A DNA stretch of 64,000 bases from Nitrospirota bacterium (GCA_963818475.1 CAWFSF010000006.1:1952001-2016000), one strand, 5' to 3'; shown: positions 1 to 64,000, numbered from the stretch's first letter. The notes: generated from the letters alone by a model not told the origin. Numbers and translations: made by a program.

Positions 1-64
1 GTGATCTCTGTGGCTTCGTGTGAGATGGGCTTTAAATGATCCGTAGAGGATCGAGGAGAATGTC

Positions 65-922
65 ATGCCAAGAATAATCACAGGATTTCTGCATTCTCTT
101 TTCGTGAAAGCGACTGGTAGCCTGGTTCTGCTTGCCGCTTTCGCGTGCAGCCTGGCTTCCTGCGGAGACGACTCTCTTCTCAATATTATTAAGACGAGGC
201 CTTCACCTACCACATCCGGAGAGGATGGCCAGTATATCGAGACGTCCAACCTCGCAATCGTCGCAGAAACGTACTACCTGGATGATCTTCACCCGACCCA
301 CGGCACAATGACCATTCATCTCAGGCGGAACGACACATTGGAAGTTGTGCGGCTCGGAAGCACTGACGATCTGACGGTTACTCTCGGCGGTATACCCCTG
401 ACGATCAACGAAAGTGGAATTTACGGCTGCGACGGCCCTGTCGGTCCGTGCCAGTATTATTATGGCTATTCTGCTCTGTTTGACAACGGTGTCGGAGGAA
501 ATCCGGTCACGATCAATTTCTCCCGGCTTTCGGGCGATAATGGTTCGATTGCCGGCACGTTGCCTCCCAATCCGGTGTTCAGCTCGCCGTCACAAGGCAG
601 CAACATACATTTCCCGGACGACCCGCTGACTGTTTCATGGCAGGCCGGAGAAACAGGCGACCATGTCGATCTTGAGCTGAGGGGAGATTGCGTGTACGCC
701 TACAAATTCATTCCGGAACCAACGAATTCCGTCGCTTATAGCGCAGGAGACCCGGATCTTCATTGGTACGAAAACAGCAGCTCCTGTGAAACCGCGTCAT
801 CGGACACGGTTGTGATAAAAGCGGTCCGCACCCGGTCCTATGATGCTGCGGAAGCTCTTGGTCCGTACAGTCTGCTTACCCTGTCCACGGAGGATCTTAT
901 TTCGATCTCGGTGAACAGGTGA
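65..922 (+). CDS. Hypothetical lipoprotein
   Basis: 285-aa ORF after a GAGGAG RBS; hydrophobic N-terminus ending in lipobox-like LASC; beta-rich Gly/Thr/Ser body. Confidence 0.7.
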   Translation: MPRIITGFLHSLFVKATGSLVLLAAFACSLASCGDDSLLNIIKTRPSPTTSGEDGQYIETSNLAIVAETYYLDDLHPTHGTMTIHLRRNDTLEVVRLGSTDDLTVTLGGIPLTINESGIYGCDGPVGPCQYYYGYSALFDNGVGGNPVTINFSRLSGDNGSIAGTLPPNPVFSSPSQGSNIHFPDDPLTVSWQAGETGDHVDLELRGDCVYAYKFIPEPTNSVAYSAGDPDLHWYENSSSCETASSDTVVIKAVRTRSYDAAEALGPYSLLTLSTEDLISISVNR

Positions 923-945
923 TGTGACCGGCAAGGTGAGTGATC

Positions 946-1097
946 AGAGCCTATCTCAAAATCAGTTTTTTGCTTTCGTCCGTCTTTTTGCGTCATTCCC
1001 GTGTAAACGGGAATCCAGTGTTTTCGGCCTTTTCTGGATACCCGCTTTCGCGAGTATGACGAACTTTGAATAGAGAATCAATTTTGAGATAGGTTCT
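946..1097. mobile_element. MITE-like element with 17-bp terminal inverted repeats enclosing a CGTC-type REP-like palindrome
   Basis: AGAGCCTATCTCAAAAT (946-962) vs ATTTTGAGATAGGTTCT (1081-1097), 16/17 complementary; internal CGTCATTCCCG..GGGAATCCAG / CTGGATACCCG..TATGACG (991-1061); no transposase. Confidence 0.55.
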
Positions 1098-1159
1098 AGT
1101 AACTACGCTCGTTCACTTGAACTCCAAGCGGTCTCCTCCATCTGCCCCAGTCACAACGC

Positions 1160-1188
1160 TTGACATTTATAAACATTTTGTTTATAAT
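1160..1188 (+). promoter_or_regulatory. sigma70 promoter of higBA with overlapping palindromic operator
   Basis: TTGACA (1160-1165), 17 bp, TATAAT (1183-1188); palindrome TTATAAACA-TTT-TGTTTATAA (1167-1187). Confidence 0.85.
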
Positions 1189-1194
1189 TTCTTC

Positions 1195-1476
1195 ATGATT
1201 CAGACGTTTGCCTCTTCCGAAACGGAACACTTCTTTGCCACCGGGAAATCACGTCGCTTGCCGCAGGATATATTGAAGCGTGCGGCAATGCGCTTAACGC
1301 AGCTGGATGGGGCCGCAAGCCTCGAAGATTTGCGTTTCCCTCCTTCAAACAGACTGGAGTCCCTCGCTCGTGACCGCGCCGGGCAATGGAGCATTCGCAT
1401 TAACGACCAGTGGCGCGTATGTTTCCGTTTTGAAAATGGCGATGCTTATGACGTTGAAATCGCTGATTATCACTAA
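1195..1476 (+). CDS. higB: HigB (RelE/ParE family) toxin
   Basis: MIQTF...PPSNRLESL..DRAGQWSIRINDQWRVCFRF...VEIADYH is the typical HigB signature; toxin-first order. Confidence 0.92.
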   Translation: MIQTFASSETEHFFATGKSRRLPQDILKRAAMRLTQLDGAASLEDLRFPPSNRLESLARDRAGQWSIRINDQWRVCFRFENGDAYDVEIADYH

Positions 1477-1489
1477 AGGAGATACAGAC

Positions 1490-1786
1490 ATGGTTAAGAA
1501 TGGTTTGCCTGCAATTCATCCGGGAGAATTCCTGGTAGAAATTTTGGGAGAGATGGGTATATCTCAGGCTGAGTTCGCGCGCACTATCGGGGTATCGCCG
1601 ATGCGGATTTCGCATGTAATCAAGGGGGATCGTCCGGTAACGGCGGAACTGGCGTTATTGTTTGGTCGTGCGTTTAACCAGACGCCGCAATACTGGCTCA
1701 ATCTTCAGGCGTCTTACGATTTAAAAATTGCGAAGGCGAGCATCGGTAAGCGCCTTGCTGGTATTCATGCCCTCGCGCATGCCTAG
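1490..1786 (+). CDS. higA: HigA antitoxin (XRE HTH)
   Basis: IHPGEFL...SQAEFARTIGVSPMRIS...TPQYWLNLQASYDL; AAGGAG RBS. Confidence 0.92.
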   Translation: MVKNGLPAIHPGEFLVEILGEMGISQAEFARTIGVSPMRISHVIKGDRPVTAELALLFGRAFNQTPQYWLNLQASYDLKIAKASIGKRLAGIHALAHA

Positions 1787-2966
1787 TTTCCCGTCAATCG
1801 CAACCAATATCATCGACGAATGCTACGCTCGTTCGCTTGAACTCCTGGAGAAGAACTCCCACGGACACGGCGTGATCGCGGCGGCGCTGACGAAAAAGTC
1901 CGTTGACCGGAACTATGCCAGCATCTTCGGCAGGGACGCGGCCATCTGTTCGCTCGGCATGGTCGCCTCGGGCGACAAAGCGCTCATCCGCCACGCGAAG
2001 AAGAGCCTCCTCACCCTTGCCCGCTTCCAGGCGCCGAACGGCCAGATCCCGAAATACGTGAAGCCGGAAAAACGCGAGTCCGACTTCTGGTACTCCGGCT
2101 GCATCGATGCAACGCTCTGGTGGCTCTATGCGGTGGATAACTTCGACCGCGCCGTTCCCTCTTCGGGCCTCAAGAAGAAGCTGGAGCCAAAGATTGCCAG
2201 GGCATTGGGCTGGCTTTTCTGCCAGGAGCATCAGGGCATGTTCCTGGTGCAGCAAAACGAAGCGAGCGACTGGGCGGACATCATGCCGCGCTCGGGGTTC
2301 GTGCTTTATTCAAACACCCTGTGGTACGCGGTGAAGAAGCAGTACGGCATCCGCACCGCCGCCAAAACGCGCCACTTCTTCAGCCACATCTTCTTCCCCT
2401 TTGACCAGTCCTGCTCCGAACACCACCGCGCCAAAATACTGACCGAGTACGTGATGGGCGGGGCAAAACAGCGCGATTTTTTCCTTAGCTTTGTGAACTT
2501 CTCCTTCTGGGGCGAGGACGTGGACGTGTTCGGAAACGTCCTGGCGTGCCTGTTCAACATCCCCTCCGCAGAGAAGCGCGAGCTCATTGTCGACCGCCTG
2601 CTCAAGCGGCGCGCGAACCAGCCCTGGCCCATCCGCACGATGCTCTCTCCTATCAGCGAGGACAGCTCCTTCTGGAGGCCCTATATGGACCGGCACAAGC
2701 AGAACCGGCCCTACCAGTATCATAACGGCGGCATCTGGCCTTTCGTTGCGGGCTTCTGGATACTGCTGCTGCTCAAGCTGGGACGGAGGGATCTGGCGAA
2801 AGAAGAGCTGGAACGATACGCCGGGGCGTGCAAACTGAACAACTGGGAGTTCAACGAATGGCTGCACGGCAAGACCGGCAAACCCATGGGCATGGCTGGG
2901 CAGTCCTGGAACGCAGCCATGTTCGTGCTTGCCTGTCAGGCCATGCGTGGCAGCGTGAAGTTTTAG
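1779..2966 (+). CDS. Glycoside hydrolase, GH100/amylo-alpha-1,6-glucosidase-like (alpha/alpha)6 barrel
   Basis: NYASIFGRDAAI, GQIP, IDATLWW, YHNGGIWP, FNEW, QSWNAA motifs. Confidence 0.8.
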   Translation: MPSFPSIATNIIDECYARSLELLEKNSHGHGVIAAALTKKSVDRNYASIFGRDAAICSLGMVASGDKALIRHAKKSLLTLARFQAPNGQIPKYVKPEKRESDFWYSGCIDATLWWLYAVDNFDRAVPSSGLKKKLEPKIARALGWLFCQEHQGMFLVQQNEASDWADIMPRSGFVLYSNTLWYAVKKQYGIRTAAKTRHFFSHIFFPFDQSCSEHHRAKILTEYVMGGAKQRDFFLSFVNFSFWGEDVDVFGNVLACLFNIPSAEKRELIVDRLLKRRANQPWPIRTMLSPISEDSSFWRPYMDRHKQNRPYQYHNGGIWPFVAGFWILLLLKLGRRDLAKEELERYAGACKLNNWEFNEWLHGKTGKPMGMAGQSWNAAMFVLACQAMRGSVKF

Positions 2967-3002
2967 CGGGTTGCTGAAAGGTATCTTTTCACGTTTTCTT
3001 CC

Positions 3003-4043
3003 TTACGAAGCGTTCCCTTTCTCGCGCAGATGCACGGTACGCTGCGGGAACGGGATCTCGATGCCTTCCGCCTTGAACCGCTTGAATATCCGCTTTCTGA
3101 GCTCATGCTGCGCGAGATACTGGTCCGTGAACTCGGCGACCTGGCAGATGAGCGTGAAATCCAGCGAACTCTCGCTGAATCCGGGGATGAACCGCACAAA
3201 GGGCTCGGGTTCGGCGAGCAGCCCCGGAATGTTCTTCGCCCCCTCTTTCGCTTCTTCGACCAGTACCCTCTCCACCTGCTCCGGATCGCAGGCATAAGAT
3301 ACGGAAATCGGGATAAGAAGGGACATCTGTTTTTCCGGGAGGTAATAGTTCGTCACCACGCTTTGAGCAAGCTTGCTGTTCGGGACAACGACGATATTGT
3401 TCGGCAGCATTCGCACCCGCGTGGTACGCCAGGTGATATCGTCGACATAGCCTTCCTGCCCGGATTCCAGCCTGATAAAATCGCCGATCCTGACGGACTT
3501 TTCCGTTAGGACATGGATGCCGGCGAAGAGGTTAGCGAGCGTATCCTGGAGCGCTAGCGCAACTGCCAGCCCGCCCACACCGAGGGCGGTGATCATAGGG
3601 GTGATGGAAATGCCGAGCAAGCTGAGGACGATCAGTATGCCGATGCCGTAAATGGCGCCCTGCATTACGCCGCTGGCGAGCCCGGTCGCGGAAATGGGCA
3701 GGTTCGACTTTCCCACATACTGGTGGACCGCTTTAACCGACAGTTTTGCCAGAGCGAACGTGACGGAGAGGATGATCAGCACATGGATCATTCTGGCGAT
3801 AGGCAGGGCATACCGCGCGGGAAGGTCCGAAACTTCGATGCCCAGATAGACGCCGAGCGCAAGAGCCCAGAAGACCGAGGGCACCCTGAATGACTCCATG
3901 ATCATATCGTCGGCCTTTGTTGCGGTCTTCCCGGCCCAACGATGCAGAATGCGGAACGACACCGACCTGACGATCAGCAGAACGACAATGAACCCCAGCG
4001 ACACGGCTGCCGGTGTGATGATCTTTTTCATGACGGGATCCAT
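3003..4043 (-). CDS. mscS: Small-conductance mechanosensitive channel
   Basis: LGVGGLAVALALQDTLANLFAG, IGDFI, G.V.DITWRTT, VPNS, GIEIPFPQRTV. Confidence 0.92.
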   Translation of the reverse strand: MDPVMKKIITPAAVSLGFIVVLLIVRSVSFRILHRWAGKTATKADDMIMESFRVPSVFWALALGVYLGIEVSDLPARYALPIARMIHVLIILSVTFALAKLSVKAVHQYVGKSNLPISATGLASGVMQGAIYGIGILIVLSLLGISITPMITALGVGGLAVALALQDTLANLFAGIHVLTEKSVRIGDFIRLESGQEGYVDDITWRTTRVRMLPNNIVVVPNSKLAQSVVTNYYLPEKQMSLLIPISVSYACDPEQVERVLVEEAKEGAKNIPGLLAEPEPFVRFIPGFSESSLDFTLICQVAEFTDQYLAQHELRKRIFKRFKAEGIEIPFPQRTVHLREKGNAS

Positions 4044-4186
4044 TCTATGGACTCAGCTCCATGCCAGAAATGATAAGCTCTCCGGATTTATATATAATTA
4101 AGTATAGCAATTCCCCATGCTAGTATTACTGTGACAGGTGAAAAGTTGAAATGATCAGCATTCTCCGAAGCTATGCAGGGCTGAAG

Positions 4187-5200
4187 CTATCCCCTCCCTC
4201 GCAGCCGGAATAAAAGGACGATATTCACGAGATAGGCGAAAATCAGCGCGAGCGCGTCCCATCCGATGCGTAAAGCAGTTTTCTTTTCCAGCCGGTACAT
4301 GAGGCTCACGACGACGATACCCGTCATAATGATCGCGATTATTCCGGTTATCGCATGATTCTGGGACACCGCATTGAATAAAGGGCCCTGCGGGTAGGCA
4401 AGATCGTCAATGGCGAGGATCACCATATTGAACAGATTGCTTCCAAGGAGGTTCGCGATCGCCATGTCCGCTGCTCCGATCCGGAGCGCCGAGATCGATA
4501 CGGCCAGTTCCGGAAGCGACGTGGTCATGGCGATAAGGATGGACCCCACGAAGCTCCTGCCGAGGCCGGTCGCCCCGGCCAGCCGGTCGCCGATGAACGG
4601 AAGCCATGTTGCGGCAGCGACGATGACCAGGGCGTTCAGTCCATATTTGATCGATGCTTCTTTTGTGGAAATATGTCCGTACTGAAGCGCGGGGGCGATT
4701 GCTCCGATGTGGGGGGCCGCCTGCCGTTTCTGGAACAGGAATACGCTCCGCATGGAAAGAGCATATAATCCGATGATGAGCGGAGTGGAAAGCGAGATCT
4801 GTCCGACCGAAGGGATCCCTGTTGCAGCAGCGACGGAAAACGTGGCGATCCCCATCAGGATCACGCCGAATCCCGCGCTCAGAATGTGGCTGTGCTCGGC
4901 TCGGGAGAAGATCGGTTTCGGACCGTGCAGCATGTCCATGAGGGCGATAAGGGAGAGATTGAGCACACAACTCCCCATCACGTCTCCGAGGGCGATATCG
5001 GGAACCCCGGCGAAGGCAACGGAACTGACTCCGGTGATCAGCTCCGGCAGGGAGGTGACGCCGGCCATCAGGATAAGCCCGATCCACGCTCTCCCCAGCC
5101 CGGTCTTTTCCGCGATCACGTCCCCGTAGCGCGACAGATTCGTACCGCAGAAAACGATGAGGGCGGAGCAGAACAGGAACTCAAACCACAGCAACGTCAT
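4187..5200 (-). CDS. Sodium:calcium exchanger (CaCA, YrbG-like)
   Basis: Two alpha-repeats, TSLPEL..GD..GS and TSLPEL..NLLGSN; about 10 TM segments. Confidence 0.9.
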   Translation of the reverse strand: MTLLWFEFLFCSALIVFCGTNLSRYGDVIAEKTGLGRAWIGLILMAGVTSLPELITGVSSVAFAGVPDIALGDVMGSCVLNLSLIALMDMLHGPKPIFSRAEHSHILSAGFGVILMGIATFSVAAATGIPSVGQISLSTPLIIGLYALSMRSVFLFQKRQAAPHIGAIAPALQYGHISTKEASIKYGLNALVIVAAATWLPFIGDRLAGATGLGRSFVGSILIAMTTSLPELAVSISALRIGAADMAIANLLGSNLFNMVILAIDDLAYPQGPLFNAVSQNHAITGIIAIIMTGIVVVSLMYRLEKKTALRIGWDALALIFAYLVNIVLLFRLRGRG

Positions 5201-5250
5201 GGGAGAACTCCCTTCGCGGTAATGAACCTCCCCATAGCAAGCTTCCAACT

Positions 5251-5290
5251 CTCCTCTCCCTTCGATGGGAGGGGATCAAGGGGAGGGTGA
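5251..5290. repeat. REP-like palindrome (CCTCTCCC..GGGAGGGG..GGGGAGGG type)
   Basis: CTCCTCTCCC-TTCGAT-GGGAGGGGA hairpin followed by GGGGAGGGTGA, intergenic. Confidence 0.45.
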
Positions 5291-5322
5291 AGTATCCCGG
5301 CGTTCATTCTCGTCTGTGCAAG

Positions 5323-6540
5323 TTAAACGGAACATTCTTCGGGCAGATTCTTCATCAACGGTTTCAGCGCGAGAGGAGCGAGAAGCGTCGTCACCGCCAC
5401 GACGAAAACGACCACGGCGTAGACGGAGTCATCGAATATGCCGTTCCTTCTGCCCACTTCGGCGAAAATGAGCCCCACCTCGCCGCGCGGCACCATCGCC
5501 ATACCGGTGGACAGTTTGCAGTCCCACCCGCCCTTCACCCAGAGACCGCTGAGGAGTTTGGAAAGAATGGCAGCCGCGGACAGCGACCCGGCGAACCACC
5601 AGAACGCTCCGGAGGTCGCGTCGATCACCCGAAAATTGATAGAGGCGCCCACCATGACGAAGAATACGGGAACGAACAGATCGATGATGGGCGTCATGCT
5701 GTCCTCGATCTTTTTCGCGATACTCTGGCTGTAATGTTCGATGGCCGATCCTAGAGGAAGAAAGAACCGTCTTGCCAGAGCGATGCCGGCGGCAAAAGAA
5801 CCAAGGATCTCGGGAGCGCCCACCTTGTGGGAAATGACCGCCAGTCCCAGGATCATCGAAATGATGAGCGTGGGGATCATGCCCTTCGTTTTACTGTTCG
5901 CGGAAAGCTTAGCCATCGTGGGCACGAAGAGCTTGGCGATGACCGGGGCGACAACCAGAAAGACCGTGATGAACACCACGATCCTGACCGTGTCCGCAAT
6001 GCTGACCGCTCCCTTGACGGCAAAGTCATACAGCACCGCGAGGATAACCACGCCGATAATATCGTCGAGAACCGCGGCGCCCAGGATGATTTGCGAGATG
6101 ACCGTGTTCTGTTTTTTCAGGTCCGTCAGGACCCGCACGGTGATGCCGATGCTCGTGGCCACGACGGTCCCTCCGATGAAGAGCGAGGGGATCAGCGCCA
6201 GGTTGAACCAGAAATAAGCGAGGTAAAAGCCCGCGACCGCGGGAACAACGACGCCCGTCAAGGCCACCAGTGCGGATTGGACGCCGACCTTGATGATCCG
6301 GCCGACGTCCGTTTCGAGCCCCACCTCGAACAGGAGCAGCAGGATCCCGCTCTCCGCCAGGAGCTAGAACGTGGCATCCGGTTGGATGAATCCGAGCAGG
6401 CTCGGGCCGATCACGATCCCGGCCGTGACCTCCCCCAGCACCGGCGGCATGCGGAGGCGCGCGAAGACCTCGGCGAACAGCTTCGCCGAAAGGATGATCA
6501 CCAGCAGCTTGATGAAGAACTCCGAAACTTCCATGGACAT
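5323..6540 (-). CDS. Cation:proton antiporter (CPA2/KefB family), interrupted by an in-frame TAG at 6364-6366
   Basis: MSMEVSEFFIKLL..PPVLGEV.AGI.IGPSLLG..TF*LLAESG..LLLFEVGLETD; TSIGIT, AAVLDD, MVPRGEVG; same frame on both sides of the stop. Confidence 0.85.
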
Positions 6541-6554
6541 GCTCCCCGAAGCTG

Positions 6555-6660
6555 AAAAAAGAAAAGGCCGGCAAAAAGAATTAACTTTTTGTCAGCCCTC
6601 TCTCCCGACGGTTTGGAACTCCGTCAGGCGCGTCAGTCCGCAGATACCATTTTTATTAAC
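6555..6660 (-). ncRNA. Candidate cis-regulatory leader RNA (riboswitch-like) with intrinsic terminator
   Basis: Lies between the promoter at 6667-6695 and the antiporter ATG; 8-bp hairpin at 6604-6628; terminator hairpin at 6565-6598 followed by a U-tract. Confidence 0.55.
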
Positions 6661-6666
6661 AGTTTG

Positions 6667-6695
6667 AGTATATTCTATAGAAGCCTTTGTGTCAA
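6667..6695 (-). promoter_or_regulatory. sigma70 promoter for the CPA2 antiporter leader
   Basis: TTGACA (6695-6690), 17 bp, TATACT (6672-6667). Confidence 0.75.
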
Positions 6696-6704
6696 ACGCA
6701 TCCC

Positions 6705-7970
6705 TCAGTGTAGTAGTACATAGGCAACCGCACCGCCTATGTAGCCAATGAGGGCAAGAAGGCTGATCCTCCGGACATACCAGAAAAACTCGATCTTTTC
6801 GATGCCCATAGCGGCGACGCCCGCTGCTGACCCGATGATCAGGATCGAACCGCCTGTTCCTGCCGCGTAGGCGAGAAACTCCCACAGGGACGAATCGGTC
6901 GGGAACTGCGTCATGGAATACATTCCCATGGAAGCCGCAACAAGCGGCACGTTATCAATGATCGCGCTGACCAGTCCGAAAATGGAAACAATGATCGCCT
7001 GGTTGCCAACAACCTTGTCGAGCCATTGTGCCAAAGAGGTCAGGATATGAGTGTGTTCAAGCGTCGCCACGGCAAGAAGAATCCCGATGAAGAATACGAG
7101 CGACGACATGTCGATCCGTTGAAGGGCCGACACAAGCGTCAAGCGCTGCTTCTCTCCTTCTTCTTTATTGCGGTGGATCAGCTCGCCGGCCAGCCAGAGG
7201 AGTCCCAGGCCGAACAAAATGCCCATAAATGGGGGCAAGTGGGTCAAGGTTTTGAAGATGGGAACGGCGCAGAGTATGCCGATCCCTGCGAAGAACATGA
7301 AGCTCCTCTCGAATGAGGTTGTTTCATATCTGCCTTCGTTTTCCGCTGCCTTTTCGGGGCCGACAACAGGCTTTCCCCGAATCATATAGCTGATGACGGC
7401 CAATGGCACCGCCATATTGACTACGGAAGGGATAAAGACGCCTTTGATGATCGCGAGAGCGGTAATTTGCCCTCCTATCCAGAGCATGGTGGTGGTCACG
7501 TCTCCAATGGGCGACCACGCGCCGCCGGCGTTGGCTGCGATGACAATGATCCCCGCGAAGAACAGCCTGTCGTCTTTCTTGCCCAACAGCTTCCGGGTCA
7601 GAGACAACATCACGATGGTCGTTGTCAGGTTGTCGAGCACAGCGCTCAGGAAGAACGTGACAAAGCCGATCAGCCACAGCAGGCTCGTCATCTTTGCCGT
7701 GTTGATCCTGTCCGTAATGACGTTAAAACCGTCATGCGCGTCGACGACCTCAACGATTGTCATTGCGCCCATAAGAAAAAAAACGATCTGCGCGGTTGCG
7801 GAAAGAGTTTCGTTCAGCTGCTCGGTTACCTGGCCCGTGAAGACCGCGTAGATGGTCCATAACAGGCCGGCGCCTACCAGGGCGGGTGCGCTTTTATTGA
7901 CCTTGAGCGGATGTTCGAGAGCGATTGCCGCATAGGCTATCACGAAAACAATGATCAGCAAAGTATTCAT
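6705..7970 (-). CDS. nhaD: Na+/H+ antiporter NhaD
   Basis: EHPLKVNKS, FFLMGAMTIVE, LDNLTTT, AANAGGAWSPIGDVTTTMLW, AIIDNVPL, GGSILIIGSAAGV. Confidence 0.93.
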   Translation of the reverse strand: MNTLLIIVFVIAYAAIALEHPLKVNKSAPALVGAGLLWTIYAVFTGQVTEQLNETLSATAQIVFFLMGAMTIVEVVDAHDGFNVITDRINTAKMTSLLWLIGFVTFFLSAVLDNLTTTIVMLSLTRKLLGKKDDRLFFAGIIVIAANAGGAWSPIGDVTTTMLWIGGQITALAIIKGVFIPSVVNMAVPLAVISYMIRGKPVVGPEKAAENEGRYETTSFERSFMFFAGIGILCAVPIFKTLTHLPPFMGILFGLGLLWLAGELIHRNKEEGEKQRLTLVSALQRIDMSSLVFFIGILLAVATLEHTHILTSLAQWLDKVVGNQAIIVSIFGLVSAIIDNVPLVAASMGMYSMTQFPTDSSLWEFLAYAAGTGGSILIIGSAAGVAAMGIEKIEFFWYVRRISLLALIGYIGGAVAYVLLH

Positions 7971-8075
7971 AGTTTCCAGACCTGTTCAGGATTTCCCCTT
8001 CCTTTTTGCAACTATTCAGCATCTCTTCCGCAGTTACGCAGATGAATGCGGATTAAAAACACTTTCAGTCTAAGC

Positions 8076-8147
8076 AACCGCGAATGAACGCGAATAGACG
8101 CTAATAACTCTTTCTGAATTCGTGTTTATTCGCGTTCATTAGCGGTT
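8076..8147. repeat. 9-mer-period inverted repeat (empty)
   Basis: AACCGCGAATGAACGCGAATAGACGCTAAT vs ATTCGTGTTTATTCGCGTTCATTAGCGGTT; a related CGCAG/CGGA-type half-site at about 8027-8054. Confidence 0.75.
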
Positions 8148-8363
8148 TTCGGTTTTTTCCTCTTCGCTTGACTTCCAAAATCCCCCGCCAAGAGCTTCTC
8201 CCTGCAGTTGTGCTGAGCAAATATACTATGCATGGTTGATTACTGCAAGGAATTTGCCGGAGGATGCCATAACCGCCAAAGATACCGTCGTCTGCAGCAA
8301 AAAAACGGGGATTGGATAACTGCTCCAATCCCCCTGGTCATTTCAGTTCACCGCAGTGCGGGT

Positions 8364-10340
<1,977 letters not shown>

Positions 10341-10508
10341 TATTTCTCCTTCCTGTTCAGTAATGCTTCTCTTGGGAAGAACCTGTTGCTCTGCATACTT
10401 AGATAACTGTAGGGGAAGCTGGAGAAAAAGTCAAGGGCAAGGAGCAGACCGCGAATACCGGCCTGCCCCTGCCCAGATTTGTAAAGCACTGCAGAGGAGT
10501 TGATGGTG

Positions 10509-12304
10509 CTAGTCTTCCGAACCGATACCGAGATACTCACGGACCTTTACGCCGGCAAACTTGTCCTCTGCAGCCTTCTCAGGCCTCAGGATGGAGACGA
10601 AGAACGCCATGAGGAATGCCGCGGCCATGGAGTAGATGCCGGGATTCTTGAGCGGGAAGATCGGCTTCGGCATGGCTGTGCCTGCTTCCTTCTTCTTTGC
10701 CGCCAGCTGGTCCTTTTCCTGCGTCTTGGCGTCAATGGCAGCCTGCAGTGCCTCGTTCTTCTTCTCGGCAGCCGCCTTTTCCTTCTTCTTCAGTTTGGCG
10801 AGAGCATCAGCAGCGACGACCTGCTTCTGCAGGTCAGCGACCTGGGTGTCACGGCCTGCCATCTGGCCGCATCGATCTCCTTGACCTGCTTGTTTCCACT
10901 TTGGTCTTGTCGTCCTTGTGGATGATGTCGACCCAGACCGTGGGGCTCAGGATGATGAGCACTGATGGCCACGATCATGCCCGTGTAGATGCTCCACACC
11001 GCGCCCGTAGGTCGTCAGTTTCTTCCACATGATGGAAAGGAGCAGCGCCGGGAAGTTCGCGCTTGCGGCGATCGCAAAGGTCAGACCGACCAGGAACGCA
11101 ACGTTCTGGCCTTTGAAGAAGATACCCAGGATGATGGCGCAGATGCCGAGGCGCGACCGTCGCGATCTTGGCGACCTTCACTTCTTCCTTCTCGTTCGCC
11201 ACGCCGCGCCGGATCACGCCCACGAACAGGTCATGGGAAAGCGCCGATGCGCCGGCAAGGGTCAGACCGGAGACCACGGCGAGGATCGTGGCAAAGGCCA
11301 CGGCCGACAGGAAGCCGAGGAAAATGTTGCCGCCCAGCGCCTCGGCGAGCATGCGGGCCGGCCATGTTGCCGCCCTTGTCAATGCCCATGATGGCCTTCT
11401 GGCCCACGAGCACCGCGGCGCCGAAGCCGATGGTCACGGTCAGGATGTAGAAGTAGCCGATGAAGCCGGTGGCCACGAACACGGACTTGCTCGCCTGCTT
11501 GGCGTCGGGCACGGTGTAGAACCGCATCAGGATGTGCGGGAGACCGGCGGTGCCGAACATGAGCGCGAGACCGAGCGAGAAGGCGTCAATGGGGCTCGGT
11601 CACCAGACCGCCCGGTTCGAGGAACTTCGCGCCGTAAAGATTGCTTGCCTGGCCGAAGAGTTCGCCGTAGCTGAATCCGAACTTGGAGAGGGTCAGGATC
11701 ACGAGAAGCGTGGCGCCGCCCAGCAGCAGCACGGCCTTGATGATCTGCACCCAGGTCGTGGCGATCATGCCGCCGAAGAGCACGTAGGAGATCATGAGTG
11801 ATGCCTGTGACGACCATGGCCAGCTCGAAGGGAAGACCGAACATGAGCTTGATCAGGGTGCCGGCGCCGACCATCTGCGCGATCAGGTAGAAGATCACGA
11901 CGACGAGCGAGCCCGTGGCCGCTGCTGCACGGATCGGCCGCTGCTGCAGGCGGTAGGCGACCACGTCGGCAAAGGTGTACTTGCCGAGGTTCCGGAGCGG
12001 CTCCGCGATCAGGAACATGATGATGGGCCAGCCCACGAGCCAGCCCACCGAGTAGATGAGGCCGTCATAGCCCTTTGGTCGACACGAGGCCGGCGATGCC
12101 GAGGAACGAGGCCGCGCTCATGTAGTCGCCGGCAAGGGCCAGTCCGTTCTGGAAACCGGTGATGCTCCTGCCTGCTGCATAGAAATCCTTCGTGGTCCGT
12201 GTCCGCTTGGCCGCCCAGTAGGTGATGCCGAGCGTGCTCAGCACGAACAGGACGAAGAACATAATTGCAATCGGGTTTATCTGTCCAATGATTGTCTGTG
12301 GCAT
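10509..12304 (-). CDS. actP: Cation/acetate symporter ActP (SSS family; frameshifted)
   Basis: [73 protein letters not shown]. Confidence 0.92.
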
Positions 12305-12306
12305 GG

Positions 12307-12620
12307 TTATCCTCCCACCTTTTCTTTGACTTTTTTGACCATGCACATCGTACTTGCTGTTCGCCCACCAGATGTAGATGCCCGGTGAACACCCAGGAAA
12401 GTAGGATGGTGCCCACGGCGATGGGGATGCCGATCGTCATGGCCGAGCCCTCGGAGATCTTCTGCGCCAGGAACGGCTTGTTGAACGCGATCAGGCCGAT
12501 GAACCCGAAGTACAGCACCAGCTCCAGGATCGTCAGGATCCACGAGATAGTGAACTTCTGTCGAGACAGGTCTTTGAAATCCGGATCTTCCAAAATGTCT
12601 TCGTGTTTTAATTTACTCAT
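12307..12620 (-). CDS. DUF485 (YjcH-like) membrane protein (frameshifted)
   Basis: [29 protein letters not shown]; canonical position directly upstream of actP. Confidence 0.85.
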
Positions 12621-12693
12621 GTTCCCTCCTCCTTTTATTTAGCTGCTGTGAGTGTTTAAAAGTTGCCGAACTCGCCTGATCTGTCTGAACTGA

Positions 12694-13361
12694 TCACCTC
12701 CTTCGAATGGCGTTCCTACTCTTAACAAGTTCTCCGATGTCCGTACCCCTGCCTCGGCAAGATAGCGGGATAAAACGCTGAAACAGCTGCGCGGTGGTAA
12801 ATGCGTCCATGATCGCGTTGTGCGCGTCCTGCCACCGGGATATCGAAACATTTGCTGATGTCATACAGCCGGTACCCGGCCGATGGGTGTCGTAAAACAA
12901 TCACGCGCTCGCTGCCGTTTCCGAAGCCATTCATAGATGCTGAACGTGTCCAGCGCGGGGTTCGGCAGCTCGCGTCCATGGATCCGCTTCATCTCCCGGT
13001 TCAGGAACGCCAGGTCGATGGAAATAAAGTGTCCCACCAGAACATCGTTCCCGGCAGAAGTCCAGGAACTCATCAAGCGCCGCTTCGATCCCGGGCTGCT
13101 CGGCCACATCGGACGGCGTGATCTCGTGGATGACCACGCTGTCGGCCTTCAGTTCCGTCTTCGGACTTACCAGCCGGTAGAACTGGTCGCCGAGGTGGAT
13201 CGTGCCGCCCGTCATGCGCACCGCACCAATGGAAACGATGGAATCCTTTTTTTCGTCAAGCCCGGTCAGCTCCGTGTCCACGACCACGAACCGGCATCGC
13301 TGATCGGCGTCTGATTCGTCAACGACAGTCTTCTTTTTCCTATTGAACAAGTCCTAAGCAT
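12694..13361 (-). CDS. DEDDh 3'-5' exonuclease (DnaQ-like; frameshifted)
   Basis: FVVVDTELTGLD..DSIVSIGAV, LVGHFISID, AHNAIMDAFTTAQLF. Confidence 0.85.
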
Positions 13362-13405
13362 GAGCGGCTACACTTTCTGCCGCATTGCGCCTGCTCCGCA
13401 GTTCT

Positions 13406-13431
13406 TATTCCGCAATCCGCATTCCGCAATC
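13406..13431. repeat. Solo heptamer tandem repeat (ATTCCGC/AATCCGC)n
   Basis: TTATTCCGCAATCCGCATTCCGCAATC between the DUF294 and exonuclease genes; same family as 41522/42023. Confidence 0.6.
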
Positions 13432-13438
13432 GCCTCTC

Positions 13439-15395
13439 CTACCAGATCAGCGACTTGTACCGTTCGATGATCAGGTCCTGCACCTTTGCAGACAAGCTGG
13501 AAGGCCTCTTTGATCGACCGTTTTTCGAGGTTGCTCAGCCGGTTCGGATTGATGAAATTGTCCGGGGCCCGCCCGAGCTGATCTGCGCATACTGGTGATG
13601 GATCCGAAGCAGCGTGATGAACTCGAAGGCCTGCTCCAGTTCGTCGGCGTATTCCTCCACAATCGTATGCATTGCCCCGCAGCGCCTCGATCCGCTCCAG
13701 CGTCGAGGTCTCCCGGACGCCCTTCTCGAGGGCGAAGAGCCGCACGATGTCCACGAGCGGCGCGATCCCCTTGATCTTGAGGTTCAGCTCGTCCTTGTGC
13801 TCGCCGTCCTTCTCCACGACAAAGGACTTGAAGAACCCGATGGGCGGCTGGTTCTTGATCGCCATGTTCGCCAGGTAGCCGAGGAACACCTTCTGGTCCT
13901 TCAGTAGCGCAGTGCAGATGGTCCCGGAGCTGCTTCGGCAAGCAGGCGAGCTCGCCCGTAGAGGGGCCGGAAATCGAAGAAAGCCACGGAGTTGCAGGAT
14001 CGCCTCCGCCGTCGGCGTGGCGATCCAGGTGGAAAAATATTTTTTCCAGGCCCTGAGCGGCTGGCACCACTGGGGATTGCTCGCCATGTAGTTTGCCGGG
14101 CAGGGCGGGAAACCCGCACTGCAGCAGGCTGTCGCGCACGAACTCGGCGAAAGCGGCGAAATAGCTTCCGGGCCGCCTCGGCCTCGGCCGCGGTTGTCCG
14201 GGTCGGCATAGATGATGCGCGTTGTCCTGGTCCGTCTTGAAGGTCTGCTCCTTGCGGCCCTCGCTCCCGAACACGATCCAGCAGTAGGCCACGGGCGGCT
14301 TGCCGAGCTTCCGCTCGGCGAACTCGAGCACCTTGCGCACCAGGCGGTCGTTGATCTCGGTGATGACCTTCGTGATGTTGCTCGCCTTGGCGCCTTCCTT
14401 CAGCAGGAGGCCGACGATGCTGTTGATCTTCCTCGAGACCGGGACGAGCCCGTCGATGGTCTGCTGGCTCTCGATGTCCTTGGTAAGCGAGAGCGGCGAC
14501 GTGCCCTGGAGCATCATCAGGTCGTGGTTCGTGATCACGCCCGTAAGCTTGCCGTCCTTGATCACGAGGATATGGTGGATATTGTACTTGATCATCTTGA
14601 GCACGGCTTCGAAGCAGTAGTCCCGGGCATCGACGCGGATGAGCGGTCGCGCTCATGATGTTCTTCACCGGATCCTGAACGTCCGCTGCCCCGGGCCACC
14701 ACCTTCTCGCGCAGGTCCCGGTCGGTCACGATGCCCGACGGGCAGATTGTTCCGGTCGATGATCGATGATGGAGCTGATCCGGTTCTCGGACATGATCTG
14801 CGCCGCTTCCCGGATGGACGGTTCTCCTCGCGCGGTCAGACCACGTCCTTGATCCCCATGTCCCCGACCCGGGTGGTGAACAGGAGACGGTCGCTGCCGC
14901 CGTAGAACATGCTCTTGTCCTGCATTTCCCGGTAGGTCCGGTCGATGTACTTGGTGATGTGGGACTTGAGAAAGTACTCGGTGAAGGACAGGTGCGAATC
15001 GAGGAGCTTCAGGAACAGTTCCTTGCCCAGCAGGTAGCAGATGCGTGTCTTCCACGGCCGTGATGTTCGACCGGATCCGGTCCTTGCCCACGAGCGACAG
15101 GAACCCGAAGGTATCGCCCTCGCCCCGGTAGTCGATGACGACCTCGTCGCCGTCCTCGGAGACCATGGACACCTTGACGCCGCCCTTCTTGATGATCCGG
15201 AGCGCGTCGCTGGGCGGACCGTCCTGCTTCAGGATGACCGTGTCCTTGGGGTAAAACTCCATGGACAGGTTCCGGGCCAACAGACTGCAGGTTCGCTTCG
15301 TCAAGGAACTGGAACGGCGGGACCTTCTTCAGAAAGGCGACCACGTCTTCCAGGATGACATTGTTGCCGTGATTCGACGGAGTAACAGGTATCAT
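13439..15395 (-). CDS. cNMP-binding + CBS pair + DUF294 putative nucleotidyltransferase (frameshifted)
   Basis: FLKKVPPFQFL, cNMP-type IIKKGGV..GDTFG, CBS segments, GSEGRKEQTFKTDQDN, MASNPQW, FFDFR, NLKIKGIAPLVD..R. Confidence 0.88.
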
Positions 15396-15866
15396 GTATA
15401 CTATTTAAGCAAATTAAATACCAGTTCACGCAGATTCTAGAAACAATTGCGTTCGGGACGCAGGCCTGTCCTTTGCGGCAACCTGTTTGGGTTGATTATG
15501 AACAAGATGAGTTAATTACGCTGTATACTGGAAACTGGCAGCGACATGATAAATCATAATTAAATCGAGAGTTTTTTGTGCAATAGCGTGTTTAAGGAAG
15601 GAGGCACGGCAGGGTTATAGCGCATACACATAAAGTTGTAGTTATAGAAAATTACATTCTATAAATAGACACTTAGGTGAAATATTTTTATTACCTTCAT
15701 TTGGATTACCGTGGCGCACATCTGTTTTTCGATGCCAGTGTAACTAATGGTAATCACCAGAAGAATGGACAGGATACAATAAGTAACCGGACAGGAGGAC
15801 ACATAAAATTCGCACGTTGTTGCAGACCAAAAACAGTTCCAGGCACTAATGGTTTTTCCTTAACCG

Positions 15867-16457
15867 CTACGTTCCTGCTTTATACTTCTTTACGGCCATT
15901 TGCACTGCTTTGCCCGCATCCCGCTTAAGCCAGAAAACACAAAAGACCGATGCAGCAATCACCACAACAGCAAGACCCTTTTCACCGCGTTGGATCATCG
16001 CGATCGCACCGCTGAGAAGAAAGATCATAAAACCAAGAGGGATGAATATTCTTGAGAGGATCTCTTTGACCGGAGAAAGGTTCCTGTAGCATGCCCGCGC
16101 ATCAGCGGGCCTTCCCATTTTTTCGTAGAGATCTCCCAGACCGAACCAGAGCGCATTATTCTGCGGATCCGCCTTGGTCACCCGTTCGTAATAGGTGAGC
16201 GCCCTCGCGGGATCGATGTCGTGAAGCTGCAGGGCAAGACGGCTCCAGAGGGTGTACCGGTTCCCCGACTTCCCGTAATGCTGTTCTGCAGCATCGGCCC
16301 TCCCCGTCTCTTCGAGGATCACTGCTTTCATGAACTGTCCCCGGTGAAAATCAGGATGAGAGAGAATAAGCCCATCCACCAGCTTCTCAGCTGCTTCATA
16401 TTCCTTTTTTTCATAATGCGCGATTATCTGGTTCAGCAGTCTGGTGATAGACTCCAT
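15867..16457 (-). CDS. TPR-repeat protein with two C-terminal TM helices
   Basis: Helical TPR-like repeats (ALTYYERVTKADPQNNALWFGLGDLYEKMG); strong GGAGGAGG RBS. Confidence 0.75.
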   Translation of the reverse strand: MESITRLLNQIIAHYEKKEYEAAEKLVDGLILSHPDFHRGQFMKAVILEETGRADAAEQHYGKSGNRYTLWSRLALQLHDIDPARALTYYERVTKADPQNNALWFGLGDLYEKMGRPADARACYRNLSPVKEILSRIFIPLGFMIFLLSGAIAMIQRGEKGLAVVVIAASVFCVFWLKRDAGKAVQMAVKKYKAGT

Positions 16458-16742
16458 GATTCCTCCTCCTCTAATCTAAAAAACCTTTGGACATGGAAAA
16501 ATATGGATGAACGCCTGATAAGCGGATGATCCCGGACGGGCAAATATCCCTTGCGCGTGAAACCGCATCGGTAGGAGAACGGGGAGAAGACTGCTCATGA
16601 ATCTCCCTCAGGCAGGGCAGCATAGGCTTCGTGAAGGTCTCCTGTGTTTAAAGGCGAGATACTTCTGATCCCTGACGAGCTGCAAACCACAACTTTCGTG
16701 CCGATCATGAGACCTCCAGAGCAGGAAGTAAGCAGGTGGGTA

Positions 16743-16771
16743 GATATACCATGGGCAAGAGAGAATGTCAA
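16743..16771 (-). promoter_or_regulatory. sigma70-like promoter about 280 nt upstream of the TPR gene
   Basis: TTGACA (16771-16766), 17 bp, TATATC (16748-16743). Confidence 0.55.
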
Positions 16772-16886
16772 TTTAGCATTGGGCTCCGGTCAGAAGCAAT
16801 CTCGTATTTCCTATCTGCCGGATGAATTGAAGTGCCGCGTCGCCGTTCCTCGCAAGAACCGTTAGGGGGATTTTTTCGAGACCACA

Positions 16887-18474
16887 CTATTGGGCGCTTT
16901 GAACAATATCCAGTTCCTTTTCATAGACAGATGTTTCAATTTCCATAAAGCCCAATATCGTGTGAAAAACGTTATTATGAGTGTACTTTTTGTCCCTTTT
17001 TTTTATCAGTGAGCTCACCGTTGCTTCACTAAAATTCTTTCCGAACCACATAATGGCCGGGATCCGCCGTTGCGCATCGGGCGCGATAAATGTCGGCATA
17101 CCATGAAGATAAACACCATTCTCACCCAAGGACTCGCCGTGATCACTGACATAGAACATGGCAGGTTCAAATTTCGCGTTGTTTTTCTTAAGCAGCCCGA
17201 TCACCTTGGACAAGAAATAATCCGTATATAAAATGGCGTTATCATAGGCATTATCTATTTCGTCCATAGTGCAATCTTCCAATTGATTCGTCCCGCAGGC
17301 GGGTAAAAATTTTTCAAACGCGGGCGGATATCTTTTGTAATATGCCGGTCCATGATTGCCCATTTGATGGAGAACGATAAAAATATCACCGTGTCGATGT
17401 TCGTCGATATATTTCTGGAGATGAGACAGCATTCCCTCGTCCCTGCATTCCACATCACAGATCGGGTTGTTTTCCGCTATTTTATAGTTTTCATAAGCAA
17501 CCCTCAAAGCCACGCCATGTGAGTCCGAATTATTGTCCAACCAGAGCACATTAACACCGGCGTGCCGCAATACATCAAGCAGATTCTCGGTTCCCTGTGC
17601 CTTTGCATCATTGTATTCGGATTCATTATAAATAGAAAACATGCAGGGAACAGAAACGGCGGTCGATGTACCGCAAGCCCAATAGTTGGTAAAACTAATC
17701 ACCTCTTCTTTTTTTAACAAGGGATTGGTTTCTCTTTTATATCCATTCAGAGAAAACCTGTCTGCCCTTGCCGTTTCTCCGACAACGAAAATTATCAATT
17801 CCCGTTCACTGTCCGTCGGAAGGATTTTGGCATCGGTCCCGACTTGTATCAAAGGAAGGCTGTCTTTTTTGCTCAGCGCATGTACATATTTCGCGGTAGC
17901 GTAAAGGTAACTGGAAGGGTTTGCATAATATCGCAATGGCTTATGCTCCCTGAAAAAAGATGCGTAAAAACTGCCGAAAATCAGCACCACTGAAATGGCC
18001 GTCACGAGAGCGAGTAAAAATAATTTGGCCCTTGAAGCGACCTCTCGCAGTGGGCCTTCAAATTTGACATTCACGTTATATACGAATAGTGATGGGATGA
18101 TGCCTAACAAGGTGACGTACAAAATCAGTTTAAGCGTGATCAAATCCCGAGTTTCTGCCATGTCGGTATTGACAAGATTTTGTATCATGGTGCTGTCTAT
18201 AATCACGTTATAACTATCCATGAAGTAGCTGGCAAAAGAAGAAAATAAAAGGATTATTATTAAAACCGGCTTGATGGTATGCTTATAGCAGACTAACGAG
18301 AGCAGGAGAACAGGAATGCTGCCAAAGACAAGGACCAAAGAACCCAGAAATGCGATATTCTTCAGATTAGCGGGATAAATCTCGGTAACATTTGGAAAAA
18401 AACGTTAAATTATCAGCGGTAATCAAAAAAATGGCAGCGAGAATGATAAGTTTAAAACTGGTAATTTCTTTCAT
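16887..18474 (-). CDS. eptA: Lipid A phosphoethanolamine transferase (5' frameshift near 18400)
   Basis: VVGETARAD, CGTSTAVSVPCMFS, LHQMGNHGPAYYKRYP, YDNAILYTD, SDHGESLGENGVYLHG; N-terminal TM domain. Confidence 0.92.
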
Positions 18475-18583
18475 AAGTATTAAAAAATAATGCCTTCCCG
18501 GAACGAACCGCCCCGTAGCAAGCTAGGGGGTATCGTGGATTTTAACGGTGACCTATATGCTTGGCTCACTGCTTTTCATAGGA

Positions 18584-18752
18584 TTATCTTTTGTTGTTCT
18601 TTTTTTGGTCGTTCTGTTCATCCGGCTTTTCGTCCCTTCTACAGAAGGGATCAGGGCCGGGTCCTCAGCCCATGCCGAAATGGTTCTTCACGATCCCGAG
18701 TGACCGCGAAGAACAGAATGCCGACAATAATATTGATCGTTTGTTCCGACAT
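18584..18752 (-). CDS. Small membrane protein, possibly UGA-recoded (needs one indel)
   Basis: AAGGAGG RBS; MSEQTINIIVGILFFAV, then in a shifted frame LGIVKNHFGMG-TGA-GPGPDPFCRR..KNNKR*. Confidence 0.35.
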
Positions 18753-18994
18753 AGTGTTTTCATCCTCCTTTACCAGCAAGATCAGATCATTGTAACTCTT
18801 TTTGGTCCGGCCATGCAATATGTTAAACGCGTACTGCTGAGGGATTTCCAGAGGTGCTGCATTGTGGACAACGAGGCATATTGTCGAGGGCGGGCGTTTT
18901 TGCTGGCGGGGTTCCAGCAGGAACTCCCCTCCCGCATGACAAAAACGTCACGGGGAGGGTGAAGCATTGGGCAGAACCACTCGGGACCGGACTC

Positions 18995-19674
18995 TTACTC
19001 CTTGAACCGCGTTTCTTCCTTCTGTATCCGTTCAAGGTTTTCTTTGCGGGTCTTGCAGGCGATGCAGAAACGGGCCAGGGGATTGACCTCAAGCCTTTTG
19101 ATGTCGATCTCCTCGCCGCACTCTTCACAGAGGCCGAAGCTGACATTTTCGAGCTTGCGGAAGGCATCGGCAATGTCCTTGTACTGCTCATACTTCATTT
19201 CCAGGAGCGAATAGTCCATCCCCTGCTCAACATCGTGGGAGGACATGTCGGCGCTGTCCATGGCGGAATCCACTTTCTGGCCTGATTCGGTCGTCAATTT
19301 GCGGCCGATCCTCGCCTCGATCCCCGTCGACGACCTCGTTCCGCTTTTTCAGCAGGATCGCTTTTAAGAGCGCATAGCGCTTCTTCGTGGCCGGCGACAG
19401 ATGCGCCGCATCTTCCTTCGGGCTCGGCCGTGGTCGTTTTCTTCGCCGGTTTGGCTGCTTTCGCTGCCTTCCTGGCAACTGCCTTCCTGACCACACGTTT
19501 GACGGTCTTTTTTGCCGCTTTTTTCGCCACGGCTTTTTTCGCCTTCTTTTTTACGGGTTTCGCTGCCGGCTTCTTCACTGTTTTTTTGGCAGTTTTCTTT
19601 TTCGCTGCCTTCTTGGGCCTGGCAACGGCAGGTTTCTTTTTTTTGGCTCCCTTTTTTACCGCCATAATGTTCAC
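18995..19674 (-). CDS. dksA: DksA/TraR C4 zinc-finger protein with Lys/Ala-rich N-terminus (frameshifted)
   Basis: DSADMS coiled-coil tip, FGLCEECGEEIDIKRLEVNPLARFCIACK; N-terminal KKAAKK repeats. Confidence 0.8.
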
Positions 19675-19972
19675 TACCTCCTGACCAGAGTAGGACTTCC
19701 GGAAACTGCCGGCCGGAATATCCTCATTCCCGCATCCATATTGGTAGTGATTATAGATGCGTCTCTGACTAAATTCAAGACAATTTGTGACAGACTGAAA
19801 ATAAATATGACGATCCCGGTGAAATAGCTGTTTTAGGCCTGTTCATCGGAATAACGGCATCTCATGCGGGGCCAGGTCACGAGCAAGGCAAGGTCTAGCC
19901 ATTTTCGCCTGTTTCTGTTATTATTGAACAATGAACTTTTCAAATCGAGGAACAGGTCAGGACAGACGCTCA

Positions 19973-22218
19973 ATGGCTTATAGATCATTATTACTGCTCT
20001 CGCTGCTCGTGGTATTCCAGACAGGCTGCGTTACCGGAGCGGCGAGATCGCCCTCCCTTGCCGCCGGTGCCGGAGATCAACAGCAGTGACTGCCGACGAG
20101 GCATTGAAAAGACTCGGGGATCAAGGACCTCAAGGCCTTTTTTGCCGATCCCGTTGTGCAGGATATCCTGGGAAAAGACTGGACGCATCGCAAGCAGGCG
20201 CTGCTCGATTATGGGGCGTTCGTCCATGCCGGGAACGAGACCCCGCTCAGCGCATTTGCCGGAGGCACTGACCCGGCCTCAGCGGCCCAGTTCAAAGGCA
20301 AGGCCGCCCTGGTCTTCCACCTCCTCAAGACCATGATCAAGGAAGAGGCCTTCTCCCGTGCCGTTGCGAAGCTCAGTGAGGAGCAGCCGTCAGGACAGCT
20401 CTCCTGGGACGACATCCGGGTGGTCTTTGAAAAAGAGAGCGGCCAGGACCTGGGCTGGTTCTTTACCCAGTGGATCGGCCGCAAAGGGCTGCCCGACCTG
20501 CATGCGGAAAATCCAGACCATGCGAAGGAGCGGCAGCAGGTTCGAAGTGAGCTTCGAGGTGCTCCAGAAGAACGGGGTATATATCCTGGACCTGCCCGTG
20601 ACCGTATCCTTCCAGCGGGGAGGAGTACGACGGAGAAGATCAGGCTCGACGAAGAACGAAAGAAGATCACCCTGACCTTTGATGACGAACCGCTTTCGCT
20701 CGTGATCGACCGGGACTATGACCTCCCGCGGCATGCTCACTGATGACGAGACGCCGCCGCTGCTCGCAACGCTCCTGGGCGACGAACACCCTATCGTGGT
20801 GCTGCCGGTCTCGCAGCCGGACGTTTACCAGGACCTGCGCGAGCTGTTCAAGAAACAGGGCGCCGAAGAGCGGAAAGCAGACAGTCTCCGCGACGAGGAC
20901 ATCAGGCGGTCATCGCTCGTGCTGCTCGGAAGCGACAACCCCGTCATAGGCAGGCTCTTTGGGCGGATGGACGCGGGGATCGCCGACGCTGCCGTGGTGG
21001 TGAAAAAGAATCCCTTGAACCATGACAAGGTGGCGCTTCTGGTCCAGGCGCGGTCAGGCACACGCAGCTGCGGTCGCAGCACAGGAACTCGCCCGCTACG
21101 GCGCATCGAGCACGATCCGGTTCAACAGGAACATAACGGCGCAGACAGCAGACTCCGAAAGGGGGATCATCATGGAACTGGGACAAGAGGCCCTGGTCAT
21201 CGACCTGTCGCTGCTCAAGACGATGGCCGCCGTGATCGACGGCGCAGCACGGGAAAAAGATCGTCTATGTGGGGGAATATCACGACCGCTTCGCGCACCA
21301 CAACGTGCAGCTCCAGGTCATCAAAAGCCTCCACCAGAAGGACCCGAAGCTCGCCATCGGCATGGAGATGTTCCAGCGGCCCTTCCAGAAAACGCTGGAC
21401 GACTACCTGGGCGGCGCCATCGACGAACGCGAGTTCCTGAAGCAGTCGGAATACTTCAAGCGATGGGTCTTCGACTACAACCTGTACAAACCGATCCTCG
21501 ATTACGCCCGCGCCGAGAAGATCCCCGTCGTCGCCCTGAACCTCACGCGCGAGATCGTCGAAAAGGTGTCCAAAAGCGGCATGGACGCGCTCTCCGATGA
21601 TGAGAAGAAGGCGCTGCCGCTGCAGATGGACTTCTCCGATGACGACTATCGCGGCCGGCTGAAGCAGGTCTTCAGCCAGCACAAAAGTGCCGCGACCGGA
21701 GCTTCGACTTCTTCTACCAGGCGCAGATCCTGTGGGACGAGACCATGGCGGAATCCATCGACCGGTACCTGAAGCAGCACCCGGACCTCCGCATGGTCGT
21801 CCTGGCAGGCGGCGGCCACATCGCCTTCGAATCGGGCATTCCGCTGCGCGCCTTCCGCAGGAACAGCTACCCCTATGTGACGATCCTGAACGATGCGGAC
21901 ATCGAACCGGGAGCCGCGAACTATATCGTCTACCCCCAGCCGCTGGACGGCCTTACCGCGCCGCGCCTCATGGTGTCGCTCAAGGAGCAGGACGGCCGGT
22001 TGAACATCGTTGATTTTCAGGAAGGGAGCGTTGCGAAGCAGGCGGGGCTCAAAGCAGGCGACACCATCATCTCCGTTGACAATTCGGCCATCAGCACCGT
22101 GGAGGACCTGAAGCTTCTGCTCTTCTACAAAAAGAAGGGCGATGCCCTTGCGGTCAAGGTCGTGCGAAAGCGCTTCCTGCTTGGCGATAAAGAGATGGAA
22201 TTCACGGTAACGCTGTAG
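19973..22218 (+). CDS. Lipoprotein with partial M1-aminopeptidase-like region, ChaN domain and C-terminal PDZ (frameshifted)
   Basis: Lipobox FQTGC; KGKAALVFHLLK..DLGWFFTQWIGRKGLP; GEYHD..H..QL, IGMEMF, LWDETMA, LAGGGH; GSVAKQAGLKAGDTIISVD. Confidence 0.75.
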
Positions 22219-22244
22219 CGCTGCTCGGACACACCTGAACATAA

Positions 22245-22351
22245 TTTGCCACGAAGACACGAAGGCACAAAGAACAACGAACACCGTAATAAGGCGTTGT
22301 TTTACAGTTCAGATTAAAGCACACTTCGTGTCTTCGTGCCTTCGTGGCAAA
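22245..22351. repeat. 8-mer-period inverted repeat (empty)
   Basis: TTTGCCACGAAGACACGAAGGCACAAAG vs CTTCGTGTCTTCGTGCCTTCGTGGCAAA. Confidence 0.75.
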
Positions 22352-22421
22352 ATTTTTTATGATCTTATCGCGTATGACGTGCATCATAGAAAGAGTAGTT
22401 GCACAGGAGTATAGTTCACCC

Positions 22422-22664
22422 ATGTTTAAAGAAGGATGCCCAGGAAGTATAGAGATCCGGTCGCCCAAGCCGGAAGATATCCGCTGCCAGCAGTGCGGCG
22501 AGAAGATCGAGATCTGGTCCGATGAGCCGGACACGGCATGCAAGAAGTGCGGCCACCTGAACGCCAGGCCCATCGGCACGTCCTGCGTCGAGTGGTGCGC
22601 CTTTGCCAAAGAATGCGTCGGCGCAGAGAAGCTCGAAAAGCTGCTGAAGGCAAGCAAGGGCTGA
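22422..22664 (+). CDS. Small Cys-rich zinc-ribbon protein
   Basis: CPGS..CQQCG..IEIWSDE..CKKCG..CVEWCAFAKEC; AGGAG RBS. Confidence 0.75.
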   Translation: MFKEGCPGSIEIRSPKPEDIRCQQCGEKIEIWSDEPDTACKKCGHLNARPIGTSCVEWCAFAKECVGAEKLEKLLKASKG

Positions 22665-22764
22665 GCCCGGAGCGTTGGTCGGAAGCTGGCTTTCCCCTCC
22701 GGTCGGGGAAAAAAACCGGCGTTACACGGCATTAAAATGTTCTGACCGTGGCGCAGAGGTTTCA

Positions 22765-23256
22765 TTAATCTGTCATTTCGATAGATGTGGTATCTGTAAT
22801 GTTATACGAGACTTTTACATCCATGTCTTTTCGTAATGAGTTGTAGACAGAACAGTATTTTTCGTGCGACAGGGATACGGCTCGGGCGACTTTTTTGGCA
22901 TTCAGGTTCTTCCCGGTAAGATGAAGGATTATGTCAACAGTTTTAAAATACTGCGGTGGCGTTGTATTCCGCTCTCCAATGATATCCACTTTGAAGTTCT
23001 CCAGCGCCATCTTCATCTTCTGCAAAAACATAACGACGTCGATCCCCATACAACCGGCAAGACTCAAGAGTAGAGCGTCCGTTGGTTTGCAACCCCACTG
23101 GACATGGGCGTCAAACTCTATCTCATACCCTTCTTGTGTTCTACCAACGAATATCAGTTCCTTGTCCCAAGTCAACGTCGCTTTGGACACATGATTAATT
23201 TTCTGTTTATATCCGGTTAAAGACTCTTCCAGTCCTTCCTTCTCGTTCTCAGACAT
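22765..23256 (-). CDS. OsmC/Ohr family protein
   Basis: KPTDALLLSLAGCMGIDV...AVSLSHEKYCSV. Confidence 0.88.
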   Translation of the reverse strand: MSENEKEGLEESLTGYKQKINHVSKATLTWDKELIFVGRTQEGYEIEFDAHVQWGCKPTDALLLSLAGCMGIDVVMFLQKMKMALENFKVDIIGERNTTPPQYFKTVDIILHLTGKNLNAKKVARAVSLSHEKYCSVYNSLRKDMDVKVSYNITDTTSIEMTD

Positions 23257-23329
23257 AATGACTCCCCATTGCTTCTTTTCACGTTTGTCAAGCAAAGAAC
23301 CCGCCCCGGCTTGGAACGGGTCTTTTTTT

Positions 23330-23785
23330 CTATCTTCTCCATCCCGCCCATGCGGGAACGCCCGCGCTATCCCGCAGGATAAGGACACTGTCACCCTTTT
23401 TGCACTCTGCCGCGATGATGACAGGTTTGCCATCGAAGGTTATCCTTGACCCCTTCACCTCGATCTTGTCGCCTTTTTCAAGCTTTACGTCTTGCCGCTC
23501 AATGTACCATTCCGGTCCGAGATGAACGGCTATGGTCTCCTTGTCCGTCTTAAGCATGAGATGGATGCCGGAGTACATCCCCTTTGTCGGCGTGATCTTG
23601 TCCACTGATTCAACAACGCCCGAAACGGTCTCCACCGTTGCCGGATCGTACATTCTCTGGTAGGACGAGCCCATGCCCCACCCGCCGCTCCCTCGCCAGC
23701 CTTTCCAGGGGCCCGCAAGGGCGATTGAAGAGACAAAAAGCACTGATAACGCAACTGCCATGCTGATAATTCTTGCTGTTCTCAT
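23330..23785 (-). CDS. Exported OB-fold-like protein
   Basis: Signal peptide ending ALA, Gly-rich linker, YDPATVETVSG.V, VHLGPEWY, GDKIEVKGS, LRD..G.PAW; AGGAGG RBS. Confidence 0.75.
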   Translation of the reverse strand: MRTARIISMAVALSVLFVSSIALAGPWKGWRGSGGWGMGSSYQRMYDPATVETVSGVVESVDKITPTKGMYSGIHLMLKTDKETIAVHLGPEWYIERQDVKLEKGDKIEVKGSRITFDGKPVIIAAECKKGDSVLILRDSAGVPAWAGWRR

Positions 23786-23829
23786 GACTGCCTCCTTTGA
23801 GCCGGGATAATTTAGCGTGCTCTGGTACC

Positions 23830-24146
23830 TATCCGTTTTTGGGTAAAGTAAAACTGAAGTGCTGCCTTTCCCAAGCGTGCTTACCACCCCTATCTTTCCG
23901 CCATGCGCCTCGATGATCGTTTTGACGATGAACAATCCGAGCCCGGACCCTTTTGAGTCCAGGCTTATACGAAAAAATGCGCCAAACATATAGGGCAGTT
24001 TATCTTCCTGGAGCCCTCATCCGTAATGGCAACATGCAGTGCGTCGTCCCTCGCGGTAAGCGTAATGCCTATGCTTCCGCCAGTGTCCGTTCGGCGTTAA
24101 TGGCGCAGGCTTTAAATATTGGAATCGCTCCATCCATAAGCAGCAT
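23830..24146 (-). pseudogene. Remnant of a histidine kinase HATPase domain
   Basis: GGSIGITL..ALHVAITDEG..LPYMFGAFFR..KGSGLGLFIVKTIIEAHGGKIGVVSTLGKGS, with no HisKA or sensor part. Confidence 0.65.
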
Positions 24147-24482
24147 TTATTCTACGCCGAATCCATGAGGATTGCCGTCCATGATCTGGGTAAGAGCCTC
24201 CTGCATGAGACTGCAAGCGTTAATAAGCTGCTCATTCGCTATTCTGTAGTAGATGTTCGTGCCGTCTCTTCTCGTTTTAAGGATACCTCGCATGCGCATC
24301 ACCATGAGATGCTGAGAGGTATTGGCCTTCGTAGTTCCTAACGCTTTCGTAATATCGCTGACGGCCATCTCCCCAGCCTTCAAGAGATTAAGAACCTCTA
24401 GACGTTTAGTATTGGAAAAGGTTTTGCAGACTTGCGATTGGAAGTCCAGTATTTTTTCTTTCATACCATCACTCTCGGTCAT
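24147..24482 (-). CDS. ArsR/SmtB family transcriptional regulator
   Basis: KTFSNTKRLEVLNLL..E..VSDI..SQHL..MR..GILKTRRDG..IYY. Confidence 0.9.
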   Translation of the reverse strand: MTESDGMKEKILDFQSQVCKTFSNTKRLEVLNLLKAGEMAVSDITKALGTTKANTSQHLMVMRMRGILKTRRDGTNIYYRIANEQLINACSLMQEALTQIMDGNPHGFGVE

Positions 24483-24533
24483 TTAAACATCGACGGAACT
24501 ACACACAACCGTTCATTAAAATATGGTGATGAA

Positions 24534-24902
24534 TTAAAATGTCACGTTCTGTCGTTTCATAAGCAGCTCACCGAGGTAGGAGCCCGGCTTAACTTCTGCG
24601 TTCTTTATCCACTCGGCTCCTGCAAGGCCATATGGCTTCACACATGATGCGCAGATATAGAACTTACAATCGAAGTCTTCCACCAGGCTTTTCATAAGTT
24701 CCGCAACGGGCGAAAACCCTTTTTGAAACGTAACCGACTCGGCAAATCCCTTATGTACCAGATGCACGCCTTCGTTCATGAGAAAGAAATCTATTTTGGC
24801 ATCAAACGCCAGCATGTTGGTGGCAAGCTGGAGCGCTGCGGCCGCGCGTTCAATCGCATCATACGAATGAGTGAGAACAAATACGAATTCCTTATTTTCC
24901 AT
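24534..24902 (-). CDS. DsrE/DsrF-like family protein
   Basis: FFLMNEGVHL, FYICASCVKPYG, about 120 aa. Confidence 0.8.
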   Translation of the reverse strand: MENKEFVFVLTHSYDAIERAAAALQLATNMLAFDAKIDFFLMNEGVHLVHKGFAESVTFQKGFSPVAELMKSLVEDFDCKFYICASCVKPYGLAGAEWIKNAEVKPGSYLGELLMKRQNVTF

Positions 24903-24933
24903 TTTATTTCCCTCGTGATAGTGATGTAATTAT

Positions 24934-25314
24934 TTAATGCGCGCAGCCCCCGTCATTACTGTGGCCGCCGCAGCATCCCTGAACCGTCAACACGGGAAGC
25001 GTCTTAGCGTGAAACATCGAAAGATTTTCTCGTATTGTTTCCCCCTGTGAACGATGCACCGTGATCCCCATCTGGTTCAGCCTCGTGAGCGCTCCTGCCC
25101 CGATGCCGCCAACGACAATCGCATCGACTTTTTGATCGTCGAGCGCCTTCATTGGATTGCACGAGCCATGTGTGTGGTGCTGGTCTTGATTGTTGATAGA
25201 CGCAACGCCGTTTGTTTCCGTATCGAAAACGACAAATACCGGCGCTGAGCCAAAGTGGTTGTACACCGTGCTCTCGATCCCATTATCATCCTGGACGGGA
25301 AAACAGACCTTCAT
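24934..25314 (-). CDS. NifB/NifX family (FeMo-cofactor-binding-like) protein
   Basis: HFGSAPVF, VDAIVVGGIGAGA..L..GI.V, C-terminal CCGGH..CAH. Confidence 0.88.
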   Translation of the reverse strand: MKVCFPVQDDNGIESTVYNHFGSAPVFVVFDTETNGVASINNQDQHHTHGSCNPMKALDDQKVDAIVVGGIGAGALTRLNQMGITVHRSQGETIRENLSMFHAKTLPVLTVQGCCGGHSNDGGCAH

Positions 25315-25348
25315 GTGCAGTTCCTCCTCTGTATCATTTATACGACGA

Positions 25349-25624
25349 TTATTCAAATACGATAGCCTGACCTTTGCTCAGTGCCTTCGCAACTTTTTTC
25401 CTCGCAACAGCAAGTATTCTCTGAATGGTTGCTCGCGATACGCCCATCCTCGCGCCGGCCTGCGCTTGCGTAAGATCGTCAAGATCGCAGAGCTTTAAAG
25501 CCTCAAGCTCTTCCCGCAAGAGTGGTATTTGCTTTACCTCGGACATCATTACGCATGTGGGTTTGAAAGCTTTGCCTTTAAACTTGCATTTGCAGTTTCG
25601 CGGTTTTTTACACCTTGGCGACAT
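25349..25624 (-). CDS. DUF134 family HTH protein
   Basis: MSPRCKKPR..FKP..EELEALKLCDLDDLTQAQAGARMGVSRATIQRIL..ARKKVAKAL..G.AI. Confidence 0.9.
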   Translation of the reverse strand: MSPRCKKPRNCKCKFKGKAFKPTCVMMSEVKQIPLLREELEALKLCDLDDLTQAQAGARMGVSRATIQRILAVARKKVAKALSKGQAIVFE

Positions 25625-25640
25625 GCTTACCCCTTTTTTG

Positions 25641-25688
25641 TTATGAGCATATGCTCACAACGATAGCAGGCACGGCTATTGTTGTCAA
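25641..25688 (-). promoter_or_regulatory. Promoter and palindromic operator upstream of DUF134
   Basis: TTGACA (25688-25683), 17 bp, TATCGT; perfect palindrome TGAGCATATGCTCA (25644-25657) immediately downstream. Confidence 0.65.
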
Positions 25689-25849
25689 GTTTTGCTTAAT
25701 GAAAGTTTACTTTTTAAGCCAATGTTGTCGAAATATAATACCGTTTTATTCCGCATGCAGGCTTTGTCATGCGATACAGTGAAGCAGGATGGGTCGGACA
25801 AGCCTCTCCCCTTCCCCGGAGTCTCCGAAGAGTGACGCAAAGATCGGCT

Positions 25850-26146
25850 TTCTCTTGAAATCGATGCAGGTGTCGTTGCGATGCGATAGAGTCAGGTGGA
25901 GAGCAGCGCTTTGGGCTGGAACCGGGGCAGGCCAGGTATGCCTTCAGGAAAGCATCCTGTGCAGCATCCTCTGCGTCGTGGGGGTTGCCCAGCGTATGGC
26001 GGCAGAGGCTGTATATCTTCTCCTGCTTCGAGGACGATCTCGCCGAATGCTGCGGTATCGCCGTTCTTGAATCTGTTTATACGATCGAGGTCATCAGGCG
26101 CCGAATTATACAGAGGACGCCCCTTTTCAAAGAAGATCTCCTGCAT
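25850..26146 (-). pseudogene. Truncated ECF sigma factor (region 2 only)
   Basis: KNGDTAAFGEIV..IYSLC..GNPHDAEDAAQDAFLKAY..ST.LYRIA across frames; no region 4 seen. Confidence 0.65.
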
Positions 26147-26212
26147 TGCTTTTCTTGCTCCTGTCGGCAAAACACCCGCAGCAAGAGTTCGGACAAAAGA
26201 CCGGCATGCCGC

Positions 26213-26812
26213 CTATTTTTTCTGCACATAGTTTGGATATATCTTAGCCGCACACTCGGAGCACAGGCCATGGCTGAACTCAGCGTTGGAATGGGTACTG
26301 ATGTAAGCTTCCATCTGGGTCCAGACGCCCTGGTCATCGCGGATCTTCTTGCAGTGCATGCAGATCGGCAATAAGCCCTGCAATACTTTTATTTCCTTCA
26401 AGGAGTTTTCCAATTGGGTGAGCAGCTTTTTCCGCTCGATCGCATAACGGATCGAACGTGTCATCATTCCCCCTGTCACCTGTCCTTTGACGAGAAAGTC
26501 CTGGGCCCCCTTCTGCACGGCCAGGGTGGCAACCTCGTCATTGTCGTTGCCGGTCAGCACAATGACCGGCAGACCGGGGCTTTTCTCCTGAACCCTGAGA
26601 AAGGTATCAAGCCCCTGGCTGTCAGGCAGGCCGAGATCCTGCATCACGATATCGAACGATCCCTTTTCAAGAGATTCGAGCCCCGTGGCGAGCCGAACAG
26701 CCCGGGTAATATGAAAAGAGCACTTTACCGAAGGCGCCAGGAATTTCTGGATGAGCAATGCGTCTTCGTCATCATCCTCGATGAGCAGTATGGAAATCGT
26801 ATCGGAGGTCAT
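26213..26812 (-). CDS. Response regulator with C-terminal Cys/His (CxxC..H..CxxC) domain
   Basis: ILLIEDD, DLGLPD, VLTG, AQDFLVK; LLPICMHCKKIRDD..FSHGLCSEC. Confidence 0.9.
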   Translation of the reverse strand: MTSDTISILLIEDDDEDALLIQKFLAPSVKCSFHITRAVRLATGLESLEKGSFDIVMQDLGLPDSQGLDTFLRVQEKSPGLPVIVLTGNDNDEVATLAVQKGAQDFLVKGQVTGGMMTRSIRYAIERKKLLTQLENSLKEIKVLQGLLPICMHCKKIRDDQGVWTQMEAYISTHSNAEFSHGLCSECAAKIYPNYVQKK

Positions 26813-27270
26813 GGCAGTTCCTTTCCGCCGGAAGGGAGCTTGACGAGCGAGAACCAGAAATCATCGATCTCATGTACGACCTTGATAAAGGCCTCAAAAC
26901 CGAGAGGCTTGACAAGGTAGCAGTTCGCGCCGAGATCATAGCACTTGGCAATATCAGAATCCGATCCCGAGGTGGTGAGAATGATCACCGGGATCGACCT
27001 CAGGGCAGCATCACCCTTGATTTCTCTGAGCACTTCGCGTCCGTCCTTCTTCGGCAGATTGAGGTCCAGCAGGACCAGATCAGGACGGGTTGCGGCAGGA
27101 TAGGGGTGTTGCCGCTTCAGGTACTTGAGCGCCGATGCTCCGTCTGGGACAACATGCAGATTGACGATCATCTTGGCGGTTTTCAAAGCTTTTCTGGTCA
27201 ATTCCACATCGCCGGGGTCATCCTCGACCAGCAGCACATCTGCAGCTTCTTTCATACTCACCTCCAGCAC
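26809..27270 (-). CDS. Single-domain response regulator (Rcp1-like)
   Basis: LLVEDDPGD, PDLVLLDLNLPKKDG, IPVIILTTS, GANCYLVKP. Confidence 0.92.
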   Translation of the reverse strand: MLEVSMKEAADVLLVEDDPGDVELTRKALKTAKMIVNLHVVPDGASALKYLKRQHPYPAATRPDLVLLDLNLPKKDGREVLREIKGDAALRSIPVIILTTSGSDSDIAKCYDLGANCYLVKPLGFEAFIKVVHEIDDFWFSLVKLPSGGKELP

Positions 27271-27320
27271 TCAATATGGGATTACATCACTCTGCCGGCA
27301 TCCGGCTGCGCTGAAGCCCT

Positions 27321-29049
27321 TTACGCAGGAATGGTAAAGCGAAATGTCGACCCTTTCCCCTGCTCCGACTCGACCCAGATGCGTCCCTTATGCCTCTCAA
27401 CGATCTTCTTGCAGATAGCGAGACCCAGGCCGGTTCCGGGATATTCCGTCCGCGTATGAAGCCGCTGGAACATGACAAATATGCGATCAGCATACTCAGG
27501 CGCGACGCCGATGCCGTTGTCCTGCACCGAGAAGATCCATTCCTTGTCGCGTTGTTCCGCGGAAATATGAACCTGCGGGGGCCGCTGTGCCGCGGAATTT
27601 TACTGCATTCGTGATCAGGTTCTGAAAGACCTGGCCGAGCTGCACTCCATCGGCATTGACAGTCGGCAGAGGGTCATAGGTTACGGCAGCGCCCGCCTCG
27701 TCGATGGCCAGGTGGATATACCTGAGCGTACTGTCCAGGACCTCGTTGCAATCGGTCGGGCTGAATTCCTTTCCCCGGCTGTCAATGCGCGAGTATTCGA
27801 GCAGTTCCCGGATCTGCGTCTGCATCCGGTATGCGCCGTCGATGATATATTCCAGATACCGGTCGGCCTCGGCATCCAGCCGGCCTTTATACTGCGATGC
27901 AAGCAGTTCGGAAAAGCTCGCGATCTTGCGCAACGGCTCCTGCAGGTCATGGGAGGCCACATAGGCAAACTGCTCAAGCTCCTCGTTGCTCTTCTTGAGC
28001 TTGTCCTCGTAGCGCAGCCGCTCTTCGTCGCCCGCCTCAATGGTTTGCATCATGGTGAGTGTCATGTTCCCGAAGGCTCCCATCTCATCGTGCCTGCTGG
28101 AATCGCCGGCGAGTCCTGCTGCGAACAGAGGATCTACTTTTCGTACCCGGGCAAATTGCTCGGTTGCATTGCTCAGAAAGAGGAGACGGCGGATGTAGCG
28201 GGTGATCCAGGAGCCAAGGGACAGCCATATGGCCGCGGCCAGGGCGGCAAGCACCGCCACGCTGAGCAAAACAGTCTCCGCGGCGCTGAAGGGACGGCTG
28301 ACGTGCCTCCTGATCACCAGAACCGGCGTTTCCGGTTTACTCAAGTTAGCTCCGGTGAAGGGGAGCAGGATCTCTTCGTAATAGCTGTTGTCGATGACAC
28401 GTTTCCCCGCGATCTTCGAAAATTGCGCAATGCCTTCATACCCCTGTGACGATGCGGTCGCCTGTCCATTCCAGGTTAAATAGAGATCTGTATCGGGATA
28501 GGAGATCTCTCCGAGAAAAGCGTTGTCAAGTGGTTTCAGCAGGAGAAGATAACCCATTCCGTCGGAACCCATAAACACCGGGAGCCTGAAAACGCGATAG
28601 ATCCTTTCCTTGAACTGCAGGTACTCCTGCGACCACTCCACCTGCGTAGTTGAAACAAACGGGATCATCTCCGGGCCGTCTCCGAACCTGAACAGCATCT
28701 TGCCGTTGCTGTCCGAGACTGCCACAAAGGAGTATTGGCGGGTGCTTCCCTGGGCGATAAAATAGGCTTGGAGCTTTTCCCAGCGCAGCACCCGATCCTC
28801 CAGATATTTCGTCAGCTCAACAAGCGTTTTGGTGCGCAGGACCTCCTCTTCCCAAATCTGATTTTGCCGTTCAAGCCGTTCCTTGAAATGGTTGGTCGTG
28901 TTTCTCCGTACCGTCAACTTTGCCTTCTGAAAAGCGGCATTGTTCAGCCAGAACGCGGCAGCAGCCACGACTACGATGGCAACACACGAAACCGACAACA
29001 GTCGTAAGAATGCCTGTTTTTTCATCGAAGCGGCAACAGGGAGGAACAT
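27321..29049 (-). CDS. Membrane sensor histidine kinase with Cph1-type transmitter (frameshift near 27570)
   Basis: Two TMs, [59 protein letters not shown]. Confidence 0.9.
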
Positions 29050-30074
29050 TATTTCTTGCTCCCGGACCAGCGATCGTCAACCAGGCCCTCCAGGGAGAGG
29101 GGCGATGATGATGCCGGCAAAGAACCTTTGAAAAACCGCTCGGTCTCCTGCATCTGCTGTTTGGAAAATCGTCCATCCGGACTGAACATGTTCGGGTATT
29201 TTTTCAAGGTCAGAAGCAGCCAGCGCTTCTCCTCGGGATCCTGGACCTCGAGTTTATCCACGATCTGCTCCGGTGTGGCTTTCGACATCCACTCCAGGGT
29301 CCGTTTTACTATTTTGACCATGACTTCTACTTTTTTTGGTTCGCGCTGAACAACCTCCCCCCGGGTCGCCACAACAGCGTGGAGGAATCCCGCGTCAGGA
29401 ATCTTTTTTGCTGTTGACGGGTCCGCAAGATTCATAAGAAAAAAAACTTCTTTTTCAGCCAGGAGACGCGAAGCAAAGGGTTCGCTGCCCATCACTGCGT
29501 CCACGGTGTGGCTTTTGAACAGCGCAGAGAGCAACTCGTAACTATGTTCCGCGGAGACATAACGGACGAGTTCCGGAGACACGCCGTTCGCCTTCAACAC
29601 CATCTCGGTAAGCTGCTGGGAGACGGTCTTGCTTGATAACGAACTGGTATAGATCCCTATCACCCTCCCTTTCAGGTCAGCAATGGTCCTGACCTTGTCC
29701 TTGAGATCCGCCCGGACCATGAGAATAAAAATGGGCACATTGCCGCTGAGAGGTGCGATTACAACGACACTTCCGCCATTGTTTTTCAGCGACATGGCGG
29801 CGGGCGTGCCTGCGACACCGAAATCCGTATTGCGCGACATGAGTTCCTTATACACCACGCCGCCGCCGCTTAAGTAGCGCACGGTCACCACGGCTCCTTC
29901 CGCCTTATCCGCGCCGATCTTTGAAATAAGGTCGATGGGCAGATAGCTCAGGCTGCGCGGTCCGGGTACGCTCACCACGATCTGGAGGGGTGGTTCCGCT
30001 GCCTGCGCAGTCCACCCGGCTGCCAGGAGCAAAGACGAAACAATAATGCTTAAGATTCTGTGTTTTTGCGACAT
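29049..30074 (-). CDS. ABC-type substrate-binding protein (NMT1/THI5/SsuA-like)
   Basis: Signal peptide AQA, IADLKGRVIG, VDAVMGSEPF; stop overlaps the kinase ATG. Confidence 0.82.
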   Translation of the reverse strand: MSQKHRILSIIVSSLLLAAGWTAQAAEPPLQIVVSVPGPRSLSYLPIDLISKIGADKAEGAVVTVRYLSGGGVVYKELMSRNTDFGVAGTPAAMSLKNNGGSVVVIAPLSGNVPIFILMVRADLKDKVRTIADLKGRVIGIYTSSLSSKTVSQQLTEMVLKANGVSPELVRYVSAEHSYELLSALFKSHTVDAVMGSEPFASRLLAEKEVFFLMNLADPSTAKKIPDAGFLHAVVATRGEVVQREPKKVEVMVKIVKRTLEWMSKATPEQIVDKLEVQDPEEKRWLLLTLKKYPNMFSPDGRFSKQQMQETERFFKGSLPASSSPLSLEGLVDDRWSGSKK

Positions 30075-30159
30075 AGGGAAGCCTCCTGACGAGAAACGCT
30101 GCGTTTATGCGCAATGAAACAATTCACAGAGTACGAGCAACCTTGGATGACGATCTGTT

Positions 30160-32190
30160 TCATGTTTTTCCATTATCCAGTACGCTTCTTATCGTTTTCA
30201 GCAGCGTCGGGATCGACGCGGGCTTATAGACCACGGGCACTTTCCGTTCAAGCAGCGACTTTTGACGGATCAAATCCGGATCGTATCCGCTCGCGAAAAT
30301 GACCCTGATGTCCGCCCGCATCTTCCGGATCTCATCATAGGCATCCTTGCCCGTTTTTTTGGGCATGATGAGATCGAACAGGAGGAGCTGGATGCGGTCC
30401 TTATTGTCCGTGAACTTCTTAACTGCATCTGCTCCGTCAACAGCCGTGATGACCGTATAACCAAAATCCCGCAGTATTTGCCCGGTGATATCAAGGACAC
30501 GCTTATCATCTTCCGCCAAAAGGATTGTTTCCGAGCCTCCTACGGGTGGTTCCTCCGCGGCATTCTCCTTTTCTTCGGACACGCCTGTTGCGATAACGGG
30601 GAAATAGATCCGGAAGGTCGTGCCCTGGCCCGGTTCGCTGTATACATTGATCAAGCCCTCGTGCTGTTTCACGATGCCGTACACGACCGCCAGGCCGAGC
30701 CCGGTGCCTTTCCCGACCTCCTTGGTTGTGAAGAAAGGTTCGAAAATTCGCTGCGTTGTTTCCTCATTCATTCCCTGGCCCGTATCCGATACGGTTATCA
30801 AGACATACCTGCCGGACATCCCGAGACCGTGGGTGGAAGCGAACGTTTCATCAAGCCAGGCCTGTTCTGTGGTAATCTTGAAAATACCGCCCTGAGGCAT
30901 GGCGTCCCGCGCATTCGTGGCAAGATTCATCAGGACCTGATCGACCTGGTGTGAATCCGCAAAAATACGCATGTCGCCTCCGGATAACGTGGTTTTGAAC
31001 GCAATGTCCTCTCCGATGATCCGCGAAAGGAACATGGCCACCTTCTGGATGTGCTCGTTCAGCTTAACGGGTTTCCGGTCGATGGGCTGTTTTCTGCTGA
31101 ACAGGAGGAGGTCTTTGGTGAGATGCGCTGCCCGGTCTGCCGCTTCCAGCACATGTTCGACATTCTGTCGTTGAGAATCGCTCTTGGGCATTTTGTTAAG
31201 CACCATGTTGCCGTAGCCGATGATGGCGGTAAGCAGATTGTTGAAATCATGGGCCACGCCGCCGGCAAGGGTGCCGATGGACTCCATCTTCTGGGATTGG
31301 CGGAGCTGGTCTTCGAGTTTTTTGCGCTCCGTGATGTCAAGGATTGCCCCGATCAGCCCTATGATGGCTCCCTGACTGTCCGTGAAAACCGCCTTGTTGA
31401 AGATGACATTGCGCAGCAGGCCGTGCGCGTTCTTTACCTGAGACTCATATTGCTGCACCTCCCCGCTCTCGAAAAGCTCGGCATCCTTGGCGCGATATAT
31501 TTCGGCAAGCTCCTGCGGGTTGATGTCGAACACTGTCTTACCGATCAGTCGTTCCCTTGTTGCGCCGAAAAAGGTCTCGAAAGCGTTGTTGAAGCCCAGG
31601 TATCGTCCATCCCTGTCCTTATAAAAAACCGGAATAGGGATCGCATTGAGCAGCGTGTTCAGAAAAAACTCGCTTTCTCGCAGCGCCACTTCGGCGCTCT
31701 TGCGGTCGGAGATGTCTATTCCTGGACTGACGAAGCCGGTTTTGGCAGAAACCCTTGATTCTGCGGCTTGCCATTCGGAGATCTGCTCGGAGAGTCGTTG
31801 GGTGCGCTGCTGAATCAGGGTTTCGATATCTCTCTGAGGGAAATCGTTCAGGCGGCGCTGTTGACGCTCCTCCAGAATGATTGCCGCCATAAAACTCAGG
31901 TAACGGATGGAGGAAGAGTAAGGCAGGAATTGTTCCGGATCGGAGACGGTAATAATGATCTCGCCAAAGTGTTTATCGTTGCTGCGAAGCGGAAAATGGT
32001 GCGCGTTGGCCAGGTTTCTATCGTCACGGTCGGTTGCCGTCCCGTCATGATCATGCCTCACATCTTGAACACCAGGCACATCTTTCAGGCCGTTGCAAAC
32101 CATGTTGAAAATGGCATCTTCTTCGGCCAGTTGGCCGACCATGCTCTGCATGGCCAGGATCCTGGCAAGAATATCGGCGCGAAGTGTCAT
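30160..32190 (-). CDS. Hybrid PAS histidine kinase-response regulator
   Basis: PAS ([13 protein letters not shown]), [43 protein letters not shown] domain. Confidence 0.92.
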
Positions 32191-32607
32191 GAGTTATGCC
32201 TTCTTTGCCCGTGAAAATCCAGGGGGAATAATAAATGGTTGCAAACAACCACTTCGCGGATGAACATCCAAGATGATTGGACCCCGCTTTCCTCTATGAT
32301 ACCATAAAGTGCACTATTTCACTAAACGGTAAAAAAGGTATTCCAACATTTTTCAAAATTATGACCACTGTTTGTCCGAGTAGTTCACCACCTCCGAGCA
32401 TTCCTCAGTACCCTTCGGTGGTACCCTATTTGTCTCTCCGGTTTTCGACCATCACCCATTTCCCTGCCTCAAATCAGTTGACACTGAGAACCGTTCTGCT
32501 GTATTTTAAATCTGCATCTGCCAGACAGAATATCCGGATCATCGCAGATCCTGTTCCGTTGGCGCGATAACGCTGTCACGAGTCCGCAGTTAACGAGGCG
32601 CTGCCTG

Positions 32608-33925
32608 ATGAAGATCCTGATCGTTGATGATGAGAAGAACCTGCGGCAGGTCCTTGCGGTCGAGCTCGCCGCTGAGGGCGATGACGTCGATGCTGCAGAG
32701 GACGGCCTCACCGCCCTGGAGTTTCTCGAAAAAACGGAATACGACGTAGTGCTGCTGGACCTGAACATGCCCCGCATGGGCGGCATCGATGTCCTGAAGA
32801 AGATGCGGGCCCTCGATATGCCCGCCGAAGTGATCATCTTGACCGCGAACACGACCATCTCCGCTGCGGTCGAGGCCATGAAGCTCGGAGCCTACGATTA
32901 CCTGACCAAGCCCTTCAGGATGGAGGAGCTCTCACCGGTCATTGAAAAAGCCTTTGAAAAAAAGAAGCTCCGCAGCGAAAACCTCATTCTGAAAACGCAG
33001 ATCGAACGGCAGCAGGACAGCCGCCGCATCGTGGCAAAAAGCCCTGCCATGCTGGAGCTGCTGAAAACCGTCAGGAAGATCGCTGCTTCCGACTACCCGG
33101 TGCTGATCACCGGTGAAAGCGGCGTGGGCAAAGAACTCATTGCAGCGAGCATTCACGCCGGATCAAAGCGGCCGGACAAGCCCTTTATCGCCGCTGAACT
33201 GCGCCGCCATCCCCGAGAGCATGGTCGAGAGCGAGCTCTTTGGCCATGAAAAAGGCGCCTTTACGGGCGCCCAGGACAGAAAGCTCGGCCTGTTTGAAGT
33301 GGCGAACAAAGGGACCCTCTTTCTTGACGAGATCGGCGACATGCCCCTGGCGCTCCAGGTGAAGCTGCTCCGCGTCATAGAAACAGGGGTCTTTTTCCGG
33401 CTCGGCGGCATCCGGGAACAGACGGTGGATATCAGGATCGTTGCAGCAACAAACAAGGACCTGAAGGCCGAGATCGCGCGGGGTTCCTTCCGTCTGGACC
33501 TGTACTACCGCATCTCGTCGTTCATTGTACCGGTCATGCCGCTGCGCGATCGTCCCGAGGACATTCCGGATCTCATCGAGTATTTTAAAAATCGCTCTCC
33601 CGAGTTCCGTCATAAGCAATTCAGCAAGGAAGCGCTTGCGGTCCTGTCACGATACCCCTGGCCCGGGAACGTGCGGGAGCTGCAAAATGTGCTTCACCGC
33701 GCCCTCCTCCTGTCGAAGGACGATGTCATCGAACCATCTGACCTCCCCCTGGACCTCCGCGGGGCGCAGCAGCCCGGCAGCGACCGCCTTGAGGACGTCG
33801 AACGGGAGCATATCCTGAAGGTCCTGAAAGCATCCGACGGCCAGCGGAACCGGGCTGCCGAGGCGCTCGGCATAGACCCGAAGACCCTCTATCGCAAACT
33901 GGCCGCCTATGGTTTGAAAGAGTGA
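32608..33925 (+). CDS. sigma54-dependent response regulator (NtrC/AtoC family; frameshift near 33190)
   Basis: [41 protein letters not shown], Fis-type HTH. Confidence 0.93.
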
Positions 33926-34064
33926 GGGGAATAACTATTCAGGTTAACGGTTGTAAGGATGAAGGCGGCAGAAGCATTGTTATTTTTCACCTTCAGTCTT
34001 CAGCCTTCATTCTATCCGCCTGAACAGGCCGTTTCCCCGTTCTTCACCATGAGGGAATGAAAAC

Positions 34065-35792
34065 ATGCACGACAATAAAGACCATTCCGAAGACACGACC
34101 GTAGCGACCCTGCGACAGGCCTTAGCAAAAGCAGAAGCGGAAAGGGACCGGGCAATTACCGCCCGGAATCGATCGGAGGCGGACCTGCTGGAACGAACTC
34201 AGCAGGCCTTGCTCGGCGCCGATGTCGGCGTCGCCCTGACCCGGGGAGACGACCTCCATTCCATGCTCCAGTCCTGCGCGGATGCGCAGGTCAGGCACCT
34301 TGACGCGTTCCTGGCGCGGATCTGGACGCTGAACGAGGACGAGAACACCCTTGAACTACAGGCGAGTGCGGGTGCCTATACGCATCTCGACGGCCCCCAC
34401 AGCCGCATACCGCTCGACCGCTATGACTCTAAGATCGGGTGGATCGCAAAGAACCGGAAACCGCACCTCACCAATGCCATGATCGGCGATCCGCTCATCA
34501 GCGACCAGGAGTGGGCGCGCCGGGAGAAGGTCGTTGCCTTTGCCGGTCATCCGCTGGTCGTGGAGGAACGCCTCGTCGGCGTCATGGGGATGTTCTTCCG
34601 CAACGAGCTGTCCGAGTCCGCTTTGCAGGCGCTGTCATCGATCGCCAATGAGATCGCGCTGGGCATCGAGCACAAGCGGGCTGAGCGGGAACGGGAGAAC
34701 ATCGCCCGGGAATTGCAGAAGCTGATCGACAAGGTCAAGAACTCCCAGCGGGAATGGCAGGATACCTTCGACAATATCCAGGACCCGATCTATATCACCG
34801 ACACGGACTATACCATCAAACGGGCCAACCAGGCGTTCATCGATTTTGTGGGCAAGCCCTTTTCCGCGGTCCTGGACCGGAAGTGTTACGAGCTGCTCCA
34901 CGGGACCGGCGAACCATACCCGCATTGTCCACACCAGTCGTTGCAGAAAACAGGCGTGCCTGTTGATGTCGAGATCACGGACCCGGTCCGTAAAAAGACC
35001 CTGGTGGTGTCTCATTTCCCCTACTCGCTGACGGATGGAACTTTCGGCGGATTGGTCAGCCTCATCAGGGATGTTACGGAAGACCGGGAAAAAGAGATGC
35101 GGCTGATCATGGCAGAGCGGCTGGGCTCCCTGGGCCAAATGGCAGCCAGCATCGCCCACGAGATCAACAACCCCCTCGCATCGATCCTCGGCTGCGCCGA
35201 TGCGTTGCATCTGCGGGTCAAAAAGGACAGGTATGATGCCGTCCTGTTCGAGAAGTACCTGACGATCGTTCAGGAAGAGGTGGCGCGATGCAAGAATATA
35301 ACGACCAACATGCTCTCTGTTTCGAGAAATGCGACCTACGAGAAGGGGACCATTGATATCAATGTTGCCCTGCAGCGGACCATCGAGCTCATGGGATATC
35401 AGGGGCGGTTGAAGAACCTGCAGATCAATAAGGAGTTTGCTTCGGGGCTGCCGCCGCTGCAGGGGAACGAAGGCGAACTGCGGCAGGTTTTCATCGCCGT
35501 CATCACGAATGCTCTCGACGCCATGAACGACTCTGGTGTGCTCACCATCGCGACCCGCGAGGAGGGCAATATTCTCTCCATCACGATCGGAGACACCGGC
35601 CCCGGCATCCCTCAGGAACTGGTCAGCAGGGTCTTCGATCCCTTCTTTACCACAAAGTCCGGCCAGGGGGGCACCGGCCTCGGCCTCCCTATCGCCAGAA
35701 AGATCGTGGACAACTACAAGGGAGAAATCACCCTGGTGTCCGTGCAGGGGAAGGGCACGACCTTCACGATCACGTTGCCGGTGAAGCAATGA
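34065..35792 (+). CDS. GAF-PAS sensor histidine kinase
   Basis: GAF (LELQASAG..FAGHPL), PAS (KCYELLHG..CP), AHEINNPL, FFTTK, GTGLGL. Confidence 0.92.
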   Translation: MHDNKDHSEDTTVATLRQALAKAEAERDRAITARNRSEADLLERTQQALLGADVGVALTRGDDLHSMLQSCADAQVRHLDAFLARIWTLNEDENTLELQASAGAYTHLDGPHSRIPLDRYDSKIGWIAKNRKPHLTNAMIGDPLISDQEWARREKVVAFAGHPLVVEERLVGVMGMFFRNELSESALQALSSIANEIALGIEHKRAERERENIARELQKLIDKVKNSQREWQDTFDNIQDPIYITDTDYTIKRANQAFIDFVGKPFSAVLDRKCYELLHGTGEPYPHCPHQSLQKTGVPVDVEITDPVRKKTLVVSHFPYSLTDGTFGGLVSLIRDVTEDREKEMRLIMAERLGSLGQMAASIAHEINNPLASILGCADALHLRVKKDRYDAVLFEKYLTIVQEEVARCKNITTNMLSVSRNATYEKGTIDINVALQRTIELMGYQGRLKNLQINKEFASGLPPLQGNEGELRQVFIAVITNALDAMNDSGVLTIATREEGNILSITIGDTGPGIPQELVSRVFDPFFTTKSGQGGTGLGLPIARKIVDNYKGEITLVSVQGKGTTFTITLPVKQ

Positions 35793-35850
35793 CGCTGAAA
35801 CCTGAAGGGAATTACACGAGAAAAAAAACCCTTTTATCCTAAAAACGGTA

Positions 35851-36011
35851 TTTGGACACGGAAGAATCGGAAACATCTGATTACCAGAAGTAGGCGCTTC
35901 TAAGCGACGCGGATAAATTCTAAAGCAAAGCATTCACCTATTGGGTGAACCTCTTATAAAAGAAATAATCCGCCGTTATCCGGCTCTTATCCGTGTTAAT
36001 CCGTGTCCAAA
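35851..36011. repeat. Inverted repeat (empty), part of a nested repeat cluster at about 35810-36150
   Basis: TTTGGACACGGA (35851-35862) vs TCCGTGTCCAAA (36000-36011), with periodic ATCCG units. Confidence 0.6.
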
Positions 36012-36024
36012 TGCTTTTTTAGGG

Positions 36025-36060
36025 TTTATCCGCAGATTCCGCAGACGGCCGCAGATTTTA
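36025..36060. repeat. Left arm of a 9-mer-period inverted repeat bracketing the two-CW genes
   Basis: TTTATCCGCAGATTCCGCAGACGGCCGCAGATTTTA, complementary to 37174-37210. Confidence 0.7.
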
Positions 36061-36331
36061 AACATAATTCAGGCTTGGTTTAATCTGACCTGAGCAGCAC
36101 CTTCCCTTCCTTGGTGTAATTCGCCTTCATTCGTGAAATTCGCGACTCACTATCTTTTTCAGGATAATTATTCATCTCCCGCACGATCTTGACGTTCTGC
36201 CGGACTTTGCGCGCCTCCCATCGGCTGCTCCTCCTCACGTCGGGCATTATGCCACTCCGCAAGGACAATTCGCCCCGACAAATCAAGGATTGCCAGCAAA
36301 GCATCTCCTGAAGAATCAAAGAGTTACTACC

Positions 36332-36347
36332 TGGCAAATCTCTTGCA
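36332..36347 (+). promoter_or_regulatory. sigma54 (-24/-12) promoter
   Basis: TGGCAAATCTCTTGCA = GG-N10-GC, about 46 nt before the ATG at 36394. Confidence 0.65.
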
Positions 36348-36393
36348 GACTGTTGCAGAGTGAGATACCGAGAGAGATTCAAGGAGGGGTGCC

Positions 36394-36759
36394 ATGAAAG
36401 TCAATTGCTGGGAACATAAAAAGTGCGGAAGACAGCCAGGCGGACATAAAGCACAGGAACTCGGCATATGCCCGGTCACGACCTATCGGGAACTGAGCGG
36501 GGCACACAGCGGAACGAACGCGGGCAGAGCCTGCTGGGCGATTGCCGGCTCCCTCTGCGGCGGAAAGATCCAGGGGACCTATGCGCAGAAGCTGCATAAC
36601 TGCTGGAGATGCGATTTCATGAATCTCGTTAAAAAAGAGGAAGAGCCCGCTCCGCTCGGATTTTCGGCCACGCGCCTGGGCATGGAGCGTTCGATCGAAA
36701 AGCAGACGGCTGCCCCGTTTTCCCCGACAGCGGCGGGCCGGAACGTGAACGACCATTAG
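36394..36759 (+). CDS. Two-CW-domain Cys-rich protein
   Basis: NCWEHKKCGR.PGG..CP..GRACW.IAG.LCGG.IQG..C..CDF; AAGGAGG RBS. Confidence 0.85.
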   Translation: MKVNCWEHKKCGRQPGGHKAQELGICPVTTYRELSGAHSGTNAGRACWAIAGSLCGGKIQGTYAQKLHNCWRCDFMNLVKKEEEPAPLGFSATRLGMERSIEKQTAAPFSPTAAGRNVNDH

Positions 36760-36828
36760 GTCCTGTACGTATGGTTGGCAGTCCGACATGGCTAACTTGT
36801 TTTTATTGATAAAGGAGAATGAAGCGCT

Positions 36829-37152
36829 TTGAAAAAGAACTGCTGGGAGCACAAGAACTGTGGAAGAGAGCCGGGTGGTAAAAACGCCGCGGCACTGGGA
36901 ACATGCCCGGCCACGACCGATAAGCGGCTCCATGGCGTCCATGACGGAAAGAACGGCGGACGTGCCTGCTGGATGATCGCCGGTACGCTCTGCGGCGGAA
37001 AAATTCAGGGGACCTTCGGCATGAAGTATAAAACCTGCGAACAGTGCGATTTTTACCAGAGCACCAGGGCCGAGGAACGGTCGGGCTTCAAGCTTTCCGC
37101 ATTGCTCCTTAATAAGATGAAACCGGCTCCGGCCCCTGCAGCGCAGGTTTGA
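36829..37152 (+). CDS. Two-CW-domain Cys-rich protein (paralog)
   Basis: NCWEHKNCGREPGG..CP..GRACWMIAGTLCGGKIQG..CEQCDFY; TTG start after AAGGAG. Confidence 0.82.
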   Translation: MKKNCWEHKNCGREPGGKNAAALGTCPATTDKRLHGVHDGKNGGRACWMIAGTLCGGKIQGTFGMKYKTCEQCDFYQSTRAEERSGFKLSALLLNKMKPAPAPAAQV

Positions 37153-37173
37153 TCGTACCGCGCATGACGGAGG

Positions 37174-37210
37174 TAAAAGTCTGCGTCCATCTGCGAAGTC
37201 TGCGGATAAA
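37174..37210. repeat. Right arm of the 9-mer-period inverted repeat
   Basis: TAAAAGTCTGCGTCCATCTGCGAAGTCTGCGGATAAA. Confidence 0.7.
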
Positions 37211-37294
37211 AGATTTTTCTCTGGCGTATCGCCATTCTGATTTCTGGCGTGCTGAATAGTTGCGAATTTAGAATGGCGACCAACCGGGAGAAAC

Positions 37295-37663
37295 ATGGCA
37301 AATGTCCTCATCGGTGCTATTGACGGGAACCTTGGATACGTTCTCGGCAACGAACTGGAAGACGAAGGGCATAGGGTCGGACGTATGCCCGCGGGCAAGG
37401 AATTGACCGCCCATATCGCGGATCATCCGGCCTATGACGTCGTTCTCATAGATCTCCCGACCTCATGCCTGAGCGATCTCACCTCGCTCAGATCGATCAA
37501 AAAGAACTGCCCCCATATCCATATCATCGTTTTTTCCGACAGGGTCGCTCCACAGGAGCGGTCGGCCCTGCTTGCCAGCGGTGCGGACCGGAGCTTTATG
37601 AAACATGAGATCAACGATCTGAAAGAACATCTGCGTCAGAACTTCCCGGTACACGGCAGCTGA
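37295..37663 (+). CDS. Stand-alone, somewhat atypical receiver domain
   Basis: YDVVLIDL, IIVFSD, GAD.SFMK; acidic pocket reduced (GAIDG). Confidence 0.7.
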   Translation: MANVLIGAIDGNLGYVLGNELEDEGHRVGRMPAGKELTAHIADHPAYDVVLIDLPTSCLSDLTSLRSIKKNCPHIHIIVFSDRVAPQERSALLASGADRSFMKHEINDLKEHLRQNFPVHGS

Positions 37664-37732
37664 GGCAAGAACGTCCGGCGCGGGATGGGCGAACGCTGTT
37701 GAACACCATGACCAGACAGACTAAGCAGCACG

Positions 37733-40631
37733 ATGAGGTTTGATCACGTGAAACCCTCTACACAGATCCAGGAGAACGGCCCTTCAGGAACAACGCTGCT
37801 GGAATACGGGCCAGACCGTGCCCTGCCGGAGCCTGACGAACGCCTTAACCGGCTGAAGCGGTTGGCCAAGCTCGGTTTTGCCCTGACCGGCGATCCCATC
37901 GACGTGTTTCGCCATATCGCCGGTATGATCGGCGAACTGCTGGACGTCTCGGTGGTGAACCTTTCCGAGATCCGGGGAGAGGAGCTTTTCTTTCTCAGCA
38001 CTTATGCGAAGGGCGAGGTGCGAACCTATACCGGGACCTGCAAGCTCGAAAATACGCCATGCGCGACCGTCCAGGAGGCGAAGGACCTCCGGGTGTACCA
38101 GGATGTCATGACAAAGTTCCCGGAAGCGATTTTTTTGCGGGCGTTCAACGCCTATACCTATTGCGGATTCCCAGCACTGGACGGGAACGGCACGGTGGTG
38201 GCCGTGATCTGCATCCTCGACGACAAGCAGCGTGACTTTTCCGAGGAGGATAAGGACCTCCTCAAGATCCTGGCGCACCGGATCGGCCTTGAACTGGAGC
38301 GTCAAAAACATATCGACGAACATGCGCGAAAAGATATTGAACTCCAAAAAGCGGTCCAGCGTGCTGAGGAGGAAAAAGCGAGGACCGAGGCGATTATTGC
38401 GGCCATCGGAGACGGCATAAGCATTCTGGACACCGATTTCAAGGTCCTGTACCAGAACGAGATCCACAAGAAGCTTGCCGGCGATCATGTCGGCGAGTAC
38501 TGCTACCAGGCCTTTGAACATAAAAATGAACGGTGCGAAGTATGCCCCGTGGCCATGACGTTCATGGACGGGAAGGTCCACACGGTGGAACTGAGCGCTG
38601 CGGCCGGGACCGTGACCCTGCATGTCGAGACCACGGCGTCCCCTCTGCGGGACGTGAACGGCAGGATCGTCGCAGGGATCGAGGTCGTACGGGACATCAC
38701 CGCACGCAAGCGGGCCGAGGAGCAGATGTACCAGATCCAGCGGGACTGGGAAGACACGTTCAATACCATCACCGACATGATCACGGTCCATGACAAGGAC
38801 TTCAATATCATCCGCGCGAATAAGGCTGCCGAGCAGATTCTGGGCCTTCCGACCCTCGGCGCGTCATCGGTGAAGTGCTATGAAAAGTACCACGGGACCG
38901 ATCTGCCCACCCTCGGGATGCGCCAGCTGCCAGAGCCTCCTGACCGGGGCGCCCACGAACGTCGAGGTGTTCGAACCCCACTTGAATAAGTTTATCGAGA
39001 TCCGGGCCATCCCGCGCTTTGACAGCAAGAGCAATCTGACCGGACTTATCCATGTGGTCAGGGACATCACCAAGCGCAAGCACGCTGAAGAAACGCTCCA
39101 GTCGCACCACAATTTTTTACAGGTCATGATCGATACCATCCCGACACCGGTCTTCTACAGGAACGCTAACGGTGTGTTTCTCGGTTTCAACAAAGCTTTT
39201 GAATCCGTTGTGGGGAAGAGCGACGCGGAGTTGATCGGCAAGACCATCGACGATGTCGCACCGAGACATATTGCCGACATGTACCACGAAGCGGACATGG
39301 CGCTGCTCCAGCAGGAAGACCCACAGCATGCCTACGAGAGCTCGGTGATCTACGCCGACGGAACGGCCCACGACGTCATCTTCAACAAGGCTGTCTTTCA
39401 TAATCCCGATGGCACCACGGGAGGAGTTGTCGAGGTCATGATCGACATCACGGAGCGCAAGAAGCTCGAAGAACAGCTGTTTCATGCGCAGAAGATGGAA
39501 GCCGTGGGCCAGCTTGCCGGCGGCATCGCCCATGACTTCAACAATATCCTGTCGGCGATCATCGGCTACGGTTCAATTCTCCAGATGCGGGTCAAGCCGG
39601 GCGAACCGCTCCGGCACAACATTGACCAGATCCTTGCATCAGCAGACCGGGCCGCCAAACTGACGCAGGGGCTCCTTTCCTTCAGCAGAAAACAGATCAT
39701 CAACCCCAAACCGCTCAAACTGAACGAGTTGGTCGAGAAGGCCCGGAACTTCCTTGCCCGCCTGATCGGCGAGAACATCGAGCTCAAATCGTTCCTGTCC
39801 AGCCTCGACCCGACCGTGCTGGCCGACACAGGACAGATTGAACAGGTCCTGATGAACCTGGCGACCAATGCGCGGGATGTGATGCCGGACGGCGGAACGC
39901 TGTTCCTGGAAACCGCTACCATGGAACTGGATGGGTCATTCACTAACAAGCATCCCTATGGAAAGCCCGGCAAATACGCGGTGTTGTCCGTTGCCGATTC
40001 CGGCTGCGGCATGGACGAACAGACGCGTGCCCGGATCTTCGAGCCGTTCTTTACCACCAAGGAGCTCGGCAAAGGCACGGGACTGGGGCTCGCGATCGTC
40101 TACGGCATCATCAAGCAGCACAAGGGGTACATCAGTGTTTACAGCGAACAGGGCATTGGCACGACCTTCAAGATCTATCTCCCGCTCATTCAAACAAAGG
40201 TCGAGGAGAGAAAAGAGGAGCCTGCTCGGGAAGAGGATGTGATCGGAGGCAAGGAGACCATACTCGTGGCTGAAGACGATGCTACCGTGCGAAAGCTCGT
40301 GGTGACCGTGCTGAGGTCCTTCGGCTACACCGTCATTGAGGCGGCCGATGGCGCCGAGGCGGTCGACCGGTTCGCGGAACACGCGGGCAGCATCGATCTC
40401 GTGCTTACGGACACGATCATGCCAAGAAAGAACGGCAGAGAGGCCTACGGGGAGATGCGGACGATCCGGCAGGACGTCCCGGCGCTCTTCACGAGCGGTT
40501 ATTCCAAGGAGGTCCTGCGGAAAAAGAGCATTATCGATAATGACCCGGACTTCATCCTGAAGCCGGTCACGCCGCGTGAGCTCCTGAGGCGGGTGCGCGA
40601 GGTCCTGGACCGGCCCCGCGCGGGATCCTGA
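37733..40631 (+). CDS. GAF-PAS-PAS-PAS hybrid histidine kinase (frameshift near 38905)
   Basis: GAF (NTPCATV..YCGFP), three PAS domains, [20 protein letters not shown], HATPase, REC. Confidence 0.9.
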
Positions 40632-40776
40632 AAAAGCCATTGGACTCGAAAAAATCGGATTGCCGCCAGATAGACGAAAAAGGTCTGCATGACTAATGCG
40701 GATTCACAGAATACAGAAAACCTGGAATATCTTATAAACGGCATTTACTACACCATTCAGAAGTAAAACCTCATGC

Positions 40777-40852
40777 CGTCATTCCGGGCTTGACCCGGAA
40801 TCCAGTCGTTTTTCAGCGAAATCACTGGATTCCCGCTTTCGCGGGAATGACG
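40777..40852. repeat. CGTC-type REP-like palindrome pair
   Basis: CGTCATTCCGGGCTTGACCCGGAATCCAG..CTGGATTCCCGCTTTCGCGGGAATGACG; same family as 991-1061. Confidence 0.8.
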
Positions 40853-40901
40853 ATCAGGTGGTGCATACTAACGCATTTCTTAGTAATCCGATTCTTCCGT
40901 G

Positions 40902-41507
40902 TCATATTTTTCTGAGCACCCCCACGACCTTGCCGAGCACCCGCAGATCGCCCTGCTCAACATAGATCGGCCGCATGGTGCGGTTCTCCGGCTGCAGCCG
41001 TACGCGGTTCTTTTCCATAAAGAACCGCTTGACCGTTGCCTCGCCATCGACCATAGCGACCACGATATCGCCGTCACGCGCCACGTTCTGCGAATGGACA
41101 ATAAGGCTGTCGCCGTCCACGATATGGGAGTCCACCATACTGTCGCCCTTCACCTTCAGGGCGAATATTCCCTGCGGAGATCTGAGCCTGAACAGGGAGA
41201 GATCGACCTTGATCTCCCCTTCCCGGTGCTCGGGCGAGAGCACCGGCGTGCCGGCCGCCACCCTGCCGAGCAGGGGTATCGACGCCATGGGCCGCTCTCC
41301 TGACGTCAGGCGGATCCCGTGGGACTTCCCGCGCTCTCGCGTGATCAAACCGCCCCGTTCAAGGGCTGCCAGATGGCGGTCCACACCGTTCGTGGACTTG
41401 ATGCCGAACTCCGCGCCGATCTCGCGCATGGTCGGTGGGATGCCGCGTTCGTCGATGGATGCCCTGATGAATTCGTAGATCTCCTGCTGCCGTTCAGTGA
41501 TGGCCAT
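40902..41507 (-). CDS. lexA: SOS repressor LexA
   Basis: TERQQEIY..PPTMREIG, LLGRVAAG (Ala-Gly cleavage site), GDSM (Ser), TVKR (Lys). Confidence 0.96.
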   Translation of the reverse strand: MAITERQQEIYEFIRASIDERGIPPTMREIGAEFGIKSTNGVDRHLAALERGGLITRERGKSHGIRLTSGERPMASIPLLGRVAAGTPVLSPEHREGEIKVDLSLFRLRSPQGIFALKVKGDSMVDSHIVDGDSLIVHSQNVARDGDIVVAMVDGEATVKRFFMEKNRVRLQPENRTMRPIYVEQGDLRVLGKVVGVLRKI

Positions 41508-41521
41508 ATAACACCCCTTTC

Positions 41522-41553
41522 AATTGCGGATTTCGGATTGCGGATTTCGGATT
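41522..41553. repeat. Heptamer tandem repeat, left arm bracketing the four-helix-bundle gene
   Basis: AATTGCGG ATTTCGG ATTGCGG ATTTCGG ATT. Confidence 0.85.
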
Positions 41554-41634
41554 AACACCGAAAAAGGGAACCTCAAATCCAACGGATATTTGTTTTGCCC
41601 GAGGGATTATGAAAATAATATATGAAGCGTGCTC

Positions 41635-41994
41635 TCAGGCCTTTGTTTTTTTTCTTGCCGTATTAATCGAAGATACCGTTATTGCCAAGAGTTCGTTTGC
41701 TTCTTTCATAAGCTCTTTTGTTCGCTGCTCATTGATCAGGCCGCTTTCCCCAAGAAGTTCCATCCAAAAAATCGACTCATCAGCTTCTTCTTCAACGATA
41801 CACATCTTATTGATAAAATCAGCAGAGGACCTTGACCTGCAGGCAGCCCGATAGTTCGCCGCCACCGATGTTCCCGACCTCAACAACTGCCTGCCCATCA
41901 CATCAGACGCCCTACCCTGAGGAAGCGTATCAATCATCTTAACAACTCTTAGTGAAAAATTCTTCATCCTTACTTTCATAGTCTCAGGATCCAT
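41635..41994 (-). CDS. Four-helix-bundle protein (23S rRNA intervening-sequence protein family)
   Basis: FSLRVVKM..LP..QLLRSGTSVAANYRAACRSRS.ADFINKM.IVEEEADES.FW.ELL..EANELLAI. Confidence 0.92.
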   Translation of the reverse strand: MDPETMKVRMKNFSLRVVKMIDTLPQGRASDVMGRQLLRSGTSVAANYRAACRSRSSADFINKMCIVEEEADESIFWMELLGESGLINEQRTKELMKEANELLAITVSSINTARKKTKA

Positions 41995-42022
41995 ATTTAC
42001 GTCCTTCCGATTTTGCCTTTTA

Positions 42023-42054
42023 AATCCGCAATCCGAAATCCGCAATCCGAAATT
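42023..42054. repeat. Heptamer tandem repeat, right arm (inverted relative to 41522)
   Basis: AATCCGC AATCCGA AATCCGC AATCCGA AATT. Confidence 0.85.
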
Positions 42055-42055
42055 C

Positions 42056-43328
42056 CTAATATTGCCTGTCCCCTGCCGGCCGCCATGCAGGCGAAATGAC
42101 CCTCTCGTGATGAGCGCGTTCGGCCAGCGTGCCCCAGGTGACAGTGTAGTTCCCGTACCGGTCGTTGATATCGTCCATGGCCTCGGCAATGAACCCGCGC
42201 TTCCGCTCTTCGGTGAACAATGGCATCTGCACTGCATTCCGTTCAAGGCCCGACATGCTGACGCCTACCAGCCTTATTGCCTGGTGCAAAGGCAGTTCGC
42301 GCAGCAGGCCCATTGCGGCTGCATAAATATCCAGTCCGTGGTTGACCGTATGCTGCAGCCGCCGTTGTTTCGAAAAGGTATGGAAGTCAGAATATCGGAT
42401 GGTCAGGGTAACGGTCCTGCCGCGGTATCCTGCCCCGCCGGAGCCGCTGGCCCACTTTTTCGGAAAGCTGCAGCAGGTGCCGTTCGATCATCGTCCGGTC
42501 CGCGCAGTCCTCCTCGAGCGTCATGCTGTGGCCCATGGACCTGCTTGCTTCAGCCTCCTGCTCCGCGGCAGACACGACCGGGTCGTCGTCGATACCCCGG
42601 GCCATGTCACGAAGCCGTTCTCCGAGAATGCCGAACCGGGCTGTGAGCATGCGGACCGAAGCGCGACCCAGTTCCCCGCAGGTCTGGATCCCCATGGACG
42701 CGAGCTGTTTCGTCAGGTTCGGACCGATGCCGCAGATCTGCTGTACCGGCAGGTCTTCCAGCACATCGGCCACGAAGTCGGGAGTGATCAGCACCAGGCC
42801 GTCCGGCTTCTGGAGATCGCTTCCCAGTTTTGCCAAAAGCTTGTTCGGCGCAATGCCGATGGAACAGAGAAGCCCCATCTCTTCCCAGATCCGCTCCTTG
42901 ATCCTGAGAGCAATGCGAACCGGGTCCCCGAACAGCGCCTCGCAGCCGGTCACATCGAGAAAAGCCTCGTCAATGGAGAATAGCTCGACCACGGGCGTGA
43001 ATTCGCTCCAGATGGCGATCAGGCGTTCGCAGGCCTGGGAATACTTTGCGGAATCGGCGATCGCCATGACGATCCCGGGACAAGCTTTCTTCGCCTCGCC
43101 ATAGGTCATGCCGGTCTTTACACCATAGGCACGGGCCTCGTAAGAGGGTGACAATATCACGCCCCGGTGCTTCGAACCGATCACGGCTATGGGCCGGTCC
43201 CGGAGCGCGGGATTCGCCCGCTGCTCCACCGAGGCGAAAAAAGCGTTCATGTCCACATGCAAAATCGTTTTAATTGCGGATTTCGGATTGCAGATTGCGG
43301 ATTTATCACAGAGCGTAGAAGACACCAT
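42056..43328 (-). CDS. dinB: DNA polymerase IV (frameshift near 42430)
   Basis: ILHVDMNAFFASVEQ, SYEARAYGV, SIDEAFLD, GIAPNKLLAKLGSDLQKPDG, IRLVGVS. Confidence 0.95.
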
Positions 43329-43394
43329 GGGAGTTATCCTTTCAGGCTTTCTCGTATATGCGCATTTTAAATCCATCAACGGGCACGAGAATCA

Positions 43395-43422
43395 TAGGTG
43401 AGGGTTTTAAACCCGCCCCTAC
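43395..43422. repeat. GTAG-type REP-like hairpin in the dinB leader
   Basis: Minus strand reads GTAGGGGCGGGTTTAAAACCCTCACCTA; a related copy lies near 46320-46347. Confidence 0.55.
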
Positions 43423-43453
43423 CTTTTGTTCGTTATTCATTGGTAATGATTTG

Positions 43454-43482
43454 ATTATAGTGAACACTTGTTCACTTGTCAA
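43454..43482 (-). promoter_or_regulatory. dinB-lexA promoter with SOS box
   Basis: TTGACA (43482-43477), 17 bp, TATAAT (43459-43454); the spacer is the palindrome AGTGAAC-ACTT-GTTCACT (GAAC-N4-GTTC). Confidence 0.88.
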
Positions 43483-43738
43483 GAACGTTTTTCCATTCCG
43501 GCATATCCGGTCATCCCGTGTCTTTGCCATTTGGCAAACAGACCCTTCATCTAAATGGAACAACGGCAGCCATTGAGCTCTGAACATTTGGAGCACTACC
43601 GAAAACAGGTACGCTAAACTCCGATACCATCTGAATTATGGGGGCGATTCATTGACAAGTAGTGATCACTTTGATAAAGTCTAGCAACCATCCTCATTCT
43701 TTTTACTACCTGCTGTTCGACCCACGAGGCCCCTATTC

Positions 43739-45673
43739 ATGAAACAGATGAACTCTGACAATATGCTCACCAGGCAGAGCGAGAAAATCCTCCAGACCAT
43801 CATTGAGACGGAGCCGGACTGCATCAAGCTGCTTGACCAGGACGGCAAGCTCCTGATGATGAACCGTGCGGGTCTGTCAATGATCGAGGCCGAGTCCTTC
43901 GACATAGTGCGGGGAAGGCCTGTCGCCCCCTTGGTCGCCCCCGAATACCGGGATGCTTTCATGAACATTATTGCGGAGGCCTTCCAGGGACGGCCGGGCT
44001 TTCTTGAATTTGAGATCGTCGGGATCAAAGGCCGCCGGCTCTGGCTGGAGACCCGTGCCGTTCCTCTGCGCAATGACCGCAACGAAATAACCGCCATGCT
44101 CGGGGTGACCCGGGACATCACCGAACGAAAAAAAGCGGGACAGGCGCTGATCGACAGCGAGAAACGCTTCAAACGGCTCGTTGAATCGGTCACCGACTAC
44201 ATCTATACCGTAAAGGTCGAGAACGGCCGCGTCGTTGAAACCGTCCATGGCCCGGGCTGCGTAGCCGTGACCGGCTATTCCCCGGAAGAATACCACGCCG
44301 ACCCTTACCTGTGGTACCGCATGATCTTCGAAGAGGACCGTGACGCCATCCTGAAGAAGACGAACGACATCCTCTCCGGCTCTCCCGTGACACCCTTCGA
44401 ACACCGGATCATACATAAGAACGGAACGATCCGGTGGGTGAAGAACACGCCCGTACCGCGGTTCGATACCGAGGGGCGGCTGGTCGACTACGACGGTTTG
44501 ATCACCGACATTACTCCCCTGAAACACCTTGAAGCACAGCTGGGCCAGGCGCAGAAAATGGAGGCCGTCGGGCAGCTGGCGGGCGGCGTTGCCCATGACT
44601 TCAACAATATCCTCACCGCCATCATCGGCTACGGCAACCTCAGCCTGATGAAGCTGCCTGCCGGCGATGCCGTACGCCCCTTTGTTTCACAGATCCTCGC
44701 CTCTGCGGAGCGGGCCGCCCAGCTGACGCACAGCCTGCTCGCCTTCAGCAGAAAGCAGGTCATCGATCTCAGAACCGTGGACCTCAATGCGATCGTCCAG
44801 CGGGTGAATTCGCTCCTGATCAAGCTCATTGGCGCGGATATCGAGTTCAAGACCAACCTTTGCAACGGGAACCTGACGGTCCTTGCCGACAGTGTGCAGG
44901 TGGAGCAGATCCTGATGAACCTGGTTATGAACGCCCGCGATGCCGTGCGGGACCACGGCACGATCACGATCGAAACGGGCATCTTCGAGATCGGCGAGGA
45001 ATTCATACGGACCCATGCGTACGGAGAGCCCGGCAGCTACGCCCTGCTGACCATATCGGATACGGGTGAAGGCATGGACGAAGCGACCCGTCGCAGGATC
45101 TTCGAACCCTTTTTCACGACCAAGGAGGTCGGGAAGGGCACGGGCCTGGGACTGTCGATGGTGTACGGGATCATCAAACAGCACAAAGGCTACATCACGG
45201 TCTCCAGCGAACCGGGGAAAGGCACCATCTTCAGCATCTACCTGCCGCTTGTCGCCGGCGGCGCACTGGAAGCGGAAAAGAAGGCGCCGGCAGGCGAGCC
45301 GCGGGGCGGAGAAACGGTGCTGCTTGCAGAGGACGACCGCGAGGTCCGCAACCTCACGAAGATGGTGCTCGAGAACTTCGGCTACCGGGTGATCGAAGCG
45401 GTGGACGGAGAGGACGCGGTGAAGAAATTCAACGAGCAGAGCACCGCCATAGACCTGCTTGTCTTTGACATCATCATGCCGAAAAAGAACGGCAAGGATG
45501 CATACCTGGCGATCAAGCAAACACGACCTGATATAAAAGTGCTGTTCACCAGCGGCTACACGGAGGACATCATCCACAAAAAGGGGATCCTCGATCCCGA
45601 CATGGTTTTCATCCTGAAGCCGATTTCACCAACGATGTTACTGAAAAAAGTACGGGAAGTGCTGGACAAATGA
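43739..45673 (+). CDS. PAS-PAS hybrid histidine kinase-response regulator
   Basis: PAS/PAC twice, [43 protein letters not shown]. Confidence 0.93.
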
Positions 45674-45781
45674 TTGCGGGTTGCGGATTGGAATCGGGAA
45701 ATGCGAAATCTGGTTTTGCTTTTACTAATACCTGTCCCTCTGCGCCTTAAAATCCGAAATCCGTAATCCGCAATCCGAAAT
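45673..45781. repeat. Empty heptamer inverted-repeat pair between convergent genes
   Basis: ATTGCGGGTTGCGGATTGG.. vs AATCCGAAATCCGTAATCCGCAATCCGAAAT. Confidence 0.7.
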
Positions 45782-45786
45782 AAGAA

Positions 45787-46197
45787 TCATCCTCTTCGGC
45801 TTCTCAGGTACTCTCCGAACTGCATGTCCAGCTTCAGGATATGGTCCACGATCCAGTCTACGACCACCTGGTTCGTAGTCGCCGACAGGTCGTAGGAGCT
45901 CCCGGATACGCGCGGCAGGGCCGCCTCGGCCTTCAATTCCACAAGCGCGTCCAGATACTTTTTATGCGCCTCGACCTGCTCTTCGTAGCCTGCATAGTGT
46001 GTTTCCTTCATATGTTTTTCCTCTTCCGCAAAATGGACCCGCGCGTAATCATCGAGGAATTTAAGCGTACCGTCGATCTCCGACTTGCAGCGGTGCTGCT
46101 TGATGGCGAGAACGAGATTGTCTATCCGCTTGAACAATTCCTTATGCTGGCTGTCGATGGTAGCCACACCAACGGCTAATTTGTCCGACCATTCCAT
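45787..46197 (-). CDS. Bacteriohemerythrin
   Basis: W..L.VGV..ID.QHKELF, HFAEEE, W..HILKLD. Confidence 0.9.
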   Translation of the reverse strand: MEWSDKLAVGVATIDSQHKELFKRIDNLVLAIKQHRCKSEIDGTLKFLDDYARVHFAEEEKHMKETHYAGYEEQVEAHKKYLDALVELKAEAALPRVSGSSYDLSATTNQVVVDWIVDHILKLDMQFGEYLRSRRG

Positions 46198-46384
46198 GGG
46201 GAACCTCCTAACGACAATAAAGATAATGAATAATAATGGGGTTGAGGGATAATGTCAAGAATGCTGAAAAGAGAACTTACAATGGCCGTAATTCGTACCG
46301 CACATGCACAGGGAGGCGTATAGGGGCGAGTTTCAAAGCCCGCCCGATTCATCCCTGGAATGTCGCAAGCTCTTGCATGACCGC

Positions 46385-49300
46385 TGGTTAATCCCCGCAT
46401 GTGCGGGGAACATTACTATCAGGTAAAAATTGGGGGGTCTTATGACGGTTCATCCCCGCTCGTGCGGGGAACATGAATGAGCACGAACACGGCCATCATG
46501 GCAGGCCGGTTCATCCCCGCACGTGCGGGGAACATACGTTAAAATTCGACTCCTTCCAGATCACGGCCGGTTCATCCCCGCACGTGCGGGGAACATAAAG
46601 AAAAAAGAGAATTTCTAAGGGTGAGTTTCGGTTCATCCCCGCACGTGCGGGGAACATTTGTCATCTATAGCGAGGTCAAGCCGTGTTACCGGTTCATCCC
46701 CGCACGTGCGGGGAACATGATTTTGGGGCGTGTCCGCGTTTGGCCAACTCCGGTTCATCCCCGCACGTGCGGGGAACATTCTACCAGTATCTCATCGAGC
46801 TCCCGCTTCGCCGGTTCATCCCCGCACGTGCGGGGAACATGCCGGTGAATTATGGCGATATTTTGAAACAACCGGTTCATCCCCGCACGTGCGGGGAACA
46901 TCTCTTCAAGAGACCGACCGGGTTCGGTACCGGCGGTTCATCCCCGCACGTGCGGGGAACATATCGGCACCTACGGCAAGACGCCCGGCAGTGTACGGTT
47001 CATCCCCGCACGTGCGGGGAACATGCCGAAGAAGTGGACCTCGGACCGTCTACGCCGGTTCATCCCCGCACGTGCGGGGAACATTCTGTCCCGAAGGCGA
47101 AGGTGATGATACCCTGCGGTTCATCCCCGCACGTGCGGGGAACATGGTCGGAAAAGCCAAGCAGGCTCGGCCGCGGTTCATCCCCGCACGTGCGGGGAAC
47201 ATATTCGGCCCAATCGTCGCACCTTCATGACGGTTCATCCCCGCACGTGCGGGGAACATCGAGTCAGCCTTATCACACGATACACGATCCGGTTCATCCC
47301 CGCACGTGCGGGGAACATAGCTCGGCGGGGTCGACTTCGACGATTCCCGTGCGGTTCATCCCCGCACGTGCGGGGAACATCTGCTTCGCTTTCAGTTCCA
47401 CGTTGAATGCAGCCGGTTCATCCCCGCACGTGCGGGGAACATGTATCGATACGGATAAGCATCCTCTTCACCGTCGGTTCATCCCCGCACGTGCGGGGAA
47501 CATGATATAAAAGCCTATAAGAATTCCTGCAAGTCGTCGGTTCATCCCCGCACGTGCGGGGAACATGCTGTCGAGCATCCACGATCAACTGCGCAGCACA
47601 CGGTTCATCCCCGCACGTGCGGGGAACATGCACGCTTCTCCTGCAGCATCGTCGTACCTGCCGGTTCATCCCCGCACGTGCGGGGAACATGTACCCATGC
47701 AAACATCGGTACCTGCCCTACGGTTCATCCCCGCACGTGCGGGGAACATGCGATGTACAGCAATTATCTTTGTTCTCTTTATCGGTTCATCCCCGCACGT
47801 GCGGGGAACATCGATTTGACATAATATACACAAGCGTCCAATGCGGTTCATCCCCGCACGTGCGGGGAACATGCGATATACGTCAGGGCAGCGCGACGCC
47901 TATCGGTTCATCCCCGCACGTGCGGGGAACAGTAGCGGTCACTCAATACCGTGCTCGCAGCTCGCCGGTTCATCCCCGCACGTGCGGGGAACATGCTATC
48001 CAGCCGGACGCTTCAGTACGGCCGCCGGTTCATCCCCGCACGTGCGGGGAACATCGAGCGATCGTCACCGAATCAGCGCACGGCAAGCGGTTCATCCCCG
48101 CACGTGCGGGGAACATGCCGATCATGGCCGCCTCGATCGTTGCACCGAGGCCGGTTCATCCCCGCACGTGCGGGGAACATGACCATCGTGGCGTCACAGG
48201 TCCAACGAATCGGTTCATCCCCGCACGTGCGGGGAACATCGGATATCCGGACAGAACGGTCCAACGTACAGCGGTTCATCCCCGCACGTGCGGGGAACAT
48301 GTAAGCTGTTCGGATCTAACGCCGCGTCCGTCCGGTTCATCCCCGCACGTGCGGGGAACATGCCTCCGCGTGGTCCGCTCTTCGGTCGATCCGGTTCATC
48401 CCCGCACGTGCGGGGAACATGGCACGGCATCGAGGATCGCCGGTGCCCGGACGGTTCATCCCCGCACGTGCGGGGAACATTTTATCGCTTGTAGTAATCC
48501 AGATGACATCTCGGTTCATCCCCGCACGTGCGGGGAACATTGCACAGGCAACAGCACGGCAATGGTCGCATGCGGTTCATCCCCGCACGTGCGGGGAACA
48601 TTATGCCGCTAAACCGCTCGACACCGTATTCCGGTTCATCCCCGCACGTGCGGGGAACATATCCAGCTCCGAGGACGATCGTGGCCGCGAGATCGGTTCA
48701 TCCCCGCACGTGCGGGGAACATGACTGTGGCATGTACGAGTGATCCTGCAGCGGCGGTTCATCCCCGCACGTGCGGGGAACATTCAATTTCCGTGCTGTC
48801 AGCAACCACAAGGCCGGTTCATCCCCGCACGTGCGGGGAACATTTCGGAGTGGCGCATGGCGTCGGTTCGCACCGGTTCATCCCCGCACATGCGGGGAAC
48901 ATTATCATTAGCGTCCTCCTTGAATATTGATCGCGGTTCATCCCCGCACATGCGGGGAACATTTCATCCGGGCGTTACTCTCCGTTCTAAAACCGGTTCA
49001 TCCCCGCACGTGCGGGGAACATTCCTGATAACGTCAGGTATCGTTACTCAATCACGGTTCATCCCCGCACGTGCGGGGAACATAACCGCGTCAGAGACTG
49101 CGACGCACGGAGCACGGTTCATCCCCGCACATGCGGGGAACATAACTCTGACACAGTCATAGCTATGTTATCAGTCGGTTCATCCCCGCACATGCGGGGA
49201 ACATTCAGCCAGATGTCGCGCGACGATCGATGCGCGGTTCATCCCCGCACACGCGGGGAACATGTGACATGGAACAACGACATCGGCGACCTCGCCGGTT

Positions 49301-50860
49301 CATCCCCGCACACGCGGGGAACATCTCGTCCAGGCCGACGCTCGACAGCGTCAATGCGGTTCATCCCCGCACACGCGGGGAACATTGACTATCGACCTGC
49401 ATGGAATCAGACTGACACCGGTTCATCCCCGCACACGCGGGGAACATGTCGGCATCGATGCTTTCGCTGATCGTAGGCAACCGGTTCATCCCCGCACATG
49501 CGGGGAACATTCGTCGAGCGCGCTAATCAGGTCGCATACGGCTCGGTTCATCCCCGCACGTGCGGGGAACACGAGACTTAGCTTTACGTGACAGCTGACA
49601 TCGGTTCATCCCCGCACGTGCGGGGAACATGGCGCGATAGCGGATCCCGCTGTCACGGCCGTCGGTTCATCCCCGCACGTGCGGGGAACATATGGACGTG
49701 GCGTCCGGCGATTCATCGTTTCCGGTTCATCCCCGCACGTGCGGGGAACATTTGATTCGAGACATGCAGGCACGATGACCATCGGTTCATCCCCGCACGT
49801 GCGGGGAACATGGTTGTTATCTCGTAAAGATGGCGCGACGTATCGGTTCATCCCCGCACGTGCGGGGAACATTACATTGTCTGTTTCAATCGAGCTCGAA
49901 CACCGGTTCATCCCCGCACGTGCGGGGAACATCTCCACGATCGGGGGTCACGCTGCCTGCACCCCGGTTCATCCCCGCACGTGCGGGGAACATACATCAG
50001 AGCACACACCGACAGACGCAGCAACTCGGTTCATCCCCGCACGTGCGGGGAACATTCATGATACATGAGCGGTCAAACGACAAGGACGGCGGTTCATCCC
50101 CGCACGTGCGGGGAACATACTAACGAGACTAGCTGGCAATCAGACCTACGACCGGTTCATCCCCGCACGTGCGGGGAACATTTCTCGCAGGCCCGGATCA
50201 GCTGCAGCTCGTCCGGTTCATCCCCGCACGTGCGGGGAACATCTGTCCGTGCACGCTGCCGCGATGTCTCGATAGCGGTTCATCCCCGCACGTGCGGGGA
50301 ACATATCGACCTTGCCATATTGGCACCGGTCCATGCTTCGGTTCATCCCCGCACGTGCGGGGAACATGCATCGATGGCCGTCGTGGTTTCCCAGGAACAG
50401 CGGTTCATCCCCGCACGTGCGGGGAACATTCCGCAGGCGCGAGGCCGATATTGCCGATGCTGCGGTTCATCCCCGCACGTGCGGGGAACATTGCGTAACA
50501 GACCTACTACAGGAGCTTGTCTATCGGTTCATCCCCGCACGTGCGGGGAACATGCTAGCGTCATGTATCCGAGCGTCAGGACATGACCGGTTCATCCCCG
50601 CACGTGCGGGGAACATTCGATCATTGGCTCGAGAACCTGGCAGCGACGGCGGTTCATCCCCGCACGTGCGGGGAACATGCGTTGCCGATGCATCGAGGCG
50701 CGGATGAGATCGGTTCATCCCCGCACGTGCGGGGAACATATCCGGTTCTCGATCGTGGACAGCTCCGATCATCGGTTCATCCCCGCACGTGCGGGGAACA
50801 TGCGGATGCACGTCCTGGATCGGCAGAAGGCCGGTTCATCCCCGCACGTGCGGGGAACAT
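46385..50860 (-). CRISPR. Type I-E CRISPR array, about 74 repeats / 73 spacers (manual count)
   Basis: 29-nt repeat ATGTTCCCCGCACGTGCGGGGATGAACCG (minus strand); exact 61-bp period at the trailer end; degenerate terminal repeat at 46385; leader adjacent to cas2. Confidence 0.98.
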
Positions 50861-50943
50861 ACTTCCTCTACTTCCGCGAAATCATAGATCAATTTCGCGG
50901 GCCAAAAATCTACCGAGCAAAATACTGAATAAACCAGTTATGC
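50861..50943 (-). promoter_or_regulatory. CRISPR leader
   Basis: AT-richer segment between the cas2 stop and the first repeat; GGTAGATTTTT motif; internal inverted repeat at 50874-50900. Confidence 0.7.
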
Positions 50944-52161
<1,218 letters not shown>

Positions 52162-52172
52162 GGTTACCTCCT

Positions 52173-52850
52173 TTACACTATCGGCACTACCGACAGGAGC
52201 CCAAGTCCCATGGCCTTGCCGTGGCCGATGCCGGCTTGCAGCAGCATTTCTGAAACTGTCCGGTTCGGTAACTAATGAGAATCCCGTCGTACAGCACCGA
52301 AAAAATCCGGATAGCATTACCGGAATGTTGGTTGCCTCGGAGCATCTGTTCCTGAGAAATCCTGACATCGACCCGCTTCCGCGAGGTTTCTGGAAGGTAG
52401 AAGGATGCCAGTTGCGGCAGACGAAAAACCGTGCAACTTCCCTTTGCGCTCAATCCATTTTTCTTGCTCCTCCAGCCGCAGTAATCCCAGACGTTTGCCG
52501 TTGCGGGTCACGCAAGGGTTAGCACGCAGCCTGAAACGAAAATGTTGCCCGACTTTAAGTGAATCGAGTTTGAGCCGATCCTTCAGATCGATGCCGGGAT
52601 CGGCCTTGGCCAACCACCCCTTCACGCCGATTCCGGTCCAATCAGGGATCGTCAGGCTTTGCACAAGAATGCGCGGGTAGCCGGCAGGATCCGTCTCCGG
52701 CTCACACCTCCACAAAAATTCACCTTCAGTGCATTTTTTGTCCGGCACGCTGAACGCCCGACAAAGAGTGGAATGAAGCTGGTAGGGGTCGGAGAGGTCC
52801 CGTCGAACCTCCCGGCAACGTGGATCAAGATGGATTCTATGCAGGAACAT
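52173..52850 (-). CDS. cas6e: Cas6e/Cse3 (frameshifted)
   Basis: DPYQLHSTL, ILVQS..PDW, FRFRLRANP, C-terminal GIGHGKAMGLGLLS. Confidence 0.92.
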
Positions 52851-53535
52851 GGGTAACCTCCTGAGAGAAGGGGATCCACTCCGAACGCACGAACCGCGCC
52901 CCGAAGCGGCGTTCGGAAAACGATGACAGCGGCTGGTCCATCTTGAGTACACCAGCCTCGTCCTCGGACTCAAACGAGACCAAAAGCTTCTCGGGGAGTT
53001 TTTCCCATTTCCGCGGTGAGGCGATCCACGGCCACTGTTCCAAAACCTTCCGTAACGGAGCATCCTGAAGTCCGTCCTTCATCCAGATAGACTCGGAAGG
53101 CACATAGGATTTGCGCCCCAAGGCCAGCGGCCAAACGGGATCGCGCAAGGCAGCGTGAGCCTTTTCCAGAAGCTTGCGGTCATCTCCTTCAAACGCCACC
53201 AGAAAAGCAGCATCGGCAAGATAGAAGCGTTGAGAGACAACGCCCCCATCTCTGGCCGGCTTTCCATCGGCCTTGATGATGGTATCGGTTGCAGCACATC
53301 CCGCTGTCTGGTAGTCCCGCTTGGGGATCCCAGGCCGGTCGTGACGAACCCCCATGGAGAGCCGTGTAAGCGGTTCCAGATCTGTCCAGTTCTCGCGGTC
53401 GATCCCCAGGGCGGCGGCCAAGAGTCCGACAACGCCGGACTTGGACGGCTCCTTCCCGGTATCGCGTTCGTCAAAGCGACTGGTGGTTCCCCACGACTGC
53501 ATGGGTCCCACCAAGCGAAGCAACAAGGTTGGCAT
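52837..53535 (-). CDS. cas5: Cas5e
   Basis: LLLRLVGPMQSWG..RF..RDT..PSKSGVVGLLAAALG, YLADA, LGRKS. Confidence 0.95.
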   Translation of the reverse strand: MPTLLLRLVGPMQSWGTTSRFDERDTGKEPSKSGVVGLLAAALGIDRENWTDLEPLTRLSMGVRHDRPGIPKRDYQTAGCAATDTIIKADGKPARDGGVVSQRFYLADAAFLVAFEGDDRKLLEKAHAALRDPVWPLALGRKSYVPSESIWMKDGLQDAPLRKVLEQWPWIASPRKWEKLPEKLLVSFESEDEAGVLKMDQPLSSFSERRFGARFVRSEWIPFSQEVTHVPA

Positions 53536-53539
53536 GGGG

Positions 53540-54700
53540 TCACTCCTGTATGGCCGAAAGGGCCTTGTCGAGGATATCCTTCAGCGCCGGCACGACTGTT
53601 CCGAAACCATCCAACTTGGCCTCAACGAGATTGAGAACGAAGGTCTTCCCCTCACCGCCAAAGGCAGCCTGCAGTGCTTTAGCCTTCTTTGCAAGTTCCT
53701 CTGCCGACTTTCTGGTCAGCGACTCATCCTTTTTAACGCGGACGGCAGTCTCAAAGGCATTGGCCAGGTTGCGGGGTGCGGTATTACGGCGCACCGAAAC
53801 GGCCACGAATTCCGGTGGATTGTGGGCCGCGAAGGTGTTTTGCTTGCCGGTGGGTTCAGCCACCACGAAGCCCTCCAGGAAGGCTCGCAGACCCTTGGCT
53901 GCCAGTTCCTTGTCACCCTGGAGGTTATCCACAAGCTTATCCCAGTCCACCACGGCGTAGCGGTAGAAACAGGCCGAATTGAACTCGACAGTTCCCATCA
54001 TGTCGGCACCGGCGGTGTCCTCGGGTTTGAGGTCATCCACGGCCGTGTAGAAGTCGAATTCACGCTCGACAGCATGGGTCGAAATGGCGTGCGCAACCTG
54101 GCAGGCGGCATCCTGGTTCTTTTCGGGCATATCGGCGAGCATTCGCCCGAACAGTGCAACATCCACGGCCTTTCCGCCGTTAAAAACTTTTTCAAGTGCT
54201 TTCTTTAATTCGGGATCAGCACTCTGAGCGGCCTGCTTCTTGGCCTTGCCGGGTTTTTTCCCCTCGGTCGGGGCCTTCGCGAAGGCGGTGACTGAGTCCC
54301 ACTTTTCGGAGATAATTCTGGCGATTTCGGAAATTTCGCGTTTCCCCAGAAACAGAAGATACTCGCTTTTTCCATCCTCTTTCACCGAAAGTTCCATGGC
54401 GGCCAATGTCAAGCGAGCTTTTTCTTCTGCTTCAGCTTCGTCATGTCCCTGAGCGACCAAGGACTTGGTGAGGGCCTCCAGAACGCGTTTGGTGCGCACG
54501 GCTACATCATCCGTCGCCAAAACTTTTTGTTCAACCAAACTCGCGAAATGCCGCCGTATCGAACGCTTGAGGCACTGGCTGGACACGCGGGCGCGGCGGG
54601 TGCCACCAAAAAAGGCATCTTTGGGAGCACCGGTGTCATCTCTGTTCAGGTTGGACGGGGCGAAGTTCTGCAAAGCGTGAACCTCGACAATCGTTTTCAT
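53540..54700 (-). CDS. cas7: Cas7/Cse4
   Basis: [53 protein letters not shown]. Confidence 0.96.
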
Positions 54701-55215
54701 TCGTTGATCTCCTTATCGGTGTGCTGTTCGGTAGCTGTTTCGTAATTCAGGTTCCGGTAAAAGTCGCGGGCCCAGGCGTTCTGGGTACGCTTCTGATCGT
54801 CGCTCCAGTACAGAAGCCCCTTTAGCAAGGAGCCAAAATCAATGGCTTGCTCTTTGAGAAGGGCGATCATCTGGCGCAGACGGTGTGGCAGTTGGTCGGA
54901 ATCGGCATCCAGCAGGCTGATGAAGCGGCGTTCGGTGCTCGTGGATCCGCTTGCCTTTTGGTAGGCCGCACACGCCTTCCCGAGAGACATCGGTTGCCTT
55001 CCTTGGCTTTCGCGCCAGTGTGCGGCCCAGAGGCCAGCTACCAGATAGAACATCTCCCGCCGGAAGGAATTATCCTCATCCTTAACGAAGGGTTCGACGT
55101 AGGGATAGGCTGGTGCGAATTTTCCGGGGTCGAAAGAGAGGCTTCGGCGCAGCACCGCCCGCACCCTGGTGTCTTTTTCATTCAGGCCCTCCAGCCATTC
55201 TATGAATCCGTTCAT
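54697..55215 (-). CDS. cse2: Cse2/Cas11 small subunit
   Basis: [31 protein letters not shown]; lies between cse1 and cas7. Confidence 0.92.
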
Positions 55216-56732
55216 GCATCCTCCTTCTGCGGTTCCAGTTTCTGGATCTCCTCATTCAATTTCTTCAATTTGTGCAGCACAGGCCCCTCAGCTTTCACGA
55301 GAGCACGGATAGCCCAAGCATCGCCCATGGAGACAGAGGCACGGTGCAGTTTCCAGGCTTTCAGCAAGGTGTCCCTGACGGATTTCAGCCACTGGTGCCG
55401 AATATCTTCGGAATCCCGGTCGGGAGTGTATTCGCGCAGGATCTGATGAAAGCTGAATTCCAGGGTGGACCAGTACCAGGGGATCGCCGGCATCTGTTCC
55501 ATAAATCCCTTGATATCCTTGCCGTCTGGCGGTCGTTCCCCTCGACTCAGAAGATCTCGTGCAAAAGAACGGCAGGCTGACCAGAGGGATTTTTGAGCAT
55601 TCTCTGCATCGATGAGGAGTTGCCGGATCTCCGTCCGGATGAAGCGGTCTCCTGACAAAGCCTTCGGCAGAGCAAAGAGTTCCATACGCCAGTACTCGAT
55701 CTTGGCCTTGTTGTTTACCTGACCGAGAACCATCACTGATCCTGGAAATCGGCTCCGGTCCGACCTGGTCAATGCCGTCGCGTGCTCGATCACCTGAGGC
55801 GCAAGATGCGATTCGTCAGGAAGGAGAGAGTCAAAGTCTCGCCAAAAACCTCGGTTGCGGAACTTGATAGGCAGCTTTCCCCTTGTATCGTCGACCCGGT
55901 AGCCAAGCATTGGGTCGGTCTGATCCGGGGATGAGTTTCCAACTCCAGAGGCGAAAGCAAGTTTCCCGATCCGGCCTGAATCATTTGCCTCCAGACGGAT
56001 GGAGCGAATCCTCCAAGTGTAACGGTCGGCAAGCCCACTTGCTCTACGCTCCACTCCCGCTTTCAAACTCTCCACCGAATCCGGGCATCTCTCCCATAGA
56101 GGATTGTCGGCAGCAATGATTTGCCGATTCTGGGGAACCAGGGAAAGCAGAAGGGTGTCTTGGAGATTGTCCCCAAGAGGCAGGGCCATCACCGCTGTTG
56201 CAGAGGGTGCTGTACCGGTGTGCGATAGTTCGCTTTTACCGCAGCTTACCGAAAAGGTCTGAGTGGCCAGGATCCAGCGGGTTGCCGCAGCCGCGGAAAT
56301 TACGCCTGGTGCTTCGATGTCCACGTGGTCGAAGAGAACCTTGGCATTGTCGGCATTATGCTCGGCAGCAAGAACCGTCCAGGCTCTCCAGGTTTTCGGC
56401 TCAAATGTTGGAATTTGTCCAAACGGATACTTCTCATCGAACAACCAGAACCGATCCCGCCACTTTTCCAGGTAGGCTGTGATTTTTTCGACTGGAAACC
56501 CTGCCTTGAACAAAGCCTTGGCTTGATCGATGTCGGTCGGTCCTTCCAGGGCGCGGTACAGGACTGCAAGCAGAAAGCGATGCAGGGCCGCCACTACCAG
56601 CGGCGACGGATCCTCAATTGCGGCAATTTCCTCAGATCGCAGCAGGGTCTCGCGGATGCCCAGTTCGCCGCGGACTCCGTCAGGGAATCGCACCGGAATC
56701 CATTTCTCGTCAATCAGGTTGAATCGGCTCAT
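55212..56732 (-). CDS. cas8e: Cse1/Cas8e large subunit
   Basis: FNLIDEKWIPV, ALHRFLLAVLYRA, RF.LFD..PF.Q, LFDH. Confidence 0.93.
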   Translation of the reverse strand: MSRFNLIDEKWIPVRFPDGVRGELGIRETLLRSEEIAAIEDPSPLVVAALHRFLLAVLYRALEGPTDIDQAKALFKAGFPVEKITAYLEKWRDRFWLFDEKYPFGQIPTFEPKTWRAWTVLAAEHNADNAKVLFDHVDIEAPGVISAAAATRWILATQTFSVSCGKSELSHTGTAPSATAVMALPLGDNLQDTLLLSLVPQNRQIIAADNPLWERCPDSVESLKAGVERRASGLADRYTWRIRSIRLEANDSGRIGKLAFASGVGNSSPDQTDPMLGYRVDDTRGKLPIKFRNRGFWRDFDSLLPDESHLAPQVIEHATALTRSDRSRFPGSVMVLGQVNNKAKIEYWRMELFALPKALSGDRFIRTEIRQLLIDAENAQKSLWSACRSFARDLLSRGERPPDGKDIKGFMEQMPAIPWYWSTLEFSFHQILREYTPDRDSEDIRHQWLKSVRDTLLKAWKLHRASVSMGDAWAIRALVKAEGPVLHKLKKLNEEIQKLEPQKEDA

Positions 56733-59391
56733 TCGGCCTCCTTTGATTCGTAAACCAGTCCCAGGTCGTCATCCAGGCGCACCATCGCATCCTCCGTCCA
56801 GCGGCCCTCCGCGTTCAGCACCAGCGGGAAACAATTGCGCAAGAGCGGCGATTTCTTCCAGCCTTCCGGTACACCCAGCTTCTGAAGTTTCTTGACCACA
56901 CCCTTTCGCGAAAGACTCATGGCCCGCAGGAACCACTGTTTGGCCTGGGCGAAATCCGGCGTTGCTTCAGGACCGAATCCATCTTCCGGCAATAACGGAA
57001 TAGCGACGATCGAGTCTTCACCAAGTCTGGTCTGGGCCATGAGGGTTCGATGCACACCGGGTTCATCTTCGTCGTAAAGAACGAATCTCGCCGGATCGTT
57101 CCACGATGCGTCGTCGGGAAAGCCAATGATCGCCTGGTTCGCCTGCCCCTTGTGGGCAAGGTCTTCTCCGTCTTCGTGCCACCAAGGCTTTCTCCAGTCG
57201 CTCCTGCAGGGATTCCGGCACATCCACCTGCTCTTCGTACACCGCTTGCACCAAGCTGTCGATTTCGTCCGGCAGCATCAGATTGCTCTGCCGCTCGCGA
57301 AGCAGACACCATGTGCGCAAGAGCAGGTCTTCGCGGTACACCGTCCCCCACCATAACGGCTTTCCGAATGACGGCGGCTCGTCGCCGGTCAGTCCCGCCA
57401 CCAGGAGGATCGGCTCGGAAACAGGTCTGGAGTCCCGCGCATGCCGCCACAAGCGCCCCGCTCGCTGGAGCACGAGGTCAATGGGCGCGAGGTCGGTTAC
57501 GATCAGGTCGAAGTCGAGATCAAGGCTCTGCTCCGCCACTTGGGTGGCAATGAGGATTTTTCGGCCGTCCCGATTTCCACCCTCACCGAAAGGTCTCCAA
57601 GGCCTGGTCCTCGCGCTTCTGCCGCCGGTCAGCCGGAAAACGGGCGTGGAAGAGAAACACTTCCGTCCCATCGGACAGACGCTTGCCGACACGCTGGCCT
57701 TCGCGTTCCAGAGGCTCACCCTCGGGAAAAAGCCGGTACAAGTTCTTGGGCGCGCTGCACCGTATTGACAAGCGCCAGCCCCATTCCGCCACTGGCAGAT
57801 GCTCCTCCAAAGCAGAGCGCATGCCGGCAGATCCGGGGGAATTCCCTGCAACGCAAGAGTCAGGCGGCGCGCAGGATCGGCCTCGAAATGTATTTGATCC
57901 ACCTTTCACCGGGACAGAATACGGAAAGGCGCGGATATTCCTACCTCTTGTTCCGGCAAGTCGGCGTTCACCACTCCTGCCAACTTGCGCCGAATGGAAG
58001 GCGGCAGGGTCGCCGAGAGAAGCACCACCGACGAGCCCAGCGCCAGAAGCCAGCGCAGCAGGTGAACCAGGAGCGTGCCCGTGTAGGCATCGTATGCGTG
58101 GATCTCGTCGAAGACCACCACCCGGTTCGCAAGCCCCCACAGCCGCACAAAGTTGTGCCGCACGGGCAGAATGGGCAGCAGAGCCTGGTCCACCGTTCCC
58201 ACACCGTATTCCGAAAGGAGCGCCCGCTTCTTGTGGGTGAACCATTCTCCTGCGCGAATCTCGCCGCCTGTTTCGGAATCGTGAATGCCCGAAAGACGCA
58301 GATTCTGGAAGGTGTCGTTAAGCAGCGTCGCTCCGTGCAACAGTTGCAGGTCGAGCTTTCGATTCGTTCCCTGGCTCGCGCAAAAACTTGAGGGTTCGCT
58401 TGAACATGGCATTTCCGGTGGCCTTGGTCGGCAGGGCCACATACAAGCCACGATGCCCGAAACGTCGCTGCATTTCCAGATGCGCAAAGAAGGCCGCCTC
58501 GGTCTTGCCCTCGCCCATGGGAGCTTCGACCAGGAGAATGGCGGGCTCCTTCAAATCAGCCAAGAGCATCGGCAACCGCCTGCTGCAAGGGGCGGGGAGC
58601 GAAACCAAATACCTGCTCGAAGGACTTTGGCTCTGAGGAAAGCGGGGTTCGGGGTTCCCATCCGATGGCGTCCAGGGCTTGTTCGGCAATGGCTCTGCGC
58701 TTTTGAAACCATCCCTGCAAGATCATCGCAGTCCTCGGAGGTACCAAAGGGGAACCAATCTTCGTTGGAGCCAATCCAGTCGGCAAAGCTCGTGAGTCCC
58801 GACAACAGCATGAATTCGGGGCCGGAAAGAGTCTGTTTGACGGGAATCTTGCCTGGTTTGAAGACCTCCAGCAAATCATCCACGAGATCTCGACGAGCTT
58901 GCGCCCAGTCATCACTGCCAATGGCACGCCTGTCTCCCTTCAGGTTATCGAGAGTGCTCGGAGAAGCACGGCTCCCATGGTGACATCCCACCGCATCGGC
59001 CACCAAGTCGGCCAATTCATCAGGCCAGCCCTTTCCTGCAATAGCTCCGCCAGAGCAATCTGGCTCACGAAAGCGTGGTTGATCTTCGGTATTTGGACTT
59101 CGAGGCAGATTGCAGCCCTGTCAGGGAGCTTCCGGCCACTTACATTGGAAACCCGGACAGGCCTTTCCCAGATCATGGCAGGCAACCACAAGCAAGATCC
59201 AGGGTCGCGCATCTTCCCAATCCATCCCCAAGCATTGCTGCCATCCTTATGCGAGTAGATTCCGGTTCACGAGCCAGGATGGCGTCCGCACTGGCAGCCA
59301 CATCCAGCATGTGGAGAATCAGGGGATGCCACGCGGTTTTATCAACCTTGGACGTTTTCGCCCAAAGGTTGGCGTAAGTTTTATCCATCAT
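56729..59391 (-). CDS. cas3: Cas3 HD nuclease-helicase (multiple frameshifts)
   Basis: [71 protein letters not shown]. Confidence 0.95.
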
Positions 59392-59948
59392 CTTTTCATC
59401 ATCTCCAACCATATCCTCGCCACCAATCTCGCGTCGTCAAGTGCACGGTGGCGCATGGTTTGCTCGGGTATTCTGCCGAACAAATGCCGGTAGACAGTTT
59501 CAAGTTTGTGATTCCGCAGCTTCGGATACAGTCTCCTGCTCAATTCCAGCGTGCAGTGACAAGGATTCGTCAGCCCCATGCCGAGCCGCAGGAATTCATG
59601 GCTGATGAATCCCATGTCGAATCTCGCGTTATGGGCCACCAACGCACAGTCCGCAATGAACTTCCTGAATTCCGGCATGACCTCGTCCGCTCTCGGTTTA
59701 CCAAGCAGCATCTCTTCGCTAATTCCGTGCACCTGTTGCGCCGCCCAATGAATCCGCTCTTTCACATTGATGAGACAATGAAATTCCTCGCAAAGATTCA
59801 TCCCTTCCACCGCAACCGCGCCGATTTCGATGATCCGATCTCCACGCGTTGTCGAAAGTCCGGTTGTTTCCACGTCGACGGCGATGAATCGCCCCGCAGC
59901 TCTCGTGCACCTATCTCCCTCATCATCTTTTACGGTTTTTCGTCTCAT
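59388..59948 (-). CDS. DEDDh 3'-5' exonuclease (DnaQ-like), translationally coupled to cas3
   Basis: AVDVETTG, AHNARFD, HRALDD; its TGA overlaps the cas3 ATG (ATGA). Confidence 0.92.
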   Translation of the reverse strand: MRRKTVKDDEGDRCTRAAGRFIAVDVETTGLSTTRGDRIIEIGAVAVEGMNLCEEFHCLINVKERIHWAAQQVHGISEEMLLGKPRADEVMPEFRKFIADCALVAHNARFDMGFISHEFLRLGMGLTNPCHCTLELSRRLYPKLRNHKLETVYRHLFGRIPEQTMRHRALDDARLVARIWLEMMKR

Positions 59949-60061
59949 ATCCTACCAAATGCCAGGCTCAAAACGTGAGCCTGCGAAAAAGAATTTGGAG
60001 AATTGCACTTCGAGAAAAGACTGCCATCTGCCGGCAAGTCTTCACAGCAGTTGTTGGGAGA

Positions 60062-60107
60062 ATTATAGAGTATGCCGCGTTACCTGTCACCTGTCAGAAG
60101 TGACAGG
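60062..60107 (-). promoter_or_regulatory. cas operon promoter with inverted-repeat operator
   Basis: GTGACA (60090-60085), 17 bp, TATAAT (60067-60062); palindrome CCTGTCAC-N9-GTGACAGG (60083-60107) covers the -35. Confidence 0.7.
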
Positions 60108-60167
60108 GTAAGATCAGGCGGGTGAATGCGACAACAAAGGCAATTTCTCAGGCTGTAGCGCAGACAT

Positions 60168-61158
<991 letters not shown>

Positions 61159-61309
61159 GGGCCTCCATTCCTGAAATGCCTTTGAGCTCAGTTCTGGAAG
61201 AGGCTATCAGATGGAGCGGGAAATAGCAATACCCCGAAAATACCCCGCTATGCCGCGAGACATACCAAGATTCAAATTGACTCTCTTCACTAAAAAGGTT
61301 AATTTGACG

Positions 61310-62100
61310 ATGATGAAACAGCCGTTGAAATATACAAGCTCCTCCCCAAAACGAACTGCGGCAAATGCGGCACCACGAGCTGCTTCGGCTTCGCCGCCAG
61401 ACTGGCCTCTCACCAGGCCTCTCCTGACGACTGCCCGGCCATGACCGCCTCGGCCCGTGAAGCGCTGAAAGAAGCTGATGCGAACAGGAGCGCATCGCCG
61501 GGGACCGTGTACGAGCAGGCGCTCCGGTCGCTGCAGCCGAAGATCCAGGCACTGGACTTCCGGAAGACTGCAGCCCTCTTCGGCGCCACACTCACCGGCC
61601 CTGACAGCCTTGAGCTGACGTTCCTGAACGAGCAGTACCATATTACGAAAGAGAAGATAACCAACCCGTCCGGAGCAGAACCGCGCCCCTGGATCTCGAT
61701 CCTGATCTACAATCATCTCTGCATGCCCGATCCGCCCGCGCCCGCAGGCGAATGGATAACCTTCAGTTCGATACCCGCGTCCCATGCAAAGGACAAGGCC
61801 TGGGCAGGCCATGTCGAAGACGTGATCGCCAAACAGTTTGCGGGGAACGTTGCCGCCTTAAAGACAGCCTGCGAAAAGTTCGGCGGTGTGCCCAGTGAGT
61901 TCAGCGGCAGCCATGACGCGGCATACGAGTTCCGGTTCTTTCCTCACTATCCGGCGCTGCTGTTATTCTACGATGCTGTTGCAGAAGAGAATTTCCCTGC
62001 CCAGTGCAAACTGCTGCTCGACAGGACTGCGCCGCGCTATCTGGATATCGAGTCTATCGTGGTGTTGGGAGAGGAGTTTGCGGGGAGATTAACGGGGTGA
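61310..62100 (+). CDS. Fe-S-binding domain + DUF3786-like protein (5' frameshift)
   Basis: EIYKLLPKTNCGKCG..SCFGFA..CP (4Fe-4S-type motif); ILIYNHL, EWITF..IP, EENFPAQCKLLLD, YLDIES. Confidence 0.8.
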
Positions 62101-62122
62101 TGCGTAGGGAGTTGGACTTCGC

Positions 62123-62195
62123 TGTCATTCTGAGCAACGCGAAGAATCTCGGTTTTAGCAATTAGTTCAGATCCTTCACTTCGTTCAGGATGACA
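62123..62195. repeat. GTCATTCTGAG-type palindrome pair downstream of the GIY-YIG remnant
   Basis: TGTCATTCTGAGCAACGCGAAGAATCT..AGATCCTTCACTTCGTTCAGGATGACA. Confidence 0.75.
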
Positions 62196-62220
62196 CCTCA
62201 AATGCTTTTCAAATAGTCTA

Positions 62221-62529
62221 TTAAAACCATTCAGAGCTCAGATCTTTCCATTCTGGGTATCTTACTGATTCGCAAGTCCGATCTCTGTTGATCTTCGCGC
62301 CATCCTTTTAGATACTGTTTGAATCTCTGCTTATGGTCCCGCCGTTACCATCTGCGATGTTCAGGCAAATAGACGAAGCCGCGTCATATTGTAAGTTGAC
62401 GTAAATCCGGAAACGAGCTTCTGTTTGGAAATGTCTTAGTAGACGCTAGACAAAATCAAGATTATTCGAAAGCTCCTGTGTAAAGAGTTTTCGAGTTGTT
62501 CGTCAGAAATAAACGTAGAATTGCTTCAT
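62221..62529 (-). pseudogene. Degenerate small GIY-YIG nuclease gene
   Basis: Across frames: MKQFYVY..TNNSKTLYTG, SGFTSTYNMTRL, KGW, PEWKDLSSEWF*. Confidence 0.7.
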
Positions 62530-62583
62530 GTCGTTTGTTTCAGTGTCAGATTCTTCGTGGAACTCACCCGCCAGGGAAAGACG

Positions 62584-62610
62584 AGATTCTTCGCTCCGCT
62601 CAGAATGACG
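62584..62610. repeat. GTCATTCTGAG-type arm upstream of the GIY-YIG remnant
   Basis: AGATTCTTCGCTCCGCTCAGAATGACG, the inverted complement of 62124-62149. Confidence 0.75.
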
Positions 62611-62634
62611 CCGAAAACAATGACAAAGACCTTG

Positions 62635-63394
62635 TCAGCGTTTAACGGCATAAATGAGAAATTCCACATTCCCGTCCTGCCCGGTGATCGGCGATGGAAT
62701 GACGCCTTTAACGTCAAAACCCTGTTCCTGAACAAATGATCGTGATCCTTTCGACCGCCGCCTGCCTCGCCGCCTCATCCCGCACGATGCCGCCTTTGCC
62801 CACCTGCTCCCGCCCAACCTCGAACTGCGGTTTGATGAGCGCAACAAGCTCCGCACCGGGCCTCAGAAATTGCAGAATGGAGGGGATCACTTTTTCGAGC
62901 GAGATGAACGACACATCGATGACCGCGATATCGACCGGCTCCGGGACCAGTGCAGGTTCGATCGCGCGGATGTTCACCCGTTCGATCGTCACAACGCGCG
63001 GGTCCTGCCGGATCTTCCAGGCCATCTGGCCGTAGCCCACATCCACGGCATATACTTTTTTCGCGCCGTGCTGCAGCAGGCAGTCCGTGAACCCGCCGGT
63101 AGAGGCGCCCACATCGAGCGCAACCTTGCCGTCTGCGGACAGTCCGAACTCCTTCAGGGCCGCTGCAAGCTTCAGCCCTCCCCTGCTTACATAGGGAAGG
63201 ACCTCGCCGAGGATACGGATCTCCGCATCTTCCGGCACGAGCGCACCGGCCTTGTCCTGCTTCTGGCCGTTCACCAGGATCTGGCCCGCCAGGATCAAGG
63301 CATGCCCGCGTTCGCGGCTTTCAACGAGGCCGCGGTCGACCAGGAGCCGGTCGATGCGGATTTTTCCCGTCTTCTGTTTTTTTTCATCAGACAT
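62635..63394 (-). CDS. tlyA: TlyA family rRNA methyltransferase (frameshift near 62735)
   Basis: S4 domain, YVSRGGLKL, LDVGASTGGFTD, DVSFISL, IKPQFE, SPITGQDGNVEF. Confidence 0.95.
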
Positions 63395-63588
63395 GATCAC
63401 CTTTAATTGACCATGCAGCGGCAGCTGGCGCAGATGAACGCGGATTATCGCTGATAAAACCAATACAGATTTATCTGCGTCCATGCGTTTTTCAGGATCG
63501 ACACGCACCCGCGATCATAAAAAAAGGCGCCAAGAAATCTTTTAGCGCCTTTTGCGTATCCCATCAGCTCCGTTACTCCGAACTTTTA

Positions 63589-64000
63589 TCATGCATCTTT
63601 GGCTTTTAGGTTCACCACCGGCGGCACTGCCTTGAGCCGGGACTGCATGACGAACTCTCTGACCGAGGCATAGATCCCGTCGGCGTCCAGTCCATACTTT
63701 TTCCGGAGCAGGGCCTGCGTACCGTGCTCGATGTACGAGTCAGGCAACCCGATCCGCAGCGACTTCACGCCGGTCATGCCTGCCGCGTCAAGGCTTTCGA
63801 GCACGGCGCTCCCGAAACCGCCCATCAGCGCATGTTCCTCCACCGTGACCACTCTGCCGGTCTTTTTAGCGACCCGCTGGATCAGTTCCCCGTCGAGCGG
63901 CTTCACGAACCGGGCGTTCACCACTGCTGCCGAGATGCCGTCACCAGCCAGCCGCTTTGCCGCCTCCATCGCAGGGTAGACCATATTGCCGATGGGAATG
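63589..64000 (-). CDS. dxs: 1-deoxy-D-xylulose-5-phosphate synthase, 3' part (runs off the window)
   Basis: [37 protein letters not shown]; dxs-tlyA adjacency. Confidence 0.9.

Follow-up and report, generated by a model that had tools for sequence, protein, structure and literature searches.

The window analysed here, 64,000 nucleotides of a Nitrospirota genome (GCA_963818475.1, CAWFSF010000006.1:1952001-2016000), carries on its minus strand a LexA-box promoter followed by dinB, an arm of four tandem heptamers, (ATTKCGG)4, a gene for a 119-aa protein, an inverted arm, and lexA (Table 1). A sequence-only reading of this DNA had described a four-helix-bundle gene with heptamer arms between dinB and lexA, and this arrangement is confirmed both by an inverted-repeat search and by profile matches. 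On the transcribed strand the 5' arm begins 1 nt after the dinB stop codon (42056-42058), adjoining it as that reading stated; the 3' arm ends 15 nt, rather than the 14 nt originally given, before the lexA ATG at 41507, with a Shine-Dalgarno-like AAAGGGG between the two. The cassette exactly occupies the gap from the upstream stop to the downstream ribosome-binding site. As was also noted, the gene is richer in AT than its neighbours: its GC content is 44.4% (GC3 47.5%), against 61.7% (79%) for lexA and 60.8% (77%) for dinB. The gene-less pair of arrays that had been noted elsewhere in the window is likewise present, its arms adjoining the stop codons of convergent histidine kinase and hemerythrin-like genes, with a loop of approximately 61-75 nt according to how the arm ends are drawn. 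A long CRISPR array (29-nt repeat, 61-nt period) lies about 600 nt from this pair and extends from position 46386 to at least 50861.

Table 1. Features of the dinB-lexA operon and arrays of the ATTKCGG family in the window (positions counted from its first nucleotide)
Feature	Position	Strand	Remarks
Operon promoter, TTGACA-17 nt-TATAAT	43454..43482	-	12/12 sigma-70 match; LexA-type palindrome in spacer
GAAC-N4-GTTC palindrome	43462-43473; extended form 43460-43475		Inside promoter spacer
Older cassette, decayed remnant, 5' arm lost	43304..43453	-	Identity to G003 upstream loop
Solo heptamer array, 3'-arm type in transcript	43273..43303	+	Just upstream of conserved DinB N-terminus
dinB, Y-family DNA polymerase IV	42056..43328	-	Pfam IMS, E 7.3e-49
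Cassette 5' arm, four tandem heptamers, AUUKCGG in transcript	42022..42054	-
119-aa four-helix-bundle gene	41635..41994	-	PF05635 / TIGR02436
Cassette 3' arm, CCGMAAU in transcript	41523..41553	+
lexA	40902..41507	-	Pfam LexA_DNA_bind and Peptidase_S24; TIGR00498, 228 bits
Gene-less convergent array pair	45673..45781		Arms 45673-45689 and 45751-45781
Further solo array, ATTKCGG family	13410..13430	-
Further two-unit array, ATTKCGG family	29818..29831	-	2 mismatches

The arms are perfectly complementary over 25 nt, and to 90% over 31 nt, and stand 474-476 nt apart. The 14-mer, with at most two mismatches, is matched 15 times in the window where 0.88 matches are expected, and none of 100 shuffles reaches 15. 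In the fold predicted for the transcribed strand between 41500 and 42075 (576 nt), the arms pair as a stem of 29-30 bp in the MFE structure as well as in the centroid, with a z-score of -3.5 and none of 100 shuffles folding equally well, in agreement with the stem of about 30 bp that had been proposed to enclose the gene in the mRNA. The arm at 42021-42054 has an alternative partner in the array upstream of dinB (43273-43303), with a complementarity of 88% over 34 nt.

The 119-aa protein is a member of TIGR02436 (82.8 bits, cut-off 24) and matches PF05635 (58.7 bits, cut-off 33.8, E 7.6e-16), its sole match in Pfam. To our knowledge, this very large family has a known function only in DGRs. 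The predicted model has four helices and a pLDDT of 94, and its best fold matches are 2RLD (TM 0.82-0.86), 2GSC (TM 0.72-0.82) and the DGR accessory protein Avd (4DWL, TM 0.77), the last according with the relationship to Avd that was claimed beforehand. The match to 2RLD, a structure with five chains, extends to sequence (E 3.7e-28), and the available text of PMC4990558 gives the S23p protein of Xanthomonas as a pentamer. Comparison with the ortholog in G003, a genome of the same genus, yields a pN/pS of 0.19 and shows a protein evidently under purifying selection. A DGR context for the cassette was considered and rejected, there being no reverse transcriptase within 1.1 Mb: the genome holds seven RVT_1 matches, and the nearest is more than 1.1 Mb away. 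Five reverse-transcriptase ORFs (G000:C6:242078-273236 and 881607), each an open frame of 467 aa, have the same RVT_1 score and probably represent a proliferating group II intron; four of the five fall within 31 kb.

The promoter of the operon is a perfect sigma-70 sequence (TTGACA, 17 nt, TATAAT), the spacer of which carries the palindrome GAAC-N4-GTTC; by the Cheo-type consensus we take this to be a LexA box. The same extended palindrome, GTGAACA-NN-TGTTCAC, stands before a second Y-family polymerase gene in this genome (G000:C1:122194), which supports its identification as the LexA operator of the organism. Four of the relatives described below (G002, G003, G005 and G006) keep the promoter, and G011 has it with a single mismatch. 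No other promoter-like site was found before the four-helix-bundle gene. The start of dinB is ambiguous between ATG 43328, TTG 43262 and GTG 43256. A Shine-Dalgarno-like AAAGGA lies 8 nt upstream of ATG 43328 and is the tail of the decayed four-helix-bundle gene; from this codon the array at 43273-43303 would possibly be translated as an N-terminal extension of DinB, and in G003 the stretch from the array to the polymerase's catalytic HxD motif holds no start codon. The reading frame is also broken, by one extra base at about position 42431 (an additional A relative to G002 and G003), which splits dinB into an ORF at 42387-43379 and a C-terminal part at 42056-42313 (of 42056-43313). The N- and C-terminal parts are out of frame with each other only in the window genome, the other three members of the genus having an unbroken gene; the frameshift is either genuine, dinB then being a pseudogene, or an error of the assembly.

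Our set of relatives comprised 30 genomes, the genus itself being represented by G000 (the window genome), G002, G003 and G005. Nine loci in this set, the window locus included, hold an ortholog or a remnant; all nine are armed, with lineage-specific units, and they occupy three contexts. That the gene is not fixed at its present position, as the sequence-only reading supposed, is borne out: elsewhere it lies upstream of dinB, the full cassette between dinB and lexA occurs only in G000 and G003, and the same junction is empty in G002, where another heptamer family is found. The junction of G005 is also without a cassette, and three ATTKCGG-type units adjoin the stop codon there. Since the four genomes divide as (G000,G003)|(G002,G005), with support of 100/99, one event explains the copy at the dinB-lexA junction. 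The family CAGGGTN, which is the second commonest heptamer family of the window genome with about 21 arrays, also occurs at the empty junctions of G002 and G005 (L096:5072-5162 and L097:5033-5129).

A second site, upstream of dinB, has a different history in each member of the genus. In G002 both arms are kept and the gene has an in-frame internal deletion; the N-terminal part of this copy is identical to that of G006 at 26/35 positions and to the window gene at only 21/42. The arms in G005 are degenerate. In G003 both arms surround a 90-nt loop in which 37 nt of coding sequence are left (score 47, shuffle maximum 26), and by this match the gene-less pair is demonstrably derived from a cassette. 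The remnant in the window genome, at 43304-43453, is identical at 46/46 nt to the 3' part of that loop; matched directly with the cassette in its own window it scores 25, below the shuffle maximum of 29, and it owes its status as a remnant to the G003 loop, where the coding piece is found. Within the genus, these alignments show that the cassette moved or was duplicated within the SOS operon, that at the upstream site it was replaced, and that it decayed to a gene-less hairpin. Intact cassettes are also present in two other genera (G006 and G011), between a small ORF and dinB and behind the LexA-box promoter, while the orthologs of G009 and G013 have a histidine kinase gene on one side and a response regulator gene on the other. 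The small ORF, of about 86 aa (L136:5193-5453 in G011, with an equivalent in G006), has its last codons within the 5' arm and a sub-threshold match to DUF6504. The earlier proposal of a mobile cassette that enters operons stands in part. The change of place, the empty junction and the armed relatives described below speak for it; against it, no target-site duplication was seen between the filled (G000, G003) and empty (G002, G005) junctions, the spacer having been replaced instead, and no recombinase or mobility enzyme was seen to be encoded by the cassette.

A scan with one genome per species returned 591 relatives, the best 80 of which (47-64% identity, at least 14 named phyla) were examined. 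Extended ORFs often read into the 3' arm, and the flanks were therefore set from the match positions; arms were called strong at an inverted-repeat score of at least 36. By this measure 59 of the best 80 loci are armed, most of them scoring above the maximum of their own 20 shuffles, and among loci with full flanks the figure is 56/74, against 5/130 for neighbour genes; family members are thus generally flanked by arms, as had been anticipated. Arms were likewise found at five of six IMG/VR loci. The units are mostly 7-mers, with some 8-mers, which is a qualitative statement as the counts are unreliable. At L020, in a Planctomycetota MAG, the arms are about 134 nt long, with a higher-order repeat of about 45 nt containing the heptamers, and the inverted-repeat score reaches 106.

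The placing of the cassette is also conserved in this wider sample. The 5' arm starts a median of 2 nt past the stop codon of the upstream sense gene (47/62 within -9..+6), and the 3' arm ends a median of 8 nt short of the first start codon in the downstream frame (35/63 within -2..+10, with starts as predicted). The gene is co-oriented with both neighbours in 46/64 cases, a moderate increase, on crude ORF calls, over the half or so obtained by squaring the background (169/236 pairs). Upstream neighbours (n = 71, Pfam scan) are diverse housekeeping genes and include one RecX, and several genomic contexts recur among the best 80 loci. Mapped onto the protein tree, the heptamer class requires 26 changes (mean 51.8 and minimum 44 in 300 shuffles) and the phylum label 29 (45.3 in shuffles); a single class is found in as many as 11 phyla, and as many as five classes occur in a single phylum. 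Because kin share labels, this signal is not evidence of recognition; it shows that gene and arms have been inherited or transferred jointly, as a unit. Given that the cassette is kept in the operon across three genera and that contexts recur among the 80 loci, much of the distribution may be vertical descent.

The SOS setting raises the question of whether the gene has been domesticated, as part of a fixed dinB-lexA module in which, for example, an RNA-binding protein and its sites tune the translation of lexA or dinB after damage. Such a module would account for the presence of the cassette in a LexA-box operon in three genera (5/9 loci, the window included), for the purifying selection on its protein, and for the arrays that flank dinB and lexA, one of which may be translated within DinB. 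It is harder to reconcile with the loss or decay of the cassette in G002 and G005 while the operon is intact, with the orthologs of G009 and G013 beside a two-component pair, or with the wider sample, in which none of the loci (0/80, the best 80 of 591 relatives) has DinB or LexA within 3 kb, and we regard domestication as quite improbable. A general SOS association of PF05635 cassettes is rejected on that last count, and the SOS location is specific to the Nitrospirota lineage under study.

A point absent from the sequence-only reading is that the arms are not special to the cassette: the ATTKCGG array is the main and commonest dispersed repeat of the window genome, and mostly occurs without a gene. 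Arrays of at least two units number 299, compared with 55 in a shuffled genome; 153 have at least three units and 118 at least four. There are 230 arrays with a period of 7, whereas periods 5, 6, 8 and 9 give 8-41, and array length peaks sharply at four units (44 arrays of three units, 122 of four, 11 of five and one of six). Of the 42 convergent pairs, 36 enclose a loop of 9-100 nt, and these loops are unrelated in sequence. When the loops of 39 other convergent pairs of this genome were searched for cassette remnants, two weak matches were obtained, as against two in shuffled loops, and cassette decay as a general origin of empty pairs is rejected. An origin of empty pairs from cassettes is supported by one pair, in G003, and not by these 39.

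The abundance of gene-less arrays admits a sceptical explanation, namely that the arrays are an ordinary intergenic repeat, whether the site of a regulator or a REP-like stabiliser, which favours operon spacers and has bracketed this gene by coincidence, so that no cassette unit exists. Three consecutive spacers of the operon each hold an array, and in the available text of PMC2700814 the paired heptanucleotide arrays of Geobacter metallireducens, with 4-5 units, are read as sites of a global regulator. Nor are partner arms specially matched: their complementarity is 16.2, and 15.3 when arms are re-paired, and 38/500 shuffles reach the observed value, and pair-specific matching is rejected, although the 25 nt of perfect complementarity in the cassette arms are the joint-longest among 29 pairs. 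Coincidence does not, however, predict that arms should accompany the gene into different contexts and phyla, nor the excess of armed loci over neighbour genes given above, nor the situation of the other family members in the window genome. Of seven PF05635 matches there, only the window copy has ATTKCGG arms, and yet an unbiased flank search found inverted tandem 7-mer arms at 5/5 bona fide paralogs (inverted-repeat scores 21-52), each with its own 7-mer (GGTGAGT, CAAGTAG, GAAGTTT, ATTGGAA and ATTKCGG). By these paralog-specific arms and the neighbour-gene comparison the coincidental reading is largely refuted, and we consider it very improbable. At one paralog (G000:C6:1705765-1706049, with its flanks) the motif 'array + ~14 nt + ATG' occurs twice, before the four-helix-bundle gene and before the next gene, and it looks as if the insert had duplicated the leader of the downstream gene.

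Solo arrays of the ATTKCGG family in the window genome (n = 92), the gene context of which was classified with GC3-filtered frames in order to remove spurious antisense frames, are strand-specific: between co-directional genes ATTKCGG is sense in 51 cases and antisense in 9. Forty of 67 begin 0-6 nt past a stop codon, compared with 13/300 random intergenic sites and 16/92 arrays of other heptamer families. Their orientation agrees with GC skew in 69/92 (Fisher 7e-5), and only eight lie beside lagging-strand genes, split 4/4, so that replication and transcription are confounded as causes of the bias. All short pairs have the G-rich arm in front (36 convergent, 0 divergent), and the closest divergent pair is 746 nt apart. 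One idea is that C-rich arrays in the sense orientation are selected against as Rho-loading sites; no explanation fits the stop-codon position, the sense bias and the precedence of the G-rich arm together.

Several of these regularities would be expected if gene and repeat were partners in the manner of REP and RAYT, with a ring protein that attaches to its own heptamer arrays, each subunit taking up about one unit, and either propagates them or uses them as genome-wide regulatory sites after stops. The cassette would then be the master copy and the 150-odd arrays its sites. A single-copy gene that has the dominant dispersed repeat of its genome on either side, in inverted orientation, fits this description, as do arms that are specific to each paralog, an array length that peaks at four units beside the five chains of 2RLD, the strand-specific solo arrays that start at stops, and the constant order of the short pairs. 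Genes of the clade were found only in array-bearing genomes (0/14 array-free genomes have one), and the accessible part of a preprint on Nostoc postulates a heptamer-binding partner (10.1101/2022.06.06.494920). Set against this are three genomes, G005 (92% complete), G010 and G014 (both 100%), that carry 61-155 array matches and no PF05635 gene with matching arms, and the heptamers of the four other paralogs in the window genome, which have few dispersed copies. The protein is without a nuclease or recombinase domain, and the shared labels of kin deprive the tree signal of any value as proof of recognition. A partnership of this kind is possible, but on balance we think it unlikely. A bolder extension would make the PF05635 ring the long-sought partner of bacterial heptamer repeats, reading the array of 4-5 units after a stop as part of a genome-wide post-transcriptional system, damage-induced through the LexA promoter in this lineage, with the 23S intervening sequence (IVS) as the same element in rRNA. 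This we put forward as a distinctly unlikely, speculative scheme; if it were true, arrays, hairpin pairs and master cassette would act on termination-reinitiation coupling, Rho protection or RNase III processing.

The reading that we prefer, and consider probable though well short of certain, is that the segment from 41522 to 42054 is one copy of a widespread and apparently undescribed class of small cassettes, tolerated by operons as read-through inserts with an arm duplex. Each would consist of a PF05635 four-helix-bundle gene with an array of about four tandem heptamers at either end, the two arrays being inverted relative to each other. Without a promoter of its own, the present copy would be read through from the LexA-box promoter, and in the polycistronic RNA the arm duplex of 29-30 bp would loop the gene out and bring the dinB stop beside the lexA start. 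The duplex may be what makes the insert tolerable, either by permitting RNase III to cut as it does in rRNA intervening sequences (an rnc gene is present in the genome) or because ribosomes finishing dinB would melt the stem and so free the lexA start. RNase III cutting and SOS expression of the cassette, both suggested in the sequence-only reading, would be plausible steps. At the level of DNA, our guess would be that cassettes move or are swapped through recombination between arrays. Outside rRNA, no PF05635 cassette with heptamer arms is described in the literature that we searched.

The locus offers rules that can be tested, namely paralog-specific arms, an arm start at the stop codon, the G-rich arm first, a peak at four units and decay to gene-less hairpins, and a natural experiment in the four genomes of one genus, which present filled, empty, replaced and decayed sites in a single operon. 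If the stem does insulate the insert, selfish or accessory genes would have in it a new means of residing within essential transcription units, and the same principle could be used in the design of engineered operons.

Many bacterial genomes carry tandem heptamer arrays, which have long lacked an explanation. Paired 4x and 5x heptanucleotide elements appear in the available text on Geobacter metallireducens (PMC2700814), TAACTGA arrays just upstream of start codons in that on Beggiatoaceae and cyanobacteria (PMC4679880), and heptamer repeats near gene ends in that on Nostoc (10.1101/2022.06.06.494920). The arrays described here are likewise composed of 4-5 tandem 7-mers, intergenic, near gene ends and sometimes paired, but they differ from the TAACTGA arrays in lying just after stop codons. 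We found no link to PF05635 genes in the accessible portions of these three sources. PF05635 is for its part the commonest Pfam family near DGR reverse transcriptases, according to the available text of PMC10053308. With Avd (4DWL, 8UB7) the protein has in common the four-helix-bundle fold, at a TM of 0.77 and a sequence identity of 14-15%; the cassette has no adjacent reverse transcriptase.

In REP/RAYT systems the gene encodes a Y1 (HUH) transposase, and the repeat is dispersed intergenically and forms hairpin pairs. The resemblance to such REPINs lies in a single gene bracketed by inverted copies of an intergenic repeat with more than 100 copies, in the hairpin pairs and in the strand bias. 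The differences are that no HUH/Y1 transposase is found here, the gene specifying a 119-aa helical bundle, that the repeats are tandem 7-mers and not one palindrome, that the loops of pairs are unrelated, and that arrays persist in complete genomes without a matching gene. Fixed-polarity inverted terminal repeats and short gene-less derivatives, one of which arose by internal deletion (in G003), also recall MITEs and TIR transposons; unlike these, the cassette has neither transposase nor target-site duplication, and the gene-less pairs share arms and not interiors.

Where the ORF-bearing intervening sequences of rRNA come from has been a question since 1993. Like those of 23S rRNA, as in helix 45 of Coxiella burnetii and in Leptospira, the cassette has terminal inverted repeats for a stem of about 28 bp, a loop that contains a PF05635 ORF, tandem heptamers and a size of about 430-530 nt. 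In the Coxiella element, as the available text of PMC4990558 describes it, RNase III cuts the 28-bp terminal stem in its middle, the 5' end carries tandem heptamers (GACAGAT x3), and the S23p ORF is reported as decaying and unexpressed. The host of the present cassette is an mRNA operon, dinB-lexA, and not rRNA helix 25 or 45; each of its two arms is an entire heptamer array, the same as the dispersed repeat of the genome; and its ORF is under purifying selection where, in the same text, that of Coxiella decays. The enclosing stem of an IVS is there (25 nt perfect, 29-30 bp in the predicted fold), and the insertion in 23S rRNA is not, so that by its location between dinB and lexA the cassette is IVS-like in design, yet outside the IVS class. 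What the locus does have is inverted 7-8-mer arrays on both sides of a PF05635 gene, set 1 nt from a stop and 15 nt from a start, and in this it ties together the PF05635 family, the tandem heptamer arrays and the ORF-bearing intervening sequences of rRNA.
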